Shown here: one piece after another, positions 1 to 64,000 of the stretch | How the letters are laid out: every line of letters begins with the position of its first letter | Numbering within the stretch: the stretch's first letter is position 1 | Program-made: the position numbers and the translations under genes | Notes under the pieces: model-generated | Databases searched by the model: none | What the model was told of the DNA's origin: nothing | The model's input: only the letters and a program-made list of their open reading frames with translations | DNA from: a virus | Strand: one strand, 5' to 3' | Length of the DNA: 64,000 nucleotides | IMG/VR virus record: IMGVR_UViG_3300006736_000004 | Span: 1 to 64,000 of that record

Positions 1-5
1 CAGAA

Positions 6-191
6 TTGCACTATTACTCCGCCCACCAAGTCAGAGAAATGTTGTGTGGGATGAATGTCGGGATCACAGGCTTGACGTTCCCACTTCCGGGGGACAGCGG
101 GCTGGCGATTAATGGGCTTTACAAAGCGCAAAAGGCTCTCGCCGGGAATCTTGAGGGGTGCAATTATTGGATAGTCGATGCCCGCGCATAG
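6..191 (+). CDS. C-terminal part of a gene truncated by the window edge (possibly a methyltransferase of the modification module)
   Basis: ORF at the window start overlapping the start of the PAPS reductase gene. Function inferred only from context. Confidence 0.3.
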   Translation: MHYYSAHQVREMLCGMNVGITGLTFPLPGDSGLAINGLYKAQKALAGNLEGCNYWIVDARA

Positions 192-1326
192 CTACCCCAC
201 GGGCCGGGATGTTTTCGAGGCGGGCGTGGCCCGACTTCAAGAGCTTTATGAGCAAGGCGATACGGTCGTCATCACGATGTCGGGCGGCAAGGACTCGACT
301 GTGTGCATGGAGATCGCCGCCATTGCTGCGAAGCGGGCGGGGAGATTGCCGGTCAATATCATCATGCGCGACGAGGAAATCATGTTCCCCGGCACCTTTG
401 AATATTGCGAGCGGGTGGCGGACAGAAAGGACGTGGCCTTCCATTGGATCACCGCCAACCAACCTGTCTTAAATGTCTTCAACCGGACGATGCCATATGT
501 CTGGGTTTTTGATCCCACGTTGAAGCCAGACGAGTGGGTCCGCAAGCCGCCGTCGATTTGCTACACGATCCCGGAGAAGGACATCGACTCCCTCGTCATC
601 AAAGAACGCTTCCCCGTGCCAGACGGCAAGCGGTTGATGAAGGTCGTTGGCTTGAGGGTCCAAGAAAGCCCAAGCCGCAAGATTGGCTTGATCTCGTCAG
701 GCGGTCACATCACCAAGCCAAACAAGCACGGCGCTCATGCGGTCCGCCCGATTTATGATTGGACGGACGGACACATCTGGAAGGCGATCAAGGAAAACGG
801 GTGGGATTACAATTCAGCCTACAACACAATGTTCCGGATGGGCGTCACAAGGTCAGCATTGCGAATTGGTCCGCCATTGCAGACGGCGGCGCAAATCCAA
901 ACTCTCCAAATGGCGTCGAGGGCGTGGCCCCAATGGTTCGACCGGGTGAGCGACAGAGCGCCGGGTGTTCGGTCGGCGGCACAATTCGGACGGCGAGCGG
1001 TCGAGCCAATCAGGCGAGCGGGTGAGACGTGGGAAGAATGCTTTATGCGCGAGTGCATTGACGAGGCACCACAGGTTTGGATTGCAGAGCGGTCGAGGAC
1101 AGTGATGGAGAAACTTGTCCGCGCACATCTCCGGACCTCGACGGAGCCGTTCCCCCAGATCAAGCCGAAGCGTGGGTGCAAGAACGGGTCTTGGCGGTTG
1201 CTCGCAAAGATCATGTATAACGGCAACCCCTTCGCCGTAAAGGCAGAGGGATTGATCCCCCCATTGGAGCCTGACTTTTTTCGACCCGGCTCCGGGACAT
1301 GGGGCGGCAATCCGGGGTTCACTTGA
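178..1326 (+). CDS. PAPS reductase-family protein (IbrA/YbdN-like)
   Basis: PP-loop MSGGKDSTV, VGLRVQESPSR, PIYDWTDGHIW and YNSAYN..RIGPP motifs, with a ParB-like gene downstream. Confidence 0.85.
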   Translation: MPAHSYPTGRDVFEAGVARLQELYEQGDTVVITMSGGKDSTVCMEIAAIAAKRAGRLPVNIIMRDEEIMFPGTFEYCERVADRKDVAFHWITANQPVLNVFNRTMPYVWVFDPTLKPDEWVRKPPSICYTIPEKDIDSLVIKERFPVPDGKRLMKVVGLRVQESPSRKIGLISSGGHITKPNKHGAHAVRPIYDWTDGHIWKAIKENGWDYNSAYNTMFRMGVTRSALRIGPPLQTAAQIQTLQMASRAWPQWFDRVSDRAPGVRSAAQFGRRAVEPIRRAGETWEECFMRECIDEAPQVWIAERSRTVMEKLVRAHLRTSTEPFPQIKPKRGCKNGSWRLLAKIMYNGNPFAVKAEGLIPPLEPDFFRPGSGTWGGNPGFT

Positions 1327-2027
1327 TGCTGTCAATGGCAATCATGCACGGGGCATTCAACGAGCGGCGTCGGGCTTGCGTCGAGGGCTTGGTCCGCAAG
1401 ATTGGCGTCAAGCAGATTCAAGATTTGTTGTTCGACTTCACGGTGGTTCAAGATTGGCACAAGCAAGGCCCGTGGCCGGTGGCGAGAGAGTGTTGGACAA
1501 GGGCGTTGGAATCGTCAGGGAGCCATCATCTCGTGTTGCAAGATGACGCGACGATCTGCGAGGATTTCTTGGAGGGATGCTTGGCCTTGATTGCTGCCAA
1601 GCCAGACAACCCAATCTCCCTATACTCAAACAGAAAGATTTGTGAGAAGGCGAAAGCAGAGGACGCAAGGTGGGTGATGATCCCAGACGGCACTTGGGGC
1701 GTGGCGATGATCTTGCCAAAAAGTCTGATTACCAAGTTTCTTGATTGGAGTGACAGACATATCCATCCGACCTTCCGGCCATATGATTCCCGCTTGGCGA
1801 TGTTTTGCGTCAAGCAGAAGATTGAGGTTTTTTGCCCGACCCCATCCTTGGCTGACCATGAGGGACACGCTCCATCATTGATTGGCAATGACAGAACGCC
1901 GCGATCCCGGACGGCGCGGTGGTTCATTGGCGGTCAGTCGCCTCTTGATTTTGATTGGAAGGGCGGGAAGGAATTGCGCGGTCCGAATAATCTGTCTTCA
2001 ACATATTGGAAACATTACAGAGATTGA
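1326..2027 (+). CDS. GT-A fold glycosyltransferase-like protein
   Basis: HHLVLQDDA DxD-like motif, WGVAMILP and PSLADH. Start coupled to the upstream stop (TGATG). Confidence 0.6.
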   Translation: MLSMAIMHGAFNERRRACVEGLVRKIGVKQIQDLLFDFTVVQDWHKQGPWPVARECWTRALESSGSHHLVLQDDATICEDFLEGCLALIAAKPDNPISLYSNRKICEKAKAEDARWVMIPDGTWGVAMILPKSLITKFLDWSDRHIHPTFRPYDSRLAMFCVKQKIEVFCPTPSLADHEGHAPSLIGNDRTPRSRTARWFIGGQSPLDFDWKGGKELRGPNNLSSTYWKHYRD

Positions 2028-2029
2028 AA

Positions 2030-2842
2030 ATGACAAAGCCGAAATCAGAAACCAAGGGCCGAAAGGCGGTCGAGGTCAAAGCAAAAAAGCTCAAGGCGCT
2101 TGAGGTCAGATATGTCAAGCACACCCAAGTCGTCGCCAATAGCTACAATCCAAACCGGCAATCTGACAAGGAATTTGAATTGCTCAAGCGGTCGATGGAA
2201 GAGGACGGATTCACTCAACCCATTATCGTCGTCAGACATCCGAAGCAGCGCGGCAAGTTCCGGATCGTTGACGGGGAGCATAGATGGCGCTGTGCAATCG
2301 CGCTTGGATATGCGGAGGTTCCCATCGTCATCACGCCCATGACGTTTGAGCAAGCGAAAATCGCCACCTTGAGGCACAACAGAGCGCGAGGGTCGGAAGA
2401 CATCGAATTGACCGCGCAAGTTCTCAAGGACTTGCAAGAGGTCGGTGCAATTGATTGGGCGCAGAAGAGCCTCATGATGGACGATGTCGAGATGAACAAG
2501 CTCTTGGACGACATCTCTGTGACCGACGCCTTGGCCGACGAGGATTATTCAGAAGCATGGGTGCCGACCGACGTGGCCCCAGACGACACGGTCGAGGGCA
2601 AGGAATATGAAACCGGCGACGGCAAGCTCACAAGGGGCATGTCACCAGAGGCGGTGAAGCAGCAACGAGCGATGGAAAAAAAGATGGCGGCGGCGAAGAC
2701 CGAAGAAGAGCGTCAGATGGTCGCCAAGGATTCGCGCTTCTATCGTGTCAACCTCGTCTTCGCAGATGCCGAAGCGGACCTTGTCAAAAAGGCGCTTGGC
2801 AACGAGCCAGCCAAGGCGCTTGTCGCAATGTGCAAAGCATGA
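2030..2842 (+). CDS. ParB/Srx N-terminal domain protein (IbrB/YbdM-like)
   Basis: ANSYNPN, GFTQPIIV, IVDGEHRW and TLRHNRARG motifs. Confidence 0.85.
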   Translation: MTKPKSETKGRKAVEVKAKKLKALEVRYVKHTQVVANSYNPNRQSDKEFELLKRSMEEDGFTQPIIVVRHPKQRGKFRIVDGEHRWRCAIALGYAEVPIVITPMTFEQAKIATLRHNRARGSEDIELTAQVLKDLQEVGAIDWAQKSLMMDDVEMNKLLDDISVTDALADEDYSEAWVPTDVAPDDTVEGKEYETGDGKLTRGMSPEAVKQQRAMEKKMAAAKTEEERQMVAKDSRFYRVNLVFADAEADLVKKALGNEPAKALVAMCKA

Positions 2843-2872
2843 AAAAAAAGCCGCCCCGAAGGGCGACCTTTC
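2842..2872 (-). terminator. Intrinsic terminator between convergent genes
   Basis: Minus strand GGTCGCCC-TTCG-GGGCGGC followed by T8. Confidence 0.75.
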
Positions 2873-2892
2873 TTTTCCCATGCCGGGGATGG

Positions 2893-3516
2893 TTAGCCAA
2901 TGGACCCCGAAGCGCATTTCCGGCGGTTGGCGATCCAGCCGGGAATCTTGACTTGACTTGGCGCTTGCCGCTTGGTCGGGGTGAACTTGCTACCGAAGAC
3001 AACCTTGCTTTTTTCCACGGCATTCTTGGCGGCAAGCTCCGTCCAGAAGTTGCCCCACCGTTTCGAGACATGAGGGTCGGGCATCTCGTTGGCGAAGGCA
3101 TGGTCCCGCGCTTCCTTGAGCAAGATCGTCGGCACGTTGGCATCATCAAAGCCTTCCTCAATCGTCTTGTAGTAGCCGTCAGACGGCGGTCCGACATGCT
3201 TCCGGTTCATTACATAGGCCATATAAGTCTTGCCGTCAGCCGTCCAATATTCCTTACGATAGAGACCGCGCAACGGGTCTTCACCGCAAAAGCCTTCGTA
3301 GCGGTCGAGAGCCTTCTCGCAAGCCGGGGTCAATCGCCAAAGAGCAACGGCGCATTTGAAGCCTTCGGCGGGGATCATATCGGCAACCCCTTTGAAGACG
3401 AGACGGTGGTCGGGGAAGTAAGCCGCGCCAAGGTAAGTGGCGGCGGGGCAGCGGACCTTCATGGCGTCCCGGTTCATGTTCGATCCATAGGCCATGTAAA
3501 TTGTTTCGGTGGTCAT
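2893..3516 (-). CDS. Gamma-glutamylcyclotransferase (AIG2-like)
   Basis: YMAYGSNM, RCP.A, LDRYEG and LYRK motifs. Adjacent to an amidoligase. Confidence 0.85.
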   Translation of the reverse strand: MTTETIYMAYGSNMNRDAMKVRCPAATYLGAAYFPDHRLVFKGVADMIPAEGFKCAVALWRLTPACEKALDRYEGFCGEDPLRGLYRKEYWTADGKTYMAYVMNRKHVGPPSDGYYKTIEEGFDDANVPTILLKEARDHAFANEMPDPHVSKRWGNFWTELAAKNAVEKSKVVFGSKFTPTKRQAPSQVKIPGWIANRRKCASGSIG

Positions 3517-3540
3517 TTGATCTCTCCGTTGGTCAAGTGT

Positions 3541-4578
3541 TTAAGCGTTGGCGAAATGTGCGATGCGAGAGCGGAAGAAAGAAACCACCGCGCCATCAAC
3601 ATCTTTGAAAATGTGGTCGGCTTCCAAGGGATCGTTGCCGAAGGTCATCGCCCAAAAGGTCGAGAACTTTTCGGCGTCGAGGTCGTAGGAGTCGGAAGCA
3701 ACATAGATGTCGGTCAACTCTTCTGAAACCCAACCCCGCTCGACACCGTTGGCACCGGAAATTTTCCAATTCTTACCACCGGCATATTTGAACGAGCCGC
3801 CATGAGCTTCGACTTGCTCCCGAAGGGCGGCGTAGGTGGTGGACTTCCGCTTGGCCTTGTAGTTATGGGAGCCGGTGGCCGCGCCGGAAGAAATGGTTTT
3901 GGAAGCGTCGGCAAAGGCGACCAAGAGGCGGACCCAATTGGTCAGCTTGATGGGGTCCGTCGAACCGTTATGGTGGCGGAACTCAATGGTGCCGTTGTTG
4001 TTACGGGTCAAGGCCGAAAGGTTCACCTTCATGAATTTGCCGCCGCCCCGGTTCATGAGAGCATGGAGCGAGTCGCCATAATATTCATCGACCATCGTAA
4101 CGTAACGGGAAATGAGAGAGGCGCAATAACGACCGTTTGAGCCGCGCCGTGAAGCCGCCATGAAACTATCAAAGTCGGTCTCGAAAGAAGCATAGCGAAG
4201 GTAAATGTTTTTGGCATGGGCGGCGGTCCATCCGTCAACCCGGCCAAGATGGACATGAACGCCACAAGCGCGGTCAACATTTACGCCGTCGATGCTATTC
4301 AAAACGTCAAGGGCGGCGGTCAATTTAGCAAGACCGGCTTCGCCTTTAAGGATGGGGGAAACCAACTCGCCGCCCATGCCTTCGCCGGAACGATGATTGT
4401 AACCGCTTGAGGTGACGGTGGCGTCGGTGACGAGCTTCCAAGAGGTGAGGGGAGCGTGGGAGCCGTAGCCGTGAACCTTGGCCCGGATGCCCGCATCGTT
4501 AAGAGCGGCGGCGACCGTGGCGAGACGTGCGCCTTTGAACTCAATCTCTACTCCGAAAGTGTAATCTTGATTTAACAT
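3541..4578 (-). CDS. Putative amidoligase (COOH-NH2 ligase type 2)
   Basis: TFGVEIE, WKLVTDA, ELVSPIL, CGVHVHL and TIEFRHH motifs. Start reassigned to ATG at 4578 behind a GGAGAG RBS. Confidence 0.85.
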   Translation of the reverse strand: MLNQDYTFGVEIEFKGARLATVAAALNDAGIRAKVHGYGSHAPLTSWKLVTDATVTSSGYNHRSGEGMGGELVSPILKGEAGLAKLTAALDVLNSIDGVNVDRACGVHVHLGRVDGWTAAHAKNIYLRYASFETDFDSFMAASRRGSNGRYCASLISRYVTMVDEYYGDSLHALMNRGGGKFMKVNLSALTRNNNGTIEFRHHNGSTDPIKLTNWVRLLVAFADASKTISSGAATGSHNYKAKRKSTTYAALREQVEAHGGSFKYAGGKNWKISGANGVERGWVSEELTDIYVASDSYDLDAEKFSTFWAMTFGNDPLEADHIFKDVDGAVVSFFRSRIAHFANA

Positions 4579-4617
4579 TTGGTCTCTCTCCGTCGTGTGA
4601 TTGTGTTGTTGTTCAAT

Positions 4618-4656
4618 TGATGTTGACCACAATAAACATATCAGCGCGGGTGTCAA
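4618..4656 (-). promoter_or_regulatory. Repeated sigma70-like promoter, copy 1
   Basis: TTGACA-16 nt-TATTGT followed by GGTCAACATCA. Same motif at 11576 and 18190. Confidence 0.7.
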
Positions 4657-4797
4657 CCCCTTTTGAAAAAAAGATTTGCGGGTGGGTGGACGGCTGTCTT
4701 GCGGTTCTGACGCCATAGGGGGGGGGTGGCTTCCGTTGACTTCCCATTTCGGCGGCTGTGTGGTATTGATTCCGCGACGGTCTGACATGGGGGAAAA

Positions 4798-5430
4798 ATG
4801 GCAAAGCGGAAAAAGGTTCACTTGACGGTCGATGAATGGCGGCAAGCCCGCGACCTCTATGTGCAGGGCGTCGAGAGCGACACCGGCAAGCGAGTCCATC
4901 CAACGCTTGAAACCTTGGCGGCTGATTTAGGGGTTGGCATCCGGACATTGGAAAACCGGAGTTCGGCTGACGGGTGGGTGAAGCAACGGGAAGATTTCGA
5001 GACCAAGCTCCGGGCAGAGGTGGATGCCAAGAAAAGAAAAACGCTCGCGGCTCAATTGATCGACTTCGATTCGCGGGCGCTTAATCTGGCGACGGCGGTC
5101 CTTGGTCAAATTGGTCGGATCATCAACAATGCGGAGACCCGGCGGCAAGCTGCCCAAGAGGATCGCATGGTCCGCTTCATTAGAAATAGTGAGATAGTGG
5201 AAGAGTTGGTCTTGGCGAAGCCGGACATGGACCCGCTCTCACCGACCTCGCTGACGATGCTCGCCAACGCCGTCTCCGCAAGTCAGAGGGTCGGGCGGCT
5301 CGCGCTTGGCGAATACACGGATAGCACAAAGGTAACAGATGAACGAGCTGACGACGACCTCGCAAGCGCCATTGCCGACCTATTCCAACTTGAAGGCGAC
5401 ATCAAAAAGAACTCTCGAAAACCGCATTAG
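4798..5430 (+). CDS. Terminase small subunit
   Basis: N-terminal HTH (PTLETLAADLGVGIRTLENR..WVKQR), overlapping the terL start. Confidence 0.65.
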   Translation: MAKRKKVHLTVDEWRQARDLYVQGVESDTGKRVHPTLETLAADLGVGIRTLENRSSADGWVKQREDFETKLRAEVDAKKRKTLAAQLIDFDSRALNLATAVLGQIGRIINNAETRRQAAQEDRMVRFIRNSEIVEELVLAKPDMDPLSPTSLTMLANAVSASQRVGRLALGEYTDSTKVTDERADDDLASAIADLFQLEGDIKKNSRKPH

Positions 5431-6634
5431 ATGGAAAACGCAATCCAGAGATAAGCAACGGACCCCGAAGGGGTTTTGGGACACTTGGTTGATCCTTGCC
5501 GGTCGAGGGTGGGGGAAGACGTTGACGGGCGCACAAGACGCCGTGACCTATTGCTTGGCATTTCCCGAATCCATTTATGCAGTCGTCGCACCAACGGCGG
5601 GCGATCTAAGGCGGGTCTGTTTCGAGGGACCGTCCGGGATCAACGCCGTGGTCCCGGAACAAGCGTTGGCGAAAACCGGCAAGGCGTATAATTCTGGCAC
5701 AAGCGAGCTTCGTTTCGAGAACGGGTCGTTGATCCAAGGCTTCGCAGCTATCGAACCGAATCGTCTTCGCGGCCCGCAATTCCATCGTGCATGGGCAGAC
5801 GAGCTTGCCGCATGGCGGTATCCAGAAGCATGGGACCAATTGCAATTCGGTCTCCGGTTGGGCGAAGACCCGCAAACCGTGGTGACGACGACCCCGCGAC
5901 CGCTTCCGTTGATTCGTGAGCTGGTCAAGGACGATGGGACGCACGTCACCAAGGGCCATACTTTTGAGAACGAGGGCAATCTCGCGCCGAAGGCTCTCAA
6001 GAAACTGAAAGAGAAATATGAAGGCACCCGGCTTGGCCGACAAGAGCTTTATGCAGAAATCCTTGACGATGTCGAGGGAGCCTTGTGGAAGCGATCTTGG
6101 CTTGACGACGGTCGCGTGACTGACTATCCAGCAATGAAGCGGACAATCGTCTCCGTCGATCCATCCGGGACGAAGTCCGATACCGCTGACGAGGCAGGGA
6201 TCATCGTTGCGGGGTTAGGGGTCAATGGTCACGGTTATATATTCGAGGACTTCACCGGGAGCCTGACGCCTCATGAGACGTGCCTTAAAGCGATCAACGC
6301 CTACAATCTGTGGGAAGCCGACCGGATTGTTGCTGAATCAAACCACGGCGGGGATTGGATCGAAATGGGTTTGAGGGCAATCCAGAGGAATATCGCATAC
6401 AAGAAACTTTATGCTTCGCGGGGCAAGATGGCGAGAGCGGAGCCAGTGGCAGCACTTTATGAACAAAGGCGGGTTCATCATGTCGGGATTTTCCCCTTGG
6501 CCGAAGACGAGCTTTGCACTTGGGAGCCGAATACAGGAATGCCTTCCCCCAACCGGCTTGATGCTATAGTGTGGGCTGTGACCGAGCTTATGCTCCGGGA
6601 CGTGGGAATGGAAAGGCTACACGTTAGAGCGTGA
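5339..6634 (+). CDS. terL: Terminase large subunit
   Basis: Walker A AGRGWGKT, LRGPQF, Walker B WADE, TTTP, nuclease VDPSG and PNRLDA. Confidence 0.95.
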   Translation: MNELTTTSQAPLPTYSNLKATSKRTLENRIRWKTQSRDKQRTPKGFWDTWLILAGRGWGKTLTGAQDAVTYCLAFPESIYAVVAPTAGDLRRVCFEGPSGINAVVPEQALAKTGKAYNSGTSELRFENGSLIQGFAAIEPNRLRGPQFHRAWADELAAWRYPEAWDQLQFGLRLGEDPQTVVTTTPRPLPLIRELVKDDGTHVTKGHTFENEGNLAPKALKKLKEKYEGTRLGRQELYAEILDDVEGALWKRSWLDDGRVTDYPAMKRTIVSVDPSGTKSDTADEAGIIVAGLGVNGHGYIFEDFTGSLTPHETCLKAINAYNLWEADRIVAESNHGGDWIEMGLRAIQRNIAYKKLYASRGKMARAEPVAALYEQRRVHHVGIFPLAEDELCTWEPNTGMPSPNRLDAIVWAVTELMLRDVGMERLHVRA

Positions 6635-6638
6635 TCGA

Positions 6639-8096
6639 ATGCCAGTTGATTCAACCCACCAAGAATATTCCGCCTTTGCTCCAAAGTGGGAGCGCATCCG
6701 CGATGCCGTCGCTGGTTCGGACGAGGTCAAGGCGAGGAAGTCCTTGTATCTGCCCAAGCCAAACGGCCACACCGCCGAAGACTTTTCGAGCTACATCATG
6801 CGAGCTGAATTTTACCCGGCAACCACCCGGACTGTCGATGGCTTGCTTGGGGCGGTGTTTCGCAAAGAGCCAAATGTCAAGATTCCCAAAGGCCAAGAGG
6901 AGCTTCTGTCGAAGCTCACGATTCAAGGCGCGGACTTCGCCACGTTTGCAAAGTCGGTTGGCAGGGAAGTTCTGATCCTTGGCCGGTACGGTGTGCTTGT
7001 CGATGTGGCCGATGACGACAACCTTCCCTTTGCGGCTGGTTATACGGCGGAGAATATCATCAATTGGCGGATAGCCCATATCGAGCGGGAGCCAGTAACG
7101 ACGATGGTTGTCCTCCGCGAGTTCCGCGAGGCACACAAGGGCGACGATGAATTTAAGACCGAAACCCGGAAGAGGTGGCGGGTCTTACAGCTTGGGGTGC
7201 TTGGTGACGGCTCATTTGGTGAGACCAAAGTTTATGTCCAAACGCTTTTCGAGGAAGTCAAAAACGAAAAGGGCGAAAACCAAATTGTCCAAATAGGCCA
7301 AGTCGTCCCGCTTCAGCGCGGCGAGCCGCTGACCAAGATTCCGTTTGTCTTCTTTGGCCCAACCAATTTGACGCCTTCGGTCGAGAAGCCGCCGATTCTT
7401 GATTTAGTTGACACCAATCTTTCCCACTACCGGACATCCGCAGAGTTGGAGGAGGGCGCTTTCTTCACTGGCTTGCCCATGTACGTTATCAGCGGTCGCG
7501 GGCTTGGCGAAGAAACTCCCGGCGAGTTTGAGGTCGGGTCGCGCAACGCTCTCCGTCTGGATGAAGGTGGGACGGCAATGGTCTTGACTGTGAGCGGCGA
7601 CGACATGGGAGTTTTGGTCAAGCTCATGGAAGCCAAAGAACAGCGCATGGCGATTCTTGGTGCGCGGATTCTTGAAGACCAGAAGTCTGGCGTCGAGGCG
7701 GCGGCGGCGATGGCTATGCGGCACCGGGGCGAAAACTCGCTCTTGGGGTCGATTGCTGACACGGTCGGTCGAGGGATAAAGAAAGTCTTGGAGATCATGA
7801 CGTGGTGGAACGGTGCCGACGATCCGGATGTCAAGTTTGAATTGAACAAGGACTTCACTTCGATGCAATTGACCGGCGCGGAGCTTGTCCAACTCGTCTC
7901 CGCTTTCCAGAGCGGCACAATTGGTCCGGAGGTATTCTTCAAGGCACTGAAGGACGGCGAGCGCATACCGGACGGTTGGACTTTGGATGATTGGCTGGAA
8001 GACATCGAAAGCGGCGCAGACCAATTCACAAGAGGCATGACCAACGAGGACATCGACGGGGAAGACGACGAGGACGAGGATTCCTCCGATGGGTAG
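6639..8096 (+). CDS. Portal protein (DUF4055-like)
   Basis: Follows terL. YLPKP..YIMRAEFY, AENIINW, IPFVF and KPPILDL..NLSHYR motifs. Confidence 0.85.
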   Translation: MPVDSTHQEYSAFAPKWERIRDAVAGSDEVKARKSLYLPKPNGHTAEDFSSYIMRAEFYPATTRTVDGLLGAVFRKEPNVKIPKGQEELLSKLTIQGADFATFAKSVGREVLILGRYGVLVDVADDDNLPFAAGYTAENIINWRIAHIEREPVTTMVVLREFREAHKGDDEFKTETRKRWRVLQLGVLGDGSFGETKVYVQTLFEEVKNEKGENQIVQIGQVVPLQRGEPLTKIPFVFFGPTNLTPSVEKPPILDLVDTNLSHYRTSAELEEGAFFTGLPMYVISGRGLGEETPGEFEVGSRNALRLDEGGTAMVLTVSGDDMGVLVKLMEAKEQRMAILGARILEDQKSGVEAAAAMAMRHRGENSLLGSIADTVGRGIKKVLEIMTWWNGADDPDVKFELNKDFTSMQLTGAELVQLVSAFQSGTIGPEVFFKALKDGERIPDGWTLDDWLEDIESGADQFTRGMTNEDIDGEDDEDEDSSDG

Positions 8097-8220
8097 ATAT
8101 GACGGCAACACCAATCAAGTCGTTCGGTGCCTGGGTCGGGCCTGAGACTCCGGTCTGGTTCTCCAAGACCGAAGACCTGGACCACAAGTGAGATCACGTT
8201 CCGTGGATCAATAATGAAAT

Positions 8221-10371
8221 ATGCCAAATGTCAACGACTCGCTCTTTGACGCCGGAAACCGCCACCAAACTTTCCTGATCAGATTCGGCGGGTCGTCCGC
8301 CCATGAAGCGACCGCGATCCTCGACGCCGCTGAAAAGGACTTGGTCGAGCGGATTGCCCAACGAGTCGCCCGTCTTGGACCCGCCGCCGCCGCGACCAAG
8401 GGGTCCAAGCGTCTGACCTCAATCCTCGCCGCCATCCGCCAGCAAAACCGCGATCTTATCAACGCTCTTCACAAGACCACGTCGAAGAACCTCAATGGTC
8501 TGGCAAAGCAAGAGGTCGGCCTTGCATTGAAGCGATTGAATGAGGCGGTCGGCGTTGACCTCGAAAACTTCCGTCCGTCGCCCGAAGTCCTCCGAACTCT
8601 CGTCCAGAAGCGTGGTGTAGGCGGCATATCGCTCCGTAGGTGGTTCACAAGGCTTGGCCGGGACCGTTTGGGTCGGTTGGAAAGTGCCGTCAATCTGGGG
8701 GTCGTTGAGGGCGACGGCATTCCAGACATGGTCCGGCGCTTCCGGCAAGCCGAAGACGTATCGAGACGGTCGGCGGAGACCTTGGTTCGGACCCATGTCA
8801 ACCACGTTGCCAACCAATCGCGGCAAGCCCTCTACTCTGCCAACTCTGACATCGTGGACAAGCTCCGGTGGACGGCGACCCTCGACGGGCGCACGTCGGC
8901 CATTTGCCAAGCGAGAGATGGGCGGACATTCCCCTTGGACAGTGGGCCGCGCCCACCGGCACATCCGAGTTGTCGGTCGATCATGACGCCGGTCATGAAG
9001 TCATGGGATGAACTGGCAAGGCCGGGAGCATTGAAGCCGGGGCGCGGAGCGGCTGACATCAACCGGCTATTCAAAAAGAACTTGGCGAAGCAAGGATTCA
9101 CCCCGGAGCAAATCAAGGGCATCCGGCGCAACACCCGCGCTTCGATGAACGGACAAGTGCCGCGCACCCAATCTTACCAGCAATGGCTCAAGCGCCAACC
9201 TCCGGAGTTCCAAGACGAGGTTCTTGGCTCGACCAAGGGACGGTTGTTCCGTGAGGGCAACGTCAAGCTCACCCGATTCGTTGACAACTCGACGGGGCGG
9301 GCGTTCACCTTGGACGAGATTCGTCGCCAGAATGAGAAGCCTTGGATGTCGATTGTCTCTGGCGTCCCGCAAGCTCCCATCAAAGTGGGCATGATAGACG
9401 CCGCCTTCGACGCTTCGACTGAAGTCGGCAAGCTCCATGAAGCCGCCCTTGGCGATGCGCCCGCCTATATCAAGAACGCCGCCTTGGCGTTGAAACAACT
9501 CCACCTTCTCAAGCCAGAAAAAGACAAGGATGGCTTTTACAATCCGGGGACGGGGGGCATTCATATGGGGATCAAAGACCCCACGGATTCCGTCCGGCGC
9601 ACAGAAGGGACATGGCGGCATGAGGTCGGCCATGCGATTGACCATGATGCGGCGGCACCCGGATTCTCATATGCCACTGAAAGCCCCGCCTACAAGAAAG
9701 CGATGAAGAAAGACCGTGGGGTGCTTATCAAGAACAACTCGCAAGCAGGGTCGGCATTCTTTTCCAAAGATGACAGGTTCTTCGATTCAAGGGCGGCGAC
9801 GGTGAAAGCAAAGATGCGGTTGGCCCAAAACCATATTGATGCGAACGAGCGCATTGCAGAGTTGACCATCGCAAGGCGCAAGGCGTCTGAGTCCTCGCCT
9901 CTTCGGAAAGGGAAGCATCGGTTGGAGCGCGAGTGGTTCCAAGAGAAGTTCGATGCCTTCGGGATGGACTTGGCTGACGTTGAGGCGGCGCTAAAGATTG
10001 ATAATGGCTTCGATACCTTCTCGACCAGCCGCCACAAGCTGACGCAAGTCTTGGTTTCGCTTGAGCGGAAAGATGCCGGGATGATGGTCAATGACATTCT
10101 TGATTGGAACGCCTATTATAGACAGGGCAACGTCGGCAAGGTCGCTGACTTCTTCGGAGCGATCACAAAGAACCATGCCGGGTATGGTCACAGAATAAAG
10201 GGCTATTATGGAGAGGGTGTTGGTCTTCAAGAAATGGAAGCATTCTCCAACGCGACGACTTTCTTGGCAGACAAGAATCCATTTTGGGCAACCTACATGA
10301 AGCACTTGGCACCCGGAACGATGCGCGAGGCGGAAGGAATATTGAGAAGTGGCAGATCGAAGTCTAAGTGA
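8221..10371 (+). CDS. MuF/SPP1 gp7-like head morphogenesis protein with a C-terminal zincin-like extension
   Basis: WTATLDGRTSAICQARDG..PPAHPSCRS MuF core. The extension carries RHEVGHAIDH and a distal EMEAFS. Confidence 0.85.
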   Translation: MPNVNDSLFDAGNRHQTFLIRFGGSSAHEATAILDAAEKDLVERIAQRVARLGPAAAATKGSKRLTSILAAIRQQNRDLINALHKTTSKNLNGLAKQEVGLALKRLNEAVGVDLENFRPSPEVLRTLVQKRGVGGISLRRWFTRLGRDRLGRLESAVNLGVVEGDGIPDMVRRFRQAEDVSRRSAETLVRTHVNHVANQSRQALYSANSDIVDKLRWTATLDGRTSAICQARDGRTFPLDSGPRPPAHPSCRSIMTPVMKSWDELARPGALKPGRGAADINRLFKKNLAKQGFTPEQIKGIRRNTRASMNGQVPRTQSYQQWLKRQPPEFQDEVLGSTKGRLFREGNVKLTRFVDNSTGRAFTLDEIRRQNEKPWMSIVSGVPQAPIKVGMIDAAFDASTEVGKLHEAALGDAPAYIKNAALALKQLHLLKPEKDKDGFYNPGTGGIHMGIKDPTDSVRRTEGTWRHEVGHAIDHDAAAPGFSYATESPAYKKAMKKDRGVLIKNNSQAGSAFFSKDDRFFDSRAATVKAKMRLAQNHIDANERIAELTIARRKASESSPLRKGKHRLEREWFQEKFDAFGMDLADVEAALKIDNGFDTFSTSRHKLTQVLVSLERKDAGMMVNDILDWNAYYRQGNVGKVADFFGAITKNHAGYGHRIKGYYGEGVGLQEMEAFSNATTFLADKNPFWATYMKHLAPGTMREAEGILRSGRSKSK

Positions 10372-10519
10372 TTGGCTCACAGAGTACGGGGAGACCTTCG
10401 GAGAGCTTCCGACAATGGCTAGATACCCGTCAGAGGAATCAATAATCAAGGCAATGAAAGAAGCTCTCCGGACCGGCGTCGAAATCCCTGTGGAAGACCC
10501 AAAGAAATTTCTTTACTAA
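10349..10519 (+). CDS. Small protein (56 aa) overlapping the MuF stop, candidate immunity protein
   Basis: GTG-start ORF not in the track: MADRSLSDWLTEYGETFGELPTMARYPSEESIIKAMKEALRTGVEIPVEDPKKFLY. Confidence 0.55.
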   Translation: MADRSLSDWLTEYGETFGELPTMARYPSEESIIKAMKEALRTGVEIPVEDPKKFLY

Positions 10520-10806
10520 ACGCCGATCTCCAAGTCGTCCATTTCCCTTTCCCAGGGCTCTTTGTCCAAACCCTCAAACCAAGTGACGGCTCCGTCCAAG
10601 GCACCCAAGAGCGAGGGTTCATCATACGGGGCATCCCCACCCAAGCGAGTCAGAACGTCGGGGCGGGCCTTGATGTATCGGCTCCATTCCCGCTCGACAT
10701 TGATTTGCGTCTTCTTGGCAAACGGTGGGCGCTCGACCAAGCTGGTATCATGTTGAACAAGGTGGATGCGGTTGTCGTCGGTTGCGACGACGAATGTGAT
10801 CTTCAC
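10516..10806 (-). CDS. Hypothetical protein
   Basis: GTG start behind AGGAGA RBS (MKITFVVATDD...). Confidence 0.55.
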   Translation of the reverse strand: MKITFVVATDDNRIHLVQHDTSLVERPPFAKKTQINVEREWSRYIKARPDVLTRLGGDAPYDEPSLLGALDGAVTWFEGLDKEPWEREMDDLEIGV

Positions 10807-10819
10807 GGTCTTTCTCCTG

Positions 10820-10924
10820 TCAAAGCGTTGTGATGATGTCGAAGGCCAGAGGCAAGAGCCAACAAAGGCCATAAAAGTACGCCGCGACGGCGACACATTC
10901 GGCGGTAAACTTGAGCGGGTTCAT
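10820..10924 (-). CDS. 34-aa membrane micropeptide
   Basis: MNPLKFTAECVAVAAYFYGLCWLLPLAFDIITTL behind a GGAGAGACCAAATG RBS. Homologous to the peptides at 58972 and 60054. Confidence 0.7.
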   Translation of the reverse strand: MNPLKFTAECVAVAAYFYGLCWLLPLAFDIITTL

Positions 10925-11196
10925 TTGGTCTCTCCCTTGAAAAGTTGCTTGCATTCGTCAGACCCACACGATCCATCGCACGGGGCCAGATACTTGAGGT
11001 CGGACCGGATTTCTTTGGCGGTCGCTTCATGCCAAGGCCATCCGCGAGTGTGGCAACCGGGATCACCGGCTTCCCAATTCCATCCATCATTCAGATAGAG
11101 AAGGAAGCCCTCGTCCCCGTCGAGGTCGATGTTCTGGTCAACCTTCGGGTTGCCTTTGATGATCTTGCGGAGTTGGCGCATATTCATGGGCATCAT
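10921..11196 (-). CDS. Hypothetical protein (Cys-containing)
   Basis: ORF in the minus-strand island, coupled to the downstream peptide gene. Confidence 0.55.
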   Translation of the reverse strand: MMPMNMRQLRKIIKGNPKVDQNIDLDGDEGFLLYLNDGWNWEAGDPGCHTRGWPWHEATAKEIRSDLKYLAPCDGSCGSDECKQLFKGETK

Positions 11197-11360
11197 CCGG
11201 CTCCCTCAAGGGTGAGATAAAATCCGCCATTGCGTCCGCGAACTTTGGTGGGGACGGGCATAGGGCCAACTTTACGATTTTTAGATTTGATGGTAAGCCG
11301 TACTTCATTCAATGCAGCCATAACATTTCCTTTCCAGTGGATTGACACAATTTCGGGATA

Positions 11361-11558
11361 TTAGACCGTTTTCTCCGTGAACGATACGCCATTGCTTTTG
11401 GCCATTTTCTCGCCGAATTTGCGAAGGGAATTTTGGGTCTTTACTTTGCAATAATTTCCCCCGGCGGAGCGGGTGCCATCAACGGCCGTTTTGAGATCGC
11501 CATCGACAAGGTAAAGATAAGAACCTTTGGCGGTGTGTTTGAGCTGGTAGTGTTTCAT
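11361..11558 (-). CDS. Hypothetical small basic protein
   Basis: MKHYQLKH start behind an ACGGAGAGAC RBS, directly after promoter copy 2. Confidence 0.6.
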   Translation of the reverse strand: MKHYQLKHTAKGSYLYLVDGDLKTAVDGTRSAGGNYCKVKTQNSLRKFGEKMAKSNGVSFTEKTV

Positions 11559-11575
11559 GTTGTCTCTCCGTTGTT

Positions 11576-11614
11576 TGATGTTGACTAGAATAAACATATT
11601 GGTGGGGGAGTCAA
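11576..11614 (-). promoter_or_regulatory. Repeated sigma70-like promoter, copy 2
   Basis: TTGACT-16 nt-TATTCT followed by AGTCAACATCA. Confidence 0.7.
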
Positions 11615-11692
11615 CAACTTTCGGAAAAAACTTTTCAGCCCGGTCGAATGCACCCCTTGACGTTTCTGGCAAAATGGCAGACAAAGCGGGGC

Positions 11693-12634
11693 ATGGTTCA
11701 AGCGATAAAGTTTGAGAGGCCGAAGGATGCGCCAAGCCTTCTGCCGTTCATCAAGTATGCGGCAAGTCTGAATCTCACCCATGTCGAGAAGGATCGACAC
11801 GCCGGGGAAGACTGTGTCATTTGCTCGACGGGGCCAACGCTCAAGAACAAATCCATCCTTCGCCAAATCAAGCATCTTGCCAAGACGCATACCGTTATCG
11901 CGCTGAAAGAGTCTATCCCGTTTCTCAAGAGCAAGGGGATCAAGGCCAAATATGCGGTGAGCATGGACCCCGGCGGCGAGAGGCAGATTGCCCGGACTCC
12001 AATCAATAAGGATGTGATCTATTGTGTCGCATCGTCCTGTCACCCGGACTTCTTTGATTACCTTATCGAAGGCGGGTGTGAAGTCCATGTCTTCCACTCT
12101 GCTTGCGGGCAAGGGGAGCCGGATTATGAAAAGGGGATGTTGCATGACTGCGGCAACAATCAACACGCCATTGTCGAGGGTGAGTATGTCATCACAACGA
12201 TGAACGATGGATATGAGTTTTGTCCGGTGGTCGGCATGGTCAAGCAAGAGATCGAAATCTATGGTGAGAACTTCGATGGCTATGCAGACGTGATGTGCGG
12301 CGGGTTTACTGTCACCAACCGCGCTCTGGCTTTGGCAAAGTACATGGGTTTCAAGAAGCCAATCATGGCAGGGACGGACTTTGGGTGGCGCAAAGAAGGC
12401 GGGTCGCATTATTCCGATCTCGTCAAAGTGCCGACCCATGATGACCAATACATGACCGACCAAGGGCAAGTTGACGGGACGCCTTGGTTCACCAGACCCG
12501 ACCAATTAGCAAGCGCCGCCGACGTGGCGAAAAAGATCAAGGCAGACGAAGTCGAAGTCTTGGGCGATTCGCTCGCGGCGGCATTATCCAAACGTGACGA
12601 TAAATTCCTTCGGGAGATCGTCCAAGTCAAATAG
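11693..12634 (+). CDS. DUF115/Maf (MptE-like) family protein, putative ulosonic-acid glycosyltransferase
   Basis: CVICSTGPTL, AVSMDP and GGFTVTNRALALAKYMGF..IMAGTDFG motifs. Confidence 0.75.
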   Translation: MVQAIKFERPKDAPSLLPFIKYAASLNLTHVEKDRHAGEDCVICSTGPTLKNKSILRQIKHLAKTHTVIALKESIPFLKSKGIKAKYAVSMDPGGERQIARTPINKDVIYCVASSCHPDFFDYLIEGGCEVHVFHSACGQGEPDYEKGMLHDCGNNQHAIVEGEYVITTMNDGYEFCPVVGMVKQEIEIYGENFDGYADVMCGGFTVTNRALALAKYMGFKKPIMAGTDFGWRKEGGSHYSDLVKVPTHDDQYMTDQGQVDGTPWFTRPDQLASAADVAKKIKADEVEVLGDSLAAALSKRDDKFLREIVQVK

Positions 12635-12645
12635 GGAGTGTCCTA

Positions 12646-13425
12646 ATGGCTAAGTTAAAACTGAAAATTGATTCTTTGGAAGATGTCCACGAAGACATCC
12701 GGGACGCCTATGTAAAGTCCAAAACCGGCGACGGATTCGAGTTGGACTTCGGTCAAATCAAAGAACACCCCGGAGTGGCGAAGGTCCGTCAGACGGCCAA
12801 CGAGGTCGATAAAAAGCGGGTTGATGCCGAGAAGGCGTTGGCCGCGATACAAGATAAATATGGCGACATCGACCCCGAAGAAGCGCGGGCGGCAATGCAA
12901 GCGGCGGAAGAGGCGGGCGACAAAAAGATGATCGACGCCGGAAAGATTGACGAGCTTGTCAACAACAAGGTCGTCAAGATGAAGACCGACTTTGAAAAGC
13001 AGATGGCGGCTAAAAACAAGGTCATCGAAGAATTGACCGCCGGGTCAACCGCTCTGACGGGCGAGCTTGCCGATATTAAAATCTATGACGCCATCAAGGA
13101 CGCTGCTCTCGCCAAGGGTGCGCGGAAGGAAGCCTTGCCGGACATCAAGGGGCGGGCAACCGGGATGTGGTCGCTGAAGGACGGCAAGCCAACCGCCATG
13201 AACGGCGAAGAGGAAGTCTATGGCAAGTCAGGCGAGGCGCTTTCGATTGGCGAATGGGTCGAGACCTTGGCGGCTGAATCACCCCATCTTTTCGAGCCGA
13301 ATAAAGGGGGTGGTGCGCCGGGGAGCGATTCGTCGGCGTTCAGTGGCGCGAAGGTTGTCGCTCCCGTCCATGCCGGGGACAATATCGCCGCGATTGCAGA
13401 TGGCTCAATGACTATTGACCATTAG
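12646..13425 (+). CDS. Capsid scaffolding protein
   Basis: Coiled-coil protein before the coat gene, with C-terminal PHLFEP..GGGA. Confidence 0.75.
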   Translation: MAKLKLKIDSLEDVHEDIRDAYVKSKTGDGFELDFGQIKEHPGVAKVRQTANEVDKKRVDAEKALAAIQDKYGDIDPEEARAAMQAAEEAGDKKMIDAGKIDELVNNKVVKMKTDFEKQMAAKNKVIEELTAGSTALTGELADIKIYDAIKDAALAKGARKEALPDIKGRATGMWSLKDGKPTAMNGEEEVYGKSGEALSIGEWVETLAAESPHLFEPNKGGGAPGSDSSAFSGAKVVAPVHAGDNIAAIADGSMTIDH

Positions 13426-13527
13426 GTACGTTCTGGCGTAAGGTTCGCACCGGAACGATCAGTGGTCTTCCGTTAGAAAGGGTCAGTGGCCCGACTTGGT
13501 CAACTCTTTTGATGGGAGACCTTCGCA

Positions 13528-14667
13528 ATGGCGAACACCCTTACAAACATCCTTGACAAGATTCTAGCTCAAGGTCTCATGGCTTTGCGGGAAGCGGCTG
13601 TTATGCCCCGCTTAGTCAACACCGATTTTTCGGCAACCGGCGCGATGCAGGGTAGCACCGTTGACGTGCCGATTCCCAAAACACAAGCGGTCTCGACCGT
13701 CGCCGTTAGCAACGTGTTGAAAGCCCCGGCGTCGAAGGCTCCGTCCCTCGTCCAGATTTCCCTCGACCAATGGAAAATGACGGATTTTCACCTTACCGAT
13801 AAAGAACTTGCAGAGATCGACCGCAACCGGCATTTCATCCCCATGCAGACTTCCGAGGCTGCGCGGGCGCTTGCCAACAATCTCGACGTTGCGATCCACG
13901 GCAACTATACGGGCATTTACGGTTATGTCGGCACCGCCGCGACCGTCCCGTTTTCGACCGTTGCTTCCGCGACGGATGCCAGAAAGGTCTTGAACCAGCA
14001 ACTCGCGCCGATGAACGACCGGCGTGTTGTTCTTGATCCCACGGCGGAAGGCCAAGCTCTACAGCTTGCGGCTTATTCCGATGTCGAAAAATCCGATGAC
14101 CGCCCGGTGAAAATCGAAGGCGAGATTGGTCGGAAGTTCGGCATGGATCACTTCATGTCGCAGAATGTCGTCACTCATACCGGCGGCACGGCTGACGCTT
14201 CGATCACGGTTGGCTCGACCACGGCTATCGGCGTTTCGACGTTGATGTTCAAGTCGGGCGTTGGCTCCAAGACCATCGTTCTTGGCGATGTCTTCACGAT
14301 TGCTGGTGATAGTCAGACCTACACCGCCACGTCGGCCGACACGATCACGTCAACCGGCGTCAATCTCACGATTGCACCGGCTCTGCAAGTGATCGCTTCC
14401 TCGACCTCCGCGATCACCCTAAAGGCAACCCACGTTGTCAACCTCGCGTTCAATCGCGGCGCTTTCGTTTACGTCACGCGACCGCTACAAGATGCGGTGG
14501 GCGCTTTGACCGGCGGCAATCCGCAATCGGTCTTGGTGGACAACCAAACCGGCCTCACCATGAGGTTGGAAGTCGTCCGTCAGCACAAGCAAAACGCCTT
14601 CCAATTCGACATTCTGTACGGCACCAAGTTGATCCGTCCGGAGTTTGGCGTCCGAATCGCTGGTTAA
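13528..14667 (+). CDS. Major capsid protein, P22 coat family, with a Ser/Thr-rich insertion domain
   Basis: MANTLT..ALRE..MPRLVN, GSTVDVP, GDVFTIAG and FDILYG..RPEFG motifs. Confidence 0.85.
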   Translation: MANTLTNILDKILAQGLMALREAAVMPRLVNTDFSATGAMQGSTVDVPIPKTQAVSTVAVSNVLKAPASKAPSLVQISLDQWKMTDFHLTDKELAEIDRNRHFIPMQTSEAARALANNLDVAIHGNYTGIYGYVGTAATVPFSTVASATDARKVLNQQLAPMNDRRVVLDPTAEGQALQLAAYSDVEKSDDRPVKIEGEIGRKFGMDHFMSQNVVTHTGGTADASITVGSTTAIGVSTLMFKSGVGSKTIVLGDVFTIAGDSQTYTATSADTITSTGVNLTIAPALQVIASSTSAITLKATHVVNLAFNRGAFVYVTRPLQDAVGALTGGNPQSVLVDNQTGLTMRLEVVRQHKQNAFQFDILYGTKLIRPEFGVRIAG

Positions 14668-14693
14668 GACCCCTCTGCCGGTGAGCTACGATT

Positions 14694-14729
14694 GGCCCGG
14701 AATGGTTTACGCTGTTCCGGGCCTTTTTT
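14694..14729 (+). terminator. Intrinsic terminator after the capsid gene
   Basis: GGCCCGGAA...TTCCGGGCC stem followed by T6. Confidence 0.8.
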
Positions 14730-14740
14730 AAGGGAAGCAA

Positions 14741-15058
14741 ATGGCAAAGTTACCGACGATCAAGCTCCGCAATCGTGCCACCGGGCGGGTGGTAAAGCTC
14801 AATCAAACAGACTATGCGCGGGACATCTCAAAGTGGGATGGTTGGGCGGTGGTCTATGTCCAACGAGGCAACGCGACCGACGAGGAAGTGAACTTTTCGG
14901 CGGCTCAATCTGACATTGATAAATTCCGCCGCGAAGATCCGGCCCGACAAGCGTGGTCGCGGGATGACGAGCGAGCTTATAACGAAAGAAAGGTTACGGC
15001 GGGCGGTCCGGCTATCAAGCCGACGCTTATCACGCCGCAAGGGAAACCCCTTGTGTGA
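14741..15058 (+). CDS. Hypothetical protein, paralogous N-terminus with 15204
   Basis: MAKLPTIKLRN vs MARVPTVELKN. Confidence 0.6.
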   Translation: MAKLPTIKLRNRATGRVVKLNQTDYARDISKWDGWAVVYVQRGNATDEEVNFSAAQSDIDKFRREDPARQAWSRDDERAYNERKVTAGGPAIKPTLITPQGKPLV

Positions 15059-15203
15059 GACATGGTTTCGCCAAGGGATACCCATTTGGCCGGTCGCCTT
15101 CCCTGTCCCGCGCCAATGGGGGAGTAAAGGCTCTTGGTGACAAGCCGGAGCCTTTACTTTTCCGGGGGGCTGATATACGATCTCGCATAACAGGAGAAGG
15201 TAA

Positions 15204-15521
15204 ATGGCAAGAGTCCCCACAGTAGAATTGAAGAATAAGAAATCAGGCGAGGTCCGGATTTGGAACAAGTCTGACTATGACCCCAAGCGCGATTCCAATT
15301 GGAAGGTCTTGGCGGACCGACCTACCGAAGACATGGTCGCCTCTGACGAGAGCGCGGTGATTGCCGCCGTTCCAACGCCGGAACCGAAAGCCGTCAAGGT
15401 CGAAGTTGTCAAGGATTGGCGCAAGATGCGGTGGCCCGAAGCGCGGCGGTATGTCCAAACCAAAACGGGGACCGCGCCACGTTCCAAGAAACAAGCAGAG
15501 GATTTGATGGCGGCGCTTTAA
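15204..15521 (+). CDS. Hypothetical protein (post-capsid, small C-terminal helical domain)
   Basis: AGGAGA RBS, shares N-terminal motif with 14741. Confidence 0.6.
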   Translation: MARVPTVELKNKKSGEVRIWNKSDYDPKRDSNWKVLADRPTEDMVASDESAVIAAVPTPEPKAVKVEVVKDWRKMRWPEARRYVQTKTGTAPRSKKQAEDLMAAL

Positions 15522-15614
15522 CGGTTTCGGTGGGCGGGTGTGGAACCTTTGCCGGTTTGATGGAAGTGTCATGCGGCTTTCATCGCCGCCCACCGGATTT
15601 AAAGGACAGGGAAA

Positions 15615-15878
15615 ATGACTGACTTCACAAGACGAGGTTTCTTTCGAGCCGTGGGCGCATTGCTCCCCAAGGCGGCAGCGGTCGCCGTTGTCGCGCATGG
15701 GGTGGTGAAGTCTAAACCGGCCAAAGCCAGACCGGCGCAAGCGTCAACACTGGACAACCTTCCGAATCAAGGTGAGTGGGAGCCGGATGAAGCGCGTGTA
15801 TTTTATGCAAGTGCTTCCGTTTCATCCGACGATCCATTGGAGTTCGGCCCAACCTTCGCATATCGCCGGGAAGACTGA
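15615..15878 (+). CDS. Small protein with a twin-arginine-like signal
   Basis: N-terminus MTDFTRRGFF followed by a hydrophobic stretch. Confidence 0.5.
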   Translation: MTDFTRRGFFRAVGALLPKAAAVAVVAHGVVKSKPAKARPAQASTLDNLPNQGEWEPDEARVFYASASVSSDDPLEFGPTFAYRRED

Positions 15879-15881
15879 GCC

Positions 15882-16799
15882 GTGGGATACGGTGACGACC
15901 TCATGGGGACCGGCTTGGCTCGCGCCATCCGTGACCAGTACCCGGAGGCCAAGCTGGTCTTTGGGAATCCCGGCACCTATCACGACCCCAAGAACAACAA
16001 GATTTCCGTCCATTGGTCGGAGGTCTTTTTCAACAACCCCATCATTGTCCAGCCGGACGAGCCGGTGAAGGATATGGTTTGCATCCCCGATTATCCGGGG
16101 TGCCGGGTCTATCTTGACTATGAGAAGACGGAGAAAGAGGCGGACGGCAAGGCGCTGAAATATACGAAGTTCGCGTGGGCGGAGGGCTTCAAGGCTCCGA
16201 AGGGGGAGTTGTTTTTCAACAACGACGAGAAGTCCGCCGCCAGCGAAATCGCCCTCCGGTTGCCCAACCCGTTTTTTGTGATCGAACCGCACGTTGCCGA
16301 CAAGCCGTGGCCGAATAAGAAGGCATGGCCTTGGGATCGTTGGCAAGCTGTGGTCGATGCCCTTCCGGATGTGAAGTTTATCCAGATGTCGGGCGGGGAT
16401 GTCCTCGACCGTGTCCATCATGTCATGACCCCGACGTTTAGACAGGCTTGTGGCATCCTAGCTTGCGCGGGAGCGGTCGTCACGTCCGAAGGGGGACTTC
16501 ACCATGCGGCGGCGGCTCTTGACGTTCCAGCGGTCGTTTTATGGGGCCACTATACCTCGCCCGACATTCTGGGTTATGATGACCAAACCAATATCCGCCA
16601 TGCAGACGGGAACGGTTGCGGGAACACTTGGAACGAGTGTCCCGATTGCCAAGAGTCGATGCACAACATCAAGGTGGATGAAGTTGTCGAGACAATCAAA
16701 AAGGTGATTTCAGATGGACGCCATATCCATAGCCGCCAAGCAAGAGACCGATCAATCTTCCGGATGGTGGGCGCGACTGCCGAAGGAAAAGAAAAATGA
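15882..16799 (+). CDS. Glycosyltransferase family 9 (heptosyltransferase-like)
   Basis: MGYGDDLM, KKAWPWDRW and SEGGLHHAAAALDVPAVVLWG motifs. Confidence 0.85.
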   Translation: MGYGDDLMGTGLARAIRDQYPEAKLVFGNPGTYHDPKNNKISVHWSEVFFNNPIIVQPDEPVKDMVCIPDYPGCRVYLDYEKTEKEADGKALKYTKFAWAEGFKAPKGELFFNNDEKSAASEIALRLPNPFFVIEPHVADKPWPNKKAWPWDRWQAVVDALPDVKFIQMSGGDVLDRVHHVMTPTFRQACGILACAGAVVTSEGGLHHAAAALDVPAVVLWGHYTSPDILGYDDQTNIRHADGNGCGNTWNECPDCQESMHNIKVDEVVETIKKVISDGRHIHSRQARDRSIFRMVGATAEGKEK

Positions 16800-17647
16800 G
16801 TACCGCAAGCAAGCCGCAGACGCCAAGCGTCAACGTCTTCGTCCCCGACGAGCCAGCCGATCACGTCAAGCATCTCAACGCGATGGCGAAGGGGATACCG
16901 CAAGCAAGGATTCTGCCGCTTAAAAACGGTTACTCGCCATGCGATATTGCCGTCATCTTCGGGGTCGGCAAGCGTCAAGTCCCGGCAAGCTATGACCGTG
17001 GCGCGATTGTTTACGAGCATCGCTTCCGTGAGCGCAAGCCCATCATCATCCTTGAGCGCGGCTTTATCCAACGGGACAAATATTATGGGGTCGCCCTCGA
17101 CGGTCTGAATGGCTTGGGATGCTTCGGCAACGCCAACTCCAAGCCGGACCGCTGGAAGAAGCTCAAGACCAAAATCAAGCCGTGGCGCAACGGAGAATAT
17201 TTCCTTGTCTGCGGTCAAGTGCCGTGGGACGCTTCCGTCCAACATTCCAATCACACCAAATGGGTCCAAGACACCATCAAGTTGGTCGAGAGCTTGACCG
17301 ACGCGCCGGTCTATTTCAGACCACACCCGGACGTGAAGGGGAAGGTCGATTATGGAGTGCCGGAACGGGACACCACTTGGGAGCAAGACTTGGCCGGGGC
17401 AAAGGCGGTTATCACGTTCAACTCGACATCGTCAGCGATGGCGATCCTTGAGGGCATCCCGATATTTGCGGCGGACCCCGGCTGCATCGCTTGGGGCGTT
17501 GCCACCCATGAGATCACCAAAGAGGCGCTTGCCAACCCGCCCATGCTCGACCGGGAGCAATGGGCCTATGATCTGGCCTATGCCCAATGGACGGCGGAAG
17601 AGATGGAAACGGGTCAGCCGTGGCGGCAACTAGCGGGGGACGGATAG
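16796..17647 (+). CDS. Capsule-synthesis (KpsS/KpsC-like) GT-B glycosyltransferase
   Basis: ILERGF, CGQVPWDAS, YFRPHP and ITFNSTSSAMAILEGIP motifs. Confidence 0.7.
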   Translation: MSTASKPQTPSVNVFVPDEPADHVKHLNAMAKGIPQARILPLKNGYSPCDIAVIFGVGKRQVPASYDRGAIVYEHRFRERKPIIILERGFIQRDKYYGVALDGLNGLGCFGNANSKPDRWKKLKTKIKPWRNGEYFLVCGQVPWDASVQHSNHTKWVQDTIKLVESLTDAPVYFRPHPDVKGKVDYGVPERDTTWEQDLAGAKAVITFNSTSSAMAILEGIPIFAADPGCIAWGVATHEITKEALANPPMLDREQWAYDLAYAQWTAEEMETGQPWRQLAGDG

Positions 17648-17778
17648 GTGGACGACGAGGATGCCGCCAGAAGGCGCTACGAGGTCCGTTGGTGCGGATA
17701 CCATACAGTCTTGTGCCTTGGGGGTGATTGCCTTGTGTTGTCTGTACGGCGTTTTTTGGGGTTGGCCTAGTGGTTGAC

Positions 17779-17805
17779 AAAAAAAGACCCCGCCGAAGCG
17801 GGGTT
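17779..17805 (-). terminator. Intrinsic terminator of the minus-strand island
   Basis: Minus strand ACCCCGC-TTCG-GCGGGGT followed by C and T7. Confidence 0.75.
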
Positions 17806-17842
17806 AAGTTGGGAGAGAGGGGAGCTTATTCGGTCAAGATGT

Positions 17843-18031
17843 TCATTTGGTCTCTCCGTTGCGTTTGAAAAATGTCCAGAAAGCAATCGCGCCGGGAGTG
17901 TGATGTGTCCACTTTCTACTTTTCAGCAAATGCCACATTCGGTTAATGGCGCGGAGCGTATATTCGTGGTCTCGCCCCTCTGCCTTCATCCTGGCGGCCT
18001 CAGTGTAGATTTTGTCAATAGAGAGTTTCAT
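17843..18031 (-). CDS. Hypothetical protein (62 aa)
   Basis: MKLSIDKIY start behind an AAGGGA RBS. Only this end of the 418-aa track ORF looks real. Confidence 0.5.
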   Translation of the reverse strand: MKLSIDKIYTEAARMKAEGRDHEYTLRAINRMWHLLKSRKWTHHTPGAIAFWTFFKRNGETK

Positions 18032-18050
18032 GGTATTTCCCTTCAATAAT

Positions 18051-18161
18051 TTAATTCGTGATGAAGACGCCGAAGCCACGGTGGGCATACATGATGGCGT
18101 CGGGGGACTTGGAAATGACGACAGGGGCGTAAGAACGTCCGGGGTTGATTCGCTTTTGCAT
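18051..18161 (-). CDS. Hypothetical 36-aa peptide
   Basis: MQKRINPGRSYAPVVISKSPDAIMYAHRGFGVFITN behind ACGGAGAGACCAAATG and promoter copy 3. Confidence 0.45.
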   Translation of the reverse strand: MQKRINPGRSYAPVVISKSPDAIMYAHRGFGVFITN

Positions 18162-18189
18162 TTGGTCTCTCCGTCGTTTTGTTGTTGAA

Positions 18190-18229
18190 TGATGTTGACC
18201 ACAATAAACAAACTCCATGGGGAGGTCAA
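18190..18229 (-). promoter_or_regulatory. Repeated sigma70-like promoter, copy 3
   Basis: TTGACC-17 nt-TATTGT followed by GGTCAACATCA. Confidence 0.7.
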
Positions 18230-18364
18230 GGGAAAAATGATGGTAAAGTGGTTTGTCCTCTTTTTCGTGGTCGGCGGCTTGGCGGTCATCCTCTTTTCAG
18301 ACAACCCAACCTTGATTAACCCGTGGCCGAGTCCAAAGGCGCACCATGACAAAGCATACTGACC

Positions 18365-19036
18365 ATGAGCATCTATAGCCTCGAAAAGAAAGTCGCGTTC
18401 ATTCACATCCCGAAAAACGCCGGGACCAGCATCCGGGCCAATCTCAAAAAGGCGGTGCCGGACTTCCGCGACTTCGACGCCATTGATGAAGCGCACCGCA
18501 AGGTCCGCAACCAAGCCTTCGCCAACCACTTCCCATATTGGAAAATCCAAGAGCTTTTGCGCGAGACCAATTCCGACATTCCTTTCGAGGGTATGAAGGT
18601 CTTTATGGTGGTCCGCAATCCGTGGGCGCGGATGCTGTCCTTGTACCGCCACCGGCTCCGCAAGTTGGATTGGCATTACGAGGGCAAGGAACGCAACACA
18701 GAGCTTGATAAGAAAGTTTGCCGAGCGGGCTTCGTGCCTTGGCTCACCCAAACCCCGCATGAGGGGGACAGCGTCTTGACCCGGACGGCTCAACTTGAAT
18801 GGGGAATCAACCTCAACGGCAAGATAGGCGTTGACAAGATTCTCATGATGGAAAAGCTGACGAAGCTCTATGCCGACACGCTTGGCCCTTGGGACATCAC
18901 CGTGCCGCCGTTGGGGCGGTCCAACCAAGGCGATGGCGTGTCGAAGGATTACCGAAGGCACTACACCCAAGAGGCGAGGAACCATATCGAAAGGTGGTTT
19001 GGGCCAGACATTGAGGCGTTCAATTATGAATTTTGA
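18365..19036 (+). CDS. Sulfotransferase family 2
   Basis: 5'-PSB motif FIHIPKNAGTSI and 3'-PB motif VVRNPWARMLSLY, C-terminal DIEAFNYEF. Confidence 0.85.
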   Translation: MSIYSLEKKVAFIHIPKNAGTSIRANLKKAVPDFRDFDAIDEAHRKVRNQAFANHFPYWKIQELLRETNSDIPFEGMKVFMVVRNPWARMLSLYRHRLRKLDWHYEGKERNTELDKKVCRAGFVPWLTQTPHEGDSVLTRTAQLEWGINLNGKIGVDKILMMEKLTKLYADTLGPWDITVPPLGRSNQGDGVSKDYRRHYTQEARNHIERWFGPDIEAFNYEF

Positions 19037-20030
19037 ATTTCCTGACATTGCCGACTTCCCCGAAAACGAAGCCCCTTGTTTCCCGGAGGAAATTGACACG
19101 GACCACTTGTTCCGCGATCAATATAAATTCAAGGACGATTCGAGGGAGTTGGCAACGCTCATGACCGAAGCGATGGGCTTGGGCGAAGACCACATCAAAA
19201 TCCAACGCAAGCAGATCAACCGGATTGTTGATGCGGCGCGAAACTATTTCAGCTTGAAGCTAAACAAGCGCCGGGACGACCTTGCTGATAGTCGGGCATA
19301 TAAGAACCTTGTCCAAGACGGCATCCATGCCATCCAAGCCGATACGACGGAACTTTTGGGGATGTTCAAAGAGCGAGCGAGGGTGTTGGAGAAGCGAGAG
19401 CGCAAGACCGGCTTGACCGATTACGACCGCGCTCAAATCGACAACTCCCCGACAACGCTGAAAGCGATCTATAAGTTGCTCGACCGGAACGGCTTGCTTG
19501 AGGCCGGAACCAAGTACCGTGGCGGGAGCCAATTGTCAGTCCGGTCCGCGACCCTCCATGTCGCCAAGCCGGGGGACCGCCATCATTACCAGCAATTCCG
19601 CGATTGTGAAACTTCAACCAAGCTGCTCAATCTGCATTTCGATCCGAAGCCGGGGATCATGAAGGCAATCATCTATCTTGGGGAGGTCGAGGCTCACGAC
19701 GGGCCGTTTAACTGGATCAAGGGTTCGCACCGTTGGAACTATGGCGAAATGGAGCGGGTCTTCGCTTGGGGAAATAGCATCGGCAATTACTGCCACACCC
19801 CGGATCACCGGATTGTCGCCAACGCCTTCCCGAAGCGGTTTCGGGGCAATGCCATCGTCGGTCGGTTGATCCCGGACGGAACTAGGGAAAGCCGGGTTCT
19901 TTTAAGTATGCTTCACCCATACCTTTCCGACGAGGCCAATGTCATGTTCTTTGACCCGACCTTCGGGCTGCATTGCGGCGGTAATCCGACAAGCGGGACG
20001 AGAACCAACCTACAAGTGGTGATGCGATGA
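19026..20030 (+). CDS. 2OG-Fe(II) dioxygenase (PhyH-like)
   Basis: LHFD, IIYLGEV...DGPF..IKGSH, distal LHCGG and RTNLQ. Confidence 0.75.
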   Translation: MNFEFPDIADFPENEAPCFPEEIDTDHLFRDQYKFKDDSRELATLMTEAMGLGEDHIKIQRKQINRIVDAARNYFSLKLNKRRDDLADSRAYKNLVQDGIHAIQADTTELLGMFKERARVLEKRERKTGLTDYDRAQIDNSPTTLKAIYKLLDRNGLLEAGTKYRGGSQLSVRSATLHVAKPGDRHHYQQFRDCETSTKLLNLHFDPKPGIMKAIIYLGEVEAHDGPFNWIKGSHRWNYGEMERVFAWGNSIGNYCHTPDHRIVANAFPKRFRGNAIVGRLIPDGTRESRVLLSMLHPYLSDEANVMFFDPTFGLHCGGNPTSGTRTNLQVVMR

Positions 20031-20734
20031 GACTTTCAGACGCAGTCCTCAAGCGGCGGGTCTTCAACCAAGCCGTAAATGACGCGCTACAAGCCAAGAC
20101 GATTATGGGTGCCTTGGGTCCATATATCGACAAGAACCGCCTCACCGTGGACGTGGGGGGCGCTACGGGCCACTTTACCCACTACTTTGCGCCCCGGTCC
20201 CGTCATGTCCATGCTTTCGAGGCTGTCCCGGAAGTTTGGATGCAATTACGGAAAAAGGGAGACGAGTTTGTCAACGTGACGGCGCACAACAAAGCGGTCG
20301 GTGACGTGTTCGGCAAGTCGGAGTTCTTTGTCGATGACAAGCGGCTCTCCAATTCTGGCTACCAAGACCTTGTCGGCGGGCCGAAGATTACCGTCGATTC
20401 AATCACGCTTGACCGCTTCTTTCGAGACGAGGGGCAAATCGGATTCATCAAGATTGATGTCGAGGGGACAGAAAAGAACGTCCTCGTCGGGGCGCGGGAG
20501 ATCATTCAACGGGACCGCCCGAATCTGCTTGTCGAGATTTACGAGCCATTCTGCAATTGCCCGGTGAGCGCGATCTTCGCATGGCTCATGGTAGAAGGCT
20601 ATCTGTGCTATTATTATGACCATCCCAATCTTGTCCGGGTGCCTTCCATAGTGGCCGGGGTCGATGCCGTAATGACCAAACACAAAATCCATGACGGTGA
20701 CTTCCTTTTCGTGAACGGGGAAAATGATGGGTAG
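20027..20734 (+). CDS. FkbM-family methyltransferase
   Basis: VDVGGATG, HAFEA, ITLD and FIKIDVEG.E..VL.GA motifs. Confidence 0.85.
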   Translation: MRLSDAVLKRRVFNQAVNDALQAKTIMGALGPYIDKNRLTVDVGGATGHFTHYFAPRSRHVHAFEAVPEVWMQLRKKGDEFVNVTAHNKAVGDVFGKSEFFVDDKRLSNSGYQDLVGGPKITVDSITLDRFFRDEGQIGFIKIDVEGTEKNVLVGAREIIQRDRPNLLVEIYEPFCNCPVSAIFAWLMVEGYLCYYYDHPNLVRVPSIVAGVDAVMTKHKIHDGDFLFVNGENDG

Positions 20735-21326
20735 CACGACAGGCGAAAGACAGATTGGTAGCCAGCAAGAGGACATAGCGATCAACCACCGCGCCCGATA
20801 CGAGTGGGCGGCGAAGCTCTTGCGCCAGCACATCCCGGAGAAAAGCCATATCCTCGACGCCGCTTGCGGGTGCGGCTACGGGTCAGAGATATTGGCTCAA
20901 CACGGATTCTTGGTGACGGCTTACGATATGTCTGACGAGGCGGCGAAGTGGCAAAAGCAATTCGACCACCCGCACGTCAACTTCATCCAAGACGATGTCT
21001 TCGGGGCGGTCGAGTTCGGCCAGACATATGACGCCGTGGTCTCCATCGAAACGATTGAACACATCACGGATGCCCCAGCATGGATTAGCAAGCTCTTGAA
21101 GGCGTCCCCGCTTCTCGTTGGGACTGTCCCGAATGAACATACCACCCCGTTCAATCCCAACAAGCATCCGTTTCACCACCGGCACTACACGAAGGATCAA
21201 GTCCTTGGGTTGTTCAACGAGTGGGAGCTTTCAGATTGGGCAACCCAATATGCCAAATACAAGAACTATGAGATGCGCCCCGGCGATGATGGGATGACCC
21301 TTGGGTTTTTGGCGAGGCGAGGATGA
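20724..21326 (+). CDS. Class I SAM-dependent methyltransferase
   Basis: HRARY, ILDAACGCGYG, YDAVVSIETIEH and TVPN motifs. Confidence 0.85.
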   Translation: MMGSTTGERQIGSQQEDIAINHRARYEWAAKLLRQHIPEKSHILDAACGCGYGSEILAQHGFLVTAYDMSDEAAKWQKQFDHPHVNFIQDDVFGAVEFGQTYDAVVSIETIEHITDAPAWISKLLKASPLLVGTVPNEHTTPFNPNKHPFHHRHYTKDQVLGLFNEWELSDWATQYAKYKNYEMRPGDDGMTLGFLARRG

Positions 21327-21901
21327 TGGACGCCATAAAACTTGGGGCAAGCGTCATCCGTCAAGAGGCCAAGGGGCTTCAACGGCTCGCCGCCAAGCTC
21401 GACAAGCAGTTTGCCGAAGCGGTCTTGATCCTTGATTGCCAGGGCAAGATTGTTTTGACGGGCGTCGGCAAGTCCGGCCATGTCTGTCGGAAGGTCGCCG
21501 CCACGATGACGAGCTTGGGCCGACCGGCGATCTTCATTCATCCAACCGAAGCCGCGCATGGCGACATGGCATTGATAGACAGCCGGGACGCTTTGCTTGT
21601 TCTTTCGCGGTCGGGAATGGCGGACGAATTAAGGCCACTGTTGAAATTTGCGTCAGATCACGGTATTCCTACGGTATTGATTTCGGAGCATGACAAGACC
21701 GGCTTGGCCGTTTGGGTCAACACGGTGGTCAAGCTACCGAAGGTCGAGGAAGCATGGGGCCATGCGCCAACGACATCGACAACCATGCAAATGGCGGTCG
21801 GGGATGCGATAGCGGTAGCCTTGGCAAGTCGGCACGGTTGGACTGTGAGGGATTTTATCGAACATCATCCCGGCGGGGCGCTAGGGTCTGAAAAGAGGTA
21901 A
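21323..21901 (+). CDS. SIS-domain arabinose-5-phosphate isomerase (KdsD/KpsF-like, no CBS domains)
   Basis: TGVGKSGH..RKVAAT, HPTEAAHGD, APTTSTT and HPGGALG motifs. Confidence 0.9.
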   Translation: MMDAIKLGASVIRQEAKGLQRLAAKLDKQFAEAVLILDCQGKIVLTGVGKSGHVCRKVAATMTSLGRPAIFIHPTEAAHGDMALIDSRDALLVLSRSGMADELRPLLKFASDHGIPTVLISEHDKTGLAVWVNTVVKLPKVEEAWGHAPTTSTTMQMAVGDAIAVALASRHGWTVRDFIEHHPGGALGSEKR

Positions 21902-21904
21902 GGC

Positions 21905-22411
21905 ATGGCGATTACATTGGTTGTCGAGGACGGAACGGGCTTAACCAACGCCAACACCTATATCTCGTTGGCGGATGCTGACACATATTTCGAGAGTCAC
22001 GTTTACTCGTCCGGTTGGGATGCGGCGACGGACGCCAACAAGAACATCGCCTTGGCAATGGCGACCCGCTTGCTCGACGCTTATTTTATTTTTGAGGGAC
22101 GGAAGATTGGGGACAGCCAAGCACTTGAATTCCCCCGGTTCGACATCAGGGACCGCTCCGGTTTCTTGATTGTCTCGACAACGATCCCGCAAGCGTTAAA
22201 GGATGCGGTGGCGGAGTTCGCGCAATTCATGATTGCGTCGGATCGGACGGCGGACGCCTCTGGTCAAGGATTCAAGTTGCTCAAGGCCGGGAGTCTTACC
22301 ATGCAACCGGACCCCGGCGACAAGCCGCCGGTCATCCCGGACGTGGTCAAACAATTAATCAATTTTTTGGGTCGGCCCGCCGGGTCGATGTCGGTTCCGT
22401 CAACGAGGTAG
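21905..22411 (+). CDS. Head-tail adaptor
   Basis: LVVEDGTGLTNANTYIS and QALEFPR motifs, position after the head module. Confidence 0.8.
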   Translation: MAITLVVEDGTGLTNANTYISLADADTYFESHVYSSGWDAATDANKNIALAMATRLLDAYFIFEGRKIGDSQALEFPRFDIRDRSGFLIVSTTIPQALKDAVAEFAQFMIASDRTADASGQGFKLLKAGSLTMQPDPGDKPPVIPDVVKQLINFLGRPAGSMSVPSTR

Positions 22412-22547
22412 CGAATGGAAACAAGGCGGTTGACTCTTGAGGTCGATGGACAGGGAAACGTGAAGATAAGTCAAGATGATTTCACAGCGGCGGAAATGGC
22501 TTCTTTCGCCCTCATTGTTCACGATCTTGCAATAGGTGTTTTGAAAA

Positions 22548-22925
22548 ATGGGCCTCAACCAAGCCTTCAAATTAGCAGCCCAAGAGATAGTGACGGCATT
22601 CGGTGATGTCGGCGTCTCGACCAACTATGAAGCCGTAACTTCCACAAGCGCGAACACCTACAACACATCGACGGGCGTTGCCGCCGCCATATATTCGACA
22701 GTGGCCGGGGTGACGGTGATCTTCGATGTGTTTGAATTAAAGCAAATTGACGGCAAGATCATCCAGCCCGAAGACAAGAGAGCCTTGATCCCTGCAAAAT
22801 CTATTTCAGCGGTGACGCCTTCCGCCGAAGACCGGATTGTGGTCGCCGGGGTGCCTTGGCGTGTCGTCAACGTGAGGACCGACCCCGCCGAAGCCCTTTG
22901 GGAATTGCAAGTGAGGAAGTCCTGA
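22548..22925 (+). CDS. Head closure protein
   Basis: YNTSTG, IDG..IQPEDKR and WELQVRK motifs, neck-gene synteny. Confidence 0.65.
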   Translation: MGLNQAFKLAAQEIVTAFGDVGVSTNYEAVTSTSANTYNTSTGVAAAIYSTVAGVTVIFDVFELKQIDGKIIQPEDKRALIPAKSISAVTPSAEDRIVVAGVPWRVVNVRTDPAEALWELQVRKS

Positions 22926-23314
22926 TGGGTAACGCTCGACAATTCTCCGCAGACTTAGCGCGGTTTGCCGATAGGGTGGACTTGGCTCCGGCACGATTCC
23001 GGGCGCGGGTTACACTCGACATAAAGGCTACAATTGAAGCGATGGCTCCGGTTGACACGGGGAGGTTCCGGGGATCGTGGGCGGTCAGTGATGGCGCTCC
23101 GTCGTCCTTCGTCCCGCCGCCGGGGGATACGACATCCCTTGGCCCGGTTGAGGCGTCCTTCTCTGACCCTTTCGAGGTTTCGTTTGTGACGAGCAATCTT
23201 CCTTATACAATGGCGATTGAGTTCGGTCATTCCGGCCAAGCGCCGAAGGGCGTGGCGCGGGTCTCAATGGCCGAAGTCATAACCAAATTGGAGACCAAGT
23301 TCGGTGAGCTTTGA
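22925..23314 (+). CDS. HK97 gp10-like neck/tail-completion protein
   Basis: PVDTGRFRGSW and NLPY..IEFGHSGQAPKG motifs. Confidence 0.8.
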   Translation: MGNARQFSADLARFADRVDLAPARFRARVTLDIKATIEAMAPVDTGRFRGSWAVSDGAPSSFVPPPGDTTSLGPVEASFSDPFEVSFVTSNLPYTMAIEFGHSGQAPKGVARVSMAEVITKLETKFGEL

Positions 23315-23720
23315 AGACGAACGACACGCCATAGAGGCGCGATTTGCTGGTAGTTATACCTCGACGCAAGTCAAATATGAGAACGTCCCTTTCAAGCAAC
23401 CGGCGGCGACCTCTTGGGTTGCGCTCACGATTTTGTCTGGTGGTGGGAATGTAAATTCCATCGGGACAGGAATGTCTAGCAGATTGGAGCGTTTTAGTGG
23501 TATCATCCAAATTGACATCTTCACGGTCGAGGATGTCGGCACCAAGACGGCGCGGGATTTGGCCGACACGATTGCCGCCATTTTCGACGTTGTCGAGTTC
23601 AGTTTCGGAAGTTCCGGGACTATCGTGACCAGAGTACCGTCATTTCAGACGCTTGGCGTCGAGGACGGTTGGCTTCATTCGGTTGTGTCAGTGGCCTTCC
23701 AAAGAAGCAAGTTTTCTTAG
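23304..23720 (+). CDS. Tail terminator
   Basis: YENVPF..P and GIIQIDIF....G..ARDLAD motifs, synteny. Confidence 0.7.
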   Translation: MSFEDERHAIEARFAGSYTSTQVKYENVPFKQPAATSWVALTILSGGGNVNSIGTGMSSRLERFSGIIQIDIFTVEDVGTKTARDLADTIAAIFDVVEFSFGSSGTIVTRVPSFQTLGVEDGWLHSVVSVAFQRSKFS

Positions 23721-23741
23721 ACTTGATGATGGAGGTCAAAA

Positions 23742-24881
23742 ATGGCTTTTTCAGATGCCAATTCAGTCACAATCCGTTACGCGACGGAAGGGTCTTGGGG
23801 CGCGACAGTTGCGACCCCGGCGGTCACCCAACTCCGGGTCTTAAACGAAAGTTTTTCCCACGCCAAGGAAACTATCGTCTCAAATGAAATCGACTCCGGA
23901 CGCCAACGGACGGCGTTGCTTGAGGTTGCCGATAGTGCGGCGGGCGGCTTCGGCTTTGAGTTGATTTATGGTGAATATGAGACGTTTCTTGAGCAAGCCC
24001 TTCGCGGGACGATTTCAAGCGCCACTGTCACCATGACTTCGACTGTCGTTGTCGCGGCTTCGACCATCACCGGCCCTTCTGGCACCGACTTTGTCGCCAA
24101 TTTCGCGGTCGGCCAATGGGTCAAGGTCAAGACCACGGACGATATCGTGAAGATTTCCGCCTTGACCTCGACGCTTATGACCATCGTTGGGACCACGCTG
24201 ACCGCTTCGTCTTATTCGAGCGCGGCGATCACCGGGCGGACGCTGACCAACTCGACCACCAAAACCAGTTTCTTCATTGAAACGGATTTCGGGTCGGTGA
24301 ACGCGATCAAGTATCAAACCGGCATGAGGGTCAACACCGCCAATCTCACGGTCGCGGCTCAACAAATCGTTACCGGGACTTTCGAGTTTGTCGGGAAGCA
24401 GGGTTTCACGGCATCGACCACGGTTGCATCTTCGGTGGTTACGTCGGCGGGGACCAATACTCCGATGACGAGCGCCGCCAATGTGTCGCGCATTCTGCAT
24501 AATGATTCGGTCATTCAGTCTTCCATCAACTCGTTCTCCGTGGACATCAGCAACAACATGAGTCCGCGTCCCACGGTCGGATCGAAATTCTCTTCGGAGC
24601 CGGTCGATGGCGGTTTGGATGTGACCGGCAACATCAACTTGTTCTTTGATCGGATCGACTTTTATGACGATCTTATCAATCACACATCGTTCTCTTTGGA
24701 CTATGTGTTTCTTGACGCGGACGGCAATGCCGTGGTTGTCAGCTTGCCGGAGATTAAAGGAACGACGGGCGACCCATTGGCGGGCGGCAAGGATGAAGAT
24801 GTGTTCTTATCGTTGGATTTCCAGGCGATCAAAGACCCGACCTTGGCTTACACCATAAGGATCGACTTCTTACCAACATAA
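23742..24881 (+). CDS. Major tail tube protein with a Ser/Thr-rich insertion
   Basis: E.SWG, SNEI and VTGNINLFF motifs, located before the chaperone and tape measure genes. Confidence 0.8.
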   Translation: MAFSDANSVTIRYATEGSWGATVATPAVTQLRVLNESFSHAKETIVSNEIDSGRQRTALLEVADSAAGGFGFELIYGEYETFLEQALRGTISSATVTMTSTVVVAASTITGPSGTDFVANFAVGQWVKVKTTDDIVKISALTSTLMTIVGTTLTASSYSSAAITGRTLTNSTTKTSFFIETDFGSVNAIKYQTGMRVNTANLTVAAQQIVTGTFEFVGKQGFTASTTVASSVVTSAGTNTPMTSAANVSRILHNDSVIQSSINSFSVDISNNMSPRPTVGSKFSSEPVDGGLDVTGNINLFFDRIDFYDDLINHTSFSLDYVFLDADGNAVVVSLPEIKGTTGDPLAGGKDEDVFLSLDFQAIKDPTLAYTIRIDFLPT

Positions 24882-24898
24882 ACTTAAGGAGGACAGGG

Positions 24899-25294
24899 AT
24901 GGACATAGGCAAAGCTTTTGCAAATCCAGAGGCGGAAAACAAAGGGGTTTGGGTTGAGTATCGGGACGGGAGCAAGATCAAGATTGCCCGAATCGGGAGC
25001 CTCACCTTTACCAAGGCTTATGACGGCGCTCTTAAGCCCCATAGGCGTAAGCAGAGAGCCGGGACGATGGACACGGTGCTTGAGACCCGGATTCTTTGCG
25101 AAGTTGTCTCCAAGACGATTCTCTTGGATTGGGAGGGTTTCACGAATGAGGGCAAGGAATATAAATATTCTCGCAAGCGGGCCTATGACCTTCTTTGGAG
25201 AAACATCGACTTCCGGAACGAGATTGTCGAGCTGGCAACGGTCGAAGAGACGTTCCACAAGGACGAGCAAGAGGATTCGGAAAAAAACTCATAA
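24899..25294 (+). CDS. Tail assembly chaperone (G)
   Basis: GVWVEY..KIKIAR and ILLDWEG motifs, ends at a slippery site. Confidence 0.8.
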   Translation: MDIGKAFANPEAENKGVWVEYRDGSKIKIARIGSLTFTKAYDGALKPHRRKQRAGTMDTVLETRILCEVVSKTILLDWEGFTNEGKEYKYSRKRAYDLLWRNIDFRNEIVELATVEETFHKDEQEDSEKNS

Positions 25295-25614
25295 GCGTTC
25301 TTTCCTTCTATCTGGAATATTCAGAATCGCAAATTGCGTGGATGGAAGAACAGGACGAGCCACCCGGACCGTTAGCCCGACTGCAAGAAATCTATCCCGA
25401 TCTTGTCCCCGTTTGGGAGTGCTTTTGGTTCCTTCATCCAAGCCGACCAACCGGCATGGATGTCGGGGCAATCCCATTGTCGGAAATCGTGACTTATTGG
25501 AAAGAAGTTGGTTTGGTTTCGGACCAAGAGGACTTGAGGGAAAAAGTCCGCTTGGTCCGTGTCATGGATACGGAATTTTTGAACCATCATCGGAGCAAGC
25601 CTGATGCCGTTTGA
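25282..25614 (+). CDS. Tail chaperone GT extension via -1 programmed frameshift
   Basis: A AAA AAC in GAA AAA AAC TCA TAA. The -1 frame continues KKLISVL...LHPSRPTGM..GAIPLSEI to the tape measure start. Confidence 0.75.
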   Translation, partial: KKLISVLSFYLEYSESQIAWMEEQDEPPGPLARLQEIYPDLVPVWECFWFLHPSRPTGMDVGAIPLSEIVTYWKEVGLVSDQEDLREKVRLVRVMDTEFLNHHRSKPDAV

Positions 25615-27940
25615 GACTACAATTGCAGTCAAGATCGACTCCAAAGGGGCTGCCACCGGCTCACGGATTGCCAAGGGCGAACTTCGTCAATTGAGCTTGG
25701 CGGCGAACAAGGCGGAAGGGTCTTTTGATCGGGTCCGGAAAAGCGCCCGAAGCGCCGGAACCGCGTTGGCAAAATTCGTTGGCGCGGCGGCGGTTGCCAC
25801 TTTCTTCACGAAGGCGTCAAAGGGAGCGTTGGACTTTAGTACCGCAATGGCGGAGGTCTCGACCCTGATCCCCGGCACCTCCGCGCAAATGATGGCGCTG
25901 AATGAACAAGCCTTGCAAATGTCCGAGACCTTTGCATCGACTCCAGCGGAGCAAGCCAAGGCTCTTTATCAAGTGATTTCTGCGGGAGCGGGTACAGCCG
26001 CGAAGCAAACCGAAGTCTTGACCGCCGCGAACAAGCTTGCGGTCGGCGGCGTCACCGACATTGAAACCGCCGCCGATGGCTTGACCAGCGTCTTGAATGC
26101 TTACGGGGCCAAGGTGAAGGGCTCGACGGACGTGACGGACACGATGTTTGTTGCGATGCGGGCGGGCAAAACGACCATCGGGGAGCTTTCCAGCTCCCTT
26201 GGTTTGGTCGCGCCGTTGGCCGAAACGACGGGCGTCAAGTTCACGGAACTAACCGCGACCGTCGCCGCTTTGACGAAGGGCGGCATTTCGACCCGGATTG
26301 CTGTCAGCGGCTTGCGGGGTATCTTGGCGGCGGTTGCCAAGCCGACCAAGGAAGCGCGGGACGAGGCGGAAAGGTTGGAGTTAGGCTTTAGTGTTGCCGC
26401 GATTGAGGCGGGCGGCTTTGCGAAGTTCTTGGACGAGGTTAAAACGAAGACCAAGGGGTCAACGGATTCCTTGGCGCAACTCTTCGGCGGCGTCGAGGCT
26501 TTAATCCCCATCCTCCGGTTGTCCGGGACCGGCTCCAAAGACTTCATCGAGATCATGAAGCAAATGGCGGATCGCTCCGGCGCGACGGAAGAGGCATTCC
26601 AGAAAATCGCCAACTCCGTTCCGTTCCGGTTGGGTAAATTGAAATCAGAATTTTTATCATTCAGCACAAAGGTCGGACAGAGTTTTAACCGATCCCTAGT
26701 TCCGTCAATGGAGCTTGTGAGAGACAACATAGGCTTCCTAAAGAACGCTCTTGTCGGCTTGACGGCGGCTTTTGCGGCCCGGACTGTTCTTGGCGCGGCG
26801 ATTGCTTTCATAAAGTTTGCACGGGCGTTGACCATTGCAAGGGCGGCGTCCATAGCCTTGACCGCCGTTCAAAACGTTGGCAAGGCTGGTTTCGTGGTCT
26901 TGGCGGTTGTTGTCGCGCAAATCACGGGGTCATTTGACAAGCTCAAGGTAATCTTGGAAAACGCCAAAGAAGCGGCGAAACAATTTGTCGGGCCGGAAGC
27001 GTTGGGAAAGCTGCGAGAGGTATTGAAGTTTCTCAACATTGACACGAAGGCACTAGATAGGGAAATCACCAATCTTAATTCGACACTGGAGCAAGTCCAA
27101 TTCGGTGGTGGGGCCGCGCCAGCGCCAGGGAGACAATCTCCCGCCGTGAAGGATGCTTCGGATTCTCTTAAAGACTTCGCCGCCTCGTTGAAAGACGAGG
27201 TCCGCACACCGACAGAAACCCATGAACAACAATTGCTTAGGATCAACGAAGCCATGACGACAGTCGATCAAACGACGGGCCAATATCTGATTACCCAAAC
27301 GGAAGCAACTCGCGCCACAGAACAAGCCAATCAAGCGTTTCTTGAAACCGACCCGCTTCTTTCTAGGGTTTCTTCCGGGATCGGGTCGTTCACGGACGGC
27401 TTGATTGATGCCGCTGTCCAAGGAAAGAGCTTCGGGGAAACGATGAAATCGGTTTTCAAGAACATGGTCGGCACGATCCTAAAAGAGCTTGCGCGGATCG
27501 CGGCGTCGAAACTCTTATTCTGGTTGCTCGGTTTTGGGGGTTTTGGGGGCGGTGGGGGCGGTGGGGGCGGCGGCTTCATGAGCATGACGACGGTTGCCAA
27601 GGGCGGGGCTTTCAATCAAGGGAATATTATGCCCTTTGCCGGTGGCGGCATTGTCTCCAAGCCGACCGTGTTCCCGATGGCGGGTGGCGCTGGCTTGATG
27701 GGTGAGGCGGGGCCAGAGGCCATCCTTCCACTACGGCGCGGCCCAAGCGGCAAGCTAGGGGTGGAGTCCACCGGCAGAGGCGGCGTCACGATCAACATTG
27801 ACGCTCGTGGGTCGAATGGAGACGCCGCCGTTGAAGCTGCTGTTGAGCGTGGCATTCGGAGAGCGTCACCGCAACTTATCAACGCTTCGGTGAACAGAGT
27901 TCAATCTGACCGCCAGCGCGATCCTAATTTCTTCAAATGA
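25604..27940 (+). CDS. Tape measure protein
   Basis: Ala/Gly-rich TP901-like core (GKTTIGEL) and lambda-like C-terminus (FAGGGIV..GEAGPEAILPL). Confidence 0.9.
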   Translation: MPFETTIAVKIDSKGAATGSRIAKGELRQLSLAANKAEGSFDRVRKSARSAGTALAKFVGAAAVATFFTKASKGALDFSTAMAEVSTLIPGTSAQMMALNEQALQMSETFASTPAEQAKALYQVISAGAGTAAKQTEVLTAANKLAVGGVTDIETAADGLTSVLNAYGAKVKGSTDVTDTMFVAMRAGKTTIGELSSSLGLVAPLAETTGVKFTELTATVAALTKGGISTRIAVSGLRGILAAVAKPTKEARDEAERLELGFSVAAIEAGGFAKFLDEVKTKTKGSTDSLAQLFGGVEALIPILRLSGTGSKDFIEIMKQMADRSGATEEAFQKIANSVPFRLGKLKSEFLSFSTKVGQSFNRSLVPSMELVRDNIGFLKNALVGLTAAFAARTVLGAAIAFIKFARALTIARAASIALTAVQNVGKAGFVVLAVVVAQITGSFDKLKVILENAKEAAKQFVGPEALGKLREVLKFLNIDTKALDREITNLNSTLEQVQFGGGAAPAPGRQSPAVKDASDSLKDFAASLKDEVRTPTETHEQQLLRINEAMTTVDQTTGQYLITQTEATRATEQANQAFLETDPLLSRVSSGIGSFTDGLIDAAVQGKSFGETMKSVFKNMVGTILKELARIAASKLLFWLLGFGGFGGGGGGGGGGFMSMTTVAKGGAFNQGNIMPFAGGGIVSKPTVFPMAGGAGLMGEAGPEAILPLRRGPSGKLGVESTGRGGVTINIDARGSNGDAAVEAAVERGIRRASPQLINASVNRVQSDRQRDPNFFK

Positions 27941-27952
27941 TCGGGGTGACTC

Positions 27953-28579
27953 ATGGCGATTACATTCCCCCGCACGATCCCGTCAGCGATGAAATTCCAG
28001 GCTGCTACTCCGAAGGTAAATTCCTCCGTTGCGGTAGCTAGGTCAATATTCACGGGCCAAGAGCAAGTCGTTGCCCATCAAGGCCAATGGTGGTCGGCTG
28101 ACCTTTCCGTTGCGCCGTTGGAGCGGGCCGACGCCGGGGCGATAACGGCTTGGCTTGTGTCATTGAACGGGCGGGAGAAAACACTTCTTTTTGGCGATCC
28201 GGCGGCGGCGACCCCTCAAGGAAGTGCCTCGTCGGCTCCGGGGACGCCGGTTGTCAATGGAGCCAGCCAAGCCGGGGCGGCCTTGATATGCGATGGCGCT
28301 CCGAATGATGCCGCCGGTTATCTTAAAGAAGGCGATTATGTCCAGCTTGGGTCCGGGGCAACGGCGCGGCTTTATATGGTGCTTGAAGATGTCACGGCGG
28401 ATGGAAGCGGGAACTTTACACTCAATATATGGCCCAACCTTAGAAGCTCCCCGGATAACGATGCGACGTTAGTCGTAAGTAGCGCGGTCGGGCGGTTCCG
28501 GCTGGCGGAGAATGTCCGACAATGGGATTTGCAGACGATCATTTATGGATTTTCATTCGGCATCGTTGAGGCATTCTAA
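27953..28579 (+). CDS. Distal tail protein
   Basis: Follows tape measure gene. SIFTGQEQ, WLVSLNG and IWPNLR motifs. Confidence 0.65.
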   Translation: MAITFPRTIPSAMKFQAATPKVNSSVAVARSIFTGQEQVVAHQGQWWSADLSVAPLERADAGAITAWLVSLNGREKTLLFGDPAAATPQGSASSAPGTPVVNGASQAGAALICDGAPNDAAGYLKEGDYVQLGSGATARLYMVLEDVTADGSGNFTLNIWPNLRSSPDNDATLVVSSAVGRFRLAENVRQWDLQTIIYGFSFGIVEAF

Positions 28580-29136
28580 TGGCCCGCATACTTGCATCCG
28601 CGATTGTGGACGAAGTTACGGCAGCATCTTTACGGCCTATCACCCTTGTAGATTTTGAGTTTGATGGCGGGTCAATTTTCTTCTGGAATGGCGTGGGCAA
28701 CACCACGATTGCTTCAACCGTTTATTCGGGCATTGGTAGCGTTCTCACCATAAGCCCAATCAAAGAAACAGAGGCCGTCAAATCAACCGGCGTGAATATC
28801 AGCTTGAACGGGATTCAATCCGATCTTTTGTCAAACGCTTTCGGTGAAGATTATCAAGATCGACCAGTGACAATTTGGCTTGGCTTCATGAATTCGGACA
28901 ATGTTTTCATTGATCGTGTCCAGCTTTTCAAGGGTCGGATGGACGTGGTGACGATTGTTGAGTCCGGGCCAACGGCGATGATCACGATTTCTGCGGAAAA
29001 CATCTTGGTCAGTTTGGAGCGCAGCCGAAACCGGAGGTTCACGGACCAAGACCAGCAAAAACAATTTCCCGGCGATCTTGGCTTTCAATATGTTGTGTCA
29101 CTCCAACAAAAAGAAGTGACGTGGGGATTTACTTGA
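28579..29136 (+). CDS. Minor tail protein (tail tip, L-like)
   Basis: LFKGRMD and RRFTDQDQQ.FPGDLGF.YV motifs. Confidence 0.7.
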   Translation: MARILASAIVDEVTAASLRPITLVDFEFDGGSIFFWNGVGNTTIASTVYSGIGSVLTISPIKETEAVKSTGVNISLNGIQSDLLSNAFGEDYQDRPVTIWLGFMNSDNVFIDRVQLFKGRMDVVTIVESGPTAMITISAENILVSLERSRNRRFTDQDQQKQFPGDLGFQYVVSLQQKEVTWGFT

Positions 29137-29169
29137 GAAAGACTAAAGACGAGGTTTGCGGATAGGATA

Positions 29170-32121
29170 ATGTCGGATTTTATTAAATATATAATGGATT
29201 ACATTACGGAATTACTTAGTCCGGCGTGTCGGATTGGCATTAAGGACTTCATTGACGATATTATCGAGACAATATCCGATGTAATTGAAGACGTAGCTGA
29301 TTTTTTTGTTGACACTTTCAACGAGGTGGTTGGGTTCTTTGCGCCGGAACCGCAAGAGCCAAATCTTACAAGCTTCGCCGCCGAATCACAGGGGCGTGTC
29401 CGCCAGTTCAAGCAACCTATCACCGCCCATAGATTTGTTTATGGGGAATTTCGGCTGTCCGGTCCGCTGACCTTCATTGACGTATCTTTAGACAACAACA
29501 AGATACATTTGATTATCACGCTTGCAGCGCACCCCGTACAAGCAATCGAAGACATTTATTTCGGGGACGAAGTCATCCCGTCAGACGCTATCGACGGGAC
29601 CACGGGCGTTGTTTCTTCGGGGCGGTTTGCAAACACGGCCCGGATTTTTAAATCGCTTGGCGACGAAGGCGCGGCACAACCATTTCCAGCATTGGTGAGC
29701 GCGACTACTGCATGGACGACCAATCATTTGCAGCAAGGACGTGCTAAGATTTACGTCAGCTTGGCATTCGATAAGGACGTTTATCCGCGAGGCGTTCCGG
29801 CGATTTCAGCGTGGGTCAAGGGGAAAAAGGTTGTCGATCCACGCAATTCCTCAACCGAGGCGTGGACGGTAAATCCCGTTTTGATTATCAGAGATTACAT
29901 GACGACTTCGACGGTTGATGGCGGCGGCGGGGCAACGACACTTGAGTTCGATGACACTTTTACAAATTCAGCGGCGAACACTTCCGAAGAAATTGTCAGC
30001 ACTCAACGGATAGATACCGTCATCACGGCTGTTGACACAGCAACCGATATTGCCACGCTAATTGGGTCAACCATTGAAATTTTCACCGGAGACCGGGTCC
30101 GGGTATCGGCAACCACTTCCACCATAGGCGGATTGTCGGCGGGGGTTGATTATTATGTCATCGCAACCCAAAGACTAGACACGGCACGAATCCAATTCGC
30201 CTCGACCTATGCTCTGGCGCTTGCCGGGACCGCTAAATCATTGACAACCTCTGGAGAAGGCCAACAATCCGTTTTCAAGACCGGGGAGCCTCGTTATACC
30301 ATGAACGGTTTTTTGCAGGTGGACCGGACGCCAGCCGCCATGATCGGGGATGCGCTTACGTCGATGGCGGGCCAAATGATTTATGCAAGCGGAACGTGGC
30401 GCATGAAAGCTGGCGTTTATACCGCGCCGACGATCACGCTTGATGAAAATGACTTCATTTCGGGGATAACCCTTCAAACGAGAATCGGGCGTAGATCAAG
30501 ATTTAATGCGGTCAAAGGTATCTACGTCACTAGCCTCAACCTTGACCAACCTGCTGATTATCCATCCGTTACTAATGCGACCTATGAAACCGAGGATAAC
30601 GGTGAGCGCACCTTCCGAGAGCTTGATTTGAAAAACACCAATAGACCGCAAACGGCGTCACGTCTTGCAAAGATTAGCTTGGAACGACATCGGCAAATGA
30701 TTTCGTTCAGAGCAACAACCACGCTCAAAGGATTGCAATTGCAAGCTGGCGATACGGTGTCGATTGACAATGCCCGCTTTGGGTGGTCGGCCAAAGTATT
30801 TGAGGTCGGAGAATGGCGGTTGATTCAAGTCGCCAATGAAGGAAACCCGACGCTTGGTTGTGAAATGTCTTTCCGTGAAACCGCCACTACGGTCTTTGAT
30901 TGGAACAGCGGGGAGGAAACCGTTGTTGATCCAGCGGCAAACTCTAGTTTGCCGGATATGTTCACCGTTCTCCCGCCGGAAGGTCTTGAGGTCAACGAAG
31001 AGCTTTATTCCACTCGAAATATCGGGGTCAAAGCGCGGGGAATTATCTCTTGGATGGCTCCCAATGATTTGAGCATTGTCGAATATGAAGTCCAACAACA
31101 ACAGACACAAGACAAGGACGGTAACGCCGTTACGGAGAGTTTTTCGGTTATCGCCAGGACGACGGAAGTGTTTTTGATCGTCTATGACATAGAGCCGGGG
31201 GTTTATAATATCCGGGTGAAGTCTTTGAGTTTGTTGGGGGTGTCGTCTGATTTTACAACCAAACCAAATCAAGAAATCTTTGGACTTTTGGCCCCGCCCA
31301 CGGAGCCGCAAAATCTTACAATTAGCGCGGTGAGTGGTTCTGCAATCCTTCGATGGGATGCCACCCCGGATTTGGATGTCAAGGTTGGCGGGACGTATAT
31401 TTTCCGACACGATAATGCTCTGACAGGAGCCTCATGGGGGACTTCGGTCGGGATCGGGACGGCAATCGCCGGATCGGAGACGACGGTTTCCTTGCCTCTT
31501 AAATCGGGGACGTATCTCGCCAAAGCCAAAGACAGTTCCAATGTTGAAAGCACGGATGCGGCATCTGTTTCCACGAAACAAGCCACGGCGGCGAATTTCA
31601 CGCTTGCGTCAACCATCACCGAAAGCACGAATTTTCCCGGCTCGACAACCAATGTTGTGGTTGGTGATGGAATGATAAAGCTAACGGCGTCTGGTTTGAT
31701 CGACAGCGTTGCCGACTTTTCCACGATAGCCGACATAGACGGGCTTGGCGGTCTTCACGATTCCGGAATTTATCTTTTCAACACGGCCTTCGATTGGACG
31801 ACGGTTCTTTCAAAGCGATACACCACAACCGTTGTTGCCGCAATCCTCAACGCCAACGATCTTATGGATTCCAAAACAGACTTGATTGACACTTGGACGA
31901 CATTCGACGGTGACGAAACAAGCGGTGCCGACGCGAGAGTGTATGTGAGAGAAACCGACGATGATCCTTCCGGGTCTCCGACATGGTCGTCTTGGAATTT
32001 ATTGGATAGTGCGGACCTCACGGCGAGAGCCGTTCAATTCCGGATGATTCTGACAACCACGGATTCGGCCTTCAATATCCAAGTTTCCGAATTGAGCGTG
32101 GCGGCGGATACCGCTGGTTAA
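29170..32121 (+). CDS. Tail tip / host-specificity protein (J-like) with FN3 domains
   Basis: RFVYGE..LSG, VKGKKV.DPR, NP.LIIRDY and FNAVKG motifs, plus FN3-like repeats. Confidence 0.8.
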   Translation: MSDFIKYIMDYITELLSPACRIGIKDFIDDIIETISDVIEDVADFFVDTFNEVVGFFAPEPQEPNLTSFAAESQGRVRQFKQPITAHRFVYGEFRLSGPLTFIDVSLDNNKIHLIITLAAHPVQAIEDIYFGDEVIPSDAIDGTTGVVSSGRFANTARIFKSLGDEGAAQPFPALVSATTAWTTNHLQQGRAKIYVSLAFDKDVYPRGVPAISAWVKGKKVVDPRNSSTEAWTVNPVLIIRDYMTTSTVDGGGGATTLEFDDTFTNSAANTSEEIVSTQRIDTVITAVDTATDIATLIGSTIEIFTGDRVRVSATTSTIGGLSAGVDYYVIATQRLDTARIQFASTYALALAGTAKSLTTSGEGQQSVFKTGEPRYTMNGFLQVDRTPAAMIGDALTSMAGQMIYASGTWRMKAGVYTAPTITLDENDFISGITLQTRIGRRSRFNAVKGIYVTSLNLDQPADYPSVTNATYETEDNGERTFRELDLKNTNRPQTASRLAKISLERHRQMISFRATTTLKGLQLQAGDTVSIDNARFGWSAKVFEVGEWRLIQVANEGNPTLGCEMSFRETATTVFDWNSGEETVVDPAANSSLPDMFTVLPPEGLEVNEELYSTRNIGVKARGIISWMAPNDLSIVEYEVQQQQTQDKDGNAVTESFSVIARTTEVFLIVYDIEPGVYNIRVKSLSLLGVSSDFTTKPNQEIFGLLAPPTEPQNLTISAVSGSAILRWDATPDLDVKVGGTYIFRHDNALTGASWGTSVGIGTAIAGSETTVSLPLKSGTYLAKAKDSSNVESTDAASVSTKQATAANFTLASTITESTNFPGSTTNVVVGDGMIKLTASGLIDSVADFSTIADIDGLGGLHDSGIYLFNTAFDWTTVLSKRYTTTVVAAILNANDLMDSKTDLIDTWTTFDGDETSGADARVYVRETDDDPSGSPTWSSWNLLDSADLTARAVQFRMILTTTDSAFNIQVSELSVAADTAG

Positions 32122-32152
32122 TTAACACAAGATGCAGTAAAAGGAACGGGCG

Positions 32153-32791
32153 ATGGCACAACATGATTACAATTTAGCGAATGCAAGCGGGGCGTCCTTC
32201 CGGTCGGACCTCAACAACGCTTTGGCGGCGGTTCTATCAAATAACTCGTCAACCGTTGCGCCGGGGGCTACCACACAAACGATGCAATGGGCGGACGTTT
32301 CTGCATTGGTCATGAACCTCCGCAATGCCGGGGACACCGCTTGGATCAAGGTTTTCAAATTCACGGCATCGACAATCATCCCATACATTCAATCTTCGGC
32401 GGGTGCTTCGGTGTTGGGGTCGGCCATCGTCCAGCGGACGGAGAATAATCTTTTTTCCAAATCTCAACGCGGAGCAATTGCGTCGGTATCCTATGCGTCG
32501 GCAATAGTTCTTTCATTTAATGACGCCAATAATTTCAAAATCAACACCCTTACGGGGAATTTAACTATTTCCAATCCGTCATCTATCGCCGCTTCACCGG
32601 GGCAAGGTGGGTCGATTTGGACAACGCAAGACGGCACGGGAAGCCGGACGGTTTCCTTTGGGTCTATGTTCAAATTCCCGGCGGGGACAGCGCCAACGGC
32701 CAGCACGGCAAGCGGGGCGACGGACCGCACGGATTACAAGGTCCGCGATGCTTCAACCATTGATGCGAACATGGCTTTGAATGTGAGCTAA
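32153..32791 (+). CDS. Tail fibre / minor structural protein
   Basis: MAQHDYNLANASGASFRSDLNNAL N-terminus and QDGTGSRT...PT.ST motif. Confidence 0.65.
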   Translation: MAQHDYNLANASGASFRSDLNNALAAVLSNNSSTVAPGATTQTMQWADVSALVMNLRNAGDTAWIKVFKFTASTIIPYIQSSAGASVLGSAIVQRTENNLFSKSQRGAIASVSYASAIVLSFNDANNFKINTLTGNLTISNPSSIAASPGQGGSIWTTQDGTGSRTVSFGSMFKFPAGTAPTASTASGATDRTDYKVRDASTIDANMALNVS

Positions 32792-32793
32792 TT

Positions 32794-33408
32794 ATGTGGC
32801 CCCCATATAAGCATTTTATTACTCTTGAAAGGCCGCGCCTAGTCGAGCATCCGAAGATGTCTTTGATGGGAGAAGACTCTTTAATGATGGGTGTTGCTGG
32901 CGCGGGCTGCGACACTACTTCCAGTTCCTCCGGGGAGTGGAACGGAGCAACTGGTTCTTTTACGTTTAGTGGGGATGGCGTTGACTGCAACGCAGGTGAT
33001 AAAGCCATTAGAACAAACGACACATTTACTGATGATTTCACGATTACTTACACACAAACTACCGGAATATATATGGTTATTGGCGTTTATGACATTGCCG
33101 AAGATGGAACATTTGTCTCGACTGGACAAGGCCACGGTGGCATGGGCTCCATGGTTAGAAGTTGGTATTGGGAATACAACGCCAACGGTCAAACGGTCTA
33201 TGGGGGAGAGAATCAAAGTGCGGAAACTATAGCTGATGGTTCGGTGATGAGGTTGGAGCGCAGATCAGGCGTGGTCAAGCTTTACGATGACGATGCTGAA
33301 ATCTATGAATGGTCGCAAACGTTTACCCCCGCTGTCGAGGTGCGGATTGTTACCGGCGCACATGCCAGCCACCCAGATCTTGACGGTGTGAGCTGGAAAC
33401 CTTGTTAA
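32794..33408 (+). CDS. Putative beta-sandwich tail-associated protein
   Basis: Beta-rich sequence after the fibre gene, lower GC. Confidence 0.45.
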   Translation: MWPPYKHFITLERPRLVEHPKMSLMGEDSLMMGVAGAGCDTTSSSSGEWNGATGSFTFSGDGVDCNAGDKAIRTNDTFTDDFTITYTQTTGIYMVIGVYDIAEDGTFVSTGQGHGGMGSMVRSWYWEYNANGQTVYGGENQSAETIADGSVMRLERRSGVVKLYDDDAEIYEWSQTFTPAVEVRIVTGAHASHPDLDGVSWKPC

Positions 33409-33500
33409 GAAGATACGGCATACGAAAAAGAAATATGGGGCATACATCTGAATGGAGTCCAGTTAGTGAACAAAAACTTTAACGTGTTGAGAGGTGCATA

Positions 33501-34436
33501 GTGGCTAGTTCAGGTTCTGTGGATTTCAATCGGACTAGAGATCAGATCATAGAGGGGGCGTTGCGCCTTGTGGAAGTGATTGCTTCTGGAGAGACTCCTG
33601 CCAATGATGAGATTCAAGATGCTTCTGATGCCCTCAATCAGATGGTCAAGGCGTGGCAAGCGCAAGGTATTCATCTATGGACTATGACTGAGGGTACGCT
33701 GTTTCTTACTCAAGGCACGGCTAAGTATACGTTAGGCCCGTCTGGAGATCATGCTACGTCCTCTTATGTGGAAACCACCCTCTCTGCTGCTGCTTCTGCG
33801 TCGGACGCCACACTAACTGTCACTTCGATTACAGGAATGACGGCTTCAGACAACGTAGGCATAGTCAAGGATGACGGAACTTTCCATTGGACTACCATTT
33901 CAGGTTCTCCGTCAGGTTTGACAGTTACCCTCGCAACCGTAATCGACGGAGCCGCTGCAAGTGGCAACACGGTCTATACCTACACCAGCAAGATAGACCG
34001 TCCATTGAAGATCATCGACGCAAGGCGGGAAGACTCCAACCAGCAAGAAGTTCCTTTTTCGGATATTCTCACCAGAGATGAGTATTTCGACCTTCCCAAC
34101 AAAACTGCGTCAGGGTTATCTAGTCAGGGGTATTACGATCCTCAGTTAACCAATGGGGTCTTCTACTTGTGGCCTTCACCCAGTTCGATTGATGACATAA
34201 TCAACTTTACCTTCGCCCGTCCATTTGAGGACTTTGATGCTGCTTCTGACAATCCAGACTTTCCTCAAGAGTGGTTGTCTGTGCTGAAGTTCAACTTAGC
34301 TGTTGAAATCGCTCCCGAATACGGGGTTTCAATTGAAAAGCAGCTTAATCTCAAGGGTATGGCTAAAGATAAATTAGACCAAGTTCTGGGCTTTGATACT
34401 GAGGCTTCCGTTTATTTCACACCGGAGGAGTTTTAG
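33501..34436 (+). CDS. Podovirus head-to-tail adaptor (P22 gp4-like) with a beta-rich insertion
   Basis: IIEGALRL..GETP...LNQMVKAW, YLWPSP and FPQEW..LKFNLAVEIAPEYG motifs. Confidence 0.75.
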   Translation: MASSGSVDFNRTRDQIIEGALRLVEVIASGETPANDEIQDASDALNQMVKAWQAQGIHLWTMTEGTLFLTQGTAKYTLGPSGDHATSSYVETTLSAAASASDATLTVTSITGMTASDNVGIVKDDGTFHWTTISGSPSGLTVTLATVIDGAAASGNTVYTYTSKIDRPLKIIDARREDSNQQEVPFSDILTRDEYFDLPNKTASGLSSQGYYDPQLTNGVFYLWPSPSSIDDIINFTFARPFEDFDAASDNPDFPQEWLSVLKFNLAVEIAPEYGVSIEKQLNLKGMAKDKLDQVLGFDTEASVYFTPEEF

Positions 34437-35839
34437 TGAGGGTTCCCTTCGCTTTTAACGCATATGAACGCAAGAACGTCAAACATCTATCTGCACAGAG
34501 GGTAGTCAACTACTTCGCTGAAGCGTCCCCCAAGGATGCCAAGATTGAAATCCCTGTGATTGGTACGCCGGGTCAGAAAGCATTTGCTGATGTCGGGACA
34601 GGGCCAATTCGGGGATTACATAACTTCGCGGGGACTCTCGTTGCGGTCAGTGGTGCCGATATATTCACCATTGATTCTTCTGGTACAGGGACTAACCGTG
34701 GAACTGTGGGTGGGTCTTCAGATGTTACAATGGCTGACAATGGCACTCAGTTGGTCATTCAGGCTGAAACCGGGGCAACTGATTCCTACGTAATGACGGC
34801 GGCTTTTGCTCTGACGGCGATCAACCCTACAGATACTGATTTCCTTGGTGCATCCTCTATTGCGTTCCAAGATGGGTATATCATAGGCACCACGCCTTCT
34901 GCTGATACGTTCTTCATTTCCTCCTTGAATGACGCTACTGCTTGGGATGCTACTGATATAGCTACAGCGGAGAGTGACCCTGATAATTTGGTTGTTTGCT
35001 TTTCTGATCATGGTGAATTGTGGTTGTTTGGAAAAGAGACAACTGAAGTTTGGTACAATTCAGGAGATGCGGACTTCCCTTTTGCACGAATCTCCACGGC
35101 TATCATCACTAGGGGGTGCAAGGCTAAACACTCTGTAGCGGCTGATGATAATACTATCTTTTGGTTGGGCGATGATTTAGTTGTCTACAGGGCCGCTGGA
35201 TATAAGCCTCAAAGAGTGTCTACCCACGCGATAGAATCAGCCATTGCTGGATTTGCCTCTCCCTCTACTGCGAAAGCATTCTTCCACACTCAAGAAGGAC
35301 ACAAGTTCTACACTCTGAATTTCGATGAGGCTACATTTGTTTATGATGTCTCCTCTGGATTGTGGCATGAGCGAGAGGGGTACGACACAGCTAATAACAA
35401 GTTCCTCCCCCGTTGGAGGGCGCAACATGGACTTAACATCTACGATAAGAACCTTGTTGGCGACTTTAGAAACGGGAAGATTAACGAACTCGACATTGAC
35501 ACCCTGACGGATTTGGGCGATCCCATTAGGAGGATTGTTACATCCCCTCCCCTGCATTCCAATACCAAACGGGTTTTTGCTAATCGTCTTCAGGTGGAGA
35601 TTGAGAGCGGCGTTGGGTTGACTTCAGGACAAGGTGTCGCGCCACAAGCCATGTTAGAGTGGTCTGACGATGGTGGGCATACTTGGTCTAATGAACATTG
35701 GGCTTCAATGGGGGCCAAGGGTAAATATCGGAATAGATTGATATGGCGGCGCATGGGATGGTTCTGGCAGAGGGTCTACAGAATGACTGTGAGTGACCCT
35801 GTTAGAGCGGCGGTTATAGCAGCTAATCTGGACACCTAA
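34436..35839 (+). CDS. P22 gp10-like packaged-DNA stabilization (tail hub) protein
   Basis: GTPG..GPIRG, TAESDPD, ETTEVW, QRVSTHAIE and SDDGGHTW..WRRMG motifs. Confidence 0.85.
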   Translation: MRVPFAFNAYERKNVKHLSAQRVVNYFAEASPKDAKIEIPVIGTPGQKAFADVGTGPIRGLHNFAGTLVAVSGADIFTIDSSGTGTNRGTVGGSSDVTMADNGTQLVIQAETGATDSYVMTAAFALTAINPTDTDFLGASSIAFQDGYIIGTTPSADTFFISSLNDATAWDATDIATAESDPDNLVVCFSDHGELWLFGKETTEVWYNSGDADFPFARISTAIITRGCKAKHSVAADDNTIFWLGDDLVVYRAAGYKPQRVSTHAIESAIAGFASPSTAKAFFHTQEGHKFYTLNFDEATFVYDVSSGLWHEREGYDTANNKFLPRWRAQHGLNIYDKNLVGDFRNGKINELDIDTLTDLGDPIRRIVTSPPLHSNTKRVFANRLQVEIESGVGLTSGQGVAPQAMLEWSDDGGHTWSNEHWASMGAKGKYRNRLIWRRMGWFWQRVYRMTVSDPVRAAVIAANLDT

Positions 35840-36225
35840 TGGCTGTCCCTGAGATACCCAAAACTCCTGCCACTGAGGAAGATTGGTTCACCCGTGATTG
35901 GATTAAATATTTTCAGGGGCTGAAAGACCACCTTCTTGATATTCATAGGTGGGTTCTGAAGACTGCTGCTTATACGGCCACCAATAGTGAGAGAATCCTT
36001 GCTGACACAGCAACCACGGCAGCATTTACGATTACCCTACCTGCTTCCCCTAAGACGGGATGGACGGTGTATTTCCATGACCCTAACGGGAATTGGGCAA
36101 CTGATAACTTAACTTTAGACGGGAACGGAAAGAACGTCATGGGAGCCTCTACTTTAGTGTTAAGCACAAACAATGACACATTAGGTGTTGTATATAGTGG
36201 CTCCGAATGGAGGAGGTTGTACTAA
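35839..36225 (+). CDS. Small tail structural protein
   Basis: FTITLPASP..DPNGNWAT.NLT.DGNG module, also present in the fibre at 41359. Confidence 0.55.
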   Translation: MAVPEIPKTPATEEDWFTRDWIKYFQGLKDHLLDIHRWVLKTAAYTATNSERILADTATTAAFTITLPASPKTGWTVYFHDPNGNWATDNLTLDGNGKNVMGASTLVLSTNNDTLGVVYSGSEWRRLY

Positions 36226-37013
36226 TGAGCTTTTGGGATTACGTCATACCGGGATATTCGGCTGCCAAAGATGCCAGTGATATGCAGTCTGAGGCGGCTG
36301 ACCGCTCAAGGGCGGCTATTCAAGCCGGTGAAGCGGAAATGCGGGAGTTGTACGCTCCTTATAGAGACACTGGAAAAGCAGCCACATTCACCCTTGCTGA
36401 CCTTGCTGGACAAAGCTACACTGGAAAACAAGGTAGCATAGAAGATGCCCGTTCCAAGGCTATGGAGGGGTTTTATAATGACCCCGGCTATGAGTTCCAG
36501 CAAGCTGAAGGCCAAAAAGCTCTTGAGAGGTCTGCCGCATCTAAGGGTATGTTAAGCAGTGGTGCGTTGGGGAAAGGGCTATTGAAGTACTCTCAGGGCG
36601 TTGCTGACCAAGGATACCAAAATTGGCTTAGAAATCTGAGTGGCTTATCTACGCAAGGACTGAAGGCGTCAGATGCACAATCAGCCCATGCAATGGCTGG
36701 AGCTAGGAGTCAAGCAAGCATCCTTGACCAACAGGGTGCATACCAAGCATCTGGCCCTGTAGGACAGGCTAACGCTATTCAGAATATGATAGATACGGGC
36801 ATGGAAGTTGCTGGAATGTACTACGGGAGAGAAAGAGAAGAAGATCCACAGCAAACTGCCGCCGCCGCTCAAAGGAGTAGTGGCATGATGCCCCAGGCAC
36901 AAAACGTGGGTCCATATCGACCTTGGGTAAACCCAGACACCAGAGGCTATAGCCCAGGGAGCGGGTATGAGTACAATCTGGACGCGGATAAAGTTTGGTA
37001 TGGTGGCGCTTAG
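36225..37013 (+). CDS. DNA ejection/transfer protein (P22 gp7-like)
   Basis: PGYEFQQ.EGQKALERSAA.KG.L.SG..LKYSQG.A motif. Confidence 0.75.
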   Translation: MSFWDYVIPGYSAAKDASDMQSEAADRSRAAIQAGEAEMRELYAPYRDTGKAATFTLADLAGQSYTGKQGSIEDARSKAMEGFYNDPGYEFQQAEGQKALERSAASKGMLSSGALGKGLLKYSQGVADQGYQNWLRNLSGLSTQGLKASDAQSAHAMAGARSQASILDQQGAYQASGPVGQANAIQNMIDTGMEVAGMYYGREREEDPQQTAAAAQRSSGMMPQAQNVGPYRPWVNPDTRGYSPGSGYEYNLDADKVWYGGA

Positions 37014-37016
37014 AAT

Positions 37017-37805
37017 ATGGTTGACAAGAATTACCTCCGTTCCGCAAGCGAACAGAATGATTCCTTTGATTGGGATTTGTTGCGCCCTCCTAAACAAGGC
37101 CCTACCTCTCTTGATCCTGACCAAGAGAAGGAATCCCAGAAAGGCATTCGCGCGACGGATTGGTACAACGAATACGTCTGGTATCATGGCGAAGAGCCAG
37201 ACCTTCGTCTGCCGTCTGATGACCCGCTAAAAGGGCCGCAATACGACTATAGGAACGCCTGGTTTAGAGATGTCCGACCTATCAGAGACCCAGAAGACGG
37301 CCAATTACATTGGCCAAGTTCAGCCGGTGGGCAAATGCTCAAATCAGGGAGCCATCCTACCTTCTGGAAAGAGGGCTTCATGCGCCGATATGGTGTTAAT
37401 CCCGACTCACTACGGGATGAAGACCTGATATCGCAGTACGGATGGTATCGTCGAGGTCCTCTCGTGCAAGGGCTGATGCGCCCAGATGAGCCGCCGCAGC
37501 CAGGGCCGCTTCGATTAGGTGATTGGACGGGAAGGTTAACCACCGAAGGGCGTAAGATTTACAATAATAACTTTGGTGGCTCTTCATCTGAATACACGAT
37601 TGGGGTTAAACATCCTAGCATTAATAATGGGGAGTTGACTCATATCCCAAGCATCTATGGCGGCAAGGTATTAAGCCCGATTGATGCTATAAATATGATT
37701 GCTAGGAACGGTGGCAAAGACCCAGAAACGGGCAGGTTTATAACCCCCGGCGGTGATCCTGGGAAAAGGTCATCAGGATTGGATAACAGTAGAGGACAGC
37801 GATAA
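37017..37805 (+). CDS. Hypothetical protein within the ejection-protein block
   Basis: ORF in operon, YDYRNAW..HWPS..KSGSHPT.WKE. Confidence 0.55.
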   Translation: MVDKNYLRSASEQNDSFDWDLLRPPKQGPTSLDPDQEKESQKGIRATDWYNEYVWYHGEEPDLRLPSDDPLKGPQYDYRNAWFRDVRPIRDPEDGQLHWPSSAGGQMLKSGSHPTFWKEGFMRRYGVNPDSLRDEDLISQYGWYRRGPLVQGLMRPDEPPQPGPLRLGDWTGRLTTEGRKIYNNNFGGSSSEYTIGVKHPSINNGELTHIPSIYGGKVLSPIDAINMIARNGGKDPETGRFITPGGDPGKRSSGLDNSRGQR

Positions 37806-39358
37806 TGGCCGCACCTATGGCACTTCAAATAAGACGGGGCGATCCCGGTGCATTCTCCCGTGGTGTGAGAACGATGCAAGCGCAACAAGCCAACGCCCTT
37901 AGAGCGGCAGCGGGAAGGCGGGCAGATGCGGCGCAGAGGGAGGCGGATGATACTCGTAACGCTTTTAATGTCCTTGGGCCTGATTTAATGAGCAAAGAAC
38001 CCGGTGTTCGTGATAATGCTTTAGCTCAATTGTCTAAAATCAACGCCCCTGCTGCCATTGAGCTTCAAAACAAGTTCACCAAACAAGCAAGCGAGGCGTC
38101 TAAACTTGAGATGGCTGAAGAGGCCCATGTTTGGAAAGGCAAGGGAGAGGACAGGGCTGTTGCTGGAGAAGCAAGGGATGTATTGGCCGACCAAGCTAAA
38201 CTTGAAAAGGATATGGCTGACCTTGGGGAATCCAAGCGCAAAAAGACCATAGCTGAAGCCCAATATGCTGATGCCTTGTTTACGGGTCAAGACTCTTCAA
38301 GGTGGCCCCAAATGCGTCAAGCCCTGATTAATTTTGGCGGCAACCCCAAGACAATACCGGAAACTGTTACTGAGGAACAATATAATCACCTCAAGGCCCA
38401 AGCTGCTGCTGTATCCCAATTAGGTATCAAAAAAGCAGCACCCTCTGCCATTTCTAAAATGATGGCTGAGAGGGACGCTTTGGCTGCTGCTAATCCTAAT
38501 GATCCAGCCATAGCTGTCCTTGATGATGTAATCAAGCAAAAAAGACAAGGCCGACAATCCGTTTCTCCATATCAGAACTTAGGGCCATACGTTGATGCTG
38601 ATGGAACCTATATTGGGGAAGGACTGTTAGATAAAACCACGGGCAGACGAACTATTGGTGGCGAACCCATTCCTTCTGGGTCCAGACCCCGTACTGAGGC
38701 TGCGCTAGATAAATCTTTGATGACGGGGCAGCAATTCCATAAATTGGCTGGTGAAGCCGCTGATGAGGAACGCAGCCTTCGGCAGATCAATCATTACATG
38801 GCGAATGTAGAGTCCACTGAGCAGGGTTGGTCACTGATTGCTGACCAGTTGTCTGCTCAACTCAAGACGGTCTTTGGCAAGGAACTGGACGCTAAAGAAT
38901 ATCGGACATTACTGCAAAACGGGCAACTTCAGGTTCTATTGGGGGCGTTCCGTAAGGAGGTTGTCGGTGGCGGCGTAATGACAGAGTATGACGCCTTCAG
39001 AGTCGTACAGGCTCTTGGTGGCAACCTCAGTATGCTTCGCAATAAGAAGGTGGCTATCGGCTTGTTGAAGGAAATCATGCAAGAAAAAGCCTTGAAATAC
39101 AATTCCACCATTTTGCCCCAGTACAACTTCCAAAGGAAAAGAACCAATCGTGGTGCAGGGTTCACAGCGAAAGAGCCTATTAAACTTAATGATATGTTGG
39201 GAGACAAGGGGGGGATTGTTTCAATGGGAGACAACCCAGACAATTGGGATGCTGAATACCAAGCCATTGAAGAGGGTGCAGATTATTACACACCAAAGGG
39301 CGAACTAAAAACCAAAAGAAAAGCCAAGGTGGAGGCAGAAGATGGGTTGGGAAGATGA
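37805..39358 (+). CDS. DNA ejection protein (gp20-like position)
   Basis: Helical Ala/Gln-rich protein, synteny. Confidence 0.6.
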   Translation: MAAPMALQIRRGDPGAFSRGVRTMQAQQANALRAAAGRRADAAQREADDTRNAFNVLGPDLMSKEPGVRDNALAQLSKINAPAAIELQNKFTKQASEASKLEMAEEAHVWKGKGEDRAVAGEARDVLADQAKLEKDMADLGESKRKKTIAEAQYADALFTGQDSSRWPQMRQALINFGGNPKTIPETVTEEQYNHLKAQAAAVSQLGIKKAAPSAISKMMAERDALAAANPNDPAIAVLDDVIKQKRQGRQSVSPYQNLGPYVDADGTYIGEGLLDKTTGRRTIGGEPIPSGSRPRTEAALDKSLMTGQQFHKLAGEAADEERSLRQINHYMANVESTEQGWSLIADQLSAQLKTVFGKELDAKEYRTLLQNGQLQVLLGAFRKEVVGGGVMTEYDAFRVVQALGGNLSMLRNKKVAIGLLKEIMQEKALKYNSTILPQYNFQRKRTNRGAGFTAKEPIKLNDMLGDKGGIVSMGDNPDNWDAEYQAIEEGADYYTPKGELKTKRKAKVEAEDGLGR

Positions 39359-41342
39359 TCCAGTTGCAAGTGGTGGTGCCAAATCCCCTTGGGACGCTGA
39401 CCCTGTGGCGGGAGAGAGGCAACCTGAGACTAATATATGGTCTGGATTCTCCAAAGAAGGTGTGGAAAAATTAGGCACAGCCGCCACTGATGTTGTGCGT
39501 AGCGTTGCTGAAGGCGCAATGATGGGCTATGCAGATGAGTTTGGTGCGGGAATGAATGCTTTGCTTGGTCAGGGTACTTATGAAGAAAACTTGGCTGCTG
39601 AAGAGGCAAGGAGTGCTGAAATCCACCCCGGTATAGCTATTCCCGGCGAGATTGCGGGAGGAGTGGCTACTGCCACTGTTACAGGCCCTGCTGCCGCTGC
39701 TACTCGTTTAGGGCAAACCTTCAAGCAACTCCCCGGCTGGGTTCAAGCGTCTGGTCTTGGTGCGCTCTGGAGTGGATTGTATTCTTCTGGCAAAGCTAAA
39801 GAAGGAAAACGGGTAGAAGAAGGCATAGAGGGAGCGAAGATAGGTGCTATTGCTGGCCCTGTAGTGCATGGAGCCATTAAGGGCGTTCAAGCCGTCAGGG
39901 GTTTGCGTAAAGCCAAGACAATGCCTGAAGAGAAAGCCGCCCAACTTCTCGCTAAGAAGTTAATCGAAGATGACACCACCCCTAACAAAGTGAGAGTACG
40001 GCTTCGCACCCTTGGTCCCCAAGCTACTATTATGGATGCGGCAGGAGAAAATGTTGTCGGTTTGACTAGAGCAATAGCAGCCCTCCCCGGTCCTGCCAAA
40101 AATAAGGTCATCAAAGTTTTACGGGAGCGTTCTCAGAAGGAAAGTGAACGCATTCAAAAGGATGTCACTAGAAACCTTGGCCCCGGCGATTACCTTGCCG
40201 CCGAAGATAAGTTCTTGGAAAAACTCAGTTCTAACGCCCGTGACGCTTATACCCGTGCGTATCAAGGCAATCCGGTTGTAACGTCTCGTAATCTGGAGCT
40301 AATGCTGAAGACTCCCATTATGCAAAAAGCCCTCAAGGAAGCCGCAGAACTTGCGGGTATTGAGAGGGCGGCAGGAACGGCTAAATGGCTTGGCCCTGTA
40401 GACAAAGAGCTTACAGAGATGGCTAATTACGCTGCCAGTGTAGGGCTAATGGCCCGTCCTGACCGCCCCGGTGTAGCCAAGGGGCTGTCCCTTGAGACAT
40501 GGGACTATCTTAAAAAAGGCATTGATTCCATATTAGATAAACCGGCCTACCGGAATGAATTGACGGGCAAGCTCAATAAGAAGGGGTTTGTCGTTAACAA
40601 GCTACGCAAGAGTCTTGTCAATTTGCTGGATAAGCATACTGGTGGGGACAAATCGTTATACAAAACGGCCAGAGGGCAATACGAAAGCAATGCAGAAGCA
40701 GTCAATGCCTTAAGAGAAGGTAAGGGGTTCTTGAGGCAGTCCCCAGAGCAAATACGAAAATCTCTAGGCGATCTCTCCAAAGCCGGACAAGCAGCATATC
40801 GTAACGGTGCCTCAAGGGCAGTCATGGATGTTGTAGAGGGAGTTCCTGACGGTGCGAGTGCAGCAAGGCGATTGTTTAACAAGTCGGCGTCCAGAAAGAG
40901 GCTTGAAGCTGTATTCCCCACACCCAAGGGGTTCCGTGAGTTCACACAGAAGATGCTTGCAGAGCAGAGATTTTCTGATGTTAAGGGTATGATAGGGTCA
41001 GGCTCAAGAACCGCTCCGATGGCCGCAGAGATGCAAGAGGTTGAAAAGGCTGCTGGCTCTGCTGGCGCTATCTTGGGTACGAAGGTTCCCGGCGCTCATG
41101 CCTTGGTGGCTTCCCGAATTGGCAGAGAGTATGCCATTAAGTTCTTCAGAGCATTCCGTGGATCACACTCTGAAACAGACAGGGCTATGGCGAGGATGCT
41201 GGTGAGCCGCAGTAAGGCCGACCAAGAACGTGCCTTGGGCATGATAGAAGCTATGTATAAGCAAGAGAAGGGTCAGGTAGCCACTCAAATTGGTCCCAAG
41301 GAACGTGCCGCCATTATAGGCGTCTCGCAACAAACACCTTAA
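39342..41342 (+). CDS. Large DNA ejection protein (gp16-like position)
   Basis: N-terminal W.DDP repeats, Gly/Ala hydrophobic segments and GSRTA motif. Confidence 0.65.
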   Translation: MGWEDDPVASGGAKSPWDADPVAGERQPETNIWSGFSKEGVEKLGTAATDVVRSVAEGAMMGYADEFGAGMNALLGQGTYEENLAAEEARSAEIHPGIAIPGEIAGGVATATVTGPAAAATRLGQTFKQLPGWVQASGLGALWSGLYSSGKAKEGKRVEEGIEGAKIGAIAGPVVHGAIKGVQAVRGLRKAKTMPEEKAAQLLAKKLIEDDTTPNKVRVRLRTLGPQATIMDAAGENVVGLTRAIAALPGPAKNKVIKVLRERSQKESERIQKDVTRNLGPGDYLAAEDKFLEKLSSNARDAYTRAYQGNPVVTSRNLELMLKTPIMQKALKEAAELAGIERAAGTAKWLGPVDKELTEMANYAASVGLMARPDRPGVAKGLSLETWDYLKKGIDSILDKPAYRNELTGKLNKKGFVVNKLRKSLVNLLDKHTGGDKSLYKTARGQYESNAEAVNALREGKGFLRQSPEQIRKSLGDLSKAGQAAYRNGASRAVMDVVEGVPDGASAARRLFNKSASRKRLEAVFPTPKGFREFTQKMLAEQRFSDVKGMIGSGSRTAPMAAEMQEVEKAAGSAGAILGTKVPGAHALVASRIGREYAIKFFRAFRGSHSETDRAMARMLVSRSKADQERALGMIEAMYKQEKGQVATQIGPKERAAIIGVSQQTP

Positions 41343-41358
41343 TTAACGGAGTACCCCA

Positions 41359-42597
41359 ATGGCGGTGCGATTTAACACAACCCGTATCCAGTATCTGGAT
41401 GAGAGTGGCGATCCCTATTCTGGGGGATTGATGAATTATTACGAAACTGGAACTTCCACTAGGTTAGATACATATTCAGACAACGCTTTGAGTTCAGCCA
41501 ACGCTAATCCTGTGGTAGCAGATTCAGCGGGTAGGTTTGGAGACATATTCCTGAAGGGACAAGACTATAAGGTGGTCTTTACCAATTCAGCCGGGACTAC
41601 TATATGGACTGCTGACCCTGTTCACGGGATCATTACGGATAGGTCTGTGTCGGCCAAGACGGGGACGTATACGGTAACGACGGCTGACAATGGTAAGCTG
41701 ATTACAGGAGATGCTTCTGGTGGCGACTTCACCATCACCCTTCCTGCTGCTGCGACTGCCGGTGGTACGTTTGAGGTCACTATTAAGAACATTGGCTCTT
41801 CTGGAACTGTTACCGTTGACGGAGATGGCTCTGAGACTATCGACGGGTCCACCACTCTAGTTCTTAATCATCAGTACGATTCCTACCTTCTGCGTTGTGA
41901 CGGCACTGTATGGCATACGGTTATCTTCTTAAACAAGGCCGCTGTTCTTGATGGGATTAACGACCTCACTGAAGACACCGCCCCTGACCCGTCTGCTGAT
42001 TGGCTTGTGACTTATGATGACACAGCCTCTCTCGCCAAGAAGATTCAAATGCGGCTGGCTGGATCATGGGTGAGGATTGATTCAGAGGAAGCATCCACTT
42101 CAGCATCCATTACCCTAACGGGCCTAGACGCTACTTATGATACTTATGTAGTCATAGGGGATGATTTGATGCCCGCAACTGATAATGTGGCTGCATGGTT
42201 AAGGCTAGGTGACAGTAGCGGTGTTGATTCTGGTGCGTCTGATTACGATTGGGTCAATAGTGATGGTATGATTGCTAGTGCTGAAGGAACAGCAGTTACC
42301 GCACCACAATATAACCGGGACACTGATGATGCCCAAATAGTAATAGCACAAGCTGCTATTGGTTCTGCCGCTGGAGAGGGACTAAGTTTCGTCGCATTTC
42401 TAGCTGCTCATCGTGGGACAGGCTATCCTCGAATACACGGTAATCTTGTTAGCGGTGACACCAGCACACAGACACGTACTGGTGAGTTCGGTGGAGCCAG
42501 AAAATCTACAATTACAACAGATCGTGTATATTTCCAGTTTTCATCTGGTAATATTGCAAGCGGAAGATTGACGGTGTGGGGATTGTCTCATGTTTAG
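41359..42597 (+). CDS. Tail fibre/spike with a head-binding-type N-terminal domain
   Basis: D.SGDP..GG..YETGT...TYSD..NANPVVADSAGR..YKVV motif. Confidence 0.75.
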   Translation: MAVRFNTTRIQYLDESGDPYSGGLMNYYETGTSTRLDTYSDNALSSANANPVVADSAGRFGDIFLKGQDYKVVFTNSAGTTIWTADPVHGIITDRSVSAKTGTYTVTTADNGKLITGDASGGDFTITLPAAATAGGTFEVTIKNIGSSGTVTVDGDGSETIDGSTTLVLNHQYDSYLLRCDGTVWHTVIFLNKAAVLDGINDLTEDTAPDPSADWLVTYDDTASLAKKIQMRLAGSWVRIDSEEASTSASITLTGLDATYDTYVVIGDDLMPATDNVAAWLRLGDSSGVDSGASDYDWVNSDGMIASAEGTAVTAPQYNRDTDDAQIVIAQAAIGSAAGEGLSFVAFLAAHRGTGYPRIHGNLVSGDTSTQTRTGEFGGARKSTITTDRVYFQFSSGNIASGRLTVWGLSHV

Positions 42598-42606
42598 GAT
42601 AGTCCA

Positions 42607-42900
42607 ATGACCCCTGATCATAGATCACCAATAGAAAAACACCTACAAAGCCTTGCTTTGACTGTGTTGGTAGGTTTCTCAATGTGGAACCTCTCAGTGG
42701 TCACAAGCTTGCGTACTGACATAACCAAACTACAGCAGGAAGTGGCTGTGATGCAAAACGAAGTCAAACACCTCAAAGAGAGGGTATCTTATGTCTCTTC
42801 CGACAAACTTGCTAATATAGATTTTAAATTAGATGCCCTAACCAAGCAGATTATGGAACTGGATGAACGTATGGGTGGAGTGTCAATTGGAAGGAACTAA
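42607..42900 (+). CDS. Membrane-anchored coiled-coil protein (holin-like)
   Basis: One N-terminal TM helix followed by a coiled coil, after the fibre gene. Confidence 0.45.
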   Translation: MTPDHRSPIEKHLQSLALTVLVGFSMWNLSVVTSLRTDITKLQQEVAVMQNEVKHLKERVSYVSSDKLANIDFKLDALTKQIMELDERMGGVSIGRN

Positions 42901-43079
42901 TAGTCATTGACAGTCATGCCAAAATTACTATTGGGTTAGTTTGCTCTTTACTTTCAGGGGTAGCCATGAGAGTATGGTAGCATCTGATATAGATATTAGG
43001 ATTACGTGTTTCTAGTAGAGGTTTGCATAGAGTCACATCGTATCAGAGAAAGATTGGAGTAAGTGTGAGGTACCCCTTT

Positions 43080-43445
43080 ATGATTCTAGCAGTCTTTTTG
43101 ATGGGCTGCACATCCCCAAAAGAAGCCACTGTGGCTAAAACAGCGACTCAATGCGGTGAGAGTGACCATTTCCTCTGGCCCGTCTGGATAGATAACTTGT
43201 ATGAACGCAACCAGGGTGCGGTCTTAATGAAAATACCAGAAGAACACAGGGTAAGGTTCTTGTCTGCATATAACGCCAAAGAGCCTATGTCTAATGACAA
43301 TCCACCTAGATTATATATGTTTTCTCATCCCGCATCACTGTTTTTGATAATTGTGGGTGTGGAAAATGGTTGTGTGATTTTAACACAACAAATGAGTATA
43401 CCTGAGTTTAAAGACATCTTAGAACCAATGAATATGACTATTTAA
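43080..43445 (+). CDS. Putative lipoprotein
   Basis: MILAVFLMG-C lipobox-like signal. Confidence 0.45.
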   Translation: MILAVFLMGCTSPKEATVAKTATQCGESDHFLWPVWIDNLYERNQGAVLMKIPEEHRVRFLSAYNAKEPMSNDNPPRLYMFSHPASLFLIIVGVENGCVILTQQMSIPEFKDILEPMNMTI

Positions 43446-44737
43446 TGAAATTGTCGAAAAAACAGGCACAGGAAGCGGTAGATGCGCTCACTAGAGCCAT
43501 TGACGCTGGCTACCCTCTTGGGAAAGGGGGAGTCCCCCCAGGGGAACTGGGGGCGTATAGAGCGGCTGCTGATGAGCTAGGTCTTTCTGTTCGCACTATC
43601 AGAGATCGTGTCTCCACTGCCAAAGCGAAAGGCATTACAATCCCTGATGATTCTGAAGCCCTAGAAGCCCAACAAATCCACAAAACCCAACAGAACAAAT
43701 TGCGCTTAGAGGAAGAGAACAAGACCCTCAAGCAGCAACTCTCCGATATTCACAAAGCCAACATAGAGGCCACACAGATTAAAGAGTGGATCGTTGGTAT
43801 TCAAACCTCCCTACCGAAACCACCTGAATGGATTATCGAATCTTCTAAAAAGGGTGGTCCCGGCGTACCGGTTACGCTATGGGCTGATTGGCATCTTGGA
43901 GAAGTTGTCAACCCTGACCAAGTTGCTGGATTGAACGCATTTAATATTGACATTGCCCAGAAGCGTGTTAAGCGATTGGTGGAGAAGATCATCCACCTAT
44001 CGTTTGACTATTCAAATGAGCCAAACTATCCTGGTATTGTCGCAGCGTTAGGTGGGGATATAGTCAGTGGGAATTTGCACGATCTGGGAGAAACGAATGA
44101 TGCCACGCTGGCTGAACAGGTTATTTCCGCCTTCAGGATTATTGCCCCGGCCATCACTGCTCTGGCTGATTCTTTTGGGGCTGTTTTCTGTCCTTGTGTT
44201 ACAGGCAATCATGGACGCCTCAGTATAAAGCCCAAGATCAAGAACCGTGTGCAAGATAATGTCGAATGGCTACTGTATCATTTCTTGGATGAGTATTTCA
44301 AAGATGATAGCCGTGTCACGTTATTAATCCCAGACCATACTGATGCTTTGTTTTCTGTAGCAGGGCATAGGTTTTTACTTCAGCATGGTGACTCCACAGG
44401 TGCGAGGGGTGGTGATGGGATCGTAGGAGCTATCGGACCTATAGTGCGCGGCGAGAAGAAGGTTCGTGATACACAGGCTATGGTACAAGAGACATACGAC
44501 ACAATGTTAATGGGTCATTGGCACCAGACAGTGTTCTTGGATGGTGTTATAGTATCTCCTGCACTCAAGGGATATTGTGAGTTCGCTCGTAACGCTATGA
44601 GGGCTAGGCCAGAGCGTCCTGCACAATGGCTGTTCTATGTGCATACGGATCAAGGCATCAATGACGCCAAGAGGATTTACCTAGAGGACAAGCCTTCTAG
44701 GGGTAATGTAAATTGGGTGTCATGGCCCAAAGAATGA
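43445..44737 (+). CDS. Calcineurin-like metallophosphoesterase with N-terminal HTH and coiled coil
   Basis: ADWHLGE, GGDIVSG, GNHGR, QHGD and GHWH motifs. Confidence 0.85.
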   Translation: MKLSKKQAQEAVDALTRAIDAGYPLGKGGVPPGELGAYRAAADELGLSVRTIRDRVSTAKAKGITIPDDSEALEAQQIHKTQQNKLRLEEENKTLKQQLSDIHKANIEATQIKEWIVGIQTSLPKPPEWIIESSKKGGPGVPVTLWADWHLGEVVNPDQVAGLNAFNIDIAQKRVKRLVEKIIHLSFDYSNEPNYPGIVAALGGDIVSGNLHDLGETNDATLAEQVISAFRIIAPAITALADSFGAVFCPCVTGNHGRLSIKPKIKNRVQDNVEWLLYHFLDEYFKDDSRVTLLIPDHTDALFSVAGHRFLLQHGDSTGARGGDGIVGAIGPIVRGEKKVRDTQAMVQETYDTMLMGHWHQTVFLDGVIVSPALKGYCEFARNAMRARPERPAQWLFYVHTDQGINDAKRIYLEDKPSRGNVNWVSWPKE

Positions 44738-44840
44738 AGGGTGATAAGGCAAAATACGAATGTCTGAATTGTGGATGCAGGTAGGAACGATCAATTGAGT
44801 GGGGTGTTCTGCCCCTTTTGCTTCCACCTCATTCTGAAAA

Positions 44841-45083
44841 ATGTCCAACCTGTGGAAACCTTTATTTCAAATGGGTGAACCGATTAGAAGAATGAACCCC
44901 ACTTTGTACGCTTGTATCAACGTAGGCATAGGGTTCTTCATAGCCATCCTCATCACGCACTACGTTCTACCCCACTGGGGGTACGAAGCGTCGTTAGAGA
45001 ACGACCTCGTAGTGACTACAATCTACACAGTCGTAGCATTGATCAGGAATGATATAGTCTACAGGATATGCCATCGTGAGTAG
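44841..45083 (+). CDS. Small two-TM membrane protein
   Basis: Two hydrophobic segments. Confidence 0.45.
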   Translation: MSNLWKPLFQMGEPIRRMNPTLYACINVGIGFFIAILITHYVLPHWGYEASLENDLVVTTIYTVVALIRNDIVYRICHRE

Positions 45084-45339
45084 AAAGGTTGTTGAGCAGG
45101 TAATCCTTGGATATGTTGACCCAGTTAATCCAGACCACTACAAGTATGGTAAGACTGAGGTCATCGACATACTGCAAGACCAGTTAACAACTGAAGAGTT
45201 TCGCGGGATGCTGCGAGGCAACATCTTAAAATACCTTCTCCGCTATCCTTTCAAGGGTGGTGTGACTGACTTAGAGAAGGCCCAGTGGTATCTGACCAGA
45301 TTGATAAATTTAGAAAATGATCAAGCACCCCCAGAATGA
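45076..45339 (+). CDS. DUF3310 protein
   Basis: DPVNPDHY..EVID..GNILKYL.R..KGG..DLEKAQWYL. Confidence 0.85.
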   Translation: MSRKVVEQVILGYVDPVNPDHYKYGKTEVIDILQDQLTTEEFRGMLRGNILKYLLRYPFKGGVTDLEKAQWYLTRLINLENDQAPPE

Positions 45340-45718
45340 TGACATTGTTCTCTTCACAGAAGCTGAATTAAGATGCAAGGCAACCAAAAAAACTGTGCTA
45401 TTGGCCGGGTTTGCTGACAAACTCGCTTACCTACGGGTAAGGTTCGCCACACCAATGAAGGTCAACAGTTGTTGCCGGTCATTATCCCACAATAAAGACA
45501 TAGGTGGGCATCTCAGAAGCCTACATATATACGATAGTGAGCGTCATGGCGTGACGGGTTGCCTTGCTATCGACATTCATATACCCAATGCTCAGTACGC
45601 TAGTGACCTAATAGGGGTTGCTCACAGCGAAGGCTGGTCATTAGGCGTTGCTAAAACATTCATTCATTTAGATAGGCGTGATATGGTGGGACTTCCTCAA
45701 GCAGCGTTTGGATATTGA
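45317..45718 (+). CDS. Peptidase M15 endolysin
   Basis: FT..EL.C, NS.CR..HN..IGG..SLH, AIDI and FIHLD motifs. Confidence 0.8.
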   Translation: MIKHPQNDDIVLFTEAELRCKATKKTVLLAGFADKLAYLRVRFATPMKVNSCCRSLSHNKDIGGHLRSLHIYDSERHGVTGCLAIDIHIPNAQYASDLIGVAHSEGWSLGVAKTFIHLDRRDMVGLPQAAFGY

Positions 45719-46384
45719 ATGATTCACACCTGTGCGTACTTATCCAGACAGGCATATGAGGACAAACCCTCTGTAAACGAAGTGGGTCATTATCTGGTTG
45801 ACACGTTTGATATAAACGGGACTCAAGGTTTTGTTTCATGTGAACCAGATGAAAACTCTCACGACAAGATGTTCCTCACATTCAGGGGGACTGAGCCTGA
45901 AGACTATCTGACTGATCTGAATTACGTCAAGACCGATTGGATGGTGGGTGGCCGGGTGCATAAAGGTTTTTCTAACGCATTCAAGCAGGTTCACAATCAT
46001 GTGCAATGCGTGATTGACCAATATCCAAAAAATAAATGGATATTTACGGGTCATTCATTGGGTGGTGCGTTAGCGATGTTGGCGGCGTCTTATTGGCCCC
46101 CGGAACAGGTTCACACTTTCGGTTGTCCCAGAGTTGGCAACTCAGGCTTTGTAAAAACCGTACTTTGTAAAGTACACCGTTACGAAAACTGGGATGATCC
46201 CGTTCCATACCTTCCGACGATAACATCTCCACGACAAATTTTTTCTTCACTTATCGGTCTACGCCGTCCTACATTCTATCGTCACGCAGGACGGGTCATT
46301 CGTATGTGTGGCGTAGGGCATTCAATCAAACAATACGAATCTGCCGCATCACTTATGAAGGAGCTTAAACATGGAACCCATTGA
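45719..46384 (+). CDS. Class 3 lipase
   Basis: FRGT, VHKGF, TGHSLGGALA, TFGCPRVGN and DPVP motifs. Confidence 0.9.
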   Translation: MIHTCAYLSRQAYEDKPSVNEVGHYLVDTFDINGTQGFVSCEPDENSHDKMFLTFRGTEPEDYLTDLNYVKTDWMVGGRVHKGFSNAFKQVHNHVQCVIDQYPKNKWIFTGHSLGGALAMLAASYWPPEQVHTFGCPRVGNSGFVKTVLCKVHRYENWDDPVPYLPTITSPRQIFSSLIGLRRPTFYRHAGRVIRMCGVGHSIKQYESAASLMKELKHGTH

Positions 46385-46658
46385 AGCCTTAGACCTTGAA
46401 CAAGTCGCCGTTGAGGTTACTGATAACGCATACCAATCAGCTAGGGATGAGTGGGAAGAAATTTCTGCTCGTTATGCTGAGTTGCGTGGCAACAGCAGTG
46501 GCAATCTTGGGGAGATCACAGGACTTATTAAAAAGTACGCTCCCACAACTGCCAAGTACCTTGGCGGCCCTGCTGCTGGTGCTGCCGTCGCCACTATGCT
46601 GGCTAACGATGGGGGTTTCTCTAAAGTCATCGGGACGGTGAGCAAAATCTTTGGCTAA
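46371..46658 (+). CDS. Hypothetical protein
   Basis: AAGGAG RBS, overlaps the lipase stop. Confidence 0.55.
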   Translation: MEPIEALDLEQVAVEVTDNAYQSARDEWEEISARYAELRGNSSGNLGEITGLIKKYAPTTAKYLGGPAAGAAVATMLANDGGFSKVIGTVSKIFG

Positions 46659-46839
46659 CGAAGGAGTCATGCGGACAATTAATGGCACTGTGCCAATGGC
46701 CTTCATTAGAGAGATGCAGAAGGTAAGGAGTCAACTGGCCGTGGTGGAAGCTGAACGCAATGCAGCCAAACGGGAAGTTGAGCGTTGGCGTAGGAAGAAT
46801 ATCGAACTGACTATGTTGTTGGATGCTGCTACGAAGTAG
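46651..46839 (+). CDS. Small coiled-coil protein
   Basis: Last plus-strand ORF before the array. Confidence 0.45.
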   Translation: MANEGVMRTINGTVPMAFIREMQKVRSQLAVVEAERNAAKREVERWRRKNIELTMLLDAATK

Positions 46840-46982
46840 CTCAATTTTTACGGTACTCTCTTCGAGTCTGGCTCACTCGATGCCTCCGGCACTCTCTCGT
46901 TGAACGGTTCGCTCAAGGCCTGCGGTTCTCTCGTTGACAATGGCTCACTCGTCGTAGACGGTTTTCTCAATTGCGATGGTTA
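46840..46982 (-). ncRNA. TIGR-like tandem interspaced guide RNA array (four 36-nt units)
   Basis: Seven 10-nt repeats at an exact 18-nt period (46851, 46869, 46887, 46905, 46923, 46941, 46959), alternating GAGARWRCCG and GAGYGARCCR on the minus strand, with eight unique 8-nt spacers and partial repeats at both ends. Confidence 0.8.
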
Positions 46983-47798
46983 TATAGGCACCTCGATCTT
47001 ATGTGCATGATTAAGATGAGCAATCGGATATGGCAACGGTGGCGACTTACCATAATGTAATTTGTAAGCAACCTCATGGTAATGTGCTAGGAAAAGTTTA
47101 ACTGCATATCTTTCAGCGCGTAATTCAATCCTACCATCAGGCAATCGGCCCTTGATATAAGCCTTGTACGCTTCAGTTGTTTTGCTGAACTTCTTTTCCT
47201 TGAGAGTTCTCTCAGCGGTATCTGCAAAGTCTCCAGCAAGATTCTTGCTTACCTCTTGGGCTTTCCGTTCAGCATAGATATGACCATAGAAGCAATTTTC
47301 GTTATTGTGGAATTTCATAAAGCTCTGTCCAATATTCCAACACAGAGTTTTAAGTCGGGCGTTCCAAGGGCGTTTTTGCCCTTTTTCCCATTTAGCTGTT
47401 GGGTCCAGACCAGCGAATGACCAGATATTGCCAACTGTCGGTGCTTTGGTAATGTCAATGTGAGCAAGAAGGCCAGCAGCAATGACTTCACCGACACCAA
47501 TCTGTGATCTGGCCCACTGTCCCAATGGATCTGCGTTGGAATAATAATTGAGTGCCGCTTTAATCTGGTTCTCCATAGTTCGTGCTTGGTCAGCTAACCA
47601 GTGAAGAACAATGCAGGGTTCTTCCGTTTCACTCATTGACCCAATCTGGTTATTACACCGGATGCGGTTGTCTTGCATCATATAATAGGCATCGACTAGA
47701 AATCTAACCTCTGTAGTGGTCATCTCACCACCACCAGATGCTTTCCGAAGATCACGACTTAATCGTTGAACAGGCTCTAACTGAGTCATTATATCCAT
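46980..47798 (-). CDS. Nop-domain/IS110-related RNA-binding protein without a nuclease domain (TasA-like)
   Basis: LVDAYY.MQD.RIR..NQI, GVGEVIAAGLL..ID, WSFAGL, WNARLKTLCW and RAERYAVKLFL.H motifs. No RuvC/DEDD, HNH or SG catalytic loop. The array begins at its stop codon. Confidence 0.8.
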   Translation of the reverse strand: MDIMTQLEPVQRLSRDLRKASGGGEMTTTEVRFLVDAYYMMQDNRIRCNNQIGSMSETEEPCIVLHWLADQARTMENQIKAALNYYSNADPLGQWARSQIGVGEVIAAGLLAHIDITKAPTVGNIWSFAGLDPTAKWEKGQKRPWNARLKTLCWNIGQSFMKFHNNENCFYGHIYAERKAQEVSKNLAGDFADTAERTLKEKKFSKTTEAYKAYIKGRLPDGRIELRAERYAVKLFLAHYHEVAYKLHYGKSPPLPYPIAHLNHAHKIEVPI

Positions 47799-47813
47799 AA
47801 TCTTACTCCTTTA

Positions 47814-48008
47814 TCATTCCTCCAACGGCGGCTTAATCAACGGACCTTGAAATTCAAATATCGTATCACCGCCTAACTGAAGCCTGATGGCTTTATGATA
47901 ACCACCGTCTACAGTTCTGTGAGTTGTCTCTAGTTCATCTACACGCAGCATTTGCTCTTCAAGCAGCTTGTAGTCCTCGTAGTTCAAGCGTACATAAAAG
48001 TCTCTCAT
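47814..48008 (-). CDS. Hypothetical protein directly upstream of the TasA-like gene
   Basis: AGGAGA RBS, same strand. Confidence 0.55.
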   Translation of the reverse strand: MRDFYVRLNYEDYKLLEEQMLRVDELETTHRTVDGGYHKAIRLQLGGDTIFEFQGPLIKPPLEE

Positions 48009-48562
48009 TCGTTCTCCTATAGTATCACTATTACACCATGCCCTTATGCTTCACCATAGCGATCCTACTTAACATACGGCCTACAAGCCCCATCAATCAC
48101 AAACATACCCTTGACTGAATAAAACAACGTCATCCTACGCAATGCCAACATACATTCTGTGTCTGTGTTAAACGCTTCATCACCTTGTATTGGTGCAGTG
48201 AACGGCAATGACGTAGGCGATGTTAGGGTGGTTACGAGCAAAAATGAGTAAATCCACATAGCTATCCCCAAATCCAAAGTGCCAACCACAGAGGCCATGT
48301 AAGCCCTGCGCCAACAGCGATACAAAGGTACAATATCATTACAGCAACCATCAGTGTTAGAAAATCACTCATCTCCACCATTCCTTATTCTCTGATTTGA
48401 ATCTCAAATGGTCTGCAAAGATAATTATCAGTATGATGAAGCAAACAATTGTCCAGCCGAATATGAGTGCTATGTCCATTACATCTAACGCCTCCACACC
48501 CTAGCGTCAGGCTTATGGGGGATAAGAGGGTGACATGAAGCCCTCGTGTGGCCCAATCCCAT

Positions 48563-49021
48563 TTATAGATTATCCTTGTATTCGTAGTCTGTCCATAGCG
48601 CATTCCACTTCGATGGATCAGCGGCTATCTCATTGGCTGATTCGTGATTAAGAAATATCTTAACCTGTTCTCGTAACGGATGGAGTGGATTTAGCTCAAT
48701 ATGATGCCCTTTTCTGAACCACTCACCAAAATCCCCCTTTTCATCAGCCACTACGGCTTCAAACTGTCTTTTAGCTCTCTGTCCGGGCGTAGGTTCTGAC
48801 CCTTTTGCGTACCCATTCTCAAAGATGGGGTCTTCATTGAACTCAGCTTGGTCTGCTATGGCTAACGCTACAAGGAACCGTGTTCCCGGCTTGGCATTAA
48901 GGACTTCATTCGGCATATCATCGAATTGGATTTTCATAGTGAACTTCCAATCGCCTGACTGTATCTGGCTTAGAGAGTCCTTCTTAGCCTCAAAGCCGGG
49001 GATTATATCACCTTGTTTCAT
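48563..49021 (-). CDS. Hypothetical phage protein
   Basis: FEAKK..L.Q and PGTRF.VAL motifs, in operon. Confidence 0.6.
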   Translation of the reverse strand: MKQGDIIPGFEAKKDSLSQIQSGDWKFTMKIQFDDMPNEVLNAKPGTRFLVALAIADQAEFNEDPIFENGYAKGSEPTPGQRAKRQFEAVVADEKGDFGEWFRKGHHIELNPLHPLREQVKIFLNHESANEIAADPSKWNALWTDYEYKDNL

Positions 49022-49146
49022 CCTTCTTAAAGCACCCTATGCGGCACTTCTCCCTAATCAAAAAGTTTTCAGTCTTCAGTTTCTCAATCTCTTCCTCTAG
49101 TCTCTTGATTTTCTCATCAAGAGATGCCAACCGTTCAACCTCTTTA

Positions 49147-49500
49147 TCAAGCCAAGGTGATACCATTAGCCTTATCCCGTATTTTCTTGTCAGGACTTCT
49201 CTCAGCAAGAGTCTGGGCAACCTTAAATGGATCAAACGTCATCTTCCAGAACTCCCTCTCTCCAATGTTATGCTGTAGCGTATGGCACTTAGAACACAGT
49301 GGGACGATTTTGGTATCACAAGGCTTTCTGCCCATCCCGGCTTGCTGGTTCATTCTGATGTGAGCAGCTTGGCTCACTGTCCTGCCAGCATGAACTAGGT
49401 TAAGTCGCATACACACGATACACCAATGCTCACTGACAAACTTCTGATGTTTGGTTGACTTGATGAACTTTTGTTTTTGCACTCCACTCTCCCGGCTCAA
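49147..49500 (-). CDS. DUF968/HNH-like Zn-binding nuclease
   Basis: CIVC, AAHIR, GMGRKP.D and PLCSKCH..QH motifs. Confidence 0.75.
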   Translation of the reverse strand: MSRESGVQKQKFIKSTKHQKFVSEHWCIVCMRLNLVHAGRTVSQAAHIRMNQQAGMGRKPCDTKIVPLCSKCHTLQHNIGEREFWKMTFDPFKVAQTLAERSPDKKIRDKANGITLA

Positions 49501-49653
49501 GATTGTTATCTGGTTCAGTCCAGACTCTAACCATATTACCAGAAGTTACTTCATAAAAGGTTAACCGACACTCAGGACATATGAGTGCTTTTGATTTTTG
49601 AGCGAACCTTGGCTTTTCTTCATCGAAATTCATCGTGCATTTTTCACAGTGTT

Positions 49654-50118
49654 TCATTTGATTTCTCCCTGTAAAGCTCTATTTGCTCTGCTTACACAGT
49701 ACTCAATTCCTCCCGTGGAAGCGTTTTGTATAATATCACCAATAGCAGCCTCTAGCTCGTAGATTCTTTCAGTCTTTTTGTCGGTATAGAAGACTCTATC
49801 TTTCCAGAGTGATTTGTCGGTTTGCAATTCGTAGACTTGGCGTTGCCTACCTGACGATGATGTTTTAGTCAGAGTTGTGCCATCTGGATTTTGAGCCACC
49901 CGAATCCTTCTCTTCTCAAGCAGTGGCCTGAAGCGGGGAGTAATCCCCCCATCATCGACACTAAGGTACAGAGCAACTTCTTGCGCCGTCATGGGATACT
50001 CTGCCAAAGCATCCAATACCTGCATCTCGCGTTTTGTGACATTCGCCATCCTGCCAGCATCGTGGCTAGTTTGCGGATCACTGGCACGGGAATGTCCCCA
50101 TTCAATTAAGTCTGCCAT
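49654..50118 (-). CDS. Winged-HTH DNA-binding protein
   Basis: RASDPQTSHDA, MTAQEVA, ITPRFRPL and SGRQ motifs. Confidence 0.65.
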   Translation of the reverse strand: MADLIEWGHSRASDPQTSHDAGRMANVTKREMQVLDALAEYPMTAQEVALYLSVDDGGITPRFRPLLEKRRIRVAQNPDGTTLTKTSSSGRQRQVYELQTDKSLWKDRVFYTDKKTERIYELEAAIGDIIQNASTGGIEYCVSRANRALQGEIK

Positions 50119-50753
50119 CAGAAGGGAATCTCGTCATCCAAATCATTGCCATCATAATCAATCCCAACATCGTATCCCATGACGGCAACATCAGGAACAC
50201 TAGGCCCATTAACAATCTCCTGATATTCAGGCGACTTGGCGATCTTTGATTTCATGCTTTCAGACAACTCATCAAACGTAGCTTGATCAAAACCATCCAA
50301 GTCAAGTAACACTGTAGGGTTGATCAATGCAGGTGCTGCCGTGCCTTTGGGGAGTTTGCAGATGGCACTTATGTTGGCGTATGTAGTGCCTGTTTTGTTA
50401 TCATGCGTAATACCCAGCATACACCCGATACCTAACAGCTTGCTAATATCAAAGCCTTCAGGTCCGAAATCGTTTTCATTAAAAGCCTTCCCTCTCCAAG
50501 ACTCAAGGTGCTGCCTTAGAGTGGCCTTCTCATGGCTGCTGTAGGTGTATATCTTATGGACAGAGAACGGCCTTCCGTCTTCCATCTTTTCTTCAGGTAG
50601 CTCCCAGCTTAACATCACTTTACGCTTGTGGTTAATTTCCCCTGCAAATTCACCTTGTTGGGTTCCACAGTCAATGACCCTATAGCACACTGCGATATGA
50701 GTTCCGGCTGGGGTAATCTCGAAAGTTGTCGAATTGTCTGCTGGCATTCTCAT
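50118..50753 (-). CDS. Phage ssDNA-binding/replication protein (OB-fold-like)
   Basis: PAGTHIAVCYRVID.GTQ, S.HEKA.LR..LESWRG and acidic DDEIPF tail. Confidence 0.75.
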   Translation of the reverse strand: MRMPADNSTTFEITPAGTHIAVCYRVIDCGTQQGEFAGEINHKRKVMLSWELPEEKMEDGRPFSVHKIYTYSSHEKATLRQHLESWRGKAFNENDFGPEGFDISKLLGIGCMLGITHDNKTGTTYANISAICKLPKGTAAPALINPTVLLDLDGFDQATFDELSESMKSKIAKSPEYQEIVNGPSVPDVAVMGYDVGIDYDGNDLDDEIPF

Positions 50754-50764
50754 CTTCCTATCTC

Positions 50765-51427
50765 CTATGCGGCTCTCTTCTTGAGAACCTTATCCAAATC
50801 ATACAATTTCCTCATTAGCTTAAACGCTTCCCATGCGTCATCAAGTTCTGAAAAGTGGTGATGATGAAAGTCTGCATGGTCTTTAGAGAATCTACACAAG
50901 TGAAACCCGCCTGTCAATTGAGCATCTGGGTTATGAAAATTCCACAAATGTGCGTAACACGATAATTGAATCAGTGAATCCGAATAAAGTTTATTCCCGG
51001 TTTTCCAATCCAACAAACAAAACTCGCCGTTAACGTAACCAACCGCATCAGGGGTACCACCAAATCTGAACTCATTAGAGACTAGGTGCATCTCTGTATC
51101 CACGATCTCCAATTTAGACATAGAGGCCCATTTTTCGTAAGCCTCGTAGGCTTGTACTGCTAATGGGTACTCAACGTCACCCCAATCCTCGTCGCGCTTT
51201 GTGGGGTCTTTTTCGCCTCTGATAGAGCGTTCTACCATCTCATGTGCCATTGTACCCGACCCACCAGCGGAATCTCTAACGTCACGGTAATCCTTACCTT
51301 CGATTCCTATGTTCCAAGCCCAATGGATAAGACCACCACTCTCTTTAAACCTACCAATCACTGTGGTAGTGCCGGGAACGCGAACTTTCTTACCGTCTAC
51401 TTGGATGTAGTAAGGTGCTGTTGGCAT
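50765..51427 (-). CDS. PD-(D/E)XK exonuclease
   Basis: P..TTVI, GT.AH, GGTPD, LDWKT and QLSCY motifs. Confidence 0.8.
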   Translation of the reverse strand: MPTAPYYIQVDGKKVRVPGTTTVIGRFKESGGLIHWAWNIGIEGKDYRDVRDSAGGSGTMAHEMVERSIRGEKDPTKRDEDWGDVEYPLAVQAYEAYEKWASMSKLEIVDTEMHLVSNEFRFGGTPDAVGYVNGEFCLLDWKTGNKLYSDSLIQLSCYAHLWNFHNPDAQLTGGFHLCRFSKDHADFHHHHFSELDDAWEAFKLMRKLYDLDKVLKKRAA

Positions 51428-51571
51428 TGGTGAACCTCATAAAGTTGTATTCTCAAGCCTATTGTCGTTAAGGCTACTTTCAAATCCTCAAGAGCCAAGG
51501 CGAAATTCTCATCAGTCATAAGAACAAACGCCCTAGCGTCTTGTTTGAACTGGTTGCTGAGATATTCGGGG

Positions 51572-52054
51572 TCAGTCATTAATCCAACTCCAAGTTTCTT
51601 CCACTAAATTACCATCCCTCCTTCTGGTTAAAGAGGGAACCTTCAGTTTCAGGATGTCACAAATTTGCTGGATATGTGATGGGTCTGGTTCAAAGCAATA
51701 CCTTCGGAGGTATGTTTCCTGTGTTATCGGGAATGCTACAACGGTGTTGTCCATGCTAAGTGGGCGGGACCACTCTTGGGATGCAAGGGTCATTATGTCA
51801 CCAGCCGCCCTTGTCAGCCACCGTATGGCATTGCCTTTTTCGTCCCATTTGATCTTGCGGCCCCTAACAAGAACAATCTCTGTGAGTTTGCGCTCTATCC
51901 TAGAGGCAAGCACATCTATTGTACGCCCACCTTGATTGCTCATATCAGGATTCTTAAAATAGTAATCATCCGTCTTTGAATTGGGCAAGCGATAGATCGA
52001 ATCATCATCATTGACCACAAAATACCTGTAGCTGAATAGGTCAGTCATTCCCAA
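51572..52054 (-). CDS. Hypothetical protein
   Basis: Coupled ORF in the minus operon. Confidence 0.55.
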   Translation of the reverse strand: MGMTDLFSYRYFVVNDDDSIYRLPNSKTDDYYFKNPDMSNQGGRTIDVLASRIERKLTEIVLVRGRKIKWDEKGNAIRWLTRAAGDIMTLASQEWSRPLSMDNTVVAFPITQETYLRRYCFEPDPSHIQQICDILKLKVPSLTRRRDGNLVEETWSWIND

Positions 52055-52350
52055 CCCATTTCATCAGCTTTATCAATAGCCGCCCATTCAATGTCCTCTG
52101 ACAGCATTGTGAGTGTGGCTTCTTTCCACTTGCGAATCCACAGTCCGTCAGGATCAAAGTCTTGTGGATGCTCTTGGTTATTTATGATGTGGCAGGTAAA
52201 CTCAGCTTCCGGTGCCTCTGCCGGATAACAATTCTCTGGTGGGCCATAGGTCTGTGCAGACAAACCAGGAGTTACTTCAGCTTCCACCCAGAGAAGATCA
52301 CCGGAAGGAAGCTCGTATTCAAACTCGACACTAGCTTTTCTGGATTTCAT
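52045..52350 (-). CDS. Hypothetical protein (GPPENCYP.E motif)
   Basis: First gene of the leftward operon, AAGGAG RBS. Confidence 0.6.
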   Translation of the reverse strand: MKSRKASVEFEYELPSGDLLWVEAEVTPGLSAQTYGPPENCYPAEAPEAEFTCHIINNQEHPQDFDPDGLWIRKWKEATLTMLSEDIEWAAIDKADEMGWE

Positions 52351-52374
52351 GTCGTTTCTCCTTACTACAATCCG

Positions 52375-52445
52375 ACCCTAAAGATGTTTAATCAGCGTGT
52401 CAATAATTATTTTCATTGACTTGGCCCACCCCTAGCCCTAAGAGA
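52375..52445. promoter_or_regulatory. Back-to-back divergent promoters
   Basis: Minus TTGACA-17-TAGGGT and plus TTGACT-17-TAAGAG flanking an AT-rich core at the strand switch. Confidence 0.55.
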
Positions 52446-52450
52446 GAAGT

Positions 52451-52675
52451 ATGAATTACAAAAAATACAGAAACCTGACGATTTGGCTCAAAGAGGCTGT
52501 CACTGGTGATGTGGTTGTCTATCACGAAGGCTTACTTATGCTGGATAGGCAAATGTCCCCAGGAGCGCATAAGATAGCAGACAAGGTTATGTCTCTATAT
52601 GCCGCTGGTGTGGTTGAGTTGATTCAAAATAAGAATAGCGATGGGGACTACACTTATATGGCAGTGATGAAATGA
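52451..52675 (+). CDS. Hypothetical small protein
   Basis: First gene of the rightward operon, YH.G.L..DR motif. Confidence 0.6.
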   Translation: MNYKKYRNLTIWLKEAVTGDVVVYHEGLLMLDRQMSPGAHKIADKVMSLYAAGVVELIQNKNSDGDYTYMAVMK

Positions 52676-52881
52676 GTCGCTCGAATAATATCACTATCAA
52701 AATCAAGCGAGAGGACACGGGCCTGAGAGGTGCCATATTCTTACACGCAGACCATTCTCAAGGTAAAATTATCTCTGTGAGGATTTCTTCAAAGCATAAG
52801 GATGAGGCACTTGGTCAGGTGTTTAGGGCACTGGGGGATTCACTGACTGATATATGTGAACTTTTGAAGGGAGATAAGTGA
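52672..52881 (+). CDS. Hypothetical protein
   Basis: Translationally coupled ORF. Confidence 0.55.
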   Translation: MSRSNNITIKIKREDTGLRGAIFLHADHSQGKIISVRISSKHKDEALGQVFRALGDSLTDICELLKGDK

Positions 52882-53216
52882 TGGGTGGCAGAGCAAGCAA
52901 ACAAAAGGGAGATAGATTTGAGCGTGATCTCGTTGCTGCCGCTAAAGTTCATGGACTAGACGCTAAACGTGTACCATTAAGTGGTGCATGTGAGGGCTAT
53001 AAGCATGATTTAGAGGTTTTCAACGGGGATGAAAAATGGACCGTGGAAGCTAAAAAGCGTGGTTCTGGATTTCGTTCCATTAGAAAGTGGCTTGGCACAG
53101 GCGGTGAGGATGACCCTGATGTTTTGATTATTGGCTCAGATCGTGAGAAACCGTTAGCCATATTACATGCAGACGATTTTTGGTGGCTCTTAAAGAGGGC
53201 CGGTAAAAATGGGTGA
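52878..53216 (+). CDS. Holliday junction resolvase (Hjc-like PD-(D/E)XK)
   Basis: SKQKGDRFERDL, RVPLSGA and VEAKKR motifs. Confidence 0.8.
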   Translation: MMGGRASKQKGDRFERDLVAAAKVHGLDAKRVPLSGACEGYKHDLEVFNGDEKWTVEAKKRGSGFRSIRKWLGTGGEDDPDVLIIGSDREKPLAILHADDFWWLLKRAGKNG

Positions 53217-53529
53217 CGTTGTAACACTCAGGCCTTGGAGCGAAAAAGAAATTGACTTTTTGCATGAGGCATATCAGGATAAAAATTGGAGCGTTAAGGA
53301 AATCTGTGAGAAGCTAGATAGGACAAAAAATATGGTAATCGGTTCCGCAAGACGGCGTGGATTAAAACGCCCAGAGCATTTCGTCGAAATAGGTGAGGGG
53401 GATAATAAGCTAATTCGTCTTGGCAAATGCTCCCGATGTGAAATGCCGATTTTCAGCAATAATAAGGAAGATTGGACTGACCCGCTTGTTTGCACTCATT
53501 GCACTGCCGGTCTACCAGAACAGGAGTAA
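53209..53529 (+). CDS. GcrA-like HTH protein with a Zn ribbon
   Basis: WSEKEID.L..S..EIC..L.RTKN.VIG..RR.GL plus CxxC..CxxC. Confidence 0.6.
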   Translation: MGDVVTLRPWSEKEIDFLHEAYQDKNWSVKEICEKLDRTKNMVIGSARRRGLKRPEHFVEIGEGDNKLIRLGKCSRCEMPIFSNNKEDWTDPLVCTHCTAGLPEQE

Positions 53530-53668
53530 TCTAAAATGAAACCCGCAACATACATATCAGCTAAGAACCGCTTGCTTAAAGAGATCAAGGATGAGGCCAA
53601 TCCACATAAACGTGGCTCGTTAAAACGTAAACTTGATTTGCTTATTGACCGCTATGGTCCAGCTAATA

Positions 53669-55021
53669 ATGACGGCTGAATACCATCCACCTGATCTAAC
53701 CCGGCAACTGCCTCATGCTGTAACGGCTGAAACAGCCCTGCTAGGCTCTATCCTTACGTTAGATTGCGTCGAGGCTGTCTCTGAGGTTCTTGAGAGTAAG
53801 CACTTTGCGTTAGAGGAACACAGCACTCTATTTAATAAAGCCGTGGCGAAGGCCAAGCAGGGGCAGCTTGTTGACCTCGCTACGATGAAAACCCATCTCA
53901 CAGCAGAGCAGATAGGTGAATTTTCCAATGCCGCTGTGACGAAATCAACTGCGATTGAGTACGCACACCACATCAAGGACTGCTATCTCCACCGGCAACT
54001 CATTGGTATAGGTGCAAGCATCACATCTGACGGCTACGCGGACGTAACCATAGACGATGCGATAGAAGGTGCGGGTGCGCTGCTAGAAGGGTTAAGTTTA
54101 GACTTACCGGCGTCTGGTACACTATGTATTAGAGACAGTGTTGCAGAGTCTCTTTTGAGCGTAGAAGGTGCTTGCAGAGGTGAAAACCAAGGACTGCCTA
54201 CGGGGCTTGTGGATTTCGATAAAATTATAGGTGGTCTACGAGGGCCGGATTTGATTGTTCTCGCAGGAAGGCCAGCAATGGGCAAGACCTCTCTCGCGCT
54301 TGGGATCGCTCACAGCGTTGCCAAAAAGGACAAGACCGTTGCTTTTTTTAGCCTAGAGATGTCTGCACACCAGTTAAACCAAAGGTTGTTTTCTATGACC
54401 TCTGGCGTGGACTTACAAAGAATCTGGCAAGGCGACATAGGAGAACCAGAATGGCCGGAACTAAGAAGGGCGGCAGAGGAGCTGCAAGGGCTGCCGATTC
54501 ACGTAGACGATCATGCGGGTCTAACTCCAAGCCAGATAAAGTCGAGAGCGAAAAAGATACAACGCAAACACGGGTTAGATTTAATCGTGGTAGATTACCT
54601 GCAACTTTCCACGGCTGGCGAGAGGTACTCTGGACAAAGGGTAAATGAAGTCTCACAACTTACAGCGGCCTTCAAGGGAATGGCTAAGGATTTGGGTGTA
54701 CCTGTTATCCTGTTATCCCAATTGAGTAGAGCCGTGGAACAGCGTGAGAACCACCGGCCAATCTTATCAGACCTACGAGATTCTGGGTCTATAGAACAGG
54801 ACGCTGATATTGTAGGATTTGTGTTTCGTGAGGAATACTATGTCAGCCGGTCTAAGCCATCTGATATGATGAGTGAGGCTTATATTAAATGGCAGGAGAA
54901 GATGGAATTATGTCGAGGCAAGGGTGAATTGATTATCGACAAAAACCGTAACGGGCCGACAGGAATGGTTAATCTGACTTGGGTGGCGGCGAGGACTCTT
55001 TTTGGCAGCGCAGCAAGATAG
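53669..55021 (+). CDS. dnaB: Replicative DNA helicase
   Basis: AGRPAMGKT, FFSLEM, VVDYLQL, LSQLSR, DLRDSGSIEQDAD and KNRNGPTG motifs. Confidence 0.95.
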   Translation: MTAEYHPPDLTRQLPHAVTAETALLGSILTLDCVEAVSEVLESKHFALEEHSTLFNKAVAKAKQGQLVDLATMKTHLTAEQIGEFSNAAVTKSTAIEYAHHIKDCYLHRQLIGIGASITSDGYADVTIDDAIEGAGALLEGLSLDLPASGTLCIRDSVAESLLSVEGACRGENQGLPTGLVDFDKIIGGLRGPDLIVLAGRPAMGKTSLALGIAHSVAKKDKTVAFFSLEMSAHQLNQRLFSMTSGVDLQRIWQGDIGEPEWPELRRAAEELQGLPIHVDDHAGLTPSQIKSRAKKIQRKHGLDLIVVDYLQLSTAGERYSGQRVNEVSQLTAAFKGMAKDLGVPVILLSQLSRAVEQRENHRPILSDLRDSGSIEQDADIVGFVFREEYYVSRSKPSDMMSEAYIKWQEKMELCRGKGELIIDKNRNGPTGMVNLTWVAARTLFGSAAR

Positions 55022-55030
55022 GAGGAATAA

Positions 55031-55912
55031 GTGAATCCATACAAAATAGAAGGCCCAGCAATCATATCATTTAGTGGTGGTAGAACCAGCGGGTTTATGT
55101 TGCGGCAGATTCTTGACGCCCATGATGGCGTCTTGCCTGACGATGTTATTGTCAGCTTCCAAAATACTGGCAAAGAGATGCCGGAAACCCTCAACTTCAT
55201 CCAAAAATGTTCTGATCAATGGAACGTCCCTATTAACTGGCTGGAGTTTAGACGAACCGAAGAAGGTAAAATGTCCTACACCGTTGTTAACCACAATTCA
55301 GCAAGTCGCAATGGTGAGCCATTTGAAATACTGTTATCTGCCAAGCGGTATCTTCCCAACCCAGCAGTTAGGTTATGTACCTACGAAATGAAGATACGCA
55401 CAGTTGAGAGGTACTGTAAAAAAGAGTTGGGGTGGAAAAATTGGGATATGGTGATTGGGTTGAGGGCTGATGAACAAAGGCGGGTCAGTAATATGCGACG
55501 GCAAAACGATAAATCCAGCGTTTGCTGGGAAACAACTATGCCGCTTGCCGACGCCAATATATCAAAGTGGGATATTAAAAAGTTCTGGGATTCAGCAGAT
55601 TTTGACCTTCAGTTACCCAACATTAACGGCTCAACCCCAATGGGGAACTGTGACCTTTGTTTTTTAAAGGGAACGGCTACACTACTAGGGATTATTAGAG
55701 AAAGACCGGAGCTTGCACAGTGGTGGATAGATCGTGAGACTGAGGCAGTGGAGCGTCATAAGCTCAGAGAGGGCTATAAGGACAATGCCGACATTCTCCA
55801 GTTTCGCAAAGATCGTCCAAGCTACAAAAGGATGCTGGAGTTAACACAAGAACAGGGTGACTTTTTTAATATAGCAGATGATGCAACAGTCCCCTGCATG
55901 TGTACCGACTAG
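55031..55912 (+). CDS. PAPS reductase-family protein (NinC-like)
   Basis: SFSGGRTSG, NTGKE, R.CT..MK, GLRADE, GNCDLCFLKG and C-terminal CMCTD motifs. Confidence 0.85.
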   Translation: MNPYKIEGPAIISFSGGRTSGFMLRQILDAHDGVLPDDVIVSFQNTGKEMPETLNFIQKCSDQWNVPINWLEFRRTEEGKMSYTVVNHNSASRNGEPFEILLSAKRYLPNPAVRLCTYEMKIRTVERYCKKELGWKNWDMVIGLRADEQRRVSNMRRQNDKSSVCWETTMPLADANISKWDIKKFWDSADFDLQLPNINGSTPMGNCDLCFLKGTATLLGIIRERPELAQWWIDRETEAVERHKLREGYKDNADILQFRKDRPSYKRMLELTQEQGDFFNIADDATVPCMCTD

Positions 55913-56268
55913 GAGGAAGCTATGGACTACAATGAAAAAGTATTAATTCACGCACTCAAGGCTTTCGCAATCGAAGTGACTCGCAGACCATCAGACATGG
56001 CAGCGGGTTATATGATAGAAGCCGCTACCACGATAGAGCGGTTGCTGGCAGAGCGTAAGTCAAAATGAACGTCCCAACCACCCTATGTTTAATAATCGTT
56101 ATCATCATGCTAACATGTGTGACAATTATACAACTGGACAGGGTGAGCTTGCAGATAGAAGATATTGTAACAGCTTGTGAAATGGATGAGGTGTAATGAG
56201 TACCATACTACCCATTATAGCGGATAAACCGGCTTAATGGGTAGTTTAGGTTACACAGTAGATTGAAT

Positions 56269-56312
56269 GTTCTCATTATGTTCTTGACAAAGCGATATAG
56301 AAGGAGTATATT
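56269..56312 (+). promoter_or_regulatory. Alphaproteobacterial LexA-type box abutting a sigma70 promoter
   Basis: GTTC-tcattat-GTTC (56269-56283) directly followed by TTGACA-17 nt-TATATT. Confidence 0.65.
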
Positions 56313-56475
56313 ATGAAGTTGGAGCATAAGAAACTCCCCATGAGCGGTTGGCCGCTCCCGTCTAAGCGGCGTTTTCATGTCTTAAAGCGCGGGGAGCGGC
56401 AAGCAGTAATGCCCCGGCCCTTCCTCATGGTGGGTTCTTACTCCCCGCTGCTTTACTCCATTAAGGGGACATGAG

Positions 56476-57216
56476 ATGACCGAATATCTAGCCATAAAAA
56501 ATTGGTCCGAATATCAGCACTACAAGGACAGGAATCCACCTTGGATTAAGCTCCATGTGAGTATCCTTGCTAGCGAAGATTGGACAATGCTAGCGGATGC
56601 TAGCAAGTTAACCATGATAGCTTGCATGGTAGTAGCAAGTAGAAAAAGTGGTGTGATTCCTAATAACCCAAGTTACATCAAAAGAGTGGCCTACTTAGAC
56701 GAACTGCCAGACCTAGAACCCTTGATTTCCTGCGGTTTTCTCATAAAACTGCAAGCGGATGCTAGCACTTGCAAGCAAGAGCAAGCAACTGTCAGACCAG
56801 AGTCATATAGAGATATAGATAAAGATAAGAAAGATATAGATCATTTTGAAGTTTTTTGGAAAGTCTACCCAAGGAAAATCTCTAAAGGTAAAGCGAGGGA
56901 ATCTTACCAATCTGCTATTGCCAAGACTTCTCCTGAGAGGTTGTTATCTGGTGCGCGGCGATATGCGTCGGAGCGGAGCGGGGAAGACCAAAAGTTTTCC
57001 AAGCACCCGACAACGTGGCTCAATCAGGAATGCTGGTTAGAAGAAGGCTCTGAACCGGAGGAACCTCCCTACCTCACAATTGAAGAGCGTGTGCGGCGAC
57101 AAGATATAGAATTTGCAGAGCGGAAAAAATTTGATGATGCACTATGGGAGCAGTTGCAAGCCAACAAGGCCAAGGAGGAAGCTGATGAGCAAGAAGCAGA
57201 TGCGCCAGCCTTCTGA
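56476..57216 (+). CDS. Phage replication initiator (O-like)
   Basis: IKNWSEYQHYKDRNPPWIKLH and FEVFWKVYPRK..K...HPTTWLNQECW motifs. Confidence 0.8.
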   Translation: MTEYLAIKNWSEYQHYKDRNPPWIKLHVSILASEDWTMLADASKLTMIACMVVASRKSGVIPNNPSYIKRVAYLDELPDLEPLISCGFLIKLQADASTCKQEQATVRPESYRDIDKDKKDIDHFEVFWKVYPRKISKGKARESYQSAIAKTSPERLLSGARRYASERSGEDQKFSKHPTTWLNQECWLEEGSEPEEPPYLTIEERVRRQDIEFAERKKFDDALWEQLQANKAKEEADEQEADAPAF

Positions 57217-57387
57217 GTTGGCCGTGATCTTGAATGTGGTGCAACGGTACTGGGAGAAGAACCCAGAGTTGCGGTTGGCTCAACTTATTTGTAACGCCAG
57301 AGTGCATAACTCTGATGATCCTTATCCGTATTTGTATTTTATGGAAGATGCCGACCTTGTTGACGCCTTGAAAGAGATGGGGGATTT

Positions 57388-57876
57388 ATGAGCGAGAAAG
57401 CAGACAAGATTCGTGAGGAAGCTGAGAGCCGTGGGGCTACACAGGAAACCGCTTCTAAATTAAGGTACGATGTTCTGCTACGATTACATGAAAGAAAAAA
57501 GATAACGCCTGAACAATTTGGTGCCGGTCTTGAGATTCAAAACATTTGGGAGGCTATGTGTCGAGGATTGTTTCCCGGCGGCAGGGATTTCTGCCAAGTG
57601 AGGGTTGATGAAAGTTTCGGTACGTTTTTAGATCCGCTTGACCGAATGACTATCGCAGAGGAGGATTGCTGGCGGTTTCATTATCGCCCTTGGAAGGATG
57701 CTGTGAGTAAAATTAGGGTTTCCGGTACGAGTTTGCTGGACATCGTGCTAATGATTGTGATAGATAACTACTCACCGCGAGAGGTTGAGACACAAATCAA
57801 GGCAAGGCATGGTTCAGCGTTGCATCATGTGCAAGCTGGTTTACAAAGTTACGTTGAATTTGCAATTGCCTGTTGA
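57388..57876 (+). CDS. Hypothetical protein, possible late transcription regulator
   Basis: L.RL..RKKIT.EQ..AG motif and C-terminal helical region. Confidence 0.5.
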   Translation: MSEKADKIREEAESRGATQETASKLRYDVLLRLHERKKITPEQFGAGLEIQNIWEAMCRGLFPGGRDFCQVRVDESFGTFLDPLDRMTIAEEDCWRFHYRPWKDAVSKIRVSGTSLLDIVLMIVIDNYSPREVETQIKARHGSALHHVQAGLQSYVEFAIAC

Positions 57877-57901
57877 CAGGGGACAAAAAGAATGGCATAT
57901 T
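57873..57901 (+). promoter_or_regulatory. Sigma70-like promoter
   Basis: TTGACA-17 nt-CATATT upstream of 57944. Confidence 0.55.
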
Positions 57902-57943
57902 CTCCACACTGCACGAATACCCCTAACTCTTGGGGGATTTTCC

Positions 57944-58273
57944 ATGTACGATAATTTTAAGGTCAGCCGGTCAGAGCTTTTTAACAATCTGGGCGACTCA
58001 TCTTTACGTGCTGCTAAAGAGGTGATCCTCTGGAGAGCGGTTATTTATAACGCTTTCGAGGAAGCCGCGCATAGGGGTTCGTCCAACAGCGAACACGGGG
58101 TGCGTTGGAAGGTGTACAGCCGACAAGCGAGGGTTTGGTTGACCGGGCTTAGTGAAGATTTTTGTGCTGTTTGCGAGTATGCTGATTACTCGCCAGATTA
58201 TATCCGACGTAAAGCGAGAGAGATGGAAGCGCGGGGTTGGCCTCGTCCTGATTACCATCCTCAATACACATGA
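57944..58273 (+). CDS. Hypothetical protein, paralog 1
   Basis: LWRAVI..AF.EA and DF.AVCEYADY.P..R.KA.EM.A.GWPR motifs. Confidence 0.65.
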   Translation: MYDNFKVSRSELFNNLGDSSLRAAKEVILWRAVIYNAFEEAAHRGSSNSEHGVRWKVYSRQARVWLTGLSEDFCAVCEYADYSPDYIRRKAREMEARGWPRPDYHPQYT

Positions 58274-58608
58274 TTCAGCTATCTAATCCATCTTTAAGGG
58301 CTAGCGACGAGGATACGTTTACCGTTGGCACCGCTGAGAAGGCTCTTTTTCGGGCCGTGATTCTCCGCGCCTTTGCTGACGCTGTTGGGTATGTCACCGA
58401 CGTTGACTTGGATCGCGGGGGGCTGAAGCGCACTAGGACTCGCATGATGCTTGCTGGGCGGTCTTTCCTGCTAAACGGTTCGCATGATTTTAGCACGGTT
58501 TGTGAGTACGCTGATTATGAGCCGGGGCTTGTGAGATCAAAGGCTGAAGAAATGCAAGCCGCTGGCTGGCCTAGAGAAATGGTGCCTACGAGGCGGTCAA
58601 CAAAATAA
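58270..58608 (+). CDS. Hypothetical protein, paralog 2
   Basis: LFRAVI..AF.DA and DFSTVCEYADY.P..RSKA.EM.A.GWPR motifs. Confidence 0.65.
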   Translation: MIQLSNPSLRASDEDTFTVGTAEKALFRAVILRAFADAVGYVTDVDLDRGGLKRTRTRMMLAGRSFLLNGSHDFSTVCEYADYEPGLVRSKAEEMQAAGWPREMVPTRRSTK

Positions 58609-58654
58609 TTCGTTCACGTTCTGTTCCTTCAAGGACAGTAAGCCGGGGTGACAG

Positions 58655-58690
58655 CAGGGTTTAACCTACTGCCCCCGGTTTGGGTTTATG
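58655..58690. repeat. 36-bp direct repeat (second copy at 59769-59804)
   Basis: cagggtttaacc(ta/cg)ctgcccccggtttgggtttatg, 34/36 identical. Confidence 0.85.
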
Positions 58691-58892
58691 CATCCATTCG
58701 ACTGTGATGGGCAATCTCATCAAGGTAGACTTCAGCCCATCCCATGAACTGCCAGAAATCCAAGGTGCGGTTATAATCAGAGCTTGGATCACCATATCGC
58801 TCCACCGTACCATCCTTGCGGATTCGGATGGAGCAACTACCTTCGCCATGGCGCAGATAATTGCGGATCATCTTTTTATCTTTTGTAGTCAT
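58686..58892 (-). CDS. Small early protein
   Basis: MTTKDKK start behind an AGGAGG RBS. Confidence 0.6.
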   Translation of the reverse strand: MTTKDKKMIRNYLRHGEGSCSIRIRKDGTVERYGDPSSDYNRTLDFWQFMGWAEVYLDEIAHHSRMDA

Positions 58893-58971
58893 AACAATTC
58901 CTCCTATCAATGAAGGGTGCCTATCACCACTTCGACCTGCTGAATCGTGGGGACTCAGCAAGCCGAAAGGG

Positions 58972-59067
58972 TTAAGTTGTTGCGATAAAATACGCTAGGG
59001 GGATTCCCCAACAAACCGCCCAGAAATAAAAGGCCACTGCGATTGATTCTGCGATGAATCTAATCAT
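58972..59067 (-). CDS. 31-aa membrane micropeptide, copy A
   Basis: MIRFIAESIAVAFYFWAVCWGIPLAYFIATT behind a GGAGG RBS, not in the ORF track. Confidence 0.75.
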   Translation of the reverse strand: MIRFIAESIAVAFYFWAVCWGIPLAYFIATT

Positions 59068-59353
59068 GTTTCCTCCAAATAGGCTGAACCGACACGCCAT
59101 GCCGCACAACCTTTTAGGCCGGTTACTGGATTATGTTGGTAATGAGCATTATCACGTTCCCTCGCGTCTGCATGGTTGCCATTCTTGCGAGTGTATGAAT
59201 GCAAACGGGTTTGCTCACGTTTCTGGATGGCAGCTTCTGCGGTCTGGGCTAAGACCGTAACGAAATTGTGAGTTTTAAATTCATCATAGCTATGGTTGAG
59301 ATCGTAGCATGCTGTTAAATATCTGTGCATAATTTTCTCCATGTGAAAGGGGT

Positions 59354-59752
59354 TTATTCGGTAGCTTTGGCGATGGCGGTTTGGGTTTGGGTGATGATGG
59401 TTTTCATCCATTCGCCGTGGGTTTGCCGCAGGGTTTCCGTGTGCTTGGTATTTTCGCCGCGCATGAATTGCTCAACTGCACGGGATAGCGTTGGCAGGCC
59501 ATCCAAGACATGTTGTGCGACCAAAAGCATTTCCGGTGCCGCCGCAATCAGCTTTGCGTTGGCTTTGGCATTGGCGATCATTGCGGCGTGGCCGGTAATG
59601 CGACAAACCGTATTGCCGTAGTTGGGGCCAATATTCCACGCATCCGTTTGATAATCGTCTTCGGCATGATGCCACGGTCCCGGCGTATGCTTGGCCGGTT
59701 CATGGTATTTAATAAAGCCGTCTGTAAATCTGCCGATAAGTTTATCAGTCAT
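59354..59752 (-). CDS. Conserved phage protein (KHTPGPW...ANAKLIAAAPE family)
   Basis: Hallmark motifs and AGGAGA RBS. Confidence 0.75.
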   Translation of the reverse strand: MTDKLIGRFTDGFIKYHEPAKHTPGPWHHAEDDYQTDAWNIGPNYGNTVCRITGHAAMIANAKANAKLIAAAPEMLLVAQHVLDGLPTLSRAVEQFMRGENTKHTETLRQTHGEWMKTIITQTQTAIAKATE

Positions 59753-59799
59753 AACTATTTTCTCCTATCAGGGTTTAACCCGCTGCCCCCGGTTTGGGT

Positions 59800-59976
59800 T
59801 TATGTAGTGGCTTTGATTGCTAAGTGAATATCTTCCATATCCACCCACATTGCGGCCATAATTGTACCACAAGCTTCTGTGATATTCTCACTGCAATGTT
59901 TTGCGGGCTGGCGAACAATAAGTCGGGCTACGTTGAGCGGCATAGTGCCAAACTCGTATAATTTTTCTGTAGTCAT
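59800..59976 (-). CDS. Small early protein
   Basis: MTTEKLY start behind an AAGGAG RBS. Confidence 0.55.
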   Translation of the reverse strand: MTTEKLYEFGTMPLNVARLIVRQPAKHCSENITEACGTIMAAMWVDMEDIHLAIKATT

Positions 59977-60053
59977 GTCATTTCTCCTTTGTTTGAAGGG
60001 CATTATCACCACTTCGCATTGCACCAGCGGCGAACTGGTGCAAGCCGAAAGGG

Positions 60054-60149
60054 TTACGTTGTGGCGATAAAATAAGCCAACGGTATCCCCCAGCACACCA
60101 TCCAAAAATAGATGGCAACTGCTAGGGATTCAGCGATAAAGCGTATCAT
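60054..60149 (-). CDS. 31-aa membrane micropeptide, copy B
   Basis: MIRFIAESLAVAIYFWMVCWGIPLAYFIATT behind an AGGAGA RBS, mostly synonymous differences from copy A. Confidence 0.75.
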   Translation of the reverse strand: MIRFIAESLAVAIYFWMVCWGIPLAYFIATT

Positions 60150-60164
60150 GTTTTCTCCTATGTG

Positions 60165-60857
60165 TTAAGTGGTTCTTTCGTGCTGTTCACGAAGGTGCTG
60201 TAGATAATTAAAGGCCGTTTGGTAATCGCCTTCAGTGGCGTCCTTGCGTTGTACGGATTCAGCAAAGGTATTGTAGTTATCCCATTCGTCAAAGTCAGGG
60301 TCATTTGCTGAAATAGTGGCGGCGTATTGCACTAATTCCATTACGATTTGCTTCATGTTGATTTCTCCTATGCGTAAAGATCAACCTTTTTGACCGGCGC
60401 ATATATTTCGGTAACGGTAAACTCCGCGCCGGTCTTTTCGATTGATAGGGTTGCAAGCCTTTTTTCTGGTAGACGATTCAACCAATCCCGCAAGGCTATA
60501 GCATCGGGAAAGACTCTCGTTGGTGTAATAAGCATATTCATTTCCTCCGCAGCCACATTAGGCATTGAAGGATTAACAACGGGTTAACCCGCTTCATGTT
60601 GCACCGGGTTCCAAGCGGTGCAAAGTGAAAGGGGTTTAGCGTAGAAGCCTTTGAGCGTGATGGGCTTTCACCAAGGCATGATCTAAGGCGGCTTTATCGG
60701 CGGCGTAAATAGCTTCGCCGCCCTCGCCATAGTGGTTGGCATCGTCCTTTGACCCATAGCGTTCAACGTAAGCAACAATGTTGCCGCCGTGACTGTCGAA
60801 CCAATCACGCTGGCTGTAGAAGTGGTTAAGCCAAAAGACGGCTTGTTTTTTAGTCAT
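60165..60857 (-). CDS. Three small early genes (60165-60356, 60368-~60540, 60636-60857)
   Basis: Tandem minus-strand ORFs with purine-rich leaders. Confidence 0.55.
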
Positions 60858-61102
60858 ATCAACTCGCTTTCAGAAGTGGGGAATCCACTTCAAAATGCAC
60901 CGTTTAAACGATGCATCCTGAAAGGGATTAGACGTTACGCATTCTCTCCAATGCCTTCGCAGCATCAGGGGTTGAGCGTAACGCAGCTAGCATTGCGTCA
61001 ATGATTTCGGTAATCGTGCGTTTTTTCATAGTGTCTCGCTTTCAGAAACGGCTAATCCGTTTCCGCGATAGCCGCTCCTTAACGGCTATCTAGGAAAGGG
61101 GT

Positions 61103-61678
61103 TTAAGCGGCGAGTTTCTTAGGGTTAATCCAATCGGGTTTTTCCGTTGTTAGGATTGACCGCATAGGCATAACAACCGTGAATACATCATGGTCATTGT
61201 TGTAGCCCACCCAATGCGGTGAGCTTGCATCATTGCCGGTAATGAGAATGGCTGATTTACCAAGGATTTTGGCGGTTGTTGCGATTCTGGTAAGGATGGC
61301 CTCACCGAAGGCGGCATTTGAAGCGGTGCCGATTTCATCCGGCAATACTCTACGCCAATCGGGAAAAGTACCATCAATGGCTTTGCATGGTTCAATATGC
61401 AGAACGGCGTCATATTCACCATTGACTTGCAACTGGTCATTTTCGATCACTACGTTGGTTGCGGTCTTTTTCTTCATGGCGGTAATGGCTTTTTTAGATA
61501 CCGGATAAATGCCTGATTCGTTGTCGGCAGTTGCGTCATATCCGGCGGTGAGCATATGCCCGTCCGTTGCAACTGCTACACTCCCCTCAAAATAAACACC
61601 GCAAAGGTAATAGCGGGTTTCTTCGATTCCTTGAGCAATCGCAACGGCGGCTAGTTTTTGTGCATCAAATGTTATCAC
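61103..61678 (-). CDS. Truncated DNA polymerase III beta-clamp-like protein
   Basis: ETRYYLCGVYF, VATDGH.L and IDGTFPDWRRVLP motifs, GTG start behind AGGAGA. Confidence 0.75.
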   Translation of the reverse strand: MITFDAQKLAAVAIAQGIEETRYYLCGVYFEGSVAVATDGHMLTAGYDATADNESGIYPVSKKAITAMKKKTATNVVIENDQLQVNGEYDAVLHIEPCKAIDGTFPDWRRVLPDEIGTASNAAFGEAILTRIATTAKILGKSAILITGNDASSPHWVGYNNDHDVFTVVMPMRSILTTEKPDWINPKKLAA

Positions 61679-61756
61679 GGTTTTTCTCCTATGGTTGGTG
61701 GTTGGGGTAATTTCAAAGCCTTTTGAAGTGTCCACCTGTTAAAGTGGACAAGTTGA

Positions 61757-61987
61757 TTAGGTGAGATTGTCGAGAAATGATTGCGGCACCTCTTTTGCAT
61801 TGGCACCGTCAAGCCATTGGTTGATATGTTTGGAAGTGGTAACAGAGTATTTTTGTTCCGTTCGCACGAATCCTGAACCGTCATTCATGCAAGCGGCCAC
61901 GGGTGTTTTGTAGGAAAAGAAAACGGTTGTTCCGTTGGATAGCTCTATCTCGTTTTTGTTTGCGCCTAATGGGTTCAATTTTACCAT
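61757..61987 (-). CDS. Small early protein (FSYKTPVA..YSVTTSKHIN.W family)
   Basis: Common phage motif, GGAGG RBS. Confidence 0.7.
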   Translation of the reverse strand: MVKLNPLGANKNEIELSNGTTVFFSYKTPVAACMNDGSGFVRTEQKYSVTTSKHINQWLDGANAKEVPQSFLDNLT

Positions 61988-62077
61988 GGTTGATTCCTCC
62001 GAATATGGCGAACACATCAAAGGGCTTTGAATGGGACTCCTTAACAGTGCCAAGCCGTTAAGCTTGACACCTTGGTT

Positions 62078-62452
62078 TTAGTAGCCACGGGTTATAATGG
62101 TTTCTTTTTTCGCAATGGCAGAGGCGAAGGCGTTAACCATTTGAGCCTCGCCGCCTCGTTCATGTAATTTTACATAGCATACCCAATTACCAGCGAAAGC
62201 ATTAGGCTTGCCGGGTTTCGCCTCGACTTGCTGATAATTAAGGCCAAGGCGGGTTTGTGTATTTTCGCCAGCAATCAGGTCTTTAAGGCGGGATAGAACG
62301 GAATCAATAAACTCTTGCGAGCCTTCGATTCTGACACCATCCGCGCCATACGTTGAACCAGAATGTTTATATGGGATAACGTCCTGATTGACCGGCTGGT
62401 TCTCTTGTAGGCCCTGCCAATGGTTTAGTGCTTGTGATTTTGACATACGCAT
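62078..62452 (-). CDS. Hypothetical early protein
   Basis: AAGGAG RBS, enclosed by inverted-repeat pair 2. Confidence 0.65.
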   Translation of the reverse strand: MRMSKSQALNHWQGLQENQPVNQDVIPYKHSGSTYGADGVRIEGSQEFIDSVLSRLKDLIAGENTQTRLGLNYQQVEAKPGKPNAFAGNWVCYVKLHERGGEAQMVNAFASAIAKKETIITRGY

Positions 62453-62544
62453 AACATTTTACTCCTTTCACAGATTGACACTGTAAAAGAGTCCCTTGCT
62501 ACTCATGCTCTTCAATGTGACAAGCCTAAGCCTGTCACTATGGT

Positions 62545-62727
62545 TTACAGCAATTCGCCCTTGCCGTTAAAATATGGTCCAGATACGTAGGCTTGTACTG
62601 CCCAGCCCCTACCATAAGATATTACACGCCAATTGGGGAATCCTTTGCCGTATTTTGCCCCATGATCTCGTGCGTCGTTGAAATCATGGAAGTAGGCAAC
62701 GTCTTTATATTCCTTGAATTTCGCCAT
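62545..62727 (-). CDS. Hypothetical early protein
   Basis: Enclosed by inverted-repeat pair 3. Confidence 0.6.
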   Translation of the reverse strand: MAKFKEYKDVAYFHDFNDARDHGAKYGKGFPNWRVISYGRGWAVQAYVSGPYFNGKGELL

Positions 62728-62826
62728 AATATTACCCTTTCAATGTTTTAAGGTTGCCACATTGAAAAGCATGAGTTTTCTCATATCCTTAGAAGTGACA
62801 AACCGTCTAAGGTTCGCCACTGTTAG

Positions 62827-63174
62827 TCAAGAAAACCGCTTTGAGATATTATCACGGATACCCTTGTTAATACCTTCGTCGAAGGCTTCCCATAGTTCTT
62901 CCGAATTTTCCGCTTCGTTGAAATCGTGGGCAGTAAACTCGAATGGCGTAAATTGCCTATCGTTTTCTTCCGAATCATACGCCATCAATTCCATTGCCTC
63001 AATTTGATCTTCTTCCGATTCGATAGTGCCTACGCCAACCCAATCTATATGTTTGGGAAGCTCATAGCCAATTTCAGGTATATCAATCCAAGACGCTATA
63101 TTGAATCCACGATTGAAACCCATTTCGGAAGCCTCGTTGACGTCGATGGTTACGAGATTATCTATTGCAAACAT
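62827..63174 (-). CDS. Highly acidic early protein
   Basis: Asp/Glu-rich 115 aa, enclosed by inverted-repeat pair 4. Confidence 0.65.
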   Translation of the reverse strand: MFAIDNLVTIDVNEASEMGFNRGFNIASWIDIPEIGYELPKHIDWVGVGTIESEEDQIEAMELMAYDSEENDRQFTPFEFTAHDFNEAENSEELWEAFDEGINKGIRDNISKRFS

Positions 63175-63257
63175 AACATTTCCCCTTTGTTGCAGATTGT
63201 CACATCAAAGGATATGAGTTGAACACTACTCTTTAAACGTGGCGAATCAATTAGGGG

Positions 63258-63440
63258 TTAATCGAAATCCACAACATCGTCATAGGTATCGTAATTGGAA
63301 TCGGTGAAGATTTCGGGGCGGTATCCTTTGAGCTTTTCCTTTTCACATTGTTTGCAAACATAGGCCACAAATATACCTCTTGCATCGTGTACGGCATTAG
63401 GCCATTCGCCAGAGCCGCAGGGGCATTCTCGTAAGGTCAT
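63258..63440 (-). CDS. Small Zn-binding protein (CPCGSG..DARGI..CxxC)
   Basis: Cys motifs. Confidence 0.65.
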   Translation of the reverse strand: MTLRECPCGSGEWPNAVHDARGIFVAYVCKQCEKEKLKGYRPEIFTDSNYDTYDDVVDFD

Positions 63441-63646
63441 AGGCCAATCCTCATTACCTTGAATTTATTGTATGTATGGTTACGGTGGATTTGAGCGGTA
63501 TCTTGTTTCCCCGTGCCACGGCAAGAATAACAGGTGCCGGATTTACGAGGTTTACCGTTAACAGTACCGCCAAACGAATAAACACCAGTGCCACGGCATT
63601 TTACACATTCACCGGGCTTGCTGTTAGGTTGTGACATATCATACAT
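63437..63646 (-). CDS. DnaJ-type zinc-finger protein
   Basis: Two CxxCxGxG motifs. Confidence 0.65.
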   Translation of the reverse strand: MYDMSQPNSKPGECVKCRGTGVYSFGGTVNGKPRKSGTCYSCRGTGKQDTAQIHRNHTYNKFKVMRIGL

Positions 63647-64000
63647 GGTAAAGCCTTTCGGATTCGCCACATTAAAAGAGTAGTGCCGGAAACCGCACAT
63701 AACTAACACGGCGCGATTCCCTGCCCTTGGCCGCCGTAGTGGCCGCCCGTAAATGCAGTTCCTAATTCAATAGATCAAAACCGCCACATAAAACGCAGTG
63801 GCGTCTCCCAGCAAAGGCGCGAAAATGAGCCAAGGGGTAGCACTCTAATTCGGGGGGAAATGATATTCCTCATCGAACGTACATGATGGCAGCTAAGGCC
63901 AAAATTCCGCGACGAATCGCGAACAAGATGATTATGCACAGATAATCAACAGAATGTATATAGCTAATATCAAGATATACCCTTTATTTTCCCGCATTCC

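Follow-up and report, generated by a model that had tools for sequence, protein, structure and literature searches.

The 272-aa gene tasA (46980-47798, minus strand), together with the repeat array that lies directly 3' of it (46839-46982, minus strand), very probably constitutes a phage-encoded dual-repeat TIGR-TasA system. The locus was found in the window, the 64-kb stretch of DNA analysed here, with which a viral contig of 79 kb begins. TIGR-Tas systems have been published since 2025, and 20,096 tas loci are catalogued; genome engineering currently takes an interest in them as compact RNA-guided DNA binders that need no PAM. The present locus is a clean and very small case, with a 272-aa protein and four guides in 144 nt, carried by an abundant, uncultured marine phage. 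It is a real addition to a known kind of system and leaves the known mechanism unchanged.

Read on the minus strand, the array occupies 144 nt with a strict 18-nt period, in which two 10-nt repeats alternate and are separated by eight distinct 8-nt spacers, giving four 36-nt units. The letters, the 18-nt period, the alternating repeat classes and the eight differing spacers reported in a preliminary description of this DNA are exactly those of the minus strand, and its assignment of four 36-nt units to the dual-repeat TIGR grammar stands as well, with repeats inside the 8-12 nt of that type and spacers of 8 nt as in SpTIGR. One repeat class reads GAGYGARCCR and the other GAGARWRCCG; since the truncated repeats at both ends of the array belong to the GAGYG...CCR class, the former is the edge repeat and the latter the loop repeat. 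Every full repeat, edge and loop alike, starts with a box D-like GAG and ends with a box C-like CCR. [quoted passage not shown] The stop codon of tasA, TAA (46982-46980, minus strand), is located inside TAACCA, a 5'-truncated edge repeat. At the opposite end the truncated edge repeat GAGC (46842-46839, minus strand) closes the array, and its final base is also the final stop-codon base of the convergent plus-strand ORF 46651-46839. The gap between the two convergent genes is filled exactly by the array, with no spare intergenic DNA. The repeats are somewhat degenerate, as seen in the first loop repeat (GAGAAAACCG) and in box C, which is CCG in five of the eight repeats versus the CCA that is usual in the family.

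The periodicity of the array is beyond chance. Over a 108-nt segment of the array, 56 of 108 positions match at a lag of 18 nt and 63 of 108 at a lag of 36 nt, compared with a genome-wide mean of 29 (sd 5), which places the array about 5.3 sd and 6.7 sd above the mean, respectively. Both values are the maxima of the 64-kb window and of the entire 79,107-bp contig, so that the array is the strongest periodic signal of this phage contig. The full-unit motif CCR-N8-RAG-N4-CCR-N8-RAG occurs at seven overlapping positions, all of them at the array, versus 0.15 in shuffled sequences; it is absent from the rest of the 79-kb contig, where no further units are present. Tandem Repeats Finder did not report the array, as expected for a repeat in which 8 of the 18 positions of each period vary. 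The transcript of the array shows no significant secondary structure (fold z +0.30), which is the behaviour expected for the dual-repeat and not for the stem-loop type, and a search of the locus against Rfam gave no match.

On its sequence and its predicted structure, the product of tasA is a Tas-family Nop-domain protein. A phmmer search against the PDB retrieved SpTasH from the Salicola phage CGphi29 (1.2e-11) and TaTasR (9mty_A, 2e-11), with IS621 as a marginal match (E 0.08). The AF2 model, obtained with 34 relatives (mean pLDDT 90, pTM 0.87), is all-helical apart from a C-terminal beta-hairpin and contains a long helical hairpin at residues 28-88. The protein is laid out as a low-confidence segment (residues 1-27), a coiled-coil hairpin (approximately 28-88) and a Nop domain (approximately 91-272) that carries the C-terminal processing loop. 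In a Foldseek comparison with the PDB the ten best matches are TasH and TasR cryo-EM chains (probability 1.0, TMq 0.55-0.67), and these are followed by IS621 and ISCro4, which are much weaker (TMq 0.40 for IS621). The Nop-family character ascribed to the 272-aa gene in the preliminary description is borne out by these matches to SpTasH and TaTasR and by the Foldseek probability of 1.0, and the comparison of fold and sequence that it had proposed as a check places TasH and TasR far above IS621. Since about 27 poorly ordered residues stand where SpTasH has its HNH, the protein is, in the terms of Faure et al., a TasA; it measures 272 aa, versus 309 aa for SpTasH and 331 aa for TaTasR.

The residues to which functions have been attributed in SpTasH are conserved. 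In a pairwise alignment W154 and K162 are aligned to W203 and K211 of SpTasH, the functionally tested aromatic-basic pair at the DNA-unwinding junction. Similarly, Y257 and H264 are aligned to Y289 and H296, which process the pre-tigRNA and have also been functionally tested, with PYPIAHLNH opposite LYVQEKLGH and an equal Y-x6-H spacing. All 34 relatives compared have W154, K162 and H264, and at the position of Y257 a tyrosine stands in 29 of them and a phenylalanine in the other 5. The Y/H loop is described as a mark of dual-repeat Tas proteins that is missing in stem-loop ones (Xu et al. 2026, bioRxiv 10.64898/2026.09.09.750476); thus, the predicted Y/H loop and the unstructured array transcript agree with the dual-repeat array type.

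The Pfam search of TasA revealed no HNH, RuvC/DEDD, serine-recombinase or DEDD_Tnp_IS110 domain, in line with the earlier statement that RuvC/DEDD, HNH and catalytic-serine domains are missing. The sole match at E <= 0.01 is Transposase_20 (residues 100-136), whose 19 bits are below the cutoff of 21.3. In PHROGs the protein falls into phrog_4285, labelled 'transposase' (1.9e-49), and one NCBI record still gives the same name to relatives; the locus illustrates what such labels cover in PHROGs and NCBI. Assignment to the IS110 family of transposases was considered and rejected, given the lack of DEDD_Tnp_IS110, the sub-threshold score of Transposase_20, the E value of 0.08 for IS621 and the lack of any Rfam match.

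The same labels might be taken to mean that the locus is not a guide system at all but the remnant of an IS110-type transposase beside a repeat that encodes a peptide or acts as an iteron array. The period of 18 nt is divisible by three, and a 40-aa ORF with a repeated S-E-P (46848-46970) can be read through the array; stop-free frames do not discriminate here, as some frame is open in 37 of 100 arrays. Nevertheless, the sequence differences are restricted to uninterrupted runs of 8 nt, set between 10-nt blocks that do not vary, and do not fall on codon third positions, the DEDD/RuvC domain is absent, the match to Tas proteins is far better than that to IS621, and the nearly identical repeats of SpTIGR have been experimentally processed into tigRNAs. 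We consider this explanation scarcely credible, and retain the assignment of the locus to a TIGR-TasA system.

Further support for this assignment comes from the relatives of the protein. A large protein collection contains over 4,000 relatives of about its length, the closest being 62% identical. For the comparison of loci we used 80 IMG/VR viral loci with 46-60% protein identity. The preliminary description had made its reading depend on homologues having adjacent arrays, and 36-nt-periodic arrays lie within 400 bp of the gene in 69 of these 80 loci (60 downstream, 18 upstream), with three more located further away. The consensus units of the relatives fit a 10+8+10+8 pattern, with the edge repeat GAGCGAGCCA (variants GATCGAGACA and GAACGAGTCA) and the loop repeat GAGAGWACCA, and their repeats likewise begin and end with box D-like and box C-like motifs. 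A simple parser found the repeat chains on the strand of the gene in 187 of 188 cases among these loci. Positions 3 and 8 of the edge repeat covary among the relatives as G-C, T-A or A-T; the TasR structure paper describes an extra base pair between these positions. The arrays of the relatives have a rough median of 17.6 units, versus four in the array described here.

In the phage, a leftward block of early genes, among them a PD-(D/E)XK exonuclease (50765-51427), ends with tasA; opposite it stands a rightward block, in which an M15 peptidase and a class-3 lipase are encoded. A search for a close cultured relative found none, the portal-region protein and the helicase giving at most 43% identity. 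Many marine metagenomes, which come from at least eight studies, contain the stretch with no less than half of its sampled words; none of the sequencing runs listed for it is an RNA run. The identical four-unit layout, with zero indels, was recovered in three more marine metagenomes of separate studies, sampled in 2017-2019. Across metagenomes four SNPs occur in 2 kb, none in tasA and two in the array. One of them, 46901 T>A (runs X2, X3 and X4), changes spacer A of unit 3 from TTCAACGA to TTCTACGA; the other, at 46912, converts GAGCG into GAACG in an edge repeat and would break the G-C closing pair.

These data bear on whether the array is still in use. A decaying or vestigial array, with four units eroding, nonfunctional guides and a TasA that is inert or acts independently of guides, would account for the low number of units in comparison with a median of about 17 in relatives, for a contig devoid of further units, for several repeats departing from the family consensus, and for two of the four SNPs of the 2 kb lying within the 144 nt of the array, where one of them alters a repeat. 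Against this, the frame of tasA is intact and all the functional residues tested are kept, GAG...CCR recurs at strict 18-nt spacing in every repeat, and the CCG version of box C is the consensus in the long arrays of two relatives (L016 and L031). Moreover, the array persists free of indels in metagenomes sampled in 2017-2019. Decay is the main rival explanation, but we regard it as unlikely, given an unbroken frame, conserved functional residues, an unaltered 18-nt spacing and an array that is stable from one sample to the next. A functional TIGR-TasA system is the reading on which the following mechanism is built.

Processing, stoichiometry, target geometry and repression are modelled here on published relatives. 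In such a mechanism tasA and the array would be transcribed leftward as the last elements of the early-gene operon, with the array transcribed with or after tasA. TasA would bind each repeat through box C (CCR, at the 3' end) and box D (GAG, at the 5' end), and the C-terminal loop carrying Tyr257 and His264 would then cut in the middle of the edge repeat, between GAGYG and ARCCR, releasing up to four 36-nt tigRNAs. The boundaries were set by the 36-nt rule and by the cut that, in the edge repeat of TaTasR tigRNA1, falls between UGCG and AGCCA; the edge repeat of TaTasR deduced from these ends (UGCG...AGCCA) is UGCGAGCCA, of which GCGAGCCA is shared with the edge repeat of the window. By analogy, the tigRNAs of the window should run from ARCCR to GAGYG and measure exactly 36 nt in all four units. 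All four predicted tigRNAs lie on the minus strand and would contain spacer A, the loop repeat and spacer B of their respective units: tigRNA 1 (46946-46981) between AACCA and GAGTG, tigRNA 2 (46910-46945) between AGCCA and GAGCG, tigRNA 3 (46874-46909) between AACCG and GAGTG, and tigRNA 4 (46838-46873) between AGCCA and GAGC(T). In minimised TasR and TasH arrays processing required full edge repeats; here the outer edge repeats of units 1 and 4 are truncated and the edge repeats that flank unit 2 are both complete.

The end of the array is shared with the convergent operon. A short hairpin, GCTAC-TTC-GTAGC (46827-46840), is located directly after the array and is common to it and to the end of the plus-strand operon, where a terminator-like site (46825-46840, plus strand) is followed by TCAATTTTTA. 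Spacer B of predicted tigRNA 4 doubles as the T-tract of this terminator-like hairpin. The hairpin is weak on either strand (fold z -0.9 on the minus and -1.4 on the plus strand), and on the strand of the array it has no U-tract.

In the next step of the proposed mechanism the complex would bind a 16-bp site in double-stranded DNA, in which one strand carries spacer A and, next to it, spacer B in reverse complement, and would unwind it so that each spacer pairs with one strand. The outcome would be binding and a steric block of transcription or replication; binding rather than cleavage is expected from a TasA that has no nuclease domain. The role of programmable DNA binder or repressor put forward in the preliminary description agrees with the repression that Xu et al. 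(2026) reported for a single TasA, MbTasA.

Cleavage would nevertheless be the outcome if TasA acted together with a separate nuclease, for which the DUF968/YbcO-like ORF at 49147-49500 is an example. This ORF lies 1.3 kb upstream of tasA on the same strand, with a sub-threshold Pfam match (5e-5), and DUF968-like homologues occur near tasA in 10 of the 80 relatives. Such an ORF is absent from the other 70 loci, however, and where it is present its position with respect to tasA and the array varies, so that it looks like part of a shared phage backbone; furthermore, no protein was clearly associated with TasA in the published survey. A nuclease partner is thus very improbable, and we maintain that TasA would act by binding.

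The target geometry used in the searches, in which one strand carries spacer A joined to the reverse complement of spacer B, was taken from a synthetic tigRNA1 of TaTasR and the ssDNA target that goes with it (Science supplement). The 16-bp sites so predicted are, for instance, TTGTCAACAAGGCCTG for guide 2 and TTCAACGAGATGCCTC for guide 3. In a genome of 3-5 Mb, chance alone would give a perfect site about 0.01 times for all four guides combined. Neither the phage itself nor IMG/VR nor the bacterial genomes searched yielded a convincing target. In the 79-kb contig there are no sites with up to two mismatches and gaps of 0-3, and the three sites with three mismatches compare with 2.0 in shuffles; the preliminary description had seen no target in the window by eye, and this systematic search of the whole contig gave the same result. 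Exact 16-mer scans of IMG/VR returned 14, 11, 5 and 54 loci for guides 1-4. Decoys with an impossible geometry gave similar counts for guides 1-3 (19, 10 and 3 loci), which indicates that the matches are at chance level; guide 4 is AT-rich and its 54 loci belong mostly to one family of related contigs. Guide 2 had more than 120 matches in bacterial genomes, whose spread over all phyla points to chance.

Six of the loci matched by guides 1-3, forming three independent clusters, share protein homology with the phage, versus none of 32 for the decoys. One of these links is a promiscuous endonuclease VII gene, and another a distant portal-region gene, the match itself sitting in an unrelated small ORF. 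The match of guide 1 alone lies inside a homologous gene, which is PAPS-reductase-like and 40% identical to ORF 178-1326. The target of a second guide is absent from every one of these gene-sharing contigs, and we treat the matches as anecdote.

The starts of tasA genes in other phages were considered in the same way. In the 80 TasA loci, two of the three near-matches to the guides of the window are at tasA starts (L047 and L022), versus 2 of 21 for 60 decoys; these near-matches, by guides 1 and 4, agree at 14 of 16 and 15 of 16 positions with the 5' ends of rival tasA genes. When the test was extended to the whole family, 748 unique guides gave no exact match and nine one-mismatch matches, with 5-12 for four decoy geometries, and no other match was found near a tasA start. 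As a general rule, guides aimed at the 5' ends of rival tasA genes are therefore rejected, there being no excess over decoys. The lack of targets in these searches could again be read as a sign of decay, but failed target searches are the norm for the family, in which no target found is the usual state.

A further possibility is that the locus is a minimal, fixed four-guide regulatory device directed against a few sites in the marine host or in rival phages, instead of an open-ended targeting repertoire, with the array diversifying; the near-matches of guides 1 and 4 at rival tasA starts would in that case be genuine, and rival TIGR systems would silence each other. We hold this elaboration to be quite unlikely; its diversifying component draws on the two of four population SNPs located in the array, of which one changes a spacer. 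Leaving this elaboration aside, a fixed set of four guides that recurs across samples could make the TIGR-TasA locus a convenient natural case for studying guide regulation by TasA, once the host is known.

Among known systems, the closest in type is FpTIGR from Flavonifractor plautii (Faure et al. 2025, PMC12045711), the type example of dual-repeat TIGR-TasA systems, whose FpTasA binds 36-nt RNAs. By its published description, FpTIGR shares with the present locus a solo coiled-coil and Nop protein that lacks a nuclease and is borne by a phage, and an array directly downstream in which edge and loop repeats alternate in 36-nt units with truncated edges at both ends. The spacers reported for FpTIGR are 9 nt long, whereas those found here have 8 nt, giving 16 nt of guide per unit, and the array has only four units. 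The best match in sequence and fold is SpTasH of the SpTIGR-TasH system of Salicola phage CGphi29 (PDB 9w03, 9w04 and 21kl; PMC13421893), with 29% identity over the Nop domain. The SpTIGR repeats, read from the Salicola phage record, are AAGCGAGCCA (edge) and AAGACAACCA (loop), with 8-nt spacers, and the edge repeat of the window differs from the former in one or two letters. SpTasH and the TasA described here have in common the W/K unwinding pair and the Y/H processing pair, but SpTasH carries an N-terminal HNH and cuts both strands, whereas TasA, to judge from its sequence and model, has no HNH and should bind DNA and leave it uncut. As in IS110/IS621 and in archaeal Nop5 box C/D systems, a Nop-type RNA-binding domain is combined with a guide in two parts, which pair with two different strands or segments; unlike IS110/IS621, the locus has neither a DEDD/RuvC nor a serine catalytic domain, and no single structured bridge RNA. 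MbTasA and CsTasR have been reported to repress transcription in a guide-dependent and reversible manner (Xu et al. 2026). MbTasA and the catalytically dead TasR are nuclease-deficient Tas effectors, as is the TasA of this phage, which belongs to the dual-repeat type and keeps the Y/H loop, and repression of that kind is the mechanism that we propose for it.

The gene for the nuclease-free Tas protein (tasA, 46980-47798, minus strand) has two neighbours on the same strand, a 152-aa ORF of unknown family (48563-49021) and a 117-aa DUF968/YbcO-like ORF (49147-49500), each of which is found near tasA in 10 of the 80 relatives. The loci concerned are L034, L038, L039, L041, L042, L046, L049, L054-L056 and L058. 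In those relatives the cassette formed by tasA and its array is flanked by the two ORFs, whereas in the window it is placed after both of them. This difference in position suggests that the cassette moves, being mobile within a shared early-gene backbone.

Comparison with three other marine metagenomes revealed four variable positions in all in the 2-kb stretch around the array, two of which fall inside the 144-nt array, which lies on the minus strand; the 819 nt of tasA contain none of the four. The variant at 46901 lies in spacer A of unit 3 and that at 46912 changes the edge repeat from GAGCG to GAACG. In a fourth metagenome (run X5) the contigs break between 46749 and 46901. At 46825-46850 the rightward operon closes with a terminator-like hairpin on the plus strand, and the T-tract of this hairpin, read on the opposite strand, is spacer B of the final array unit (TAAAAATT); therefore termination, rather than a target, may constrain this last 'spacer'.

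Two IMG/VR contigs (L083, 482-497; L090, 269-284) contain a 16-bp site that matches guide 1, the first array unit, exactly; it lies inside a PAPS-reductase-like gene with 40% identity to ORF 178-1326 of the window, and the window's own copy of the gene differs at the target site. As a single case, the match is compatible with chance. In two other phage lineages, sites close to tasA nearly match a guide: guide 1 pairs at 14/16 positions with codons 2-7 of the gene in one (L047, 2969-2984), and guide 4 at 15/16 with a site 57 nt upstream of it in the other (L022, 2358-2373). A family-wide test on 748 guides showed no tendency of guides to be aimed at the tasA starts of other phages.

The PAPS-reductase-like gene of the window (phrog_2302) stands side by side with a glucosyltransferase-like and a ParB-like gene at the contig start (178-2842). 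ParB homologues are in some cases operonic with tasA elsewhere; the ParB-like gene of the window is 44 kb from it. The G+C content drops from about 55% to about 46-50% at 28000-33000 and stays low until the window end, and this low-GC part contains both tasA and a portal-region gene resembling those of roughly 36-40-kb podoviruses.

The TasA family is labelled 'transposase' in PHROG 4285 (category integration and excision), and so is its member from Halomonas sp. NO4 in the NCBI record (P0005), an annotation that is misleading for a nuclease-free guide-RNA-binding protein.

Follow-up and report, generated by a model that had tools for sequence, protein, structure and literature searches.

RNase III sites between genes have reportedly been described for the T7 early region by Dunn and Studier. 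In bacterial rrn precursors, RNase III processing stems bracket 16S and 23S rRNA (PMC6582327). In Bacillus subtilis, RNase III acts on long-range duplexes within mRNAs (PMC11780869), and for icaR pairing of the 5′ with the 3′ UTR creates an RNase III substrate (PMC3868564). Small genes of T4-type phages are found in PeSL cassettes, which carry a sigma-70 promoter and a terminator stem-loop in direct orientation (PMC2839356, PMC4122927).

The window analysed here, a stretch of 64,000 nucleotides from the 79,107-bp genome of an uncultured marine phage, contains five successive small-gene units (P1 to P5), each enclosed by its own complementary arm pair (Table 1). These pairs resemble the rrn stems in that a long-range helix is predicted to form from flanking sequences, several times in series on one polycistronic precursor, and in that the helices (24–29 bp) exceed the minimum of about 20 bp, a length which suits RNase III. 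They differ from them by enclosing protein-coding cistrons, with the Shine–Dalgarno sequence (SD) just inside the helix, and by abutting within 1–5 nt, each with a unique address next to a shared core. No BoxA (NusB/NusE) signal was identified: the one arm with three or fewer mismatches to GCTCTTTAACAA is that of P4, whose antisense partner matches equally, and the motif would sit inside the helix. As with the T7 sites, a double-stranded element is located at every cistron junction of a phage operon of small genes, and local hairpins of the T7 kind are present at 60586–61102 and in a related contig (L162). At the arms themselves no such local hairpin (about 20 bp, interrupted by an internal loop, between cistrons) was detected, and the two helix strands flank a gene rather than adjoin. 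Because they lie on opposite sides of the gene, cleavage would leave an mRNA with its own ends paired.

The icaR and B. subtilis duplexes share with the phage helices the intramolecular pairing between UTRs over hundreds of nucleotides and the resulting duplex substrate. In icaR, however, the 3′ UTR is repressive and has the SD itself as its pairing partner, whereas the phage 3′ arm pairs just upstream of the SD and may act in the opposite way; modelled SD accessibility rises or stays equal on helix closure. Cases of the icaR type are also single genes, in contrast to a chain with a shared core. PeSL cassettes are similar in that short conserved motifs flank small accessory genes and relatives differ by motif-bounded units, but the phage arms are inverted, carry pair-specific complementary addresses and have neither promoter nor terminator. 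Promoter-like sites (11 versus 8.6 expected) and terminator-like sites (8 versus 6.1) were counted, and none was located at the arms. Integrons also have arrays of promoterless single-gene cassettes, and their imperfect inverted repeats combine outer boxes that are conserved with inner parts that vary but are complementary; the junction hairpins in the downstream half of the phage operon have the same layout of conserved outer and variable inner parts. The phage differs by lacking an integrase, a GTTRRRY core and a fixed G/TT crossover, and its repeats span a gene instead of forming a local attC, with a strand bias that fits mRNA. Integron core sites (RYYYAAC / GTTRRRY) and a fixed crossover were not found at the phage cassette borders. 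Our search of the literature retrieved no published description of a chain of gene-enclosing stems.

Five units with their own arm pairs

The arm pairs had been listed in an earlier note on this DNA, and both their coordinates and their Watson–Crick counts are correct (21/25, 18/21, 21/23, 21/24 and 23/25 from P5 to P1). In an inverted-repeat search they rank among the top inverted repeats of the region (I1, I2, I3, I5 and I6). Five pairs in the whole genome reach at least 19/22 Watson–Crick positions at a distance of 100–700 nt, compared with 0.05 pairs per genome expected at random (mean of 20 Markov-1 random genomes); four of the five are pairs of the chain, P4 (18/21) narrowly missing this cut-off. 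A chain detector set to 17/20 found a single chain of five in the 79,107-bp genome. A chance origin of the arm pairs is thus excluded by the genome-wide count.

Neighbouring pairs nearly abut, as had been claimed, with gaps of 1, 5, 3 and 5 nt (A, AGCAA, AAA and TTCAA). The description of a common core with outer addresses specific to each pair is likewise correct. Cognate arms pair better than non-cognate arms (−30.8 to −39.0 versus −7.3 to −23.3 kcal/mol), so that the observation which the earlier note had named as refuting its claim was not made. For nine stems from four phages the mean was −34.9 kcal/mol for cognate and −13.2 kcal/mol (sd 4.1) for non-cognate combinations. Pairing between adjacent arms (−10.6 to −19.3 kcal/mol) is weak relative to that of cognate arms on either side of a gene. 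Duplexfold on 90-nt flanks was non-discriminating (non-cognate mean −31 kcal/mol) and was replaced by ungapped 20-nt windows. No arm extends beyond the untranslated spacers: 5′ arms closely precede the SD, and 3′ arms follow the stop codon. Blastn of the region against the phage collection gave no match, and no Rfam family was matched.

Table 1. Positions of arms, cargo genes and local hairpins of the five units in the window.
Feature	Position	Strand	Remarks
P1 5′ arm	63661–63685	−	Address CACTACTC, core CTTTTAATGTGGCGAATC; inverted repeat I2
P1 cargo gene 1	63437–63646	−	69-aa protein, two CxxCxGxG zinc-finger motifs
P1 cargo gene 2	63258–63440	−	60-aa Cys-rich protein
P1 3′ arm	63224–63248	−	23/25 Watson–Crick plus 1 G–U with P1 5′ arm
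P2 5′ arm	63195–63218	−	Address CTCATATCC; I6
P2 cargo	62827–63174	−	115-aa acidic protein, no family match
P2 local 3′-UTR hairpin	62794–62821	−	AGUGGCGAACC/GGUUUGUCACU; competes for inner half of P2 3′ arm
P2 3′ arm	62780–62803	−	Inner half overlaps local hairpin
P3 5′ arm	62748–62776	−	Address ACTCATGC; I1
P3 cargo	62545–62727	−	60-aa protein, no family match
P3 local 3′-UTR hairpin	62517–62538	−	Competes for P3 3′ arm
P3 3′ arm	62501–62529	−	29-nt arms, one position unpaired counting G–U
P4 5′ arm	62467–62495	−	Address GGGACTC; I3
P4 cargo	62078–62452	−	124-aa protein, widespread uncharacterised phage family
P4 local 3′-UTR hairpin	62047–62070	−	Competes for P4 3′ arm
P4 3′ arm	62033–62061	−	−36.3 kcal/mol versus weaker −23.2 as plus-strand RNA
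P5 5′ arm	62007–62031	−	Address TTCAAAGCC; I5
P5 cargo	61757–61987	−	Protein of about 76 aa, family phrog_5643
P5 local 3′-UTR hairpin	61729–61750	−	All Watson–Crick; competes for P5 3′ arm
P5 3′ arm	61712–61736	−	Last arm of the chain, upstream of clamp-like gene 61103–61681

Predicted folding of the sense transcript

Modelling indicates that the arm pairs are most likely RNA elements of the sense (minus-strand) transcript. The MFE structure computed for the 2,111-nt sense RNA contained all five stems; this RNA is predicted to loop out each cistron on a helix of about 24 bp, in agreement with the folding proposed in the earlier note. In the ensemble of this RNA the mean pair probabilities of the stems ranged from 0.57 to 0.91 (0.91 for the P1 3′ arm); the outer halves reached about 1.0, and the inner half of the P2 helix only about 0.24. 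For every arm pair the duplex was more stable as minus-strand than as plus-strand RNA. Among the non-Watson–Crick positions of the five stems, read on the sense strand, nine are G–U and one is A–C; adding the stems of relatives and the local hairpins gave a ratio of 16:1 (p = 1.4 × 10−4), in which the 16 G–U positions are partly homologous to one another and hence not all independent. Since these positions are G–U and not A–C on the sense strand, the transcribed strand probably folds as RNA. Translating ribosomes and co-transcriptional local hairpins could prevent the long-range helices.

Such local hairpins compete for the 3′ arms of P2 to P5, and the P1 unit is without one. The four hairpins were found where they had been placed previously, and three of them indeed require G–U pairs. 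Their predicted energies were −13.4 to −16.3 kcal/mol as minus-strand versus −8.6 to −12.5 kcal/mol as plus-strand RNA (−15.6 versus −8.6 kcal/mol for P2). They sit 5–7 nt past the stop codon and have no U tract. Local hairpins are also located at junctions in the downstream half of the same operon (60586–61102). A scan for the local-hairpin core returned the L162 contig and two AT-rich chance matches only, and the class-1 hairpin module had one match, an unrelated one, in species-representative genomes.

Related phages and exchange of units

A 1,240-nt sequence from a metagenome scan (L168) encodes a P4 protein 90% identical to that of the window. Its P4 stem has a different address, with two double compensatory changes relative to the window. 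The L168 duplex (−38.4 kcal/mol) and the window duplex (−37.8 kcal/mol) were both more stable than the cross-combinations (−23.0 and −26.3 kcal/mol). Covariation, which had been suggested as a check in related phages, was thus observed as a helix preserved by compensating changes, with true-ortholog covariation in this one stem and the remaining comparison among paralogous stems. The L162 contig has a single bracket, in which core and hairpin module are the same and the address differs. A further relative, L012, whose clamp-like gene is 36% identical, has two abutting brackets with arm sequences unrelated to those of the window, and is the only chain in 1.3 Mb of related loci. At least twelve public marine runs contain part of the operon, with no RNA run among those listed.

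Association of the stems with particular gene families was rejected. Brackets were missing from 73 homologs of the P5 gene and from 70 of the 71 testable homologs of the P4 gene, L168 being the exception. In one population, moreover, the P1 arms border, on the gene side, a sequence unlike the P1 genes of the window. The term gene-specific used in the earlier note thus does not hold.

Close relatives differ by the gain or loss of discrete units. L168 is 99.3% identical to the window through the P1 unit and then lacks the P2 and P3 units; its P4 unit is 82.9% identical, in a block whose limits coincide to within 2 nt with the ends of the arms. In run X3 a contig departs from the window precisely where the P2 5′ arm has its outer end and continues into another arm with a new address, the complement of which abuts the P1 3′ arm on another contig. 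An extra cassette between P2 and P1 is therefore indicated. Short contigs share the arms alone with the window. Judging by these sequences, related marine phages also exchange genes as units that run from arm to arm. Of the earlier idea of a cassette, the evolutionary pattern is supported because relatives differ by whole arm-to-arm units, and the site-specific ssDNA recombination code is not: a recombinase, a fixed crossover point and, in the contigs of four metagenomes, inverted or excised joints were all missing.

Proposed self-closing mRNA modules

With moderate confidence we regard the units as self-closing mRNA modules, probably cut by host RNase III. Each unit reads, in order, address, shared core, SD, cistron(s), stop codon, short hairpin, complementary core and complementary address. 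On completion of its transcript a unit would close, 5′ UTR against 3′ UTR, into a helix of 24–29 bp with the coding part looped out, which would turn the polycistronic RNA into five abutting helices in series. The outer 7–10 nt, the unique address, would steer the 5′ arm to its own 3′ arm and not to the neighbour 1–5 nt away. Because the address pairs the two arms across the gene, each unit would form its own folding domain. Cutting of the helices by host RNase III, the most likely nuclease since the helix length suits double-strand RNases and the phage encodes no RNase III, would yield single-unit mRNAs with the two ends still paired; a dsRNA-binding domain was likewise not found among the phage genes. 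Of the fates considered in the earlier note, excision by RNase III is thus compatible with the helix geometry; circularisation of the messages is without support because the phage encodes no RNA ligase (RtcB).

A second layer may be superimposed. The C/U tract of the 5′ arm could pair instead with the unit's own SD, as predicted for P3, and the 3′ arm has an SD-like AAGGAG tract, so that helix closure may help to open the ribosome site. Cleavage of the RNA, end protection and translational effects are what we infer for the helices from these features.

Tentatively, and as a rather unlikely extension, all these elements could be one family of junction elements with two circularly permuted topologies, a local hairpin and a gene-spanning helix, between which the address code selects. 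The units would then be portable, self-closing expression cassettes independent of their neighbourhood, an RNA-level equivalent of integron cassettes without a recombinase. As the address code selects the topology, a gene moving between phages would bring along its own helix for insulation and processing.

Alternative explanations

It is also conceivable, and in our opinion unlikely, that no cleavage is involved and that the arms serve to switch or insulate translation: the anti-SD-like C/U tract in the 5′ arm would hide the SD until the newly made, SD-mimicking 3′ arm captures the tract. The local 3′ hairpin, which terminating ribosomes could melt, would then tune the availability of the 3′ arm, the inner half of which it overlaps in four of the five units and also in L012 and L162. 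The sequences are compatible with this, as AAGGAG, AAGGA or AAGAG occurs in every 3′ arm and the complement in every 5′ arm; L012 and L162, on the other hand, show no clear pairing of the 5′ arm with the SD. When the intergenic region was folded alone, the 5′ arm paired with the next SD in P3, P4 and P5. Removal of the 5′ arm raised the probability of an unpaired SD to 0.28 (P2) and 0.72 (P3), whereas P4 stayed closed. With the 3′ arm intact rather than shuffled, SD accessibility in P2–P4 was about 3-fold to more than 50-fold higher, but the effect was missing in P1 and P5 and the absolute accessibility was at most 0.055 even with the helix closed. The switch put forward in the earlier note, taken as one that involves the local hairpins and the SD, thus agrees with the modelling only in part. 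SD sequestration as a general rule was rejected in view of these mixed results across units. Moreover, titration of 7–10 nt calls for far less than a 25-bp helix and its unique address.

Less likely again is a role at the DNA level, with the arms as borders of mobile cassettes (an integron-like folded ssDNA site or portable homology as in the PeSL of T4) and RNA pairing as a by-product. The arms do behave as conserved islands and cassette borders, which is compatible with recombination: the absence of P2 and P3 and the sharply bounded, diverged P4 block of L168, the X3 breakpoint with its extra cassette and the contigs having just the arms in common with the window all fit, and a class-1 unit is a circular permutation of a gene with a single junction hairpin of the local kind. 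The same arm-to-arm mosaic borders, however, would be expected from selection on intact RNA modules alone. No tyrosine or serine recombinase was found in the 79-kb record (PF00589 and PF00239, which matched in control genomes), the spacers between the arms hold no conserved crossover motif, and the arms contain no promoter or terminator. Breakpoints vary, lying inside an arm, at an arm end or just inside an arm. Inverted, excised or circular joints were absent from the contigs of four metagenomes, which cannot show rare forms. Pairing over 250–440 nt would require long single-stranded DNA, and the excess of G–U over A–C on the sense strand, together with the placement of the arms relative to SD and stop codons, points to the transcript. 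Very improbable, finally, is that the repeats are operators of a DNA-binding protein (half-site GTGNCAA / TTGNCAC) or functionless relics of chance or duplication. The core does occur as dyads (GTGACAGGC-TTAG-GCTTGTCAC), with three half-sites per spacer, but a protein site leaves unexplained the unique, mutually complementary addresses 250–440 nt apart, the G–U bias of the sense strand and the compensatory change in L168; chance is ruled out by the pair count against random genomes.

If the helices of the self-closing modules form and are cut, they would represent an apparently undescribed mode of phage operon organisation. Each accessory gene would come with a processing stem of the rRNA type, and the resulting messages would carry a single gene, be protected at both ends and be expressed independently of neighbouring genes. 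This could explain how small phage genes, often for host takeover or counter-defence, are shuffled freely and still expressed, and would offer a natural design for gene insulation in synthetic operons. A unique outer helix on a shared core would allow many similar long-range pairings to coexist on one RNA without cross-talk.

Cargo genes

The P2, P3 and P4 proteins were given no function by PHROGs, Pfam, PADLOC or PDB. The genes would be early ones, judging from their position: the operon runs leftward, consists of small genes and adjoins a divergent control region. Homologs at 99%, 90% and 65% were P0001, P0002 and P0006. In the P1 unit the 5′ arm lies 14 nt ahead of the first gene's ATG, and the two cargo genes overlap by 4 nt (63437–63440).

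Arm pairs enclosing the genes of a minus-strand operon

Five pairs of complementary arms enclose five consecutive gene units (P1–P5, numbered in order of transcription). The coordinates and match counts claimed for them in the earlier note were reproduced exactly, and they rank at the top of the region's inverted repeats. A scan of the 79 kb genome for ungapped inverted repeats with at least 19/22 Watson-Crick matches and 100–700 nt between the arms gave five pairs, four of them belonging to the chain (expected mean in twenty Markov-1 random genomes: 0.05 pairs per genome). The remaining pair belongs to a repeat array at 65.1–65.3 kb. At 17/20, nine pairs were found genome-wide, five of which make one unbroken chain. 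On the transcribed strand, each spacer has the order stop codon, short hairpin (not for P1), 3′ arm of the finished unit, 1–5 nt, next 5′ arm, SD and ATG; coding sequence is free of arms throughout. The array, beyond the window end, consists of dense GTTCACGTTTTGTTCC-type repeats in both orientations and yields the genome's sole other strong long-range inverted repeat.

Coordinates of arm pairs (5′ arm/3′ arm) and other features
Feature	Position	Strand
P1 arms	63661-63685/63224-63248	minus
P2 arms	63195-63218/62780-62803	minus
P3 arms	62748-62776/62501-62529	minus
P4 arms	62467-62495/62033-62061	minus
P5 arms	62007-62031/61712-61736	minus
69-aa protein, two DnaJ-like CxxCxGxG motifs	63437-63646	minus
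60-aa CxC...CxxC protein	63258-63440	minus
192-aa gene, clamp-like	61103-61681	minus
Local junction hairpin	61054-61102	minus
Local junction hairpin	60882-60927	minus
Local junction hairpin	60586-60635	minus
Repeat array (source record)	G000:C1:65100-65400	
Inverted repeat in array	65162-65183/65310-65331	
Interleaved repeats, distant relative (L171:3076-3941)	3076-3107/3861-3892; 3423-3444/3920-3941	
Nested pairs, distant relative	L219:4618-5014	

The source record (79,107 bp, rated complete by IMG/VR; the window is its first 64 kb) belongs to a phage whose DNA is contained in marine metagenomes from many studies; window-encoded proteins include tail fibre, head-closure, exonuclease, DnaB-type helicase and replication-initiator proteins. 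The chain sits in a leftward operon of small genes (~63,646 down to ~58,700), with a plus-strand replication block on one side and, on the other, a plus-strand block starting at 64,315. Because of these two flanking blocks, the operon start is placed in the divergent non-coding region 63,686–64,314, and from this layout we infer that the operon is 'early'. Its first two proteins are tiny Cys-rich zinc-ribbon types.

Pairing specificity and folding of the sense RNA

The earlier note would be refuted if arms paired no better with their cognate partner than with other arms, and this is not the case. Cognate duplexes range from −30.8 to −39.0 kcal/mol and non-cognate ones from −7.3 to −23.3 kcal/mol; for nine stems from four phages, relatives added, the mean values are −34.9 and −13.2 kcal/mol (sd 4.1). 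Neighbouring arms pair at only −10.6 to −19.3 kcal/mol although their distance of 1–5 nt would favour them kinetically, and therefore the unique outer 7–10 nt (the address) steer pairing across the gene.

The duplex is stabler as minus-strand than as plus-strand RNA in all five pairs. Non-Watson-Crick positions in the five stems are nine G-U versus one A-C, and 16 to 1 with the relatives' stems and the local hairpins (one-sided p = 1.4e-4, some positions being mutually homologous). A symmetric double-stranded DNA site would be unbiased. In agreement with the proposed long-range folding, all five helices are in the MFE structure of the 2,111-nt sense RNA, with mean pair probabilities of 0.57–0.91 per helix and about 1.0 in the outer halves. 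The P4 helix drops to a probability of 0.04 in the plus-strand fold; stabilities, G-U bias and folding all point to the sense strand as the one that folds. An unpaired position lies 10–12 bp from the outer end in 4/5 helices.

The competing local hairpins also proved to be present, in four 3′ UTRs (P2–P5; −13.4 to −16.3 kcal/mol), with a 3′ half supplied by the inner stretch of the 3′ arm; three of the four need G-U pairs, as had been claimed. Competition with the helix is visible in the ensemble for P2, whose inner helix part has a probability of ~0.24.

Putative function of the helices

All functional claims are ones that we infer. The helices are best read as mRNA elements that turn each unit into a closed folding domain. 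Their length (24–29 bp) suits RNase III, which would probably cleave them; rRNA precursors contain long-range duplexes that this enzyme is known to cut (PMC6582327), and so do mRNAs (PMC11780869; PMC3868564). RNase III, a dsRNA-binding domain and RtcB ligase were not found among the phage genes. Any cleavage would thus fall to the host enzyme, and the suggested circularisable mRNAs, with RtcB ligase absent, gained no support. Once the gene-spanning helices were cut, each message would keep its 5′ and 3′ ends paired together.

An SD-like AAGGAG or AAGGA tract is present in every 3′ arm and its complement in the 5′ arms, and when a spacer is folded by itself its 5′ arm pairs with the genuine SD. 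For the proposed cotranscriptional switch the modelling was mixed: P2 and P3 were the only units in which the SD opened on removal of the 5′ arm, and in P2–P4 SD accessibility was higher with an intact 3′ arm, at low absolute values. An SD-linked second layer of action is possible.

Brackets and junction hairpins in related loci

The brackets go without regard to gene family: a class-1 bracket was present in 1/71 homologs of the P4 cargo, a 124-aa protein, and none above the non-cognate background in 73 homologs of the P5 cargo (phrog_5643). The single case, L168, is a marine contig of 1,240 nt with a 90% identical P4 cargo protein. Its helix reaches −38.4 kcal/mol versus −37.8 kcal/mol for P4 of the window, and cross-combinations are 12–15 kcal/mol weaker. 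The addresses are GGCTAGACTCC/GGAGTCTAGC and GGGACTC/GAGTCCC, respectively, and two core-adjacent base pairs are altered on both sides (ACAGUG/CACUGU to GUAGUG/CACUAC), a compensatory change in this one orthologous stem.

Locus L162 (P4 cargo protein 66% identical) has a single bracket, around its first gene, a different one, with core and hairpin module as in the window and an address different again. At its four other junctions, including both flanks of the P4-cargo homolog, stand local hairpins built as TCCCTTTCAA-variable stem-TTTTGAAGTGGATT. The pre-SD piece is alike in both junction kinds (CCTTTGATGTGACAATC gene-spanning, CTTTTGAAGTGGATT local), as is the complementary post-stop piece. 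The variable middle is self-complementary in local junctions; in the chain spacers it consists of the previous unit's address, then the next unit's. This makes the gene-spanning unit equivalent to a gene with a single local junction hairpin, circularly permuted. The operon's own downstream junctions have long local hairpins starting directly after the stop codon, composed of (A/T)CCCTTTC, a variable covarying stem and a GAAGTGGATT-like sequence. Their outer parts are similar to the long-range arm cores, and each 3′ half is able to form a second small hairpin directly ahead of the next RBS.

Locus L012 (clamp-like gene 36% identical) has two abutting brackets of unrelated sequence, 1 nt apart. 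As in the window, the 5′ arm stands directly ahead of the SD and a short hairpin overlaps the 3′ arm at its inner end. It is the sole other chain within 1.3 Mb of related loci; gene-spanning topology is the rare form in this phage group. Five loci from a further lineage, with homologs of the 124-aa gene (L226, L228, L229, L231, L232) have a near-perfect, nearly identical 30-nt palindrome, GGTGCTGAGCACGTTTAAACGTGCTCAGCATT, in every small-gene operon spacer, a different solution to a duplex at each cistron junction. Together with the other junction duplexes, these palindromes make such a duplex a recurrent theme in the group. Among distant relatives, L171 has two interleaved gene-spanning inverted repeats and L219 two nested pairs forming an interrupted ~50-bp helix around ~290 nt.

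Arm-to-arm cassette exchange

L168 is 99.3% identical to the window over 63,775–63,205, a stretch running from the leader across the P1 unit to the 14th nucleotide of the P2 5′ arm. It then switches to the P4 unit (82.9% identical, block 62,493–62,035), with block and arm ends at most 2 nt apart; units P2 and P3 are missing and the gene after P4 differs. A contig from one metagenome run (X3), almost identical over 61,703–63,218, departs from the window precisely where the P2 5′ arm ends on its outer side and continues as a new arm, ACTCTCGC-CCTTAAGCGTGACAAGCC, whose complement abuts the P1 3′ arm in a second X3 contig; the two contigs indicate an additional unit between P2 and P1. In further contigs the arms alone are common with the window, and next to both P1 arms, on the side facing the gene, the sequence does not resemble the P1 genes of the window.

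The cassette pattern is real at the DNA level and gains support as a pattern of evolution. The suggested ssDNA cassette-recombination code gains none: for an integron-type system, neither a tyrosine/serine recombinase nor a conserved crossover motif was found and breakpoint positions vary, and inverted or excised joints were not seen in the metagenome contigs, a weak witness for such forms. The simplest explanation of the pattern is ordinary phage mosaicism, filtered by selection that keeps RNA modules intact; the shared cores may provide homology for recombination. Promoter-terminator (PeSL-type) modules showed no enrichment, with none at the arms. BoxA came within 3 mismatches in P4 alone, where the antisense partner matches equally well, and Rfam gave no match.

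The components are already known (rRNA processing stems, T7 intergenic RNase III sites, 5′–3′ UTR pairing, PeSL shuffling). The architecture as a whole is apparently unpublished, the literature searched containing no description of chained gene-bracketing helices in a phage operon. What sets this case apart is a chain of five units whose addresses are placed on a shared core, along with the paired local decoy hairpins and direct evidence of arm-to-arm cassette exchange.

The 192-aa gene downstream of the chain has sliding-clamp-like family matches, phrog_947 among them, and matches the PF02767 central domain at E = 2.8e-5, under the Pfam cut-off. Its phrog_3007 match is stronger, and given the clamp-like matches the RusA-like resolvase label of phrog_3007 looks doubtful. 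Between this gene and the last 3′ arm, 265 other letters replace 19 nt (window 61683–61703) in the near-identical X3 strain, another indel located at a junction.
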